From assembly GCA_964513095.1 (NCBI GenBank), contig CAZELH010000001.1, forward strand, positions 1 through 33,220: a DNA stretch of 33,220 bases. Reading direction: 5' to 3'. The stretch is from an uncultured Candidatus Saccharibacteria bacterium (GTDB taxonomy: Bacteria > Patescibacteriota > Minisyncoccia > UBA6257 > 2-01-FULL-56-20). The notes under the pieces were generated by a model. That model did not search any database and was not told the DNA's origin. It worked only from the letters and a program-made list of their open reading frames with translations. This document shows positions 1-33,220 of the stretch, piece by piece; within the stretch, counting starts at the first letter, position 1, and the number at the start of each line of letters is the position of its first letter. A program made the translations under genes and the position numbers.

Positions 1-172
1 CGGCTTCGTCGCTACATTTCTCAATAATAATCGGCGCTCGGCTAAAATGAGTGTTCGCCAGATACCCCATTTCAAAACTAATGAGAGAGGTAAGGGCGAT
101 GATAACCCCCAGTAAAATCGGCTGTTTTTGAGCCAAAATCCACTGTTTTATGGGGTCTGTGAAATTTGACAT
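1..172 (-). CDS. hypothetical membrane protein, partial (runs off left edge)
   Basis: ATG (complement of cat 170-172) opens a stop-free frame to position 1: MSNFTDPIKQWILAQKQPILLGVIIALTSLISFEMGYLANTHF... It has one hydrophobic helix-like stretch. It is absent from the supplied track because there is no stop in the window. Confidence 0.4.
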   Translation of the reverse strand, partial: MSNFTDPIKQWILAQKQPILLGVIIALTSLISFEMGYLANTHFSRAPIIIEKCSDEA

Positions 173-194
173 TGCTTTTTATACCTATTATTAT
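166..194 (+). promoter_or_regulatory. sigma70-like promoter for rpmA
   Basis: TTGACA (166-171), 17-nt spacer, TATTAT (189-194). This is about 24 nt upstream of the rpmA ATG, and no SD is visible. Confidence 0.5.
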
Positions 195-217
195 ATACCC
201 ATTAATTATTACGTTCT

Positions 218-496
218 ATGGCACATACCAAATCCCTAGGGACTAGCAAACTCGGTCGAGATAGCGCAGCCAAGCGTCTCGGCGTTAAGTTATTCGACGG
301 CCAAAAAGTATCGGTCGGTCAAATTATTATCCGTCAGCGAGGAAGTAAATATTTGGCAGGTACCAATGTGCGTTCCGGTGGCGATGACACACTCTACGCC
401 GCAGTATCCGGCACGATCAAATTTTCAACCGTCCGCAAAACCCGTTTTGACGGCACAAAGCGCGTCGTTAAATCTGTGGCCGTACTCGCACAGTAA
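218..496 (+). CDS. rpmA: 50S ribosomal protein L27
   Basis: N-terminus MAHTKSLGTSKLGRDSAAKRLGVKLFDGQ matches the canonical L27 signature (MAHKK..GS..NGRDS..KRLGVK). 92 aa is a typical length. Confidence 0.95.
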   Translation: MAHTKSLGTSKLGRDSAAKRLGVKLFDGQKVSVGQIIIRQRGSKYLAGTNVRSGGDDTLYAAVSGTIKFSTVRKTRFDGTKRVVKSVAVLAQ

Positions 497-917
497 TAGG
501 AGCGGTAATCCCCTTCCCGAAATCGACGACTACCGAATAGTCGCCGATTTTTTTTATCGGGTGTTCAAGCGCAACGGTTACGTGGGCTGGACCAAGATCG
601 TGGTGTTGGCGAAGTGCGGACGCGATCGTCTCTGTTGATACTGCGCCAAATAAATTACCCTTGGCATCGGTTCGTAAGTGAAAATCAAACGCAGTATCTT
701 TTAATTTCATAGCGAGTGCGCGCATTTTTTCAAGCTGTTCCGCTTCGTGATGTTTTTTGAGCGCGATATTTTTTTCTACTGCGACGCGTGTTTTATCATC
801 GGCAATAGTGCCTAATTTTCGGGCAAGCAAAAAATTGCGCGCATACCCTTCGGCAACGTCGACAATCTGACCCTTGCGGCCAATCGAACGAACATCGGCA
901 GTAAGCAGTATCTTCAT
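468..917 (-). CDS. rplI: 50S ribosomal protein L9
   Basis: MKILLTADVRSIGRKGQIVDVAEGYARNFLLARKLG is the canonical L9 N-domain. 149 aa. Confidence 0.93.
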   Translation of the reverse strand: MKILLTADVRSIGRKGQIVDVAEGYARNFLLARKLGTIADDKTRVAVEKNIALKKHHEAEQLEKMRALAMKLKDTAFDFHLRTDAKGNLFGAVSTETIASALRQHHDLGPAHVTVALEHPIKKIGDYSVVVDFGKGITAPITVRVRPQI

Positions 918-978
918 ATACCAAATAGTCTAGTCAAAAAATATGCCTCCAGCAACCCGCCCAATACCTTTAAATGCC

Positions 979-2193
979 CTATAGAGAGGCTTTTATCACC
1001 TCCAACGCCTTAGTGAGCTGAGGGTCATTTTTCTTGGCAGTATCGGCATCACTTATAGATACTTCTACATCTGGTTTTAAGCCTTCGTGATCGATAATTT
1101 TGCCCGACGGCAAGACCCAGTGCGCCACGGTAATTTTGATGGTCGAACCATCGTTCAATTCTTTTATTTGTTGTACCGTACCCTTACCAAAACTCTGTTG
1201 GCCGATAAGCTTTGCGTTTCGTTGATCATGAAGCGCACCAGCGAGAATTTCAGATGCCGAGGCAGATCCTTTGTCAATAAGAACAACCACCGGAATTCCT
1301 GAAAGTGCTTCATTGCCTTGCGCGGTAAATCGAGCATCTACACCTTTGCGCGATTCTTCAGAAACCACGACCGCTCCTTTTTTCATAAACCACCCAGCTA
1401 AGTCAACAGCTACGTCAAGATACCCACCGGGATTCCCTCGAAGATCAAGCACGATTCCTTTGGCATGCGCGGCAAGTGCTTGTCGCGCGGCAACATAAAA
1501 TTGTTCATTCACATTTCCGTTAAAGCTAAAAATCTGAATGTACGCAATGCCCCCTTCTTTCATTTCGTATTTCAGTGTCGGCACCACAATCTTGTCGCGG
1601 GTTAAAGAAAAATCTTTTGGTTTGTCCCAGCCTTCTCGAAAAATAGAAAGTTTTACCACGCTACCAATTTCACCGCGAATTTTCGAAACTGCTTCATCAA
1701 TTTCTTGATTGTCGGTTGGCTTGCCATCAATCGCAATGATAAGATCTTGCGGTTTAATTCCCGCCTTATCTGCTGGCGAATCTTTCAAAGGAGCGATAAC
1801 GGTGAGGATATTTTTTCGAAGTCCTATTTCAATGCCGACACCACCAAAATTTCCCTGCACGTCTTGTTGGAATTTTTCGCCATCAACGGGATCAAAATAT
1901 TGCGTATACGGATCACCGAGCGATGCCACGAGTCCGCGCATTGCACCGCGCACTTTATCTTGGTTAGAAACTTTATCATTGCGGAGGTATAAATCGTTGA
2001 TAGATTGCCACGCCTGCCAGAAGATGGCAAAGTCAGCACTGGAAATCAGTGTTCCCCCATCGGGATTCTGAATCCCTGAAACAACTAATTTTTCTGGTGT
2101 TTTTTGACCAAGCCGATACCCGCCCCAAAATCCGGAAGCAATCAACACAACAACCACCGCACCCGCGAAAAACTTTTTTAAAAATGGACTCAT
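979..2193 (-). CDS. S41 family C-terminal processing peptidase with PDZ domain
   Basis: PDZ-like GVGIEIG...KDSPADKAGIKPQDLIIAIDG. S41 catalytic motifs are LIDKGSASASEILAGAL (Ser) and FGKGTVQ (Lys). An N-terminal TM helix is present. The track start at 2310 is a TTG that overlaps the divergent promoter, so I prefer ATG 2193 (MSPFLKKFF...), which has TACACT 7 nt upstream. Confidence 0.85.
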   Translation of the reverse strand: MSPFLKKFFAGAVVVVLIASGFWGGYRLGQKTPEKLVVSGIQNPDGGTLISSADFAIFWQAWQSINDLYLRNDKVSNQDKVRGAMRGLVASLGDPYTQYFDPVDGEKFQQDVQGNFGGVGIEIGLRKNILTVIAPLKDSPADKAGIKPQDLIIAIDGKPTDNQEIDEAVSKIRGEIGSVVKLSIFREGWDKPKDFSLTRDKIVVPTLKYEMKEGGIAYIQIFSFNGNVNEQFYVAARQALAAHAKGIVLDLRGNPGGYLDVAVDLAGWFMKKGAVVVSEESRKGVDARFTAQGNEALSGIPVVVLIDKGSASASEILAGALHDQRNAKLIGQQSFGKGTVQQIKELNDGSTIKITVAHWVLPSGKIIDHEGLKPDVEVSISDADTAKKNDPQLTKALEVIKASL

Positions 2194-2295
2194 AAGAAAT
2201 AGTGTATCCTCATATTGTAATACATCTCTTTTGTATTGTCTTTTTTGCGTCTGTATTTCATGATCCACGATTCGTGTTTTACGCTCCGCAATTAA

Positions 2296-2324
2296 TTGAC
2301 TAATGCCCAAAAAATTGCTATGAT
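2296..2324 (+). promoter_or_regulatory. sigma70-like promoter for the 2348-def-fmt operon
   Basis: TTGACT (2296-2301), 17 nt, TATGAT (2319-2324). The ATG at 2348 is 23 nt downstream. Confidence 0.5.
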
Positions 2325-2347
2325 ATTTTCACGTACTGCCTACTCGA

Positions 2348-2608
2348 ATGAATGCAAAAAAGTACTTAGAGACTCTGGGGTCAAGAGGACGTGAGTCGAA
2401 GGCGTATCAAAAACATCAACATATTGGCGTTGAAATTGCGGAGCTGTTGGGCGATGCGAAGCACACGGGTCTCTACATTAAATTGTGTGGTCAGTATCAA
2501 CCAGAAGATCTCCTCGCCGTCGCCAAAGATATCGCCGGCAAGGGAACGGTAAAAAACAAAGGAGCGTATTTCATGAAGGTGTATAAAGAAAAAGCTCAAA
2601 AAATATAA
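2348..2608 (+). CDS. hypothetical 86-aa basic protein, first gene of the def-fmt operon
   Basis: Complete ORF placed 3 nt before def and on the same strand. No family recognised. Confidence 0.55.
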   Translation: MNAKKYLETLGSRGRESKAYQKHQHIGVEIAELLGDAKHTGLYIKLCGQYQPEDLLAVAKDIAGKGTVKNKGAYFMKVYKEKAQKI

Positions 2609-2611
2609 TCT

Positions 2612-3118
2612 ATGAGTCTAGACGTCAGAAAACATAGTGCAATCGTAACGATCGCCGACAAAAAAGATGAAAAATTTTTGCGAGAAAAAACGCAAGATTT
2701 TGATTTCTCAAAACACACGCCGTCAGAAGTCACGATCCTCATTTCTCATATGCGCAAGATGATGCGTCAGGCGAAAGGAATTGGGCTCTCCGCAAATCAA
2801 ATTGGACTTCCATGGCGAGTATTCGTGGCAGAAATTGGAGATGTGTCTGGAGGAGTAAAATTTTACGCAGTATTTAATCCACGCATAGAGCGCACCGGAA
2901 AAGAAAGTATTGCGTTTGAGGAGGGGTGTTTGAGCGTTCCTAAATTGTACGGCCCCGTAGAACGACCGAAAGAAGTAGTGATAAAATGTTTAAATAAACA
3001 AGGGAAGCCTTTGAAAATCAAAGCATGGGGCATGCTCGCGCGGGTTTTCCAACACGAGATTGATCATCTCGACGGTAAGTTATTTATCGATAAAGCAAAA
3101 TCAACTAGACCATCATAA
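2612..3118 (+). CDS. def: peptide deformylase
   Basis: All three deformylase motifs are present: GIGLSANQIG, EGCLSVP, QHEIDHLDG. Confidence 0.93.
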   Translation: MSLDVRKHSAIVTIADKKDEKFLREKTQDFDFSKHTPSEVTILISHMRKMMRQAKGIGLSANQIGLPWRVFVAEIGDVSGGVKFYAVFNPRIERTGKESIAFEEGCLSVPKLYGPVERPKEVVIKCLNKQGKPLKIKAWGMLARVFQHEIDHLDGKLFIDKAKSTRPS

Positions 3119-3127
3119 TTTTTTTAA

Positions 3128-3988
3128 ATGCGTTATATATTTTTTGGATCCGCGGAATTTTCATTGCTCGTATTGCAAAAATTAGTAAATGCTGACATGA
3201 CACCGGTAGCGGTAGTGTGTAATCCAGATCGCCCTGTTGGTCGCAAAAAAATTATCACCCCGCCATTGGTTAAAACATTTGCCGAAGAACACGGTATCCC
3301 CGTCCTCCAGCCAGAAAAAGTAACGGCGGATATATTTGCACCATTTGGAGACATTGATTGTTTTGTGATTGCCTCATACGCAAAAATTATTTCTCAAGCG
3401 GTGTTGGATATTCCAAAGGTAGGTACAGTCGGTGTGCATCCATCGTTTTTGCCAAAATACCGTGGATCAACCCCTATTCAAACCGTCATCGCTGAAGGTG
3501 TAAAGGAAACAGGGGTGACCTTGTTTATTGTCGATGACAAAGTAGATCACGGACCTATTATCGCGCAATCTGCGCCGGTGGCAGTTGATGTCGGATATTA
3601 TAAAGATTTAGAAACCGAACTCGCGCTCGTGGGCGGTGATTTATTGGTTGAAACGTTACCGAAATTAGTGGCGGGCACCGCGCAATTTCAGATACAAAAT
3701 GAATCAGAAGCAACGCTCACAAAAAAATTAAAAACGGAAGATGGATTTGTTGCATTCGATGATTTCGAAGCGGCCCGCGCTGGTGATTTAGACAAAGCCG
3801 CCGCTATTGAGCGAAAAATTCGTGCGTACACGCCAGAACCGGGAGTGTGGACACAGGTGGATTCAGCAACATTTGGTGAACTGCACATAGAAAATAAGCG
3901 CGTGAAATTGCTTGAAGGAATTGTCAGTGCTGACGGACTTGTTATTACGGTGTTACAAATTGAAGGAGAAACGCCAAAAAGAGTGTAA
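3128..3988 (+). CDS. fmt: methionyl-tRNA formyltransferase
   Basis: HPSFLPKYRGSTPIQ formyltransferase core, N-terminal IFFGS.EF, def-fmt synteny. Confidence 0.93.
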   Translation: MRYIFFGSAEFSLLVLQKLVNADMTPVAVVCNPDRPVGRKKIITPPLVKTFAEEHGIPVLQPEKVTADIFAPFGDIDCFVIASYAKIISQAVLDIPKVGTVGVHPSFLPKYRGSTPIQTVIAEGVKETGVTLFIVDDKVDHGPIIAQSAPVAVDVGYYKDLETELALVGGDLLVETLPKLVAGTAQFQIQNESEATLTKKLKTEDGFVAFDDFEAARAGDLDKAAAIERKIRAYTPEPGVWTQVDSATFGELHIENKRVKLLEGIVSADGLVITVLQIEGETPKRV

Positions 3989-3997
3989 GGAAAAAAA

Positions 3998-4182
3998 GCC
4001 AGCCACTAGCCAATAGGGTTTAGGCACTAGTAAGAAATTACGAATTGAGTGTTGCGGATTAAAACACTCTTTCTGCCTCGCTTCACCATATTTTACGATA
4101 CCTGCCTACCGGTTTATTAAGCCGTAATTTTAATGAAGGCTAGCAGGCAGGCGCGTTACAAGACACGTGATTTGCGATTTCC
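3998..4182. repeat. intergenic repeat mosaic A
   Basis: Contains gccagccactagccaatagggtttaggcactag (3998-4030), ttgcggatt (4052-4060, the reverse complement of AATCCGCAA), the 51-nt module (4101-4151) and gatttgcgatttcc (4169-4182). All of these recur in other intergenic regions of this window. Confidence 0.7.
4101..4151 (+). repeat. 51-nt hairpin module, copy 1
   Basis: cctgcctaccggtttattaagccgtaattttaatgaaggctagcaggcagg. The termini CCTGCCT/AGGCAGG pair. Its reverse complement matches 10070-10120 at 49 of 51 positions. Confidence 0.85.
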
Positions 4183-4185
4183 AGT

Positions 4186-4214
4186 TTGACAAAATTATAA
4201 ATAAAATACATAAT
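4186..4214 (+). promoter_or_regulatory. sigma70-like promoter for the 4269-5112 small-protein operon
   Basis: TTGACA (4186-4191), 17 nt, CATAAT (4209-4214). Confidence 0.45.
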
Positions 4215-4268
4215 AATAAAAGACAAGTTCGTTAAAAATTCAAAACCTCAAATCGAAAGGACGCATCT

Positions 4269-4493
4269 ATGGGAATGGAAATTGTGGTAATTATTGTGAT
4301 TTTCATGGCTATTTTTTTAGTAGCCGCGTTGAACGGACCAAAAATTCAATCCAAGCCGGTTCAATCAGAACCCGAGGAAGAAACTGTCTCGGAAATCCAA
4401 GCCACTTATTTCCAAGCAGTAACTCAGGATTTACAAGGCGATGAGAAATCGGCACGGATTAAAAAATACCTCCGCGACAACCCAATCGACTAA
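4269..4493 (+). CDS. hypothetical small membrane protein (74 aa)
   Basis: SD AAAGGA (4256-4261) lies 7 nt before the ATG. N-terminal TM helix IVVIIVIFMAIFLVAAL followed by an acidic tail. Confidence 0.6.
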   Translation: MGMEIVVIIVIFMAIFLVAALNGPKIQSKPVQSEPEEETVSEIQATYFQAVTQDLQGDEKSARIKKYLRDNPID

Positions 4494-4510
4494 CAAAAAG
4501 GAGTGAGTAT

Positions 4511-4768
4511 ATGAATCAAAAAATGATTATTCGCACGGAGTACTACCCCACACGATGCGAAATTTGCCATCAATCCGATTTGTTTGATCCACAAACAAAT
4601 GAGTGTGTCCGATGTGTTCTATACAAATCAACACCGGCAAAAACCATCGATAAGCCAACCGGTAATCAAATTGCGGACTTATTATTGGGGATTGCATTGG
4701 TTTTAAGTGCAATGTTGTTAATAATGTTGCTTGTTGATCCCCCATCCCCCATTCTAGTTTTTGGGTAA
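4511..4768 (+). CDS. hypothetical zinc-ribbon plus C-terminal TM protein (85 aa)
   Basis: SD AAAGGAG (4497-4503). Two CxxC pairs (CEIC ... CVRC), then TM LLLGIALVLSAMLLIMLLV. Confidence 0.6.
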   Translation: MNQKMIIRTEYYPTRCEICHQSDLFDPQTNECVRCVLYKSTPAKTIDKPTGNQIADLLLGIALVLSAMLLIMLLVDPPSPILVFG

Positions 4769-4806
4769 CAATCAAAAAACCGGCAGACTAACCGAAAGGA
4801 ATTTGT

Positions 4807-5112
4807 ATGAATGAAAAATACGAGAAGGGCAAACCAAGTGAATCCTTGTCTCAAAGCGCAAAGAGAGTAAAGGCGCTAATAATATTTATGTGTATCTATG
4901 GCAGTATGTTGCTACTTTGCAGCATTGCAGTGGGCTATAAGATTACACAGAGCATAATCGGGTTACTGCTCTTGAATGGCGGTTTGATTGCAACCTTGCA
5001 ACTCCGCATTGCAATCGAAAAAGAAAAGATGAATGTATGGAGAACCAGCGCACTGGCCATCATGGCCATAGTATGTGTTATCGGATTGTACGCTGTAACC
5101 ATCACCCGATAA
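4807..5112 (+). CDS. hypothetical multi-pass small membrane protein (101 aa)
   Basis: SD AAAGGA (4795-4800). About three hydrophobic helices. Confidence 0.6.
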   Translation: MNEKYEKGKPSESLSQSAKRVKALIIFMCIYGSMLLLCSIAVGYKITQSIIGLLLLNGGLIATLQLRIAIEKEKMNVWRTSALAIMAIVCVIGLYAVTITR

Positions 5113-5149
5113 TCATTTTTGTGCGTAAAAGAACAACGCTTAAATCAAA

Positions 5150-5175
5150 GGTCGCTTATTGCAAGCGGCCTTTTT
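5150..5175 (+). terminator. rho-independent terminator
   Basis: Stem GGTCGCTT/AAGCGGCC (one G-U pair), loop attgc, then TTTTT (5171-5175). The preceding AAA makes it potentially bidirectional. Confidence 0.65.
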
Positions 5176-5226
5176 GCATCTTTCCGATTCCCTATTTTTT
5201 CTTTTGTATTTACTACACCCTACACC

Positions 5227-5850
5227 CTATACCCTAGTGGCTAACTGTAAATGCTTCCCCTCCAACCCAAACTCCGCGATAATTTTGTTTGCGCCGTCCC
5301 AATCAAGATTTTTGAAAAATGCCTCCATATAATTTTTTCGATCAACACCGTAATCAATGAAATAGGCATGCTCATACACGTCTAAAGCAACGAGTGGAAT
5401 TGCCCCCCACACCGCGCCTACGTTATGCGCATCGCTCCCGTAGTTATGGAGGTGGTTATCGCCCAAATCATAGGCCAAAATTGCCCATCCACGGGCCGAT
5501 ACGCCGGTTGCCAGCATATCTGCTTTCCATGCCTCAATACTGCCAAATTCGGCTTCTATCATGCCTTTTAGGGCTCCTGTAGGCTCTCCAGTGCCCGTTA
5601 ATTGGCCGAAATAGACCTCATGGAGCTTCATGCCGTTTACCGCAAAGGTTTCCTGTCGTTTCAGCTCCCCAAACTCGCTGTATACCCCATTGGCCGTTGC
5701 CTTATCCGCCCCCTCTAACTTCTCCTGAATTTCATTCGTTTTTTTCACATATCCTTCGTATAGCTTAAAATGGTTCTGCACCATTTTTAAACTCAACCCC
5801 TCCTGATCTTTTTCTATTTTTAACGTATGTGGTTCAAATTGTTTTCTCAT
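5227..5850 (-). CDS. Fe/Mn-family superoxide dismutase
   Basis: C-terminal metal-ligand motif DVYEHAYFIDYG (D-x-W/Y-E-H-A-Y), LHEVYF histidine region, about 200 aa. Confidence 0.85.
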   Translation of the reverse strand: MRKQFEPHTLKIEKDQEGLSLKMVQNHFKLYEGYVKKTNEIQEKLEGADKATANGVYSEFGELKRQETFAVNGMKLHEVYFGQLTGTGEPTGALKGMIEAEFGSIEAWKADMLATGVSARGWAILAYDLGDNHLHNYGSDAHNVGAVWGAIPLVALDVYEHAYFIDYGVDRKNYMEAFFKNLDWDGANKIIAEFGLEGKHLQLATRV

Positions 5851-5928
5851 GGATTAATGATACTCAAGCCACGTAGGTATAGCCAATAGCTTTCAAGAAG
5901 CGATCAACAAAGTTGATTTAATGAGTTT

Positions 5929-6648
5929 TTATGTGTGTTTTTGTAAATACAGCGTTCTTTTATTTGTGGGAAATCTTTCAATCGCGTATCGCAACATTGT
6001 GCGGGGCATAGTTTTATAATGCTTTTGTAAGAATGATTCTTCAGTAGGCAACGATTTCTTTCCCACTTCGCGTAGCATCCAACCAACTGCTTTATGAATT
6101 AAATCATGGTCGTCACCAAGCAAAATTTCAGAAATTCTTAGCGTTAGTTTAAATTCATTATTTTTTATAAAATAAAACGTTGCAATAATTGCCACTCGTC
6201 GAGTCCATAAATCATTTGATTGAGCCATTTTTTCTAATAAAAGAAAATCTTTTTGGGCAAAAAATAGATAGGCGCCCACTATTTTGTCGGCGGAAGAATC
6301 AACCAAATCCCAGTTGTTTACTCGATGTAGGTGTGTTAAATAAAAATCAAAGATATTTTTTTTATCGGACAGTTCAGCTTTTTGAAATTTTTGCACAAGG
6401 AGCAATAGCGCGGTAAGTCGGTGTTCGTGAATGGGAGAATACAAGAGTTTCTTGATGTCGAACAAAGAAGTAATCATAAAATATCGTTTTACTATTGCTC
6501 GCTGTTGAGGTACAGTGACGCCCAAAAAAATATCGCCATAGCCATATTCTCCTACTCCCGTTTTGAAAAACCGTCGCAGGACAAGGGATTTTTTACGATT
6601 CTTTAAATGCAAGAGGTCGCGAACAATGGATGCGTGTGCGGATTTCAT
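5929..6648 (-). CDS. DNA alkylation repair protein (AlkD-like HEAT-repeat family)
   Basis: FFKTGVGEYGYGDIFLGVTVPQQR, NNWDLVDSSA, LWTRRVAIIAT and HKAVGWMLREVGK are typical of the DNA_alkylation/AlkD family. Confidence 0.8.
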   Translation of the reverse strand: MKSAHASIVRDLLHLKNRKKSLVLRRFFKTGVGEYGYGDIFLGVTVPQQRAIVKRYFMITSLFDIKKLLYSPIHEHRLTALLLLVQKFQKAELSDKKNIFDFYLTHLHRVNNWDLVDSSADKIVGAYLFFAQKDFLLLEKMAQSNDLWTRRVAIIATFYFIKNNEFKLTLRISEILLGDDHDLIHKAVGWMLREVGKKSLPTEESFLQKHYKTMPRTMLRYAIERFPTNKRTLYLQKHT

Positions 6649-6727
6649 GTTCCTATTTTAAAAATAAAGAAATTATCAGCATATTTTATTCTCGCTGTGT
6701 CGATAGCATCTGTTATAATACGAAGAT

Positions 6728-7531
6728 ATGAAAGGTATTTCAAAGATGGGAATGGTAGTGCTGGTCGTATTAATTGTTGGCGCCGGTATATTAGCCATAA
6801 AATACAACAAGGAACCAAGAAAAAATAGCATACAAAATGATGCTGGAAGTGTCGATGTAACGGTAAAAACCATTGAGAGAAAAACGGCATACGCAAGCAT
6901 ACACGCCGAATTCCCACAGTTCGATAAGGTACCAGTAGCGTTTAATAAAAAAATTGAAGCACTTATCACCACCGCCATTACCGATCACGAAAAAAAATCG
7001 GCAGAAAACTGGAAAGCACGGTGGGAAACAAGCGGAAAAGATGGTAGTGTCGCCGAATTCCCTGCCCCAAATGAATTATTAGAATTTTTTGCAAGCTGGG
7101 AACCAAAAGAAATTTCCCCAAATCGAATCAGTATTCTTATTCGATTTGGTGGATTTTCAGGCGGAGCGCACGGATACGAAGATGTCGGAACGTTCAATTA
7201 TGATCTAAAAAATAATCACGAAATTACGTTGGCAGATATGTTCCCAACCGATCAAAACTATCTCCAAACCATATCCGGTTTCGCGCGGAATGAGCTCATT
7301 GCCCACTTCAAAGACGTATATCGAGCGGATGCCCCAGGGAAAACCGTCAAAGAACAAGAACAGTGGTTTAATGATTCTATTGTTTCGGCGATCAAAGATG
7401 GCACTACGCCAACCATTGAGAATTTCCAGAACTTCACTATAGAACCGCATACAATTACCTTCTACTTCCCTCGGTACCAAGTAGCTTCGTATGCAGCCGG
7501 TGAACAGCGAGTAGTAATGCCTCGTTTATAA
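6728..7531 (+). CDS. DUF3298/DUF4163-type secreted or anchored protein
   Basis: N-terminal TM anchor. FSGGAHGYEDVGTFNYDLKNNHEITLADMF is the characteristic DUF3298 core. TGtTATAAT (6711-6719) lies 8 nt upstream of the ATG. Confidence 0.7.
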   Translation: MKGISKMGMVVLVVLIVGAGILAIKYNKEPRKNSIQNDAGSVDVTVKTIERKTAYASIHAEFPQFDKVPVAFNKKIEALITTAITDHEKKSAENWKARWETSGKDGSVAEFPAPNELLEFFASWEPKEISPNRISILIRFGGFSGGAHGYEDVGTFNYDLKNNHEITLADMFPTDQNYLQTISGFARNELIAHFKDVYRADAPGKTVKEQEQWFNDSIVSAIKDGTTPTIENFQNFTIEPHTITFYFPRYQVASYAAGEQRVVMPRL

Positions 7532-7543
7532 GGAAGAAAAACA

Positions 7544-7572
7544 TTGATTTTTTAGAAAAATTATGAGATAAT
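7544..7572 (+). promoter_or_regulatory. sigma70-like promoter for 7606 gene
   Basis: TTGATT (7544-7549), 17 nt, GATAAT (7567-7572), followed by the small hairpin GATGC ttcgc GCATC. Confidence 0.45.
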
Positions 7573-7605
7573 GATGCTTCGCGCATCAGCGAATCATCTT
7601 GGATT

Positions 7606-8670
7606 ATGGATATATTACCTCTAAAAAAATATAAACTATTAATAGCAACGCTCTACGCGATAGGTATCGCGTTTGCTCTCTTCGGTTTTTTGCTTACCGT
7701 AGTATTTTTTGCGGTGAAGTTTGGTTTTACGAACATCTCCGGATCCATTGATCTCAATGATCGAGAGATAACGAGCATCTACAAAACAACCGAAAAAGAA
7801 AAAAATAGCGATATAAAAAATCTGTGGTGCGGGGTAATGGCACTTTCACAGTATGCGCCGGTAAATGGGAGTTTAATTGCCCAGTATCTGCGCGCAGCTG
7901 AAAAACCAACGCAGGCAACGCGAATGATTGAGGCTACCCTCCTCCGTGCTTCACAAAAAGAAAAAATACAGAGCGCTATTGAAGACTGTCAAAAATCACA
8001 AACGACTGTGCGTGATACCAGTCTTTTTGCATGGATGAATACACCAGAGTGGCACGCGTTAGCGCAAGCACTCATAAAAGATGCTCCTGTTATTCAAAAG
8101 GTAGCGCAAGAAACGGGTGTCCCCTCACGACTGATTACGATGCAGGTTATCGGAGAACAGATGCGATTATTTACCTCTGATCGTGAATTATTTAAACAAG
8201 TATTTTCTCCATTAAAAATATTGGGGAGCGAAACACAATTTTCATTGGGAGTGAGTGGGATTAAAGAAGAAACAGCAAAGCAGATAGAAGAAAATCTTCG
8301 CAATCCATCATCCCCCTACTACATCGGAAAACAGTACGAACACGTGCTTGATTTCCAAAATCAAGATGACGCAACCAACGAAAGAATTACACGCATTACC
8401 GACAGTCGCAATCACTACTACGCATACCTTTATACCGCGTTATTTATAAAACAGGTGGAAACACAGTGGAAATCAAGCGGATTCGATATTTCCGATCGAC
8501 CAGAAATACTGGCAACATTGTTTAATATTGGATTTGCCCATTCAATACCAAACGCCAATCCTCAAATTGGCGGTGCCCCAATTACGATTGATGGCCGTGA
8601 ATACACATTTGGCTCAATCGGATACGACTTCTACTATTCGGGTGAGCTACAAGAACAGTTTCCGTTGTAA
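7606..8670 (+). CDS. hypothetical membrane-anchored protein (354 aa)
   Basis: N-terminal TM helix. GVPSRLITMQVIGEQ ... LGVSGIKEETA faintly resembles a lytic-transglycosylase-like fold, but this is only a weak eye-level resemblance. Confidence 0.65.
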   Translation: MDILPLKKYKLLIATLYAIGIAFALFGFLLTVVFFAVKFGFTNISGSIDLNDREITSIYKTTEKEKNSDIKNLWCGVMALSQYAPVNGSLIAQYLRAAEKPTQATRMIEATLLRASQKEKIQSAIEDCQKSQTTVRDTSLFAWMNTPEWHALAQALIKDAPVIQKVAQETGVPSRLITMQVIGEQMRLFTSDRELFKQVFSPLKILGSETQFSLGVSGIKEETAKQIEENLRNPSSPYYIGKQYEHVLDFQNQDDATNERITRITDSRNHYYAYLYTALFIKQVETQWKSSGFDISDRPEILATLFNIGFAHSIPNANPQIGGAPITIDGREYTFGSIGYDFYYSGELQEQFPL

Positions 8671-8681
8671 CACATACAAAA

Positions 8682-8710
8682 ATCCCCTCGATGATGAGGG
8701 GATTTTTTTT
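8682..8710. terminator. bidirectional rho-independent terminator
   Basis: ATCCCCTC gatgat GAGGGGAT followed by T8 on the + strand. It is preceded by A-rich sequence, so the - strand also reads hairpin plus Us. It lies between convergent genes. Confidence 0.85.
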
Positions 8711-8731
8711 GCGAAAACAGTCTAAGAAGAA

Positions 8732-8977
8732 TTACAAGGCTTGAATATCGCTGTTGGTGGTTTGGACTTCCGCATTCACATTTCCATCAACAATAACGTT
8801 GTTTAAATCGGCGGTAATGGAATCAGTGGAGTCAGCTTCAACGGTTTGAGCCGTTTGCTGAGTTTCTTGATTTTGTTGAGCAGATTGATCGGTAGGATTT
8901 TTTCCATACATATACCATGCGCCGAAGGCAATAACGATAACAACGGCAGCGACAATAGAAAGAGTAGTTTTGTTCAT
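8732..8977 (-). CDS. hypothetical small anchored protein (81 aa)
   Basis: N-terminal TM LSIVAAVVIVIAFGAWYMY, then a Q/T/D-rich low-complexity tail. Confidence 0.55.
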   Translation of the reverse strand: MNKTTLSIVAAVVIVIAFGAWYMYGKNPTDQSAQQNQETQQTAQTVEADSTDSITADLNNVIVDGNVNAEVQTTNSDIQAL

Positions 8978-9005
8978 AGAAGTAATAAGGGGTGAATGAA
9001 AGAAA

Positions 9006-9821
9006 TTAAGGGGTTGTGGTCGTAGTCGTCGTAGCGGTTGTCGTTGTGTTTACTGGAGGAAGAGTATTGACCCCTGGGATGCCGGCAAGTGTGGTAGCGG
9101 CGGTTCGAACAGCTTCGCGGGCAGCTTTTACCTTTTCTTGCAAAGCTTCTAAGTCAGCTTTGAGTGCATCGCGAACTTTTGAAATATCTCCTTGGAGTTT
9201 TGTTTCGGTTGAGACGGTGACCGGATAATCCTTACCAGCTTGGGCGGTAATCGCGGTACGTGCAGTAGTAATCGCGGTTTGCGCGGCAGTAATAGCAGTA
9301 CGAACTGATGCAACATCCTTACCAGCGGTTGCGGCACGATCTGTGCGAGACTGCACATTCGTTAATACTTTCTCAATTTGATCAACAGCTTTCGTAAAGA
9401 ATTCGGTTCGATTTTTGTTAATCTCCTCAAAACGCTTATCAACGCGCTCTACGATATTTTTCTTTGCTTCATCTTTGATAGCTTTCAATTTTTTCTTTAA
9501 TTCTTCACGGCGTTTTTCGATAGCGTCTTTCAATTTTGCTCGACGTTCTTCGACATTCTTTTCGAACTCAGCGCGACGATCTTCTCGCTCTTGCTTGTTC
9601 GCTTCCATCATTTCTTTACGATCTTCCCGATTTTCTTTTCGCACCTCCTGACGATCCTTCATGTTCTGTTGAATGGTCTCTTTCTTGAGTTCAACAGTGG
9701 CTTTGATGGTATCGCGACGTTCCTCAATACGAGGACGTATTGGGGTAGTTTCGGCATGTGAGTATGGGGCAACGAGGCTTGCCAAAGCAGTAGCTGCCAC
9801 TATGTATGTATATGTACGCAT
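9006..9821 (-). CDS. hypothetical secreted coiled-coil protein with poly-Thr C-terminus
   Basis: Signal-peptide-like MRTYTYIVAATALASLVAPYSHAE. Long E/K/R heptad-like region. TAIT repeats. C-terminal TTTTATTTTTTTP. Confidence 0.7.
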   Translation of the reverse strand: MRTYTYIVAATALASLVAPYSHAETTPIRPRIEERRDTIKATVELKKETIQQNMKDRQEVRKENREDRKEMMEANKQEREDRRAEFEKNVEERRAKLKDAIEKRREELKKKLKAIKDEAKKNIVERVDKRFEEINKNRTEFFTKAVDQIEKVLTNVQSRTDRAATAGKDVASVRTAITAAQTAITTARTAITAQAGKDYPVTVSTETKLQGDISKVRDALKADLEALQEKVKAAREAVRTAATTLAGIPGVNTLPPVNTTTTATTTTTTTP

Positions 9822-9920
9822 GGCTTTCAGTATAGCATAAAAGAGTCGTGCAACGTAGAGCCTAAAACCTAGAACTTAAAGCGTGCAACGGAGAGCAGGA
9901 AGCCTGATGATATTTTTATC

Positions 9921-9994
9921 TGTCATTCCGAGCTTGGCGAGGAATCCCTGCATGTAAGATAACCGTGAGATTCCTCGCCAAGCTCGGAATGACA
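9921..9994. repeat. 74-nt palindromic element (26-bp perfect inverted repeat, 22-nt loop)
   Basis: tgtcattccgagcttggcgaggaatc (9921-9946) is the exact reverse complement of 9969-9994. The same architecture occurs at 19214-19287. Confidence 0.9.
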
Positions 9995-10042
9995 AGATTC
10001 ATGACTTTTGTTTCTGCATTATTCATACTTAACGCCCCTGCT

Positions 10043-10124
10043 GTCATTCCCGCGCCACGCCCTTCCGAACCTGCCTGCTAGCCTTCATTGAAATTACGGC
10101 TTAGTAAACCGGTAGGCAGGAATC
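10043..10124. repeat. composite GTCATTCC...GGAATC unit containing the inverted 51-nt module
   Basis: The 5' part gtcattcccgcgccacgcccttccgaa resembles 11680-11706. 10070-10120 is the reverse complement of 4101-4151 (2 mismatches). It ends with ggaatc, as the other units do. Confidence 0.75.
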
Positions 10125-10171
10125 TATGCTTCTATATTTTTCTTCATACTAAATTCGCAATGCTTCAATAC

Positions 10172-10465
10172 TCAATCCGCAATTCTTTCTTCAGGTTTTA
10201 CGATTAACTCTAATTTCTTCGCTCGTGACCATCGTTTAATCTCCGCTTCTCGCTTCAGGGCATGTGAACGAGAAGGTTGTTTTTCATGGTAAACAATTTT
10301 GCGAGGGACGTGAGCAAAGACGTATCGACTTCCTGCGCCACGCGCGTGTTCGGTAAATCTTCGCACGACATCAGTGGCGATGCCGGTGTAAAGACTCCCA
10401 TCCGCGCATTCAAGGATGTACACAAAATAACTCAAATCTTTTTTTACTATCGCCGAAGAAGCCAT
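10172..10465 (-). CDS. GIY-YIG nuclease superfamily protein (UPF0213-like)
   Basis: YFVYILECADGSLYTGIATDVVRRFTEH ... ALKREAEIKRWSRAKK is the classic short GIY-YIG (URI) protein. I prefer the start at ATG 10465 (MASSAIVKK); the track start at 10540 would run deep into the upstream gene. Confidence 0.85.
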   Translation of the reverse strand: MASSAIVKKDLSYFVYILECADGSLYTGIATDVVRRFTEHARGAGSRYVFAHVPRKIVYHEKQPSRSHALKREAEIKRWSRAKKLELIVKPEERIAD

Positions 10466-10842
10466 GTGATTACCGTAGAAACGGTTCCGGTGGCAATCAT
10501 CCCCCACACCATGTCGTACACAGTAACTATTACAGGCCAATCTTTGGTAATAGCGTGACTCGTAAGATCATACGTTCCATACGCGACCAATCCAAAAAAC
10601 GCACCAATAAAAAAGACGGAGAAAAGATTTTTGTGATCCTGTATCGCGGGAGTAATGACAAAAAACAGGATTGCGCTCGCGTATAACAGATAAAAAAGAA
10701 TAACGGCAATCCAATTGGGTGTCGGTGCCATAAGATATCCGAGCCATTTTTGATAAAAGGGTTTAGCTATAACCCCCAGCCATATCCCATCAAGCACAAT
10801 CAATGCGACGAGAGTATATAAATAACCAAGAAAAATTCTCAT
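10447..10842 (-). CDS. DUF2177 family membrane protein
   Basis: LDGIWLGVIAKPFYQKWLGYLM ... FGLVAYGTYDLTSHAITKDWP ... DMVWG fits the DUF2177 pattern. About 4 TM helices. Confidence 0.7.
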   Translation of the reverse strand: MRIFLGYLYTLVALIVLDGIWLGVIAKPFYQKWLGYLMAPTPNWIAVILFYLLYASAILFFVITPAIQDHKNLFSVFFIGAFFGLVAYGTYDLTSHAITKDWPVIVTVYDMVWGMIATGTVSTVITWLLRR

Positions 10843-10857
10843 AAAAGTAGGTGTGTT

Positions 10858-11487
10858 TTAGTTGCACCCCAAAGCGGCCCGACACTGGCTACGACTTGGT
10901 TCAGGGGCGCTATTGCACGCCGTGCACTGCATTGCTTTCACGTTTGCACCGGCTCCTCCAGTAGGAGCGGTATACTCCAATTCCCCACCCATCATAGCAT
11001 TGAGATCTTGAAATTTAACACCAGCAGGAAGAGTGAATTGTGCATTGTCGCCGGACCATCCGCTACAGGAGTAATTGAGTTTTTGATTAATATCAACTGA
11101 TTGTTCTTTTGGTGATTGAGATTGCGCTTCCATCATTTTATTCATCGCAATTTGAAAGCCGGTCTCTTGTCCGTCGGTCCATACATAGCTTGTATTATTG
11201 GAAATAATCATATGACTTCCCATTGTGCGACCGCCAACGGTGGAAGTGAAATCGCCACGCATATGTCCTCCAGAAACATAGACAATCCCCGAAGATTCAG
11301 AAGTATCAAGCTTATGGGTAAATTCACATTTTTGTGAAACGCTAGAAGAAAGCAATTCTTTGAGTGTTCCTGATGTTTGCGTAATTGATGGACGCATCAT
11401 ATTCCACCCCATCGGTCGAAACACAAAAAATCCAACTCCCGCTAAAACGACCAAACCGCCAATGCCATAGAGTAATGCTTTATTCAT
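10858..11487 (-). CDS. hypothetical anchored or secreted protein with Cys-rich C-terminus
   Basis: Start at ATG 11487 (MNKALLYGIGGLVVLAGVGFFVF), with TATACT (11496-11501) 8 nt upstream. The track extension to 11550 starts at a TTG inside a repeat module. Confidence 0.65.
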   Translation of the reverse strand: MNKALLYGIGGLVVLAGVGFFVFRPMGWNMMRPSITQTSGTLKELLSSSVSQKCEFTHKLDTSESSGIVYVSGGHMRGDFTSTVGGRTMGSHMIISNNTSYVWTDGQETGFQIAMNKMMEAQSQSPKEQSVDINQKLNYSCSGWSGDNAQFTLPAGVKFQDLNAMMGGELEYTAPTGGAGANVKAMQCTACNSAPEPSRSQCRAALGCN

Positions 11488-11542
11488 ATGAAAATAGTAT
11501 AGCAAATAAAAATGGGGGTATGGTTCAATAAACTCACCACAA

Positions 11543-11780
11543 GTAGCCAATAGCCACTAGGGTTTAGAAATTTTTTCCGTCATCCCGAGTGCATACGAGG
11601 GATCTCACAACTGTTCGCGTAGCAATATTATTGGATAAGTACTAATACTTCATTATTCGTTACTCATGCTTCTTAATTTGTCATTTCCGCGCCGCGCCCT
11701 TCCGAAGCGTTACGCGAAGGAGGGAAGGTGGGAATCTATGCCGATTTCTTTGTTCACGATTTGCGTTCTAGGTTTTAGGA
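11543..11780. repeat. intergenic repeat mosaic C
   Basis: gtagccaatagccactagggtttag (11543-11567), gtcatcccgagtgcatacgagggatc (11579-11604), gtcatttccgcgccgcgcccttccgaagcgttacgcgaaggagggaaggtgggaatc (11680-11736), and ttctaggttttagg (11766-11779, the reverse complement of 9861-9874). Confidence 0.7.
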
Positions 11781-11790
11781 TTCCATTAGT

Positions 11791-11819
11791 TTGACAAATC
11801 AGTATAAATATGCTATTAT
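11791..11819 (+). promoter_or_regulatory. sigma70-like promoter of paralog 1
   Basis: TTGACA (11791-11796), 17 nt, TATTAT (11814-11819). Confidence 0.55.
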
Positions 11820-11837
11820 ATAGAAAGCAATACATGA

Positions 11838-11873
11838 GGGACGATTCCCCTTGTAAACGCTGGTAAAACCAGC
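11838..11873 (+). promoter_or_regulatory. conserved 5'-leader element, copy 1
   Basis: gggacgattccccttgtaaa (11838-11857) is identical to 12622-12641. One nt later comes the hairpin GCTGG taaaa CCAGC (11859-11873). Confidence 0.5.
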
Positions 11874-11901
11874 AACTTCCCAATTGCTATAGGAGGAAAG
11901 T

Positions 11902-12483
11902 ATGTTTGATACAATCGTCGATCAATTGCTCAATTCCCTGCCACATGTTTTTTGTGGCCTTCTCATCATGATGGCAATCGCCGCGATGATTATGACGACC
12001 TTAAACCGTCGTCAAAAACAGGCTGCGAAGCGCCGGCTCGACGATGAGGAAAAAGCAAAAAAAGAACGGCGAGATTTGCAAGTGAAATTGGGCAATGAAG
12101 CCCTAGATCGGTTTCGAGAAGCCGCTCGGAAAAATACCCACTGCAACATCCTTCCAAGCGGAAGGATCGCAGAAAACATCGGAACGATTTCTATTGTTCC
12201 AATGCCAACCAACGGAACAGCAGGGTACTCAATTCTTCCGTTTATGAGAGATGATAAGAGCATAAATGGAAGAATTGAGATTTTTCAATTGGATATTAAT
12301 TTGGACAAAAAAGGTGAAGAGATTCACGTTTTTGGGTGCCCATATGGCCCAGAACATAAATATCCTATTGATTCATATACAGAGGTTATTTCTAACCTCT
12401 GTGAAGAATTGCGATATTTTTCGCCATTTCCCGAAACCGAAGAACTGTTTCGGGCGGGAAAATTGAAAAAAATCGCCGGCTAG
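11902..12483 (+). CDS. hypothetical single-pass membrane protein, paralog 1 (193 aa)
   Basis: SD AGGAGG (11891-11896). N-terminal TM, a charged coiled segment and a globular C-domain. It aligns with the 12691 product (YSILPFM/YAILAFM, IFQLDINL/IFRLEINL, NLCEELRYF/DLCETVRTY). Confidence 0.75.
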   Translation: MFDTIVDQLLNSLPHVFCGLLIMMAIAAMIMTTLNRRQKQAAKRRLDDEEKAKKERRDLQVKLGNEALDRFREAARKNTHCNILPSGRIAENIGTISIVPMPTNGTAGYSILPFMRDDKSINGRIEIFQLDINLDKKGEEIHVFGCPYGPEHKYPIDSYTEVISNLCEELRYFSPFPETEELFRAGKLKKIAG

Positions 12484-12525
12484 GTAACGCTGGCCGAGGG
12501 GTTAAAATCCTCCCACCCCAAACAT

Positions 12526-12555
12526 GGTCGCCCCTAACAAGGCGACCGTTTTTTT
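12526..12555 (+). terminator. rho-independent terminator
   Basis: GGTCGCC cctaacaa GGCGACC g TTTTTTT. Confidence 0.85.
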
Positions 12556-12575
12556 ATACAAACACCGCATAATTG

Positions 12576-12604
12576 TTGACTGTCATGAATTTTTGTGATA
12601 TTAA
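12576..12604 (+). promoter_or_regulatory. sigma70-like promoter of paralog 2
   Basis: TTGACT (12576-12581), 17 nt, TATTAA (12599-12604). Confidence 0.5.
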
Positions 12605-12621
12605 GTAAACAGCACTACAAC

Positions 12622-12659
12622 GGGACGATTCCCCTTGTAAAAGATCGGAATATCCGATC
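12622..12659 (+). promoter_or_regulatory. conserved 5'-leader element, copy 2
   Basis: gggacgattccccttgtaaa (12622-12641). One nt later comes the hairpin GATCGGA ata TCCGATC (12643-12659), followed by attttaaatt. Confidence 0.5.
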
Positions 12660-12690
12660 ATTTTAAATTCAATACATAGGAGAAAAAAGT

Positions 12691-13263
12691 ATGCCTTTTA
12701 GTGTCTCAATGTTTGCATGGATAGTGCTGATTGCGCTAATAGCAGCCTTCATCACCAATTTCGTGGTTCGCGGTATGCGACAAAATATAGAAATTCAAAA
12801 TCAGCGCGAAAAAAGAGAGCTAGAAAAACAGCAACAACGGTTGCAGAATGATTTCGGTGATAATGCAATTGCCGAATTGAGAAAGGCCGCTTCTGATAAT
12901 AAAGTCGCCCGCGTATTATCATCTGGAGTGCGGTCAACCGAAGTGCTTGGACCGTATATTTCTTCAGAAATTGATCACGAAGAAAAAAATAGCCCGTACG
13001 CAATCCTTGCGTTTATGACCGATACGAAGACGCCAGACAGACAGCACCTGATATTCCGATTGGAGATCAATCTAAAAGGAAATATCGATGAGCAAGTGCG
13101 CGTTTTGTATGGACCATATTACGACAATAGAGAAGAATTTTTTGGCGTAGGCGTTTTCTACAACGTGCTAAACGATTTATGCGAAACAGTACGCACCTAC
13201 CGCCATTTTCGCAGGAGTGGTCGAATTGCTCGGAGCGCAAAAAAGCCCGAGATAGTTGGCTAA
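12691..13263 (+). CDS. hypothetical single-pass membrane protein, paralog 2 (190 aa)
   Basis: SD AGGAG (12678-12682). Same architecture as the 11902 product. Confidence 0.75.
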   Translation: MPFSVSMFAWIVLIALIAAFITNFVVRGMRQNIEIQNQREKRELEKQQQRLQNDFGDNAIAELRKAASDNKVARVLSSGVRSTEVLGPYISSEIDHEEKNSPYAILAFMTDTKTPDRQHLIFRLEINLKGNIDEQVRVLYGPYYDNREEFFGVGVFYNVLNDLCETVRTYRHFRRSGRIARSAKKPEIVG

Positions 13264-13284
13264 TCCTATTCTTGAAATTACCAC

Positions 13285-13313
13285 AGTCGCCTCTCGCAAA
13301 GGCGACTTTTTTT
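13285..13313 (+). terminator. rho-independent terminator
   Basis: AGTCGCC tctcgcaaa GGCGACT followed by T7. The T-tract overlaps the stop codon of the convergent gene at 13312. Confidence 0.85.
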
Positions 13314-13833
13314 ACAATATTCGGCTATCGTATGCCCAGTGTAATAAGGCTTGACGCTGACGTGGTCGACACGACACATCTCCCGCGCGACAATGCTTTT
13401 TTAGCTGTCCGATATGTCGGGCTATCGCTCGCCAACGCGCAATTTGGCGTGCGTCTTCATGAGGAATTCGTCGACCCATATAGTATCGACAGTACCACTG
13501 AAACCATCCGCGCGGATCTTCGCCGTAAATCCACCCTTTCTTTTTCCAATACGACAGTGGCGCGCTCGCGTTTATTTTAAAATAATTGCATTGCGGATCA
13601 TGAAAATCCGAATTCAATTTTGCACGGACAAACCATGATTTTGGAAATTCTTTTTTGCAATCAGTCATATACTTCCCGCCAAAAACACCCAACGCGAGCA
13701 TTTCTTTGGGTGTTAAATCGGGGGTAAAAAGGGGGTCAAACGATTTCCCTGCCGGAGCCACCAAATCGTATCGATAATTTTTTTGCATTCGGTCATTCAC
13801 AGTCACCGTTTTATAGAACCCTCGTTTTTTCAT
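13312..13833 (-). CDS. conserved hypothetical protein, Trp/Arg/Cys-rich (174 aa)
   Basis: Start preferred at ATG 13833 (MKKRGFYK), 8 nt after the upstream stop. Distinctive motif DPRGWFQWYCRYYMGRRIPHEDARQIARW. I cannot name a family. Confidence 0.7.
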   Translation of the reverse strand: MKKRGFYKTVTVNDRMQKNYRYDLVAPAGKSFDPLFTPDLTPKEMLALGVFGGKYMTDCKKEFPKSWFVRAKLNSDFHDPQCNYFKINASAPLSYWKKKGWIYGEDPRGWFQWYCRYYMGRRIPHEDARQIARWRAIARHIGQLKKHCRAGDVSCRPRQRQALLHWAYDSRIL

Positions 13834-13841
13834 AGAAAAAA

Positions 13842-14432
13842 TTACATTGGCCGACCAGCAAATTGCCACAATTTAATCGCCTCAAATGGATAAATAAGCA
13901 TCACTACGTTGAGTGTTAAATTGTCTCGCACCCACAAAAGCGTTGCAATTTCCATAATAATAATCGCCGTTACCGTTACTGATGGTTTTGCAAAATAAGA
14001 CCAAGCAAATCCTCCCGCAACCATTACAATATCGCTCAACGAATTAAATATGCTATCTCCTACATATCCTTGAGCAATTGTTGCCTCGCGGTAGCGATTA
14101 ATAATAAGCGGAGAGTTTTCAAGAAGTTCCCAGCACGCCTCCAATGCGAGCGCGCATACAAAGCGATATTTTATAGGCATCTTTCGCGCAACTAGCCACA
14201 AAAACCAGTAGAAAATCATGCCATGGATGATATGCGAAAAAGAATACGGATCGGCAAATCGTTGCGATTGTTCACTGCTCCAGATATTCCCTTCCCATAA
14301 ACCAAATTTTCCATCCGGTCCCAAGGGAAGTCGTCCCATAAAAAATTCGAGAAAACCCGTAATGAGAAACACGGCAAGCGTTCCGATAATTACCCATCGA
14401 TACGTTCGTAAAAAATTTAAAAAAGTATTCAT
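13842..14432 (-). CDS. DUF2585 (UPF0314) family membrane protein
   Basis: WSSEQSQRFADPYSFSHIIHGMIFY ... ACWELLENSPLIINRYREATIAQGYVGDSIFNSLSDI ... LTLNVVMLIYPFEAIKLWQ closely follows the UPF0314 pattern. Confidence 0.85.
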   Translation of the reverse strand: MNTFLNFLRTYRWVIIGTLAVFLITGFLEFFMGRLPLGPDGKFGLWEGNIWSSEQSQRFADPYSFSHIIHGMIFYWFLWLVARKMPIKYRFVCALALEACWELLENSPLIINRYREATIAQGYVGDSIFNSLSDIVMVAGGFAWSYFAKPSVTVTAIIIMEIATLLWVRDNLTLNVVMLIYPFEAIKLWQFAGRPM

Positions 14433-14438
14433 AGCTCG

Positions 14439-15011
14439 TTATTTCATATGTCTTCTGCGCCATGCATCTCCTAAAAGATCAAGTAAAAAACTAAGGAGTA
14501 AACTAATGCCAAGACCAAGCGCGGTGATGGTGTTGAGTTGTTGGACACGAGACTCGACTTCACGCATATTTCGTCCTGAAGCAATAAACCACCCACTAGC
14601 ATTTCCCGCGGGGCGTACTACCAACGCGATGCGTGTGGTGGCGTTTGGTTGCCACGTTACTCTGTCCTCGCCATGTTCTTTTGCGTACTCAAACACTCCA
14701 ACTGGTGGTTTTGGCGGAGCATTTCGCAGATATCCAGATGATTCGAGTGGGACTCCATTGGCATCATAAACGGCCACAAATGGCTGTAAATTTTTTTCTA
14801 TATCAAATAAATCGCTACGCCCCACCACTTCAACTGGTTGTGCGCCAGCAGAAAGCTTTATCTGTCCATCGGTAACGAGTTGAATTTGCGGATCATTCAG
14901 TGATGTGCGGTATGCTTGATGAATTGCAACGTATCCAAATCCAAAAAAAGTAATAGTTGCCACACCCAAAGGAAGCCAGTGAAAAAAAACATGGAGCAAT
15001 TGTTTTTTCAT
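14439..15011 (-). CDS. hypothetical protein with N- and C-terminal TM helices (190 aa)
   Basis: AAGG lies 4 nt before the ATG. Hydrophobic helices at both ends flank a domain of about 130 aa. No family recognised. Confidence 0.65.
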   Translation of the reverse strand: MKKQLLHVFFHWLPLGVATITFFGFGYVAIHQAYRTSLNDPQIQLVTDGQIKLSAGAQPVEVVGRSDLFDIEKNLQPFVAVYDANGVPLESSGYLRNAPPKPPVGVFEYAKEHGEDRVTWQPNATTRIALVVRPAGNASGWFIASGRNMREVESRVQQLNTITALGLGISLLLSFLLDLLGDAWRRRHMK

Positions 15012-15023
15012 ATACCTTATATT

Positions 15024-15815
15024 CTAGATGGTATTGGGGATTTCAACCAGATGAGATTCTCCGGTGGCAAGACTGACAACGCATGCGGTATGATTGGGAA
15101 TTTCTTCCCACGTGATATCGGGTACGGCAAGAGATTGAGAAGAAATGAGCACTGTTTCACCCGTAGTATTTTTTCCCTGAAAAAGGGTGTAGTACGCGTC
15201 GCATAAATTTTTATTTTTCACATCTTCATTCTGTTCATTCACCTCGCGCAGTGCAATTAAAAAATTTCCATCAGACATAAGGATGTTTGCGGCAGTGTAG
15301 CGCATCTGACGTATGTGCTTAATTCCTTCAAAAAAACCTTTCAAAAAATCTTTCCGTTGCTCAATGATTTCAAGAAGCCACAAAAATACTCGTTCAGAAT
15401 CGCTCTGCCCCTTTTGGTATAAGCTATAGGGCTCAGTAAGAGCAAGAGATTCATAGTCCATAATCGTGCCATTATGGCAAAAGCTGTACTGTCCAAAGGA
15501 ATATGGATGAGTATTTTCAAGCGCCACCGATCCTCGCGACGCTTTTCGCAAATGCCCCAGTACAAGCACGGGATTCACCAACCCAATGACATCACAAAAC
15601 GCGCGGTAGGCAGGATTTTCAAATGCGCTCGATGGGTCTTTTTTTACCAGCAAACTACTATCGGGGTTATAAACGGCAAATCCCCAACCGTCGGTGTGCC
15701 CCGCAGAAGCTCCAGCGGGCACTACCCCGCTATGCGCTAACTCACCAAATTGCGCAAGTGTCGTTTTTACTAATTCCGGATTTCGCGGTTCAATAATTGC
15801 CAATAATCTACACAT
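15024..15815 (-). CDS. class II (Ntn-type) glutamine amidotransferase, YafJ-like
   Basis: MC at the N-terminus (Cys nucleophile after Met removal), HLRKASRGSVALENTHPY, and HNG in FCHNGTI. Confidence 0.8.
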   Translation of the reverse strand: MCRLLAIIEPRNPELVKTTLAQFGELAHSGVVPAGASAGHTDGWGFAVYNPDSSLLVKKDPSSAFENPAYRAFCDVIGLVNPVLVLGHLRKASRGSVALENTHPYSFGQYSFCHNGTIMDYESLALTEPYSLYQKGQSDSERVFLWLLEIIEQRKDFLKGFFEGIKHIRQMRYTAANILMSDGNFLIALREVNEQNEDVKNKNLCDAYYTLFQGKNTTGETVLISSQSLAVPDITWEEIPNHTACVVSLATGESHLVEIPNTI

Positions 15816-15821
15816 AGATAC

Positions 15822-15850
15822 AGTATAGTCGCCAACAAAAACTATGTAAA
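15822..15850 (-). promoter_or_regulatory. promoter giving a leaderless GATase-operon mRNA
   Basis: On the - strand: TTTACA (15845-15850), 17 nt, TATACT (15822-15827), then only 6 nt to ATG 15815. Confidence 0.5.
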
Positions 15851-15855
15851 AATAG

Positions 15856-16476
15856 TTACTTCGAGGAAGCTGATCGGATATCTTTTTTCACAACTGTCAA
15901 AGAATTATCAAATTCATACACAAGTACTTCCCCTGTTCCAATTTCAACGTGTTCAATATCGGCGTCGTTTAAATGTTCTATGTGTTTTACCAAAGCGCGC
16001 AAACTATTGCCATGCGCAACCACGATAGTATTTCGTCCCGCCAAAAGATCGGGCACGATAGAGTCGGTAAAATACGGCACGACTCGAGCGGAAACATCTT
16101 GCAGGGTTTCGCCGTTAGGTACCGGCACATTCCACCCCCGTCTGATGCTGTTAAACTGTTCTTCTCCAATCAATTCTTTAATTTCCCATTTATTTTTACC
16201 GGTATAATCGCCGTAGTCACGTTCGTTGAGTGCTTCATGGTGAGTAATGGTCGCAACGGGATGTTTGAAAAATTCCATCGCATGAGAAAGTGTTTTTTTA
16301 GCGCGATCCAAAAGAGACGTGTGCGCGACATCAATAGAAATATCAGCAATCACTGTCCCTGCCGCACGGGCTTCCGCGATTCCTTCAGGCGCTAACGCGA
16401 CATCGGTAATACCCGTCCACAACCCAAGGTGATTCCATTCCGATTTTCCATGTCGAAGCAAAATAAGATGCGCCAT
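15856..16476 (-). CDS. gpmA: 2,3-bisphosphoglycerate-dependent phosphoglycerate mutase
   Basis: LILLRHGKSEWN (catalytic His) and VAHGNSLRAL. Start at ATG 16476, 4 nt after the eno stop. The track extension to 16572 overlaps eno. Confidence 0.9.
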   Translation of the reverse strand: MAHLILLRHGKSEWNHLGLWTGITDVALAPEGIAEARAAGTVIADISIDVAHTSLLDRAKKTLSHAMEFFKHPVATITHHEALNERDYGDYTGKNKWEIKELIGEEQFNSIRRGWNVPVPNGETLQDVSARVVPYFTDSIVPDLLAGRNTIVVAHGNSLRALVKHIEHLNDADIEHVEIGTGEVLVYEFDNSLTVVKKDIRSASSK

Positions 16477-16480
16477 ACTG

Positions 16481-17767
16481 TTATGAATGAAGGATTGAAG
16501 TATTAAATACCGCCGAATCGCCCAGCATTTCCTCGATTCGTAATAATTCGTTGTATTTCGCAACGCGCTCACTGCGAGAAACTGATCCCGTTTTTATTTG
16601 TCCCGTGCCAAGTCCCACCGCCAAATGGGCAATGGTGGTATCTTCGGTTTCACCGCTTCGATGAGAGATAATAGTGTTCCACCCCGATTGATGCGCCATA
16701 TCAACGGCATCAATACTTTCAGTTACGCTACCAATTTGATTGACCTTAATCAAAATAGCGTTTGCGGATTGTTCTTGTATCGCTCGAGTTAAAAATTGAG
16801 TGTTAGTCACCAATAAATCATCGCCGACTAACTGCGTGGTTTTTCCTAATCGTTTCGTAAGGTCACCCCAACCACTCCAATCGCTTTCCGCCAAACCATC
16901 TTCGATTGAAATAATCGGGTATGTTTTTTGCAAAGATTCATACCACGCAATCATGTCCGCGGAAGAGAGTGTTTTATTTTCGCACGCCAATGTGTAGCGA
17001 TCGTTCGCAAATAATTCACTCGATGCGACATCGAGTGCAAAAACGAAATCAGTCCCCACGGTGTATCCGGCTCGAGTAACTGCCTCGGCAATAAGTGCAA
17101 GCGCTTCGGCATTGCCACCGCGAACATGTGGAGCGAACCCACCCTCATCACCTACGGTGGTGCTGTAATTTTTTTCGCTCAATACTTTTTTAAGACTATG
17201 AAAAACTTCTGTCATCCCCCGCAACCCATCGTGAAATGTTGAAAATCCAACAGGGGCAATCATGAATTCTTGTATGTCAGTCGAACCATCGGCATGTTTT
17301 CCGCCATTGATGATATTGCACAGTGGTAGTGGTAAAGAAAGTGGTCGGCGCACTTTGGATAGTGATTGAAAATAAGAATAGAGCGGAATCTTTTTTGAAT
17401 GGGCGGTCGCATGAGCAGTTGCTAAAGAAACAGAAAGAATAGCGTTTGCACCCAACCGTTTTTTATTTTCCGTCCCATCAAGGGCGATAAGCGCCTCATC
17501 AAGACCTCGTTGATCTTCGGCGTCGCGACCAATAACAAGTTTTTTAATTTCCGTATTTACAAAAGAGACGGCTTGAAAAACGCCTTTGCCACCAAAACGA
17601 TTTTTATCTCCATCACGAAGTTCCCACGCTTCAAAAGAACCAGTAGAGGCTCCGGAAGGTACCGCGGCACGACCAAGAGTGCCGTCGGCGAGAGTAATAT
17701 CTGCTTCAATAGTAGGATTACCGCGAGAATCAAGAATCTCGCGCGCGTGAACGTCGGTTATTTTCAT
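16481..17767 (-). CDS. eno: enolase
   Basis: ILDSRGNPTIEA, IKVNQIGSVTES, SHRSGETEDTTIA. 428 aa. Confidence 0.97.
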   Translation of the reverse strand: MKITDVHAREILDSRGNPTIEADITLADGTLGRAAVPSGASTGSFEAWELRDGDKNRFGGKGVFQAVSFVNTEIKKLVIGRDAEDQRGLDEALIALDGTENKKRLGANAILSVSLATAHATAHSKKIPLYSYFQSLSKVRRPLSLPLPLCNIINGGKHADGSTDIQEFMIAPVGFSTFHDGLRGMTEVFHSLKKVLSEKNYSTTVGDEGGFAPHVRGGNAEALALIAEAVTRAGYTVGTDFVFALDVASSELFANDRYTLACENKTLSSADMIAWYESLQKTYPIISIEDGLAESDWSGWGDLTKRLGKTTQLVGDDLLVTNTQFLTRAIQEQSANAILIKVNQIGSVTESIDAVDMAHQSGWNTIISHRSGETEDTTIAHLAVGLGTGQIKTGSVSRSERVAKYNELLRIEEMLGDSAVFNTSILHS

Positions 17768-17774
17768 TCTATCG

Positions 17775-17803
17775 ATTGTAAAACCTTTATATGTTCTGGT
17801 CTA
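17775..17803 (-). promoter_or_regulatory. promoter giving a leaderless eno-gpmA mRNA
   Basis: On the - strand: TAGACC (17798-17803), 17 nt, TACAAT (17775-17780), 7 nt to ATG 17767. Confidence 0.45.
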
Positions 17804-17891
17804 GTGGTGTTTGTTGGAAGATTCTGACAACAAAAAAACTATCGGTTGTGACACCTAATTTCTATAATACGCACAGTGCATCCAAGATGCT

Positions 17892-18047
17892 TTATCCTCC
17901 CACGAATACCCCCAAATAGTACGGCCAAAGCAAAAGAGCCAAAACTCCCTGCCAAAAACTAAGGTGTAAAAACCCAATAGTGAAAAACCAAGCCCCAATC
18001 CAGAGGAGCCCCACCGAACTATGCTGTTCTATCTTGATTTTGTTCAT
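17892..18047 (-). CDS. unlisted 51-aa Trp-rich membrane micro-protein
   Basis: My hand translation gives MNKIKIEQHSSVGLLWIGAWFFTIGFLHLSFWQGVLALLLWPYYLGVFVGG*. It falls below the track's 60-aa cut-off. TATACT (18054-18059) lies 6 nt upstream of the ATG, as for other genes here. Confidence 0.45.
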   Translation of the reverse strand: MNKIKIEQHSSVGLLWIGAWFFTIGFLHLSFWQGVLALLLWPYYLGVFVGG

Positions 18048-18092
18048 ATGGGTAGTATATCACTCCGCCCGCCGAAAGAAAAAAGGAAAAAC

Positions 18093-18121
18093 TTGACAAA
18101 TTTAGATATAAGTAGTAGTAT
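18093..18121 (+). promoter_or_regulatory. sigma70-like promoter of the 18239 gene
   Basis: TTGACA (18093-18098), 17 nt, TAGTAT (18116-18121). It predicts a leader of about 110 nt. Confidence 0.55.
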
Positions 18122-18238
18122 CGCAAAACGACGTTGATTTCGATAAATCAACACTTTGACAACCAAAAAATCCAGTCGACCTGAAGGCATATGCGTGAAA
18201 AGATCACCAATGACCTTCGGCGACAAACAGGAGAAAAT

Positions 18239-19039
18239 ATGACTACGAGAATCTATCTTGACCAAGAAGTGAAAACCGCGGTTTTGAAAAATGAGAAGAT
18301 CGATTTTTTCGACAACAACCGCATTTATAAATTCAAAGGTTTTCATTTGCAAAATCAAAGCGGAGATCTCTATCTAGAAATCAACGACCAAATCTTCCAA
18401 GATGTGCCGAAGTTACTTGAACTGCACGTTGAACGAGTCACTTTGTGTGAAACATTACGCATGCCGTCATATAGGGAATGCGGGATCTATGAGAATGGTT
18501 CTGCACAAGCGGAATTAAGGGTAGTGGATAGTACTCCCATGACATACCGCATGAGCATGGTGGGGAAAAAACTGGAAGATATTAAAAATCTTCTTCACCT
18601 CATCAAGATTGGGCAAATTCGCCCAACGATGAGCTATCATGATCCCCAAGGCGGTCTTTCCCGAGTCGAACTTGAGAAAGAGTTGGAGTTGGCAAAAGCA
18701 GAGAGCGCGGCTCTCTGCGATGCTCTGAAAAACGCGGAGTCAGAGTTGGTTGCGAAACAAAAAGAGTCAGATCTTACCAAGTTCGCACTCGCTCGTGTTC
18801 AAAACCAATTAAACATCGAAAGAGAAAAGGCAAGACTTGAAGAAATCCACCTTAAGCAGGTGTGCGTAAGCCGTTCAAACATCCTTGAAGTTGTCAAAAT
18901 CTTAAAAGCCGAACTGGAAGATCGACTTCTTCCTTTTGTCTTATCCAAATCGATGATTGGGAAATTGCAAACAATTATCGATTTTGGACACAGGTATGAC
19001 ACAGAAACCAAGGGAGCGGCAGAAACGGAAGTCGTCTGA
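18239..19039 (+). CDS. hypothetical protein with C-terminal coiled coil (266 aa)
   Basis: Start at ATG 18239 (MTTRIYLDQ), preceded by AGGAG (18229-18233). The track start at 18191 lacks an SD. The ELEKELELAKAESAAL...EREKARLEE segment is coiled-coil-like. Confidence 0.7.
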   Translation: MTTRIYLDQEVKTAVLKNEKIDFFDNNRIYKFKGFHLQNQSGDLYLEINDQIFQDVPKLLELHVERVTLCETLRMPSYRECGIYENGSAQAELRVVDSTPMTYRMSMVGKKLEDIKNLLHLIKIGQIRPTMSYHDPQGGLSRVELEKELELAKAESAALCDALKNAESELVAKQKESDLTKFALARVQNQLNIEREKARLEEIHLKQVCVSRSNILEVVKILKAELEDRLLPFVLSKSMIGKLQTIIDFGHRYDTETKGAAETEVV

Positions 19040-19077
19040 AATTCCCTACCCCAGAGCCTGACTGGATACAAACAGGC

Positions 19078-19109
19078 AACCCGACGAAATTACTTTCGTC
19101 GGGTTTTTC
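19078..19109 (+). terminator. rho-independent terminator
   Basis: AACCCGACGAAA ttac TTTCGTCGGGTT followed by TTTTC. Confidence 0.85.
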
Positions 19110-19213
19110 TTTGCCTCGCCGTAGTTTTAACGAAGGAGGGTTCGCCACGCCGAAACCCTGCCTGTCGGCTTTATAAAGTTAAAAAATAGAATCAAATTAT
19201 CTCAAATCTTTGC

Positions 19214-19287
19214 CGTCATCCCGAGCTTGGCGAGGGATCTCCGTTTATAAGGATGTTGTGGGATCCCTCGCATAGCTCGGGATGACG
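19214..19287. repeat. 74-nt palindromic element, second copy (24 of 26 bp paired, 22-nt loop)
   Basis: cgtcatcccgagcttggcgagggatc (19214-19239) pairs with gatccctcgcatagctcgggatgacg (19262-19287). Arm and loop lengths are the same as at 9921-9994. Confidence 0.85.
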
Positions 19288-19310
19288 AAATATCAACAAC
19301 CAGCATTTTT

Positions 19311-19336
19311 GTCATTCCGGCCCCCGAGCCGGAATC
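19311..19336. repeat. single GTCATTCC...GGAATC hairpin unit
   Basis: gtcattccggcccccgagccggaatc, with stem ATTCCGGC/GCCGGAAT. Confidence 0.65.
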
Positions 19337-19356
19337 TGCGTATTTTCTTGATTTGT

Positions 19357-19381
19357 AATCCGCAATCCTCCAATCCGCAAT
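19357..19381 (+). repeat. tandem AATCCGCAAT motif
   Basis: aatccgcaat at 19357-19366 and 19372-19381. The same core occurs at 10174-10183 and, inverted, at 4052-4060. Confidence 0.65.
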
Positions 19382-19396
19382 TTTTTATCGCATTTC

Positions 19397-19675
19397 CTAC
19401 ATCCCATGCATAGTGCGATGTGCAAGATTCCATAGCCACCCAAAAATAATTCCGATACTATACCCGATTACAAACGTGGCAATAACCAAAACAATAGCAT
19501 TGGAAAAAGAAAATGGCGCGATACTGTATTGAAAATTCAAAAAATGAAGATTCAAAATCCAATCCAAAAATGGTTTTGCTATTCCTAAAAACACCATGGT
19601 TGCCCAAATCGCATGCCACACACCGAGCAACCCACCAAACACAAGACCCATTTTATGAAGATTTAATTGATTCAT
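19397..19675 (-). CDS. hypothetical 3-TM small membrane protein (92 aa)
   Basis: A complete, strongly hydrophobic ORF. No family recognised. Confidence 0.6.
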   Translation of the reverse strand: MNQLNLHKMGLVFGGLLGVWHAIWATMVFLGIAKPFLDWILNLHFLNFQYSIAPFSFSNAIVLVIATFVIGYSIGIIFGWLWNLAHRTMHGM

Positions 19676-19763
19676 AAAAGTGAAGAAGTGTCTCTCGACC
19701 TTTCGATACGCCCTATCTCTCTACAGTATAGCAATACGAAGTATCTGCGAGTATGATAAAAAT

Positions 19764-20147
19764 ATGAGTGTTTCGAATAAAAAACCAACAACGATTGCGC
19801 AATACATCGCATCCGCCCCCAAGGAATCGCAAGAAAAATTACGCCAAATATACGAATGTATTGCAAAATCAGCCCCCGATGCGCAAGAGGGTTTGAAATG
19901 GAGTATGCCCGCGTTTTCATACACCCGAATACTAGTGATGTTTGCGGGTTTCAGGCATCACGTGGGATTCTACCCAACTCCATCGGCAGTAAAAGCGTTT
20001 GAGAAAGAGTTGAAAAAATACAAAATCGCCAAAGGTTCCATTCAATTCCCACTCGATACGCCGCTCCCCCTCGCACTGATTAAAAAAATAACTGCCTTTC
20101 GGATAAAAGAGGAAAAGAAAGAAGGTGGCACATGGCGATCAAAGTAA
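19764..20147 (+). CDS. DUF1801 (YdhG-like) domain protein
   Basis: IAQYIASAPKESQEKLRQIYECIAKSAPDAQEGLKWSMPAF ... GSIQFPLDTPLPLALIKKI is typical of DUF1801. Start at ATG 19764, with TATGAT (19752-19757) 6 nt upstream. Confidence 0.75.
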   Translation: MSVSNKKPTTIAQYIASAPKESQEKLRQIYECIAKSAPDAQEGLKWSMPAFSYTRILVMFAGFRHHVGFYPTPSAVKAFEKELKKYKIAKGSIQFPLDTPLPLALIKKITAFRIKEEKKEGGTWRSK

Positions 20148-20163
20148 TGACGGTGTAAACAAG

Positions 20164-20931
20164 CTATTCAAGTAATTCAGAAATTGCCACTCGGTATTGC
20201 TCTTCTTTGGCGCCTTCCCGAAACGCACGAGCGCTTTCGTATTCTTCTCCACCAACCGCTTCACCTTTAATTAAATTATCGCTGACGAGCAAAAGAGCTG
20301 AGGCGGGAATAGTAAAGTGATTTGAAACGGCTATAACGGTCGCGGCCTCCATCTCAACCCCGTAGTAACCGTTCATTGACCAATCTTTTATGTCAGCAAG
20401 GGTTTCACCCATCATTGCTTGGCAGGTTATCGTTGGGCCACGATGAATTGTATAGTGAGAGTCAATCTTTTTGACAAGAGAATCGCTCAATAATTGGCTG
20501 GGAAAATGCTTATGGTCAACAACGTCTCTTTGGTAAAGTCGCGTGGTACTTTCATTGCCATGGGCAAATGTTGGAATAATAAAATCACCAGTGGCGAGTT
20601 GGTCAAACAAACCGCCACACGTCCCTATGAGAATATTTTTGTTTGATCCAAACAAGCAGGCAAGGTGTAAGTATTCCGAAAGCAATGCGCCTCCATAAGA
20701 AACAGCAAACCAATACTTTTTCCCCTCAACAATAAATTCCAACAGTTCACCCAAGAAAGAAGGGAGTCGTTGTATCTCAAATTTGATTGACTGTTGAATC
20801 AATGATTTTTTGAGCATCTCAAAATTTTTTTCCTTATTCCAACTTCCATAGATAAGCATACCGGAGACGGTGTAATCCTCCGGTAATTTCAATAACTTTC
20901 GCCATTCAACGGCGGTAAATTCTTTATACAT
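20164..20931 (-). CDS. nucleoside phosphorylase superfamily (PNP_UDP_1-like) protein
   Basis: GTCGGL ... YGVEMEAATV ... LLLVSDNL resembles the PNP/UDP/MTAN fold motifs. Substrate unknown. Confidence 0.7.
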   Translation of the reverse strand: MYKEFTAVEWRKLLKLPEDYTVSGMLIYGSWNKEKNFEMLKKSLIQQSIKFEIQRLPSFLGELLEFIVEGKKYWFAVSYGGALLSEYLHLACLFGSNKNILIGTCGGLFDQLATGDFIIPTFAHGNESTTRLYQRDVVDHKHFPSQLLSDSLVKKIDSHYTIHRGPTITCQAMMGETLADIKDWSMNGYYGVEMEAATVIAVSNHFTIPASALLLVSDNLIKGEAVGGEEYESARAFREGAKEEQYRVAISELLE

Positions 20932-20981
20932 GATAGAAATATAGTATCAGATGATGCGGTCACAAAGACAGGGATTATTTT

Positions 20982-21010
20982 TTGACTGTTTTGAAATTTT
21001 ACGATACAAT
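20982..21010 (+). promoter_or_regulatory. sigma70-like promoter of the copper cluster
   Basis: TTGACT (20982-20987), 17 nt, TACAAT (21005-21010), 10 nt to ATG 21021. The track's TTG start at 20982 is the -35 box itself. Confidence 0.55.
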
Positions 21011-21020
21011 AGAAACCATC

Positions 21021-21413
21021 ATGCACGGCGTTAAAAAAGTCATAACCGCCATCCTCCTTTCTGCAATTGTGGTGCTTGCGGGGTCATCGCTCTGTCTTGC
21101 AACAGGCAACCCAAGCGTTATGTCCGACTGTGGAAATCAAATGAACGAAACTGTTTCTCACGCAGTATGCCCTTTTATGTCCACCTCAATCTCCACCCTC
21201 CCCGCTCCTATTGTTGGAAAAGAAATCACGTTTCTCGTTTTTCTTTTTACGATACCAATGGCGTTAATACTGGTCACCAAAAATACTGCCGGTGAAATAC
21301 TGGCGACTACGCGCCATCGCACCAACCCGCACACTCCACCGAGATCATTTCTTGATACAACCACACGGTTAATCGCCAGTGGCACACTTCACTCGCGAGT
21401 ATTTGATTTTTAA
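21021..21413 (+). CDS. hypothetical membrane protein with Cys/His/Met candidate metal ligands
   Basis: MHGVKKVITAILLSAIVVLAG (TM or signal), MSDCGNQMNETVSHAVCPFM, a second TM and a His/Arg-rich tail. It lies immediately upstream of the copper genes. Confidence 0.6.
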   Translation: MHGVKKVITAILLSAIVVLAGSSLCLATGNPSVMSDCGNQMNETVSHAVCPFMSTSISTLPAPIVGKEITFLVFLFTIPMALILVTKNTAGEILATTRHRTNPHTPPRSFLDTTTRLIASGTLHSRVFDF

Positions 21414-21488
21414 GGCATTCGCGCATTCAATACTTTTCAAAAAAGAAAAAAGAATGCGTTTTTTACTCGTACACACGCTAAAAAAATC

Positions 21489-22838
21489 ATGAAAAAGAAA
21501 TATGCAATAGCCGGAATGCACTGCAAATCGTGCGAAATACTTCTTGAAAAAAGTATCTCACAAATCTCCGGTGTCAAAAAAGTTGAAGTGAGCCAAAAAT
21601 TAGGAATTGCGGAAGTTGAATTTTCGCATGGGATCGTAGCGGAGGAGCTCATCGCCCAAGCAGTCAATGACGCGGGGTACACGCTTGGTCATGCAAAAAA
21701 GCTTCCATGGGTATCGCGAAATCCAGAAGAATGGATGGAGCTATTGCTTGGCACCACCACACTCTTGTTTTTCTGGATGGTGGGAAATACGGTGGGTATC
21801 TTCGATACGTTTGGAACAAATATTTCCGCCACACCAACCTACCCCATTATATTTATCATCGGCCTTACCGCCGGCGTCTCAACCTGCATGGCAGTAGTGG
21901 GAGGGCTGGTCGCCGGTTTTTCTGCCTCATACGCGCAAAAACATCAGTACGCTACTCGCTGGGAGCGATTTAAACCACACCTCTTCTTTAACATCGGGAG
22001 ATTACTTTCGTATGCGATACTAGGCGGTGTTATTGGGTCTTTAGGATCAGTTGTTACCATATCAACTGGATTTACGGGTGTTCTAGTTGCCGTATCTGGC
22101 CTCGTTATGGTGGTAATGGGAATGAAACTCACGGACATTTCTCCAAAACTTTCCAATACCAACATAACCCTTCCAAAAAAAATAAGTCAGATGCTCGGTA
22201 TTCACAAAAATGATGGAGAGTATTCACATGCACAAGCATTTATTGGAGGAATACTCACTTTTTTCTTGCCCTGTGGGTTCACGCAGGCGGTGCAAGTCTA
22301 TGCGATAACGACAGGAAGTTTTGCAACAGGCGCAATCGTCATGTTTCTGTTTGCGCTCGGCACGATGCCGGGGTTGGTAGGTATTGGCGCGCTCACCACG
22401 CTCTTGCAAGGCAAAGGAGCGAAAATCATCTTTCGATTTATCGGTCTGATCGTCTTGATACTAGGAATAGTGAATCTTTCCAACGGAATAAGCGCCAGTG
22501 GAATACAAATTCCTTCCCCTTTTGATATGTTTGGAAATAAAGCAACAACAAACGAAGCAATCATTGAAAATGGCGAACAGGTCGTGAAAATGATTCAATC
22601 AGCTGGCGGATATAGCCCCAATAAATTCATTGTGAAAAAAGGAATTCCGGTGCGGTGGGTTATTGATTCACAAAACGCCTACACCTGCGCTGCCTCACTT
22701 CGAATGCCACAGTACAACATCGCGCAATTCTTGAAAGAAGGAGAAAACGTCATCACGTTCACGCCAACGCAAGCAGGAGTCGTGCGATTTATGTGCAGTA
22801 TGGGTATGTATTCGGGAACATTCACCGTAGTAGAATAA
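21489..22838 (+). CDS. HMA domain / TauE-DsbD-like permease / C-terminal cupredoxin-like fusion protein
   Basis: N-terminal GMHCKSCE heavy-metal-associated motif, about 6 TM helices with FFLPCGFTQ, and a C-terminal beta-rich domain ending [16 protein letters not shown]. Confidence 0.8.
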
Positions 22839-22854
22839 AAACATCATAAAAAAT

Positions 22855-25023
22855 ATGAAAAAAATTTCATTTGGCATTGGTGGCATGCACTGTGCCTCAT
22901 GTGTCGTTCTCAATGAAAAAGCGATACGATCGGTGGCAGGAGTAACAGATGTGTCGGTAAATTTCGGACTTCGAAAAGCACAAGTTTCATTCGATGAAAC
23001 AAAAACGACGGAAAAAGATATTCACGACGCAGTTATTGCTGGTGGATACACGGTTGAAAGTAGTTCCAATAGCACGATGCGTCATGAGCACGCGCAAAAA
23101 GAGATTGTGCGGGTAAAAAAAACCGCCATCTGGTCTGTTGGCTTAGCAATCGTAACAGCAATACTTGCAATGGCAAACATACGGTTTGGTATTCCTGTAT
23201 TGAACCGCGATCTTTCGGCGCTAACGCAAATGGTAGTAAGCGCCATCGTCATTTTCGGATTTGGACGAGAGTTTCATGTTGGAATGTTCAAAAAAGCACG
23301 CAGATTTCAAGCCGATATGGACACATTAGTGTCTCTTGGCACTATCGCCGCGTTCGCCTTTAGTGTCTATGGACTCATCATGCAAAGCCCCGATTCTTAT
23401 TTTGAAACAGGAGCAGTTATTGCGGGATTGATTTTGTTGGGGCGGTATTTTGAAGCAAAAAGTCGCGGATCAGCTGGAGAAGCGGTTGAGAAATTGATGC
23501 AACTGGGTGCAAAATCAGCACACGTAGTACGAAATGGACAAGAAACAGAAATTCCAATCGCCGATGTTACTCTTGGCGATATTCTTCGCATTCGTCCGGG
23601 AGAAAAAATTCCGGTAGATGGCAGTGTGCTTTCGGGAAATTCGAGCGTCGATGAGTCGATGCTCACCGGCGAAAGTATGCCAGTCACCAAAAAAATTGGC
23701 GACAAGGTGTTTGGCGCAACATTGAACAGTAGTGGAAGTTTCGAAATGAGAGCTGAAAAAGTAGGAAGCGACACCGTCCTCGCGCAGATTGTAAAAATGG
23801 TGGAAGAGGCGCAAACCCAAAAAGCGCCAATTGAACGGTTGGCCGACACACTATCATCGATATTCGTGCCGATTGTATTGGGAATTTCAGTAGTAACGGT
23901 TGCGGGGTGGTTCTGGGCAACAAAAGACATCACGCAAGCCATTACGACGGCAGTAGCCGTGTTAGTGGTCGCTTGCCCGTGTGCGTTGGGGTTGGCAACA
24001 CCAACGGCGGTGATGGTGGGCACCGGCGAAGGTGCGCGCCGTGGCGTGTTGATTAAAAACGGATCATCGCTCGAGAAAGGGAAGAAAATAGACACCGTAA
24101 TATTCGATAAAACCGGCACGCTTACCCAAGGAAAACCGAAAGTGACCGATGTCATTTCGGTGGATGGTGTCGCGGAAAATGAATTACTTGTCATCGGAGC
24201 GAGTATTGAAAGCTACTCCGAGCATCCCCTCGCCCACGCAATTGTCGAATATGCAAAAGAAAAAAACAGCAAGATAGTCGATGTAAAAAATTTCACGGCA
24301 ATAACAGGCAAAGGTGTGCGTGGTGAAGTAAATGGTGCGCAGATTGTAATGAGCAGTGTTCGATTTGCGCACGAAGAGCATGTCGATATAAGCAAAGTAC
24401 AATCAAATATTACGCAATTAGAACTCGAAGCAAAAACAGTTATTGTTGTAATAAAAAACGGTGAAGTTATCGGCGCACTTGCTATTGCCGACGCCATAAA
24501 AGAAGACGCGCCACTCGCCGTAGCTACCCTAAAAAAGATGGGTATGAAAGTCGCGATGATTACAGGAGACAACGAAGCCACTGCTCGTGCTATTGGGAAA
24601 ATGGTTGGCATCGACGACGTCATCGCTCACGTACTGCCGCAAGACAAAGCAAAAGCAGTAAAAAGCTTGCAAATGAAGGGTGCGAAAATTGCCTTTGTGG
24701 GTGACGGCATCAACGATGCCCCCGCGCTCGTACAATCTGACTTAGGAATTGCGATGGGCACCGGTACCGATATTGCCATCGAATCAGGTGATATCGTCTT
24801 GGTTTCAGGGAGTCCGGTAAAAGTGGGCGTGGCAATTCAGTTGGCGCAAGTAACCTTTCGAACGATTAAACAAAACCTCTTTTGGGCATTCTTCTACAAC
24901 GTCGCCGCCATTCCCCTTGCCGCATTCGGATTACTCAACCCCATGATCGCCGCCACCGCAATGGCCGCATCGAGCGTGAGCGTGGTCGCCAACAGTCTCC
25001 GTATCAAACGCAAAAAAATGTAA
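22855..25023 (+). CDS. copA: copper-translocating P1B-type ATPase
   Basis: GMHCASCV (HMA), [18 protein letters not shown] (CPC), [15 protein letters not shown]. Confidence 0.95.
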
Positions 25024-25055
25024 GATAGATAAATTTCTCTTTAAGATACTCTCAA

Positions 25056-25532
25056 TTAATTCAACACCCAGATCATGTAGTTGAGGTATCCGGCAAAACT
25101 CACCCACACAATGTATGGCGCCAAAAGCCACGCAGAGAGTTTTGATACTTTAGAAAACGCAATAATGGTAAGGAAAATGGCGAGCCATAAAATGACGATC
25201 TCCACAAACGCACCCCCAAAATTGCGGAAATTAAAAAAGATAATAGACCACAGCGTATTCAAAACTAATTGAGTACTGAAAATACCGAGGGCAATTTTTA
25301 CCTCTCTACGTTCCAAACCCCTCTTCCATACCAAAAACCCCGCAATTCCCATCAGGGTAAAGAGCGTCGTCCAGACTGGCCCAAACACCCAATTGGGTGG
25401 GTTAAGTGCGGGTTTAACGATGCCTCCATACCATCCATCAATAGCTGAAACGGTAAAAAACGACCCAATAACGCCAGCCAGCTGTGAAACACCAATCGCG
25501 ATAACAAGTTTTAAAAAGTTGTTGACTCTCAT
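25056..25532 (-). CDS. tspO: TspO/MBR tryptophan-rich sensory protein
   Basis: WYGGIVKPALNPPNWVFGPVWTTLFTLMGIAGFLVW plus 5 TM helices is the classic TspO pattern. Confidence 0.9.
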   Translation of the reverse strand: MRVNNFLKLVIAIGVSQLAGVIGSFFTVSAIDGWYGGIVKPALNPPNWVFGPVWTTLFTLMGIAGFLVWKRGLERREVKIALGIFSTQLVLNTLWSIIFFNFRNFGGAFVEIVILWLAIFLTIIAFSKVSKLSAWLLAPYIVWVSFAGYLNYMIWVLN

Positions 25533-25587
25533 TCCCTATATTCTACTCTTTTTAACCAAAAAACTTTTACAACTTTCTCGGGATAAA

Positions 25588-28503
25588 TCAAAATAATTTA
25601 CCCGCAGCCGTCGCCTCATTCACTCTCGCAAGCTCACAAATTTCTTCAATTGAAGCATTATTGTCTTTCAAGCTGTAAAAGTGGTTCTCACCAAGTAGAA
25701 TATACGACCATTCTCGCTCTATTCTGTCCTTTGCATCAAGAGAGTTGATGCGTTTTATCCAATGAAGAGTGGAAAGCTGTTTTTGTTTAACATTTTGGTC
25801 ATTTAAATCTTTATCGGATTTTGTTTCAATGAGGTATATTTTCTTTGCCGTTTTTACGATAAAGTCAGGAAAATAGAGGGACAGCAATCCGTCAGTACGA
25901 ATATATGAAATAGTTGCAAACGAATGAGAATACTCATTAACTTTAATCAAACTCTCAACACCAGAATCCGTATCTGCATACAGCATAAATTTTTTTTCAA
26001 ATTCACCTCTATTTGATGGGTATGCTAGGCGTTCATAAATTGTTTTAACAATCGCAAGAGAAAAATTTTCTCTCATTCTAAGCTCCGTAACTTCTGAATA
26101 ATATCGCTTTTCAATTTTTGCTTCTGTTGGTTTTATCGCTTGTTGCATATCGATAACTGCTTTGCCAATTTCTTTCACAATATGGTCCGTAATTAAACCA
26201 TTTTTTAGTAAAAGAATTTTCCAATTATTATTTACAAAAGGATCAAAGCTTTGTCTAAAGAGACGATTACGAATATAGGTATCAATAGTACTAACAATAG
26301 CGACGTTGTTAATCTGCATAGCTGGAAATACTTTATTTTTTCTCTGGCTTATTCTGGCAATCCTATTAACCACCACACCAACAATTTTTTGAAGATACTC
26401 ATTATAGCTTTGTGATTTGAAAAGAGCCGCATCAACTACATATTCTCCGAATCGAGTTTTTACTGTCATTTCTTCCGAAATAAACCTCTCGCCATCTTTT
26501 GTAAAAAACTTTTTCAAATCCTCAAGTAGGTATAGATTAAATGCCTCAAGTTTATTTACATCAATTTCAATCTCCGTCAGCTCATCATCAGCATCTCTTA
26601 TAATAATGGGCCAAAATAAGTCGTAATCTTTGTAATTTTTTTTAAGTCCAACTTTAATAATATCTCCAAGAACATCACGCTCACCTGTCGGATCTTTTTC
26701 AATCTCGCCAAGCAAACCTTCTTTCAGAAGTTCGTCGTAAAATTGGATAAACGCAGGGTGCTCAATAATAGTAAGTAAATCAAGATAATTATTAGGCTCA
26801 CGCTTTTCCGAGAGTAGTTTTCTTCTGTTATCAGCTTTTACTTCTTCAAATTCTGGTTCGCGCCACATAAGTCGAAGCCCTCGCCCAATCGTCTGTTCGA
26901 GTAAAATTGGCGCCGAAGAAGAACGAAGCGGAACAATCACGCAAATATTATTTACATCAAATCCTTCTCGTAACATAAGCACCGACACAATAACTTTTGG
27001 ATGCGCATGTTTGTCTACATTAAAAAGTCGTTGTTTGATTTCAAACCATTCCTCCTCTGGCACTTCTCCCTTTCGGTTTGAATCAATACGCATAACATCT
27101 TCCGAATTCAACCCTTCGCTTTTCAAGAATTCTTCAATGAATGGCGTGACAGAGGTATCTTCGCTCATCACCAGCATTTTCGGATGTTTATTCGATATCC
27201 CGCTTTTATCCTCAGTAAATTCAGTGAAATGCTTTTCAAGAATCCGCAACTTATTAAGTCCGGCTCGGAGCATCATTTTTTGACCGTCGGAAAGTCCAAC
27301 TACTTCTCCATTCTCCCGAATAGCATTGTATTCAAGAGGTAGATCAACGAGTTCTTTCCTCTTATCGATTGCAATAGTTTTTACCAATCCAGACCGAATT
27401 GCCGTTTTTAAATCAAAATCAACAATAATATGAGGAAAATAATGTTTAATTCTATTTTGCCCACTACCAGTTACATCATATGGCGTAGCCGAGAAATCAA
27501 TTTGTATAAACTTCGACGCTTTGTTTTTAGCGATAACATTCAAACTTTTTTGCCATTCGACTTCTTTTACTTCTCCGTATGCTTTATTCTCGTGAATATG
27601 GTGTGCTTCGTCATTCATTACCATCAAATCAGGCAAACTAGCAAGATATTCAATTTCGCGACCGCTTAAATATTGAGAGTCCAAAGAATCAAGCGCGTTT
27701 CCTCCAGATGTCCCCGGTCGCACAGGAAAGACGTCTTTCAACACAGCACTAGGATCATCAAGCGCGGAGGCTTCCTCTTCGTTTTCGTCCTCACTCATAA
27801 ATAAATGCCAATTCGCTATGGCAATGAGACCATCTCCAGTGACCTTAGTCCCGATTTCTTGTTTTCTGGCTACTGCGTTTTGTACAAAGCCAAATATGTC
27901 TTCACGATAACTAGGTGGAACAAAAATATCGCGAAATTGGTACACATCAGAAGTTTCGAAATTTCTTTCGCCTTCCATATTTTCCTTGCCTAAATACGCA
28001 TCAAGCAATCTTTCATAAACAATAAGTCCAGGCGCGACAAGGAGAAAGTTTTTTGAATATTTGCCACTTCGAGTTTCTTCATATTTTGCATTGAGATATT
28101 GCCAGATAAGAAGTGCGTGCATAACCCATGTTTTACCCGTTCCTGTCGCCATCTTTATCGCATATTTTGGAATATCATATTTCACTTTCCGAAATTCAGT
28201 CATGTCTATTTCAGACAAAAGTTCAAATTCAATATTGTCATAAATATCTTTAACGGCTTTTACCCCCATTACTTCATGCAAATAAATCGTGTTTAAAATC
28301 GCCTGACGCTGTCCTTCATGAAAATTGGCATATCTTGTTGCTCTATGCGGTTCGGTGAACCAAAAAGTGAGCAAATCACGAGTTACTGGAGTAACTTTTG
28401 CCATCATTTCTCCATTTGCCCACGACTCATTAACCCTGCTCGTAAGCTTGCTGGCAAGGCGAAGTGGTATATCTCTTGTTCCTAGTTTGATCGGGGTTGG
28501 CAT
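25588..28503 (-). CDS. res: Type III restriction enzyme Res subunit (SF2 helicase plus C-terminal PD-(D/E)xK)
   Basis: ATGTGKT (motif I), MNDEAHHI (DEAH), FSATP, QTIGRGLR (motif VI), and the C-terminal nuclease-like PDF...LIETK. The start lies 2 nt after the mod stop. Confidence 0.9.
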   Translation of the reverse strand: MPTPIKLGTRDIPLRLASKLTSRVNESWANGEMMAKVTPVTRDLLTFWFTEPHRATRYANFHEGQRQAILNTIYLHEVMGVKAVKDIYDNIEFELLSEIDMTEFRKVKYDIPKYAIKMATGTGKTWVMHALLIWQYLNAKYEETRSGKYSKNFLLVAPGLIVYERLLDAYLGKENMEGERNFETSDVYQFRDIFVPPSYREDIFGFVQNAVARKQEIGTKVTGDGLIAIANWHLFMSEDENEEEASALDDPSAVLKDVFPVRPGTSGGNALDSLDSQYLSGREIEYLASLPDLMVMNDEAHHIHENKAYGEVKEVEWQKSLNVIAKNKASKFIQIDFSATPYDVTGSGQNRIKHYFPHIIVDFDLKTAIRSGLVKTIAIDKRKELVDLPLEYNAIRENGEVVGLSDGQKMMLRAGLNKLRILEKHFTEFTEDKSGISNKHPKMLVMSEDTSVTPFIEEFLKSEGLNSEDVMRIDSNRKGEVPEEEWFEIKQRLFNVDKHAHPKVIVSVLMLREGFDVNNICVIVPLRSSSAPILLEQTIGRGLRLMWREPEFEEVKADNRRKLLSEKREPNNYLDLLTIIEHPAFIQFYDELLKEGLLGEIEKDPTGERDVLGDIIKVGLKKNYKDYDLFWPIIIRDADDELTEIEIDVNKLEAFNLYLLEDLKKFFTKDGERFISEEMTVKTRFGEYVVDAALFKSQSYNEYLQKIVGVVVNRIARISQRKNKVFPAMQINNVAIVSTIDTYIRNRLFRQSFDPFVNNNWKILLLKNGLITDHIVKEIGKAVIDMQQAIKPTEAKIEKRYYSEVTELRMRENFSLAIVKTIYERLAYPSNRGEFEKKFMLYADTDSGVESLIKVNEYSHSFATISYIRTDGLLSLYFPDFIVKTAKKIYLIETKSDKDLNDQNVKQKQLSTLHWIKRINSLDAKDRIEREWSYILLGENHFYSLKDNNASIEEICELARVNEATAAGKLF

Positions 28504-28505
28504 AA

Positions 28506-30467
28506 TTAAATTTCTTTTACCACAACACTCTCAAATCCAAAGACATCTACGGCCCGGACACAAATTTTTCTTTTTCCTTCAACTTTTGGTACTATAAATT
28601 CTGCCTTATACAAAACCCTCATTGGGTCACCATCTTTTTCTGTATTACCTCTATAATCCTGCCACACACCTTTAAAAGTTTCACCGTCATAATCAGGATC
28701 AATACTCCAATATTCTATTAGGGCAAGTGAATCCTCGGCAATAAGCTTCGATAATTTTTCTTTGTCTTTTTCATCGAGCGGCAAATTATCCGCCGAAATT
28801 AACGCATACCAGTCTAAGATAACCCTTATGCGGTCACCTTCTTTCCCAGCGCTTAATCCTTCAGCAGACTTTAATACAAGGTATTGGGGTGACGAGAACC
28901 TGATTTTACCGCTATCTATTAGTTTCTTATAGCTTGCTTTTGTTTTTAACTTATCTATCAAGTCAGGGGGTATTACCGCTAAATCCAGGTCCTCATCATC
29001 AAGTGACCCTTTTGCGTCAAGTATGTCATAAGTAAAATTCCACCCCAAAACAACAACTTTTTTCCAACCACCCATAAAAGTGTTCCTGAGTTCTTGTGCG
29101 CGTTTTAAAGTAGACAATCCAGTCATCTTATTTGGCGAATCAACCAAAACAAGAGTTTTGGTTTCTTTTATGTATCCTAAATTGCGCTGATGTTGTTCCA
29201 CATCGGCAAAAGGGATCGCGCCATAAAGCTGTAGCACCACCTGCGACAAATCACCCATTCTTCTAAACAATTTCGAGCTTGTGACAGCCTCTTTTTGGTA
29301 ATCTCCAATAGACTGATAAAGAAAAGGCTTTGCTTCTTGGTCAATAAGCCTCTTACGAGTTACTAAACTTGCCGGCTTGCCAAGGTCAGACATGATCCAT
29401 TTTCGTCCAAGTTTTTCTGCAACAGCCCCTGTTGTACCAGAACCCATAAAAAAATCAGCGACAATGTCACCCTCGTTTGAAGATGCTTTTATGATCCGCT
29501 CCAAAAGTGCCTCTGGTTTTTGGGTGTCATAGTCAACTTTTTCTGGAGATTTTGGGTCAACAACTTTTATATACCAGACATCTCCAATAACAGAGCCTTT
29601 AAACTCAATGATTACATCATCCCCTTCTGGTTTTCTTCCCTTATCTTTTATAAAACTATCAATATATGTTTGAAAACGCTTGTCGTGATAGGGTGCATTT
29701 CTTGCATAAATTTTATTGGAATCAACGTAATCGTACCACCGATTAAAATTAACTCCGGCGTTTATATCTTTTTCGTAGTCTCTATTAAATGTGCGTACTT
29801 CAGATTTGCCATATATGTAGATACTATTATGTCTACGTGGAAAATACCGATCAGTTTCAGACCAAGCTCCTTGATACTCCCAAGTAATTTCATTGACAAA
29901 ATTGTTCTTTCCAAAAACTTCATCTAGTAATATCTTTACATAATGCCCAACGTGCCAATCAATATGCACATAAATTGACCCCTTATCGGAAAGAAGCTCG
30001 TGCATAAGGGCAAGGCGAGGATAGAGCATTTTCAAATATGAAACAGTTCCATCTTTCCATGTGTCAGCATAAGCAAATTGTTCAATTACAGTCGGCTTTT
30101 GTTCTAAGTCTGCACCCGGGAGTGTTATTTTTGTCCGATAATCTGCTTTTGAATCAAATGGGGGGTCAATATAGATTAAATCTATTTTTCCACGCATTGA
30201 TTGGAGGCCACTTGAAGGGTCGCCGGAGAGGAGTGCTTGCATCGCCAAAAGATTATCGCCATAAATGATTCGATTCATCAATCCTTTCTCGTTTACTTCC
30301 GGAATTTGGCCCTTGAAAAGTCCGGCGGTATCTTTTGCTGGAAGAACTAGTTCGTTTGTTTGAAGTCCAAGCTTATTCGCTCCAGAAAGTCGCTCAAGAA
30401 TTTCCTCAACTTCTTTTCTACCCTCCGCTACTATTTTTGGCAATTCCTCAATAAGTGATTTTTTCAT
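28506..30467 (-). CDS. mod: Type III DNA methyltransferase Mod subunit (beta-class N6A/N4C)
   Basis: Motif IV LIYIDPPF precedes motif I DFFMGSGTTGAVA (beta permutation). 653 aa, adjacent to res. Confidence 0.9.
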   Translation of the reverse strand: MKKSLIEELPKIVAEGRKEVEEILERLSGANKLGLQTNELVLPAKDTAGLFKGQIPEVNEKGLMNRIIYGDNLLAMQALLSGDPSSGLQSMRGKIDLIYIDPPFDSKADYRTKITLPGADLEQKPTVIEQFAYADTWKDGTVSYLKMLYPRLALMHELLSDKGSIYVHIDWHVGHYVKILLDEVFGKNNFVNEITWEYQGAWSETDRYFPRRHNSIYIYGKSEVRTFNRDYEKDINAGVNFNRWYDYVDSNKIYARNAPYHDKRFQTYIDSFIKDKGRKPEGDDVIIEFKGSVIGDVWYIKVVDPKSPEKVDYDTQKPEALLERIIKASSNEGDIVADFFMGSGTTGAVAEKLGRKWIMSDLGKPASLVTRKRLIDQEAKPFLYQSIGDYQKEAVTSSKLFRRMGDLSQVVLQLYGAIPFADVEQHQRNLGYIKETKTLVLVDSPNKMTGLSTLKRAQELRNTFMGGWKKVVVLGWNFTYDILDAKGSLDDEDLDLAVIPPDLIDKLKTKASYKKLIDSGKIRFSSPQYLVLKSAEGLSAGKEGDRIRVILDWYALISADNLPLDEKDKEKLSKLIAEDSLALIEYWSIDPDYDGETFKGVWQDYRGNTEKDGDPMRVLYKAEFIVPKVEGKRKICVRAVDVFGFESVVVKEI

Positions 30468-30470
30468 AAA

Positions 30471-31397
30471 TTATTTTTTCTCCAGCTTGAAGCTAATTTT
30501 GTATGTATAAAAATCGATATTTTGTGCAACAGACAGGGCACGATGAATTCTTGTGTCATCTTCAAAAGCGATTATCACACCTTTAACTTTTTGATTGTCT
30601 TCAGCCAATTCTTCTTGGACATAACCCATATATCGCTGGATTTGACCGACAACAACATCGCTCACGCGACCTTTCTTGAGCTCAACAACCAAAAGCTCTT
30701 TTTTATCTTTACTAATAGCCAAAATATCTATCGGTCCGGTATCACTTGGGTATTGCTGTCCTACCTTCTCCCCTTCTTCCTCGTAGATATCGTAATGTTT
30801 ACCAAGTTCGGTGTGGTGCCAGTTTTGTACCAAAAAATCTTCCAAATGTTTCTCCAAAGCAAAAATGCTCGGGTCTTCAATCGTTTCGTCGGTAGAGATA
30901 ATAGATACAGGGCGACTTCCTGAAATAAAACTCTCTATTTCATTTCCATATTTTGAAATATTGCTAACGGTTCCAATGCTTCCTGTTGAATTGCGAAGCG
31001 ACTCACTCATTTGATCGCGGGAAATCGTGTTTGGGAACCAACGAACAGCTCTGCGGTGCGGAAGGTTATCGTTCTTGTGATATTCATATTCACCCGTGAC
31101 TTCGCCGATATAGTATTCGCCCTTCCCATTGGGACAAAGAACAATATCGCCAATTTGCACGCCTTTTACTATCGTCCAAAGCATTCCGCAAGCAAGCCCG
31201 GCAGAAATTTTTGTTTTTTCAGGATTTTGTTTGAGAAAAAGTGGAATGAATTCTTTGTTGAAGTCTCGCCAGTTATCAGATAGGTGGCTCGCAAGGTTTG
31301 TATCCTTTATAAATCCTCCAGCTATAAAATTGCCTTTGTATGCCTCCTCGGCAAAAGCACTTTTTCGACCAAGCATTATGCGATAATAATTTTTCAT
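30471..31397 (-). CDS. NucS/DUF91-like PD-(D/E)xK nuclease with an uncharacterised N-terminal domain (308 aa)
   Basis: The C-terminal GPIDILAISKDKKELLVVELKKGRVSDVVVGQIQRYMGYV matches the D...E-x-K...Q..RY pattern of the NucS C-domain. Start at ATG 31397 (MKNYYRIMLG); the track ORF to 31547 reads through the tRNA gene. The stop lies 3 nt before the mod start. Confidence 0.75.
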   Translation of the reverse strand: MKNYYRIMLGRKSAFAEEAYKGNFIAGGFIKDTNLASHLSDNWRDFNKEFIPLFLKQNPEKTKISAGLACGMLWTIVKGVQIGDIVLCPNGKGEYYIGEVTGEYEYHKNDNLPHRRAVRWFPNTISRDQMSESLRNSTGSIGTVSNISKYGNEIESFISGSRPVSIISTDETIEDPSIFALEKHLEDFLVQNWHHTELGKHYDIYEEEGEKVGQQYPSDTGPIDILAISKDKKELLVVELKKGRVSDVVVGQIQRYMGYVQEELAEDNQKVKGVIIAFEDDTRIHRALSVAQNIDFYTYKISFKLEKK

Positions 31398-31405
31398 ACT
31401 CACTG

Positions 31406-31476
31406 CTGCGGGACTTGGACTCGAACCAAGATAGCCGCCTTCAAAGGGCGGAGTCCTACCATTAGACGATCCCGCA
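31406..31476 (-). tRNA. tRNA-Gln (anticodon UUG)
   Basis: Hand-folded cloverleaf: TGCGGGA TC GTC TAATGGTAG GAC T CCGCC CTTTGAA GGCGG CTAT CTTGG TTCGAGT CCAAG TCCCGCA G. It has a 7-bp acceptor with U1-A72, a 3-bp D stem and GTTCGAGT in the T-loop, as in bacterial tRNA-Gln. CCA is not encoded. Confidence 0.9.
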
Positions 31477-31488
31477 AAATACACACCT

Positions 31489-31516
31489 ATTATGCCACGT
31501 ACACCAAAAAAATCAA
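31489..31516 (-). promoter_or_regulatory. extended -10 promoter for tRNA-Gln (and possibly the downstream operon)
   Basis: On the - strand: TTGATT (31511-31516), 16 nt, TGgCATAAT (-10 at 31489-31494), 12 nt before the tRNA 5' end. Confidence 0.45.
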
Positions 31517-31614
31517 TTTCCCCGCATTGATTTTGGCGGGTAGTCATGCCATGCTAAAACCAGTTGCACCCCCCCTCTTTTTAATAATTCCATATCACCC
31601 ATCTGGAGGTACCC

Positions 31615-32121
31615 ATGAATCAGTATATCGTTACCACACTGCTATCGATCATTCTTTTTGCAAACCCATTCCCCTATCAAAAACCGCACAGTCAAGCATC
31701 TCAAGAAAAAGTTCTTTATTTCGGTTATATGGAGCAAAACAAAATCGTTTCTATTCGATATAGCGATCCAAATTTTGCCATCTATGTAACAATTTCCACA
31801 ACCGAAGGAAAAGAGGATGATGGTCTTGGGATCATTATCCGAGACGATAAAATCCGCACCGTCCTCGGCTCACAAGAAAATCCATACCGTGAATACGAAT
31901 ACATCAAGAATGATGGGCAATGGATTCGCATTGAGCACTCATCCAATACGATGTGCGCAACCAATCAAGACTATCTTGAAAGAGAGTTTAGCGAAGAAAC
32001 ACGGACAATGATAGAAAAATGTCTGGCGTTAAAACAATACGTCGCTAAAAATGGCGCAGACAGCGCACGATTTCAAATAATTGAATTAGTGCAACCAATT
32101 GCGACCCACTACGGAAAGTAA
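31615..32121 (+). CDS. hypothetical secreted protein (168 aa)
   Basis: SD GGAGG (31605-31609). Signal-like N-terminus IVTTLLSIILFANPFP. No family recognised. Confidence 0.65.
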   Translation: MNQYIVTTLLSIILFANPFPYQKPHSQASQEKVLYFGYMEQNKIVSIRYSDPNFAIYVTISTTEGKEDDGLGIIIRDDKIRTVLGSQENPYREYEYIKNDGQWIRIEHSSNTMCATNQDYLEREFSEETRTMIEKCLALKQYVAKNGADSARFQIIELVQPIATHYGK

Positions 32122-32138
32122 AATTTTCCAAAAATACG

Positions 32139-32175
32139 ATTCCCCGAAAAAGCACAAACTTCGGGGAATTTTTTT
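32139..32175 (+). terminator. rho-independent terminator
   Basis: ATTCCCCGAA (32139-32148), 11-nt loop, TTCGGGGAAT (32160-32169), followed by a run of T. Confidence 0.85.
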
Positions 32176-32275
32176 ATGGACAATTTCGCTCTTTTTTGAT
32201 ATGATTGCAAACAGTAGCATTTGCACGTTTGATAACGTGTGAAAAAAACAATAGATATAACAGGAGTTTTGAATT

Positions 32276-32590
32276 ATGCCTCAATACACACCCGCAACCA
32301 TCAGAGTGATACTGAATAAAAATCAGTACGAGAGAAATGCCAAAACGGAAGAAGACTTCGCAAGCTACGTGAGTGGAGCGCTTTCCCACTTGTTGATGAG
32401 GAATGGGATTATCTTGAAAGATAAAAACCCAATCAACATCAATGAGTGCACGGTCGCGATTCAGATCCCGAACGAAGTGTTCGTCCTTCGAGATAACAGG
32501 TTGACAAAACTTACTTGTAAACAAATCGAAGCAGATTTAAGAGAATTTTTTATAAAAGATATTCGATTCGATCTGCGAGTCGGGGTATGA
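32276..32590 (+). CDS. hypothetical cytoplasmic protein (104 aa)
   Basis: SD AGGAG (32262-32266) lies 9 nt before the ATG. No TM helix and no recognisable family. Confidence 0.6.
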   Translation: MPQYTPATIRVILNKNQYERNAKTEEDFASYVSGALSHLLMRNGIILKDKNPININECTVAIQIPNEVFVLRDNRLTKLTCKQIEADLREFFIKDIRFDLRVGV

Positions 32591-32612
32591 TGCCCCCGTT
32601 CTTTCTTTTCGC

Positions 32613-32642
32613 AAGGTCGCCCTTAAAAAAGGCGACCTTTTT
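32613..32642 (+). terminator. rho-independent terminator
   Basis: AAGGTCGCC cttaaaaaa GGCGACCTT followed by TTT. Confidence 0.85.
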
Positions 32643-32666
32643 GATATAGTTACAGTATATAACTGT

Positions 32667-33220
32667 ATGAATAAAAAATTTAAAATCGCGATCGCATTTT
32701 TTACCGCAATCACCGCCTTTGCAATATCGTTTTGGTATGTAAAAACAAATTCTCTGCAACAGCAGATAACAAACAGTCACGTAAAAGAATACAGGAATGA
32801 AAAAATCGGCATCACCTTTGTATACCCTACTACTTATTTTCTAGAAGAGAAAAATATCGGATCAGGTGAACGAGAAATACAGCAGATAGAACTTACCGAC
32901 GATACCGAAGAAAATCGCTTGGTGCGTGAAGGAAAAACCCCTCCTCGCGAAGGCCCCACCGCGATCACCATAACGGCATATCAAAACAACCGCGACAATC
33001 AAACGGTTGAAGAATGGGTCAAAAATACCAGTGCCTCGAATTTCAAACTGTCTCCCGATGGAGTACTCAAAAAAACAACGATCGCTAAAAATATCCCCGC
33101 TCTTTCATACCGGTGGTCTGGCTTGTACGAAGGGCGCACGATCGTCTTTGCCCATAACGACTATATAGTAGCCATGTCAGTTACCTATCTCACCCCACAA
33201 GACGCAATCCTCAAAGATTT
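32667..33220 (+). CDS. hypothetical anchored or secreted protein, partial (runs off right edge)
   Basis: My hand translation is stop-free to the window end: MNKKFKIAIAFFTAITAFAISFWYVKTNS...EGKTPPREGPTAITITAYQNN... It has an N-terminal TM helix and is not in the supplied track. Confidence 0.6.
   Translation, partial: MNKKFKIAIAFFTAITAFAISFWYVKTNSLQQQITNSHVKEYRNEKIGITFVYPTTYFLEEKNIGSGEREIQQIELTDDTEENRLVREGKTPPREGPTAITITAYQNNRDNQTVEEWVKNTSASNFKLSPDGVLKKTTIAKNIPALSYRWSGLYEGRTIVFAHNDYIVAMSVTYLTPQDAILKD

Follow-up and report, generated by a model that had tools for sequence, protein, structure and literature searches.

Two paralogous transcription units and their leaders

The window (the whole 33,220-nt stretch of DNA that was analysed) holds two paralogous genes in tandem on the + strand. 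Each is preceded by a predicted promoter and a short leader with two hairpins, P1 and P2, and is followed by a terminator, as listed here.

11791–11819, + strand: predicted promoter of paralog 1, TTGACA-17 nt-TATTAT, with TG upstream of the -10 (11/12 consensus matches)
11826–11830, + strand: predicted 5' single-stranded tail of copy 1, AGCAA (from promoter geometry)
11831–11855, + strand: P1 of copy 1, UACA-uga-GGGA-CGAU-UCCC-c-UUGUA (RNA folds)
11838–11857, + strand: identical 20-mer, copy 1, comprising the P1 inner stem, loop and 3' strand plus 2 nt of linker
11859–11873, + strand: P2 of copy 1, GCUGG(U)-aaa-(A)CCAGC, not followed by a U run (RNA fold)
11891–11896, + strand: Shine-Dalgarno sequence of paralog 1, AGGAGG (read from the sequence)
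11902–12483, + strand: coding sequence of paralog 1, 193 aa, comprising a membrane helix at the N-terminus, then a charged helix and an alpha/beta domain that carries a PYGP motif
12524–12556, + strand: intrinsic terminator of paralog 1, stem GTCGCC/GGCGAC then T7 (terminator scan)
12576–12604, + strand: predicted promoter of paralog 2, TTGACT-17 nt-TATTAA (read from the sequence, gapless alignment to copy 1)
12611–12615, + strand: predicted 5' tail of copy 2, AGCAC, which is AGCAA in a sister strain (from promoter geometry)
12616–12639, + strand: P1 of copy 2, UACAA-c-GGGA-CGAU-UCCC-c-UUGUA (RNA folds)
12622–12641, + strand: identical 20-mer, copy 2 (pattern search)
12643–12659, + strand: P2 of copy 2, GAUCGGA-aua-UCCGAUC, then the terminator-like AUUUUAAAUU (RNA fold, terminator scan)
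12678–12682, + strand: Shine-Dalgarno sequence of paralog 2, AGGAG (read from the sequence)
12691–13263, + strand: coding sequence of paralog 2, 190 aa (gene prediction, protein alignment)
13285–13314, + strand: intrinsic terminator of paralog 2, stem GTCGCC/GGCGAC then T7 (terminator scan)

The promoter of paralog 2 was missing from the promoter scan because its -10 hexamer ends in A. The distance from the -10 hexamer to the AGCA of the predicted tail, which is identical in both copies, is 6 nt in each; the predicted transcripts therefore start at ~11826 (7 nt past the -10 box in copy 1) and ~12611. Measured from the predicted promoters, the 5' UTRs are 76 nt (paralog 1) and 80 nt (paralog 2) long, in agreement with the lengths of about 76–80 nt given in an earlier note on this DNA, and P2 is separated from the Shine-Dalgarno sequence by 17–18 nt across both copies. 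Both terminators are strong and have the stem GTCGCC/GGCGAC in common. An intrinsic terminator closes each gene, and the paralogs are thus two separate monocistronic units. No regulator gene adjoins the pair, and neither paralog matched Pfam or NCBIfam.

The two leaders share the 20-mer GGGACGATTCCCCTTGTAAA. Exact search found it at 11838–11857 and 12622–12641, both on the + strand, where the earlier note had placed it, and nowhere else in the window. The tandem copies are 784 bp apart. No third copy was present in the 33-kb window even when 3 mismatches were allowed, shorter pieces of the 20-mer gave no convincing third copy within the window, and the 20-mer was recovered in 0/100 shuffles. 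Neither a third paralog nor a third P1 copy was found in the window or at homologous loci. The wider match described earlier, AGCA[A/C]TACA..core, was also confirmed; the upstream regions align without gaps from the -35 box to TACA. Besides the 20-mer, no word of at least 9 nt common to both units was seen among the matches listed, which consisted of 20-mer windows and one artefact of overlapping query ranges. The search of relatives proposed in the earlier note gave 0 matches to the exact 20-mer among the GTDB representative genomes. In a 16-mer scan of metagenome contigs, the at least 120 matches listed had unrelated flanks throughout and are therefore taken as chance matches; the single match of an 18-nt core pattern among viral contigs lay inside coding DNA and was likewise dismissed as chance.

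The encoded proteins are 30% identical, close to the one-third estimated by eye in the earlier note, and the codon alignment of the paralogs gave dN 0.8 and a saturated dS of 1.3–2.3. With saturated dS and 30% protein identity, the 20/20 match is no leftover of a recent duplication; low dS had been named beforehand as the sign of one, so the observation on the 20-mer holds. At the divergence of the paralogs the expected per-site identity is ~38% (an estimate), from which the probability of a neutral 20/20 match is estimated at ~1e-9. On these sequence-based estimates, the 20/20 identity of the leaders cannot be neutral.

The leader hairpins and the downstream signals

The shared core folds, together with the TACA(A) upstream of it, as the hairpin P1, a feature that the earlier note overlooked. 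In P1, the outer stem UACA(A)/UUGUA leads through a small internal loop to the inner stem GGGA/UCCC, which is capped by the tetraloop CGAU; P1 begins ~6 nt from the predicted 5' end of the RNA and is joined to P2 by an A-rich linker of 3 nt (AAC or AAA). The unlike hairpins claimed to lie 1 nt past the core, GCTGG-taaaa-CCAGC (11859–11873) and GATCGGA-ata-TCCGATC (12643–12659), were confirmed and constitute P2, whose sequence differs between the copies while position and shape are kept. The P1+P2 folds had z = -4.2 and -5.6, and 0/200 shuffles were equally stable. When the full leaders were folded with the Shine-Dalgarno region and start codon included, as had been suggested, P1 and P2 persisted and the Shine-Dalgarno sequence was unpaired with P1. 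The variant sequences of the sister strain described below still fold into P1 and P2. A pseudoknot between the P1 loop and AAUCGUC (11913–11919) was considered and rejected, being available in copy 1 only and uncompensated in the sister strain.

In the mechanistic version of what the earlier note had suggested, the leaders would be attenuators in which P2 is the terminator and/or the CCCCUU tract of P1 masks the Shine-Dalgarno sequence. P2 of copy 2 is indeed terminator-like, passing the scan with a 7-bp stem followed by AUUUUAAAUU, and 4/7 homologous leaders (L122, L124, L131 and L132, see below) carry a U run of 3–5 directly past P2. In contrast, P2 of copy 1 precedes AACUUCCC and has no U run, so that this part of the idea is plausible for copy 2 only. 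No antiterminator pairing conserved between the copies was found by inspection or in minimum-energy and centroid folds; a complementarity of AUUCC (P1) with GGAAU (P2) was noticed by eye in copy 2 only. The masking part is not supported, since CCCCUU forms the 3' strand of P1, where it pairs with GGGA in all minimum-energy and centroid folds. In these folds the Shine-Dalgarno sequences pair with neither P1 nor P2: that of copy 1 pairs with a local CUUCC (11876–11880) and that of copy 2 is essentially open.

Transcript data also bear on termination at P2. Two sludge metatranscriptomes contained 151-nt contigs on paralog 2 (12629–12779, 12897–13047 and 13031–13181), at a depth of 2–3 where DNA carry-over is possible; none was found on paralog 1. 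One contig runs from the P1 interior (12629) through P2 and the U-rich stretch into the coding sequence, which fits a copy 2 leader that is co-transcribed with its coding sequence and read through at P2. Such read-through argues against attenuation, and we give the attenuator and masking reading as a whole a small chance of being correct.

Sister strain and homologous leaders

The stretch that makes up the window derives from activated-sludge metagenomes, several runs of which hold a second haplotype. Sister-strain sequences were rebuilt from difference tables, and the comparison comprises two sites and one sister haplotype, both of whose leaders lie on one 1202-nt contig, 787 nt apart. At copy 1 the sister strain differs at 4 promoter positions (11787, 11800, 11810 and 11816), at one position in the P1 tetraloop (11845 T>C), at one in the linker (11857 A>C), at both partners of the closing pair of P2 (11859 G>A and 11873 C>T, a compensatory change from G-C to A-U) and at 7 positions between 11884 and 11900. 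P1 thus took 1 change in 25 nt (30 nt with the tail), versus 7 within the last 28 nt ahead of the start codon. Copy 2 differs in its leader at just 3 positions in 146 nt, all of them inside a 15-nt stretch: 12615 C>A, by which the tail becomes AGCAA, matching copy 1; 12617 A>G, by which an A-U pair of P1 turns into G·U; and, in the P1 loop, 12629 T>C. Positions 11845 and 12629 are equivalent in the 20-mer (tetraloop position 4), and therefore one strain has the loop CGAU in its two copies, whereas the other has CGAC in each. Of the three changes in the leader of copy 2, two bring it into line with copy 1 or leave it so. The chance that one of three random changes in 146 nt would repeat the copy 1 change with the same base is estimated at ~0.01–0.02. 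As far as two sites and two haplotypes can tell, the matching T>C in both P1 loops is concerted evolution; its source can be micro gene conversion or both sites following one partner, and a T>C in both loops fits the latter.

Relatives of the encoded proteins were difficult to find by simple means. Word-indexed protein searches returned almost nothing beyond the query itself, and protein-pattern scans found none in GTDB genomes or viral contigs. A profile HMM of both paralogs, run against 1.84 billion representatives, retrieved 57 distant homologues. Proteins of this family begin with either a membrane helix or a short N-terminus of the MALFGLY type, followed by a charged helix and a ~110-aa domain with the PYGP motif. 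The AlphaFold2 model of the encoded protein is confident (pLDDT 94), and a fold search with it gave no PDB neighbour better than E = 0.2. The family is uncharacterised, occurs in uncultivated bacteria and has no solved structural homologue that could be detected.

Leaders were compared on the contigs of 11 family members. Seven bacterial loci have a window-like layout (L122, L123, L124, L131, L132, L133, counted together with its identical copy L134, and L135); the other 4/11 lack the motif described next, and one of these lies in an archaeal gene context. All seven have a promoter of the type TTGAC-17-TATAAT directly before the leader. Their 5' tail of 6 nt contains an invariant GGU, and their P1 is AUGCGGA-GCCnnnnAAnG-UCUGCAU, with loop and stem top conserved (the GGAGCC-type leader). 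P2 abuts P1 and is free in sequence and length, and the Shine-Dalgarno sequence follows 8–18 nt further on. RNAalifold recovers this P1; 94.5% of its cells pair, versus 24–48% when the partner is slid by 1–3 columns, and 8/55 cells are G·U versus 3 non-pairs. In L135 both sides of 4 P1 pairs are changed (hand structural alignment), and such compensatory pairs, together with the G·U pairs, support the P1 of the homologues. The proteins that bear these leaders are ~26–53% identical among themselves, mostly ~30%, and paralog 1 is ~30% identical to them. An NJ tree, weak and star-like, puts paralog 1 among GGAGCC-type members and paralog 2 elsewhere. A covariance model of the family P1 (R1) scored its own members at 40–54 bits and had no match in the window at E<=10, so that the window P1 shows no detectable kinship with the GGAGCC-type P1. 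The GGAGCC-type pattern had a single match among viral contigs, inside coding DNA, which was dismissed as chance.

The window leaders share with the GGAGCC type the order of promoter, tail of 5–6 nt, conserved P1, variable P2 and Shine-Dalgarno sequence, as well as the protein family downstream. Seven homologous genes have this layout, and a sequence-conserved P1 followed by a P2 kept as structure only is therefore a family trait. The two versions of P1 differ in form: the GGAGCC-type P1 has a 7–8-bp stem and a 9–10-nt loop (GCCnnnnAAnG) and abuts P2 directly, whereas in the window P1 combines a tetraloop with an internal loop, and a 3-nt linker sets it apart from P2. The window P1 is a lineage-specific version, present in both paralogs although the proteins are not each other's closest relatives. 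The earlier claim that the leader itself is under selection gained support on three counts: dS is saturated, the sister strain keeps P1 and its pairing, and the homologues carry an equivalent hairpin.

Could conservation of P1 have another origin? P1 and P2 might be mere 5'-terminal stabilisers that counter 5'-end-dependent decay, with the identity of P1 kept by gene conversion between the tandem copies. That the hairpins start ~6 nt from the predicted 5' end and that P2 requires structure only would suit such a role, and conversion would be helped by the short distance between the copies (merely 784 bp) and would explain why 2/3 of the sister-strain changes in copy 2 homogenise it with copy 1. 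However, a purely structural hairpin should covary like P2 and not stay 20/20 while dS saturates. RecA-dependent conversion is inefficient on an island of ~20–37 bp of identity with unalignable flanks, and selection would be needed first to create the island. A conversion tract over 12615–12629 would have copied TACATGA over TGCAAC, which did not happen, and the 11857 A>C change is not common to both copies. Finally, the family-type P1 loop is kept across genomes, beyond the reach of conversion. We consider the combination of stabilisers and conversion unlikely.

The element might instead be read as DNA, as an operator TACAA-c-GGGA / TCCC-c-TTGTA at about +6 to +30 at which a dimeric repressor would form a roadblock on both promoters. 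The position directly past the promoter in both copies would suit an operator, copy 2 is a near-symmetric inverted repeat (arms of 10 nt, spacer of 4 bp), and the concerted change of the loop, which would be the spacer of the operator, could track a DNA-binding protein. Several observations are at odds with this. Copy 1 is asymmetric, with a gap of 3 nt between TACA and GGGA versus 2 nt between TCCC and TGTA. The sister-strain change A12617G is tolerated as a G·U pair in RNA but breaks the palindrome (G·T in DNA), which points to RNA pairing. The adjacent P2, with its compensatory change, would be left unexplained, the excess of G·U (8/55) over non-pairs (3) in the P1 of the homologues is a strand-specific signature of RNA, and the pair of genes has no regulator gene next to it. 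A DNA operator is therefore, in our estimation, quite improbable.

Known RNA classes and the proposed reading

Comparison with Rfam, which had also been proposed earlier, placed neither leader type in a class of Rfam 15. Over the whole window, only a tRNA-Gln was called at the gathering threshold; between 11600 and 13400 at E<=10 there were chance matches only, all below threshold, with freshwater-2 giving the best score for a leader (21.4 bits versus a cut-off of 49.9). The GGAGCC-type leaders of the homologues had no Rfam match at E<=1, and this leader type is apparently undescribed so far. A literature search for a described motif of this kind returned nothing relevant.

A small-molecule riboswitch or an RNA thermometer would account for a conserved 5' UTR structure ahead of a membrane-anchored protein. 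However, P1 with its 9–10 bp, tetraloop and internal loop of 1–3 nt seems too simple for a ligand pocket, and a multi-stem junction is absent. The Shine-Dalgarno sequence lies outside both hairpins, unlike in the ROSE or fourU thermometers, and Rfam gave no match. This explanation strikes us as barely credible.

Three further candidates were examined and rejected. In CsrA/RsmA sites a GGA is exposed in a hairpin loop and a second GGA lies at the Shine-Dalgarno sequence; the GGA of P1 sits in the stem (GGGA/UCCC), and its loop is CGAU. A leader peptide would be available in copy 1 only, where an ATG at 11834 opens a 10-codon ORF; the corresponding frame of copy 2 has no start codon and a stop at 12606–12608. 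The T-arm of tRNA has a 5-bp stem and a 7-nt T-loop (TTCRANN), and GGGACGATTCCCC resembles GGGTTCGATTCCC, yet it folds with a 4-nt loop. This likeness was rejected because of the 4-nt loop and because neither ARAGORN nor Rfam calls a tRNA there.

Several known systems resemble the leaders in part. As in the cold box of the cspA family (E. coli cspA/B/G/I), diverged paralogs of one genome have a short sequence in common at the very start of their leaders. Like P1 in the reading preferred below, the csp cold box is able to fold as a hairpin, and one factor is presumed to read it and to control the paralogs jointly. The csp leaders are ~160 nt long and linked to cold shock, however, whereas the window has UTRs of 76–80 nt with a fixed two-hairpin module ahead of a membrane-anchored protein; the csp genes are unrelated to the window paralogs and show no sequence similarity. 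Among phage antitermination RNAs, the boxB elements of lambda nutL/nutR and the two-hairpin RNAs of HK022 putL/putR likewise occur as two promoter-proximal hairpin copies per genome. In these nut and put modules the two copies keep their hairpin sequence ahead of different genes, and they act on the nascent RNA. In the window, by contrast, no N-like protein, boxA, downstream series of terminators or phage context was seen. RAT/terminator leaders, which are read by antiterminators of the BglG/SacY type, also place a conserved hairpin of ~25–30 nt beside a possible terminator hairpin in paralogous units. The RAT overlaps the 5' arm of its terminator, whereas a 3-nt linker keeps P1 and P2 apart; in the window the U run is missing from copy 1, and no PRD-type regulator adjoins the pair. 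The stabiliser stem-loops of ompA, aprE and ermC are similarly hairpins a few nucleotides from the mRNA 5' end. These need structure and not sequence, whereas the window keeps 20 nt including loop and linker across saturated divergence. Closest in behaviour, by analogy only, would be the leader boxes shared by paralogs (csp) and the two-copy promoter-proximal hairpins (boxB, put). The window element is an undescribed example of a 5'-UTR cis-regulatory hairpin.

Within that description, the reading we prefer, and hold tentatively as a serious possibility, is that P1 is a recognition site at the RNA level for a shared trans-acting factor and that P2 matters as structure only, with both the factor and the output being putative. 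Reading of the P1 sequence, over mere structure, is favoured because P1 is identical including loop and linker while P2 covaries, because the family-type P1 loop is kept across genomes where gene conversion cannot act, and because the P1 loop changes in both copies together. RNA is favoured over DNA by the change that keeps a P1 pair as G·U, by the compensatory double change in P2, by the asymmetric form of copy 1 and by the excess of G·U in the family helix. Of the mechanisms that the earlier note had listed, the best reading is a cis-regulatory element or factor-binding site at the RNA level, pairing with the Shine-Dalgarno sequence is not supported, and attenuation is supported in part, being plausible for copy 2 alone.

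In the mechanism we propose, each paralog is its own unit, transcribed from a sigma-70-type promoter through a 76–80-nt 5' UTR and the coding sequence to an intrinsic terminator. P1 would serve as a sequence-specific docking site on the mRNA for one putative trans-acting factor, probably a protein. This factor may control both paralogs jointly, through mRNA stability, through early elongation or termination at P2, or through translation. P2 would be needed as structure alone, possibly as a stacking partner, a pause site, a weak terminator or a 5' stabiliser.

A bolder version, which we hold to be rather doubtful, is that the leaders form a new class of 5'-leader RNA whose P1 docks an RNA-binding regulator specific to it, which might be the membrane-anchored gene product itself, acting through its cytoplasmic domain (autoregulation). 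The lineage of the window would then have replaced an ancestral hairpin of the GGAGCC type, and the two copies would co-evolve with their partner, as is suggested by the T>C in both loops of the sister strain.

If the hairpins were merely stabilisers homogenised by gene conversion, the case would be an ordinary one. If the preferred reading of P1 as a shared recognition site is true, the element would be a small regulatory site on RNA, undescribed so far, by which two very old paralogs are coupled, and a natural allele pair (loop U/U or C/C) would already point to the nucleotide that is read. Both leader types would indicate that an orphan protein family is under tight control at the 5' end of its mRNAs and offer a handle on RNA and protein function in unculturable organisms.

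The protein family of the paralogs

The tandem paralogs 1 (11902-12483, +) and 2 (12691-13263, +) belong to a protein family for which no match was found in Pfam or NCBIfam, and which has 57 distant homologues. The AlphaFold2 model of a family protein was confident (pLDDT 94); in it, the N-terminal part is predicted to form a single long helix comprising a membrane anchor and a charged part, and the remainder a small alpha/beta domain bearing a PYGP motif. A PDB fold search with the family protein returned nothing better than E = 0.2. Family members were seen in bacterial gene contexts and in a single archaeal one, L127, with the neighbors CDC48, GatD, deoxyhypusine synthase and RIO1. At another homologue locus (L132:4111-6416), the opposite strand carries the family gene together with a 119-aa ORF between rpsJ (S10) and rplC (L3), breaking the usual S10 operon order.

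A conserved leader ahead of the distant homologues

A GGAGCC-type leader precedes the homologous genes at seven bacterial loci (coordinates are those of each contig):

L122, 44-128, +, GGAGCC-type leader
L123, 36-119, +, GGAGCC-type leader
L124, 497-579, +, GGAGCC-type leader
L131, 4919-5003, +, GGAGCC-type leader
L132, 4914-5003, +, GGAGCC-type leader
L133, 94-176, +, GGAGCC-type leader
L135, 537-624, +, GGAGCC-type leader

In these leaders a GGU tail is followed by the sequence-conserved hairpin P1 (AUGCGGA-GCCnnnnAAnG-UCUGCAU) and, directly abutting it, the variable hairpin P2, often with a U run on its 3' side. G·U and compensatory pairs support P1. The leader had no match in Rfam and is apparently undescribed.

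Other genes of the window

Three further features were annotated:

9006-9821, -, 271-aa protein
21489-25023, +, copper/heavy-metal module
25588-31547, -, restriction-modification cluster

The N-terminus of the 271-aa protein resembles a signal peptide; the protein also contains long, charged helical repeats of an apolipoprotein-like kind and ends in a poly-Thr tail. In the copper/heavy-metal module, a 449-aa protein whose N-terminal domain is CopZ-like precedes a CopA-type P1B ATPase. The restriction-modification cluster, where G+C content falls to 35-40%, encodes a 653-aa adenine methyltransferase along with a 971-aa BPTD_3080-like endonuclease that carries type III/I Res-like helicase motifs. 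It also contains a 358-aa ORF whose C-terminus is NucS-like; the long call of this ORF overlaps tRNA-Gln (31405-31476, -).

Terminators and haplotype differences of the pair

Both paralogs' intrinsic terminators (12524-12556 and 13285-13314) share a GTCGCC/GGCGAC stem, with different loops. Two sludge haplotypes were compared across 11700-13320. The sister haplotype carries a 7-nt insertion (TCTAGAC) at 11766, upstream of the paralog 1 promoter, and its paralog 1 -10 box is changed from TATTAT to TAGTAT (11816 T>G). The paralog 1 region differed by >10%, with 11951-12050 and 12126-12490 not alignable at 85%, whereas the paralog 2 region differed by ~1.5%. This unequal sequence divergence suggests that paralog 1 may have undergone mosaic recombination or diversifying selection.

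Follow-up and report, generated by a model that had tools for sequence, protein, structure and literature searches.

In the 33,220-nt stretch of Candidatus Saccharibacteria DNA analyzed here (the window), a gene encoding a NucS-like nuclease lies ahead of the mod and res genes of a predicted Type III restriction-modification (R-M) operon. Does this first gene (gene 1) belong to a composite three-gene defense system, as the initial annotation had proposed, or is it a separate nuclease lodged beside the other two?

Layout of the locus and its Type III pair

The cluster consists of three minus-strand genes (Table 1), with spacers of 3 nt (ttt) between gene 1 and mod and of 2 nt (tt) between mod and res. 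The open reading frames, exact coordinates and spacers of the initial annotation were all confirmed from the sequence, and each of the three is a genuine gene with strong matches to known families; coordinates, strand and spacers support its description of a tight co-directional three-gene unit, and the peptide motifs that it quoted are present in the translations. A detail that it had missed is a tRNA-Gln gene, whose 3' end lies 7 nt ahead of the gene 1 ATG. The mechanically derived gene 1 frame runs to 31547 and overlaps this tRNA; since the homologues begin at MKNYYRIM, the start at 31397 is correct. The sole candidate promoter ahead of the cluster is a sigma-70-like match, read from 31516 to 31489 and thus upstream of the tRNA; the call is a match to consensus, and such matches are fewer across the region than in shuffled sequences, which makes it weak evidence. 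GC content was 0.35 to 0.40 across the operon versus 0.43 to 0.49 in the adjacent flanks, and this low value was counted toward a horizontal origin.

Table 1. Positions of the genes, protein domains and flanking elements within the window
Feature	Position	Strand	Remarks
res (gene 3)	25588-28503	-	971 aa
Res C-terminal endonuclease core, residues 855-908	25780-25941	-	TnsA-like N match and motif in translation (...YFPDFIV...IETK...)
mod (gene 2)	28506-30467	-	653 aa
Gene 1	30471-31397	-	308 aa
Gene 1 C-domain, residues 176-308 and stop	30471-30872	-	NucS/DUF91-type PD-(D/E)xK nuclease
Gene 1 flexible linker, residues 161-175	30873-30917	-	pLDDT <50, full-length AF2 model
Gene 1 N-domain, residues 1-160	30918-31397	-	DUF8426 (Pfam); fold predicted to be that of a PUA-like (YTH/EVE-like) base reader
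tRNA-Gln, anticodon UUG	31405-31476	-	ARAGORN; Rfam tRNA, 61.5 bits
Sigma-70-like promoter match, TTGATT-16-CATAAT with extended TG	31489-31516	-	Consensus match, just upstream of tRNA-Gln

Type III R-M enzymes cleave DNA in an ATP-dependent manner, for which two inversely oriented unmethylated sites are required, and hemimethylation protects the host. Mod matched Pfam N6_N4_Mtase (E value, 4.9e-48) and, over residues 62 to 649, PADLOC MTase_III (PDLC03633; E value, 9e-78). Its translation has motif IV (IDPPF) ahead of motif I (FFMGSGTTG), the order, (D/S)PP(F/Y) before FxGxG, of a beta-class N6/N4 DNA methyltransferase. For its part, Res joins an SF2 helicase (GTGKT, DEAH) to a PD-(D/E)xK nuclease at its C terminus, matching Pfam ResIII (E value, 2e-12), Helicase_C and, at the endonuclease core, Tn7_TnsA-like_N, as well as PADLOC REase_III (E value, 2.6e-28). 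The NCBIfam BPTD_3080-family restriction endonuclease model gave a partial match under its cutoff (E value, 2.9e-62), and the score against the PRK15483 equivalog (Type III Res) was far under cutoff, so Res was regarded as a divergent subtype; full-length homologues are known, with identities of up to 89%. The arrangement is conserved: of 79 related loci, 68 have mod upstream of a co-oriented res, with a gap of ≤150 nt in 40 of the 68. Genes 2 and 3 are thereby predicted to be an intact two-component Type III Mod-Res module, and their first identification as Type III R-M genes was borne out by the Pfam and PADLOC matches and by the conserved pairing.

Domain architecture of gene 1 and its family

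The 308-aa protein joins two domains through a flexible linker. The Pfam assignments, PF28530 (DUF8426) and PF01939, were taken from the precomputed annotation of homologues that are 75 to 94% identical. An AF2 model of the N-domain was obtained with high confidence (pLDDT, 96; pTM, 0.89), and when it was compared with the PDB by Foldseek, the top nine matches were YTH domains (probability, 0.95 to 1.0), followed by the EVE proteins 2ar1 and 2eve. These matches had TM scores of 0.42 to 0.52 and a high rmsd (6 to 10 Å), a resemblance at the level of the fold only, which leaves the PUA-like assignment tentative. No NucS match was present among the top 50 of the fold search, and a profile search of PDB sequences with the N-domain found nothing. 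ASCH proteins were weakly present among viral matches.

DUF8426 is also found in other fusions, across which, divergent as they are, Y104, R116 and W120 are invariant. Its partners elsewhere include NucS_C (23 of 60), YhcG_C, PDDEXK_4, McrB-type AAA_5 (accompanied by MrcB_N in one fusion, P0204), GmrSD_N, Mrr_cat and HNH. This repertoire is that of the Type IV restriction effectors, and, together with the modeled PUA-like fold, it supports the view that the N-domain may behave like a Type IV sensor. The sensor-plus-nuclease layout suggested at first gains support from both the YTH/EVE fold matches and the McrB-type AAA_5, GmrSD, Mrr and HNH fusions.

The C-domain had been described as a NucS-type PD-(D/E)xK nuclease, and that description stands. 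Pfam NucS_C was matched at residues 200 to 280 (E value, 5.7e-9), and D224, E239, K241, Q252 and Y256 were invariant in 49 homologues. With phmmer, the segments GPIDILA, VVELK and QIQRY aligned with GIVDVMG, VLELK and QMKRY of Pyrococcus abyssi NucS (2vld), so that the conserved catalytic set coincides with the NucS motifs. The Foldseek matches of the domain were 2vld and 5gke (NucS/EndoMS), with E values of 5e-6 to 1e-5; the search also touched the Card1 and Can2 nucleases. Scores against the NCBIfam NucS equivalogs were low (NF003270, 41.6 bits versus a cutoff of 216; NF002876, 24.1 versus 252).

Judging from its sequence, gene 1 belongs to a family that is not new, namely PADLOC PDC-S02 or Pfam DUF8426 plus NucS_C, a catalogued phage defense candidate. 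The PDC-S02 model (PDLC04799) matched residues 1 to 307 of the 308 with an E value of 6.3e-164. More than 8,000 close homologues (clusters at 90% identity) occur in bacteria and archaea, and the best 120 of these share 75 to 94% identity and the DUF8426 plus NucS_C architecture. Across bacterial phyla and archaea, family identity ranges from 56 to 94% with a patchy distribution; such a spread over unrelated phyla and archaea at 56 to 90% identity is attributed to horizontal transfer.

Genomic company of the gene 1 family

R-M genes were found within 10 kb of the gene 1 homologue in half of the genome loci (40 of 80), of which 37 were Type I and 2 were Type III-like; in general, a background of about 1 to 2% would be expected. 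The enrichment near R-M genes on which the initial annotation had staked its idea is thus present, and it is strong. About a third of the sampled loci carry the homologue inside an R-M operon, the typical Type I order being hsdM-hsdS-[gene 1]-hsdR. HsdR is the immediate downstream neighbor in 14 of 68 loci and HsdS the immediate upstream one in 10 of 66, typically at -4 to +2 nt; HsdM, BrxL and Type ISP proteins also occur among the immediate neighbors. Overall, the homologues reside mainly in Type I operons (heading one at locus L082), beside other m6A methyltransferases (a Dam-like enzyme at L086) or alone (L083).

A recurrent pairing with Type III mod and res did not emerge: only the two Type III-like loci were counted among the 40 linked to R-M genes, and gene 1 was not found in any of the 79 loci with Res homologues, 41 of which extended 1 kb or more beyond mod on its upstream side. 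A conserved system made of Type III R-M plus a third gene is thus not supported, and the three genes do not form a composite system of their own. Among 35 closer Res relatives, 6 carried an insert between mod and res; the 5 annotated inserts encode Schlafen-like (Schlafen/AlbA_2), BRO-N, trypsin-like or Fic proteins.

Function of gene 1 and comparison with known systems

The reading that we favor, at a probability of roughly 0.6, is that gene 1 encodes an independently mobile, autonomous and probably modification-dependent nuclease, carried as a passenger at the 5' end of the Type III operon and not as a Type III subunit. A mobile single-gene nuclease would have become lodged ahead of an intact Mod-Res pair, in a low-GC island directly downstream of a chromosomal tRNA-Gln. 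Its DUF8426 domain would flip a noncanonical or modified base out of incoming DNA and recognize it; a nearby cut by the NucS-type domain, needing no NTP hydrolysis, would follow, as in PUA-nuclease Type IV/IIM enzymes. Such a mark could not be the methylation that the neighboring Mod or HsdM introduces. Gene 1 would share the transcription of the operon and probably also its horizontal transfer, acting independently of Mod and Res, so that, within the whole locus, Mod-Res might restrict DNA that is unmodified and gene 1 some class of DNA that is modified, possibly that of modified phage.

Several observations pull the other way. When expressed in Escherichia coli B, one PDC-S02 representative did not figure among the candidates conferring protection from T7, T5 or T4, a negative result that bears indirectly on modification dependence. 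YTH domains read m6A, the predicted product of the neighboring methyltransferases, and this would conflict with a passenger modification-dependent enzyme unless the specificities differ. Finally, the tight coupling of the homologues to R-M genes (-4-nt overlaps, +1-nt gaps) could mean a functional partnership.

Such a partnership could take the form of a PrrC-like guardian, with gene 1 latent on the R-M complex until a phage anti-restriction protein frees it and abortive infection follows. At the prr locus, prrC lies within a Type IC system (PMC12707154; PMC2610378), a layout shared by the commonest Type I order of the gene 1 loci, which has -4-nt overlaps and +1-nt gaps, and half of the loci are indeed linked to R-M genes. 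We nevertheless consider a guardian unlikely, because the partners differ widely from locus to locus (Type I, Type III, Dam-like, EcoRI or Eco57I methyltransferases, BrxL), solitary copies exist, and at least 40 of the 80 loci had no R-M gene detected within the flank; a single conserved protein (75 to 94% identity) would hardly dock on such different complexes. Furthermore, gene 1 shows no homology to PrrC or RloC, Pfam, NCBIfam and PADLOC scans found in it none of the ABC-ATPase and anticodon-nuclease domains of that type, and the fusion partners of DUF8426 are Type IV effectors; only its position in the operon resembles that of prrC. Another partnership, in which the YTH-like domain reads the m6A of its own operon to tell self from non-self and the NucS-type domain serves as an additional or alternative restriction head, could draw on YTH being the best structural match and able to bind m6A in DNA, and on all identified neighboring methyltransferases being of the adenine-N6 (or N6/N4) class (N6_Mtase, N6_N4_Mtase, D12, EcoRI, Eco57I); at L086 and L013, a methyltransferase is found close to gene 1, and none of the few annotated neighbors is a nuclease. 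An integrated three-component system of this kind is very unlikely, given the count of 0 of 79 in the Type III lineage, the solitary copies, a conservation of gene 1 that is independent of the nearby methyltransferase and target site, and the nucleases that Type I and Type III enzymes already possess. A looser version, to which we give a poor chance, would make gene 1 a portable partner of m6A methyltransferases: DUF8426 would read the adenine methylation of whatever operon hosts it (Type I, Type III, Dam-like or BREX) or sense the loss of the R-M complex, and would thereby permit the nuclease to act on DNA that lacks the mark or in the course of an anti-restriction attack.

The remaining alternatives concern the substrate. 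Most PUA, YTH and EVE domains read RNA, an RNA target has been predicted for related McrBC branches that carry EVE-like domains (PMC11090510), and the structural search touched Card1 and Can2, all of which would suit an abortive-infection nuclease that binds a modified RNA base (e.g., in tRNA) and cleaves RNA with its PD-(D/E)xK domain. However, the closest nuclease relatives, NucS/EndoMS, cut double-stranded DNA, and GmrSD, Mrr, McrB and HNH, to which DUF8426 is fused elsewhere, are effectors of DNA restriction, so we hold an RNA target to be highly doubtful and DNA to be the probable substrate. That gene 1 might be a housekeeping repair endonuclease adjoining R-M genes by chance is suggested by the homology of its C-domain to NucS and by the name "endonuclease NucS" given to some family members at NCBI. 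This was effectively refuted by the equivalog scores and by an N-domain whose fold is not NucS-like, and the horizontal transfer and R-M linkage described above also oppose it; we regard it as extremely improbable.

The family is very large, unusually well conserved and often embedded in R-M operons. Once its target is identified, DUF8426 would join the Type IV toolbox as a new sensor of modified bases, and it would also emerge whether R-M operons serve as vehicles in which complementary defenses are bundled. If the portable-partner idea were true, gene 1 would be a plug-in second restriction head or guardian for many unrelated R-M systems. With this window, a known kind of system gains a clear-cut Type III example along with a domain model of high confidence.

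Compared with canonical Type III R-M systems (EcoP15I-like Mod2Res), genes 2 and 3 share the order of mod upstream of res and the combination of a beta-class N6/N4 Mod with an SF2 helicase/PD-(D/E)xK Res; they differ in a Res that is nearer the BPTD_3080 family than the PRK15483 model, and in belonging to a lineage that often hosts passenger genes. With NucS/EndoMS, gene 1 shares the C-terminal PD-(D/E)xK domain with its D...ExK...QxxxY motifs and an overall logic that, going by the EndoMS-DNA structure 5gke, we take to be a base-binding N-domain followed by a nuclease C-domain. Its N-domain resembles YTH/EVE and bears no relation to NucS_N, its scores fall far under the equivalog cutoffs, and its genomic context is one of defense and not of repair. 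As a member of PDC-S02, it agrees in length and domains with thousands of homologues, and nothing sets it apart from them.

The embedding of a non-R-M defense gene, co-oriented, within an R-M operon is likewise seen with prrC in EcoprrI, to which gene 1 is unrelated in sequence and domains, and with the standalone EVE and ASCH genes of archaeal Type I loci (Bell et al. 2020; PMC7641849); unlike standalone EVE proteins, gene 1 carries its own nuclease. The same study linked PUA-like readers to R-M and described YTH-like-PD(D/E)XK fusions; together with Lutz et al. 2019, it provides a precedent for the reading favored here. PUA-nuclease MDREs rarely adjoin DNA methyltransferases (Lutz et al. 2019), whereas half of the copies of the gene 1 family lie in methyltransferase-bearing R-M operons, a difference that counts against reading gene 1 as a passenger MDRE. 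In architecture, gene 1 resembles the PUA-superfamily reader-nucleases (EVE-HNH enzymes VcaM4I and TspA15I, SRA-HNH ScoA3IV and the YTH-like-PD(D/E)XK proteins), with a predicted N-terminal PUA-like pocket, a C-terminal nuclease and no NTPase; its reader is DUF8426, whose PUA-like character shows in the fold alone, and its nuclease is of the NucS type and not HNH.

Organization of the operon and its surroundings

The three minus-strand open reading frames described in the initial annotation were recovered exactly by ORF translation, with the spacers 'ttt' between gene 1 and mod and 'tt' between mod and res in the sequence. In the ORF scan, the mechanical frame of gene 1 continues to position 31547, crossing tRNA-Gln(UUG), and the resulting 358-aa version was rejected as the true gene because it passes through the tRNA. 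Since the aligned homologues begin with MKNYYRIM, the true start was placed at 31397, leaving 7 nt between the end of the tRNA and the ATG. A sigma-70-like site upstream of the tRNA gene was the only one nearby and a sequence scan found no terminator-like sites between the genes of the trio, so that co-transcription of the three genes from the tRNA promoter is plausible.

The GC content was 0.35 to 0.40 over the operon versus 0.43 to 0.49 in the adjacent flanks, and the remainder of the window was ordinary chromosome (enolase, CtpA-like protease, Cu-ATPase, and TspO). A copper-handling cluster (21489-25532), made up of a 449-aa HMA+DsbD_2+cupredoxin fusion protein and a 722-aa P-type ATPase, adjoins the operon. 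On the same strand as res, a TspO/MBR gene begins 55 nt past its stop, and the interval holds no terminator-like site.

Around the island, the window had no att-like direct repeat of the 3' end of tRNA-Gln, only short chance repeats, and its flanks showed no synteny with any of the fetched loci beyond the operon. In the Paceibacteria locus L002 (gene 1 81% identical; 9339-10000), 531 nt separate a tRNA-Gln from the downstream gene 1. The region also contains partial repeats of the body and 3' end of the tRNA, and a small ORF, HTH/excisionase-like by eye, stops 2 nt short of gene 1. The layouts of the window and of L002 suggest that tRNA-Gln is an island hotspot.

Features of the operon in the window and annotated inserts between Mod and Res in related metagenome loci
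Feature	Locus	Position	Strand	Description
gene 1	window	30471-31397	-	308 aa, ORF translation
mod	window	28506-30467	-	653 aa, ORF translation
res	window	25588-28503	-	971 aa, ORF translation
tRNA-Gln(UUG)	window	31405-31476	-	tRNA scan
sigma-70-like site	window	31516-31489	-	upstream of tRNA-Gln
Schlafen AlbA_2+HATPase_c_4 insert	L087; L096	2108-3796; 1555-3252		562-565 aa
BRO-N insert	L090	6160-6993		277 aa
trypsin-like peptidase insert	L099	3142-3834		230 aa
Fic/DOC insert	L101	2106-3242		378 aa

The Type III pair and its passengers

Mod matched N6_N4_Mtase (Pfam, E 4.9e-48) and MTase_III (PADLOC, E 9e-78), and in its translation motif IV (IDPPF) precedes motif I (FFMGSGTTG). Res combines a ResIII and a Helicase_C domain with a TnsA-like PD-(D/E)xK core at the C terminus, and it resembles the NCBIfam BPTD_3080 endonuclease family in a partial match below the cutoff. 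By these matches, genes 2 and 3 form an intact Type III pair. Exact-sequence look-ups with the gene 1 and Res proteins of the window found no record.

A metagenome scan with Res yielded 79 loci with relatives of 24 to 89% identity, 68 of which had Mod upstream on the same strand, no more than 150 nt away in 40 of these. A gene 1 relative was found in none of the 79, including 41 whose sequence reaches 1 kb or more beyond mod on its upstream side; the trio is therefore not a conserved system of Type III genes plus a third gene. Close relatives were mostly plain Mod-Res pairs with a 2-nt spacer, while in 6 of 35 closer relatives an insert exceeding 400 nt separated the two genes; five of these inserts are annotated. 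The Mod-Res slot apparently serves as a site for cargo and, since the inserts differ among relatives, this Type III lineage often carries variable passengers.

Distribution and neighborhoods of the gene 1 family

Gene 1 has at least 8000 matching homologues, the best 120 of which were 75 to 94% identical and about 308 aa long, and it matches the PADLOC phage-defense candidate family PDC-S02 end to end (E 6e-164). Across 80 species-representative genomes, homologues with 56 to 90% identity occurred in Patescibacteria, Bacteroidota, Proteobacteria, Planctomycetota, Chloroflexota, and archaea, a spread that points to horizontal transfer. The archaeal copies, 59 to 79% identical, come from four MAGs (L005, L026, L027, and L076) with Nitrosopumilus, Nanoarchaeota, Methanosarcinales, and Methanoregula as the named hosts, and reflect either interdomain transfer or bin contamination.

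Near gene 1, tBLASTn found relatives of the window's Mod in 3 of 80 loci and of its Res in none. When wider R-M queries were applied to the 80 loci with a reach of 10 kb, an R-M component was present in 40 (Type I in 37 and Type III-like in 2), and 24 of the 37 Type I loci contained both HsdR and HsdM. HsdR was the immediate downstream neighbor in 14 of 68 loci and HsdS the immediate upstream one in 10 of 66, with gaps to gene 1 typically of -4 to +2 nt. At L082 (831-8028), for instance, gene 1 (85% identical) heads a Type I operon; at L086 its neighbors are a Dam-like methyltransferase and DndB, and at L083 it is solitary. The L082 operon holds a second passenger, an AAA_15/AAA_21 ATPase between hsdM and a split hsdS.

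Besides the window, gene 1 has a Type III-like context at L001 (gene 1 90% identical) and at L042 (67%), each with further inserts. In L001 (1191-6537), Res is broken into two overlapping ORFs, one for a helicase of 707 aa and one for a TnsA-like nuclease of 146 aa, while a 236-aa gene that is unannotated separates gene 1 from Mod. In L042 (5220-10854), a 237-aa gene follows gene 1 and a HEPN gene lies between Mod and Res. No homology links the proteins of 236 and 237 aa.

R-M operons in general thus often carry gene 1 as a passenger and, since the Type III lineage in turn often carries passengers, the trio represents one combination of carrier and passenger. The initial observation is confirmed, and its interpretation is supported in part: the sensor-plus-nuclease design (see below) and the enrichment beside R-M genes are real, but the trio is not a conserved three-component system. 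Gene 1 was already catalogued as a candidate (PDC-S02, DUF8426+NucS_C) and rides promiscuously in R-M operons, which makes its Type III context incidental, and it makes a moderately interesting subject for characterization.

Domains and possible function of gene 1

The C-domain matched NucS_C (Pfam, E 5.7e-9) and aligned with Pyrococcus abyssi NucS at GPID224ILA/GIVDVMG, VVE239LK241/VLELK, and Q252IQRY256/QMKRY, residues D224, E239, K241, Q252, and Y256 being invariant in 49 homologues, in agreement with the NucS-type PD-(D/E)xK domain assigned initially. The full-length AF2 model (pLDDT 77, linker 161-175 disordered) matched NucS/EndoMS in a structure search (E 5e-6). Gene 1 as NucS itself was rejected, given equivalog scores of 41.6 bits (cutoff 216) and 24.1 bits (cutoff 252) and a different N-domain. 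The plan is nevertheless similar, NucS having a presumed base-binding N-domain and a nuclease C-domain, as in the EndoMS-DNA structure.

The N-domain corresponds to Pfam DUF8426 (PF28530), an annotation precomputed on the 75 to 94% identical homologues; a literature search returned no papers on PF28530. Modeled alone with a diverse alignment (AF2, pLDDT 96, pTM 0.89), it gave YTH domains as all of its best nine PDB matches (probability 0.95 to 1.0, TM 0.42 to 0.52), followed by the EVE proteins 2ar1 and 2eve and, lower, by an McrB N-domain. A viral structure library gave weak matches to ASCH proteins. The sole clear viral structural homologue of DUF8426 was BFVD A0A8S5NVT7 (Myoviridae sp. ctEBR14, 336 aa; TM 0.76, rmsd 3.2), and a DNA scan of IMG/VR viral contigs found no gene 1 relatives. 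The N-domain is probably PUA-like, a call of moderate strength because it is based on the fold, a sequence-profile search of PDB sequences having given no meaningful match to any solved structure.

Residues 1-175 searched against 1.84 billion representative proteins gave 1144 matches at E <=1e-3, which vary widely in length and include many standalone DUF8426 copies of about 160 aa; Y104, R116, and W120 were invariant across divergent members. Among 60 longer proteins scanned, NucS_C was present in 23, the other partners being YhcG_C, PDDEXK_4, McrB-type AAA_5 (in P0204 also with MrcB_N), GmrSD_N, Mrr_cat, HNH, and AAA_15/21. This partner set corresponds to the effectors of Type IV restriction, and these fusions are the best support for the sensor-plus-nuclease design. 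Fusions of DUF8426 to partners that are not nucleases (DUF900 alpha/beta hydrolase, CBS, MORN repeats, and AAA_15/21 ATPase) were seen in P0270, P0131, P0121, and P0208, so the domain may serve non-nuclease effectors as well. In the 5,419-aa protein P0248, 20 separate stretches match N-domain residues 30-66 (E 6e-25), which may be a repeated submotif or a compositional artifact.

The best-supported account makes gene 1 an autonomous nuclease that needs no NTP: the PUA-like pocket would read a noncanonical base and the NucS-type domain would cut DNA. Two observations limit this account: YTH domains read m6A, the predicted product of the neighboring methyltransferases, and one PDC-S02 representative gave Escherichia coli B no protection against T7, T5, or T4. 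Less probably, gene 1 could be a PrrC-like guardian, its operon position matching that of prrC (PMC2610378, PMC12707154), or an m6A-reading partner of the methyltransferase; as further rivals, it could be a nuclease that targets RNA or an enzyme of repair.

The autonomous base-reading nuclease would follow the same logic as the modification-dependent PUA-HNH and PUA-PD-(D/E)xK enzymes (PMC6765204, PMC7641849). Bell et al. (PMC7641849) described fusions of YTH-like domains with McrB GTPases or PD(D/E)XK nucleases and linked EVE proteins with Type I R-M; their prediction was that unmodified as well as modified DNA is restricted by such loci. According to Lutz et al. (PMC6765204), however, PUA-nucleases seldom lie beside DNA methyltransferases, and the gene 1 family differs from them in its methyltransferase neighbors, which also limits the autonomous reading.
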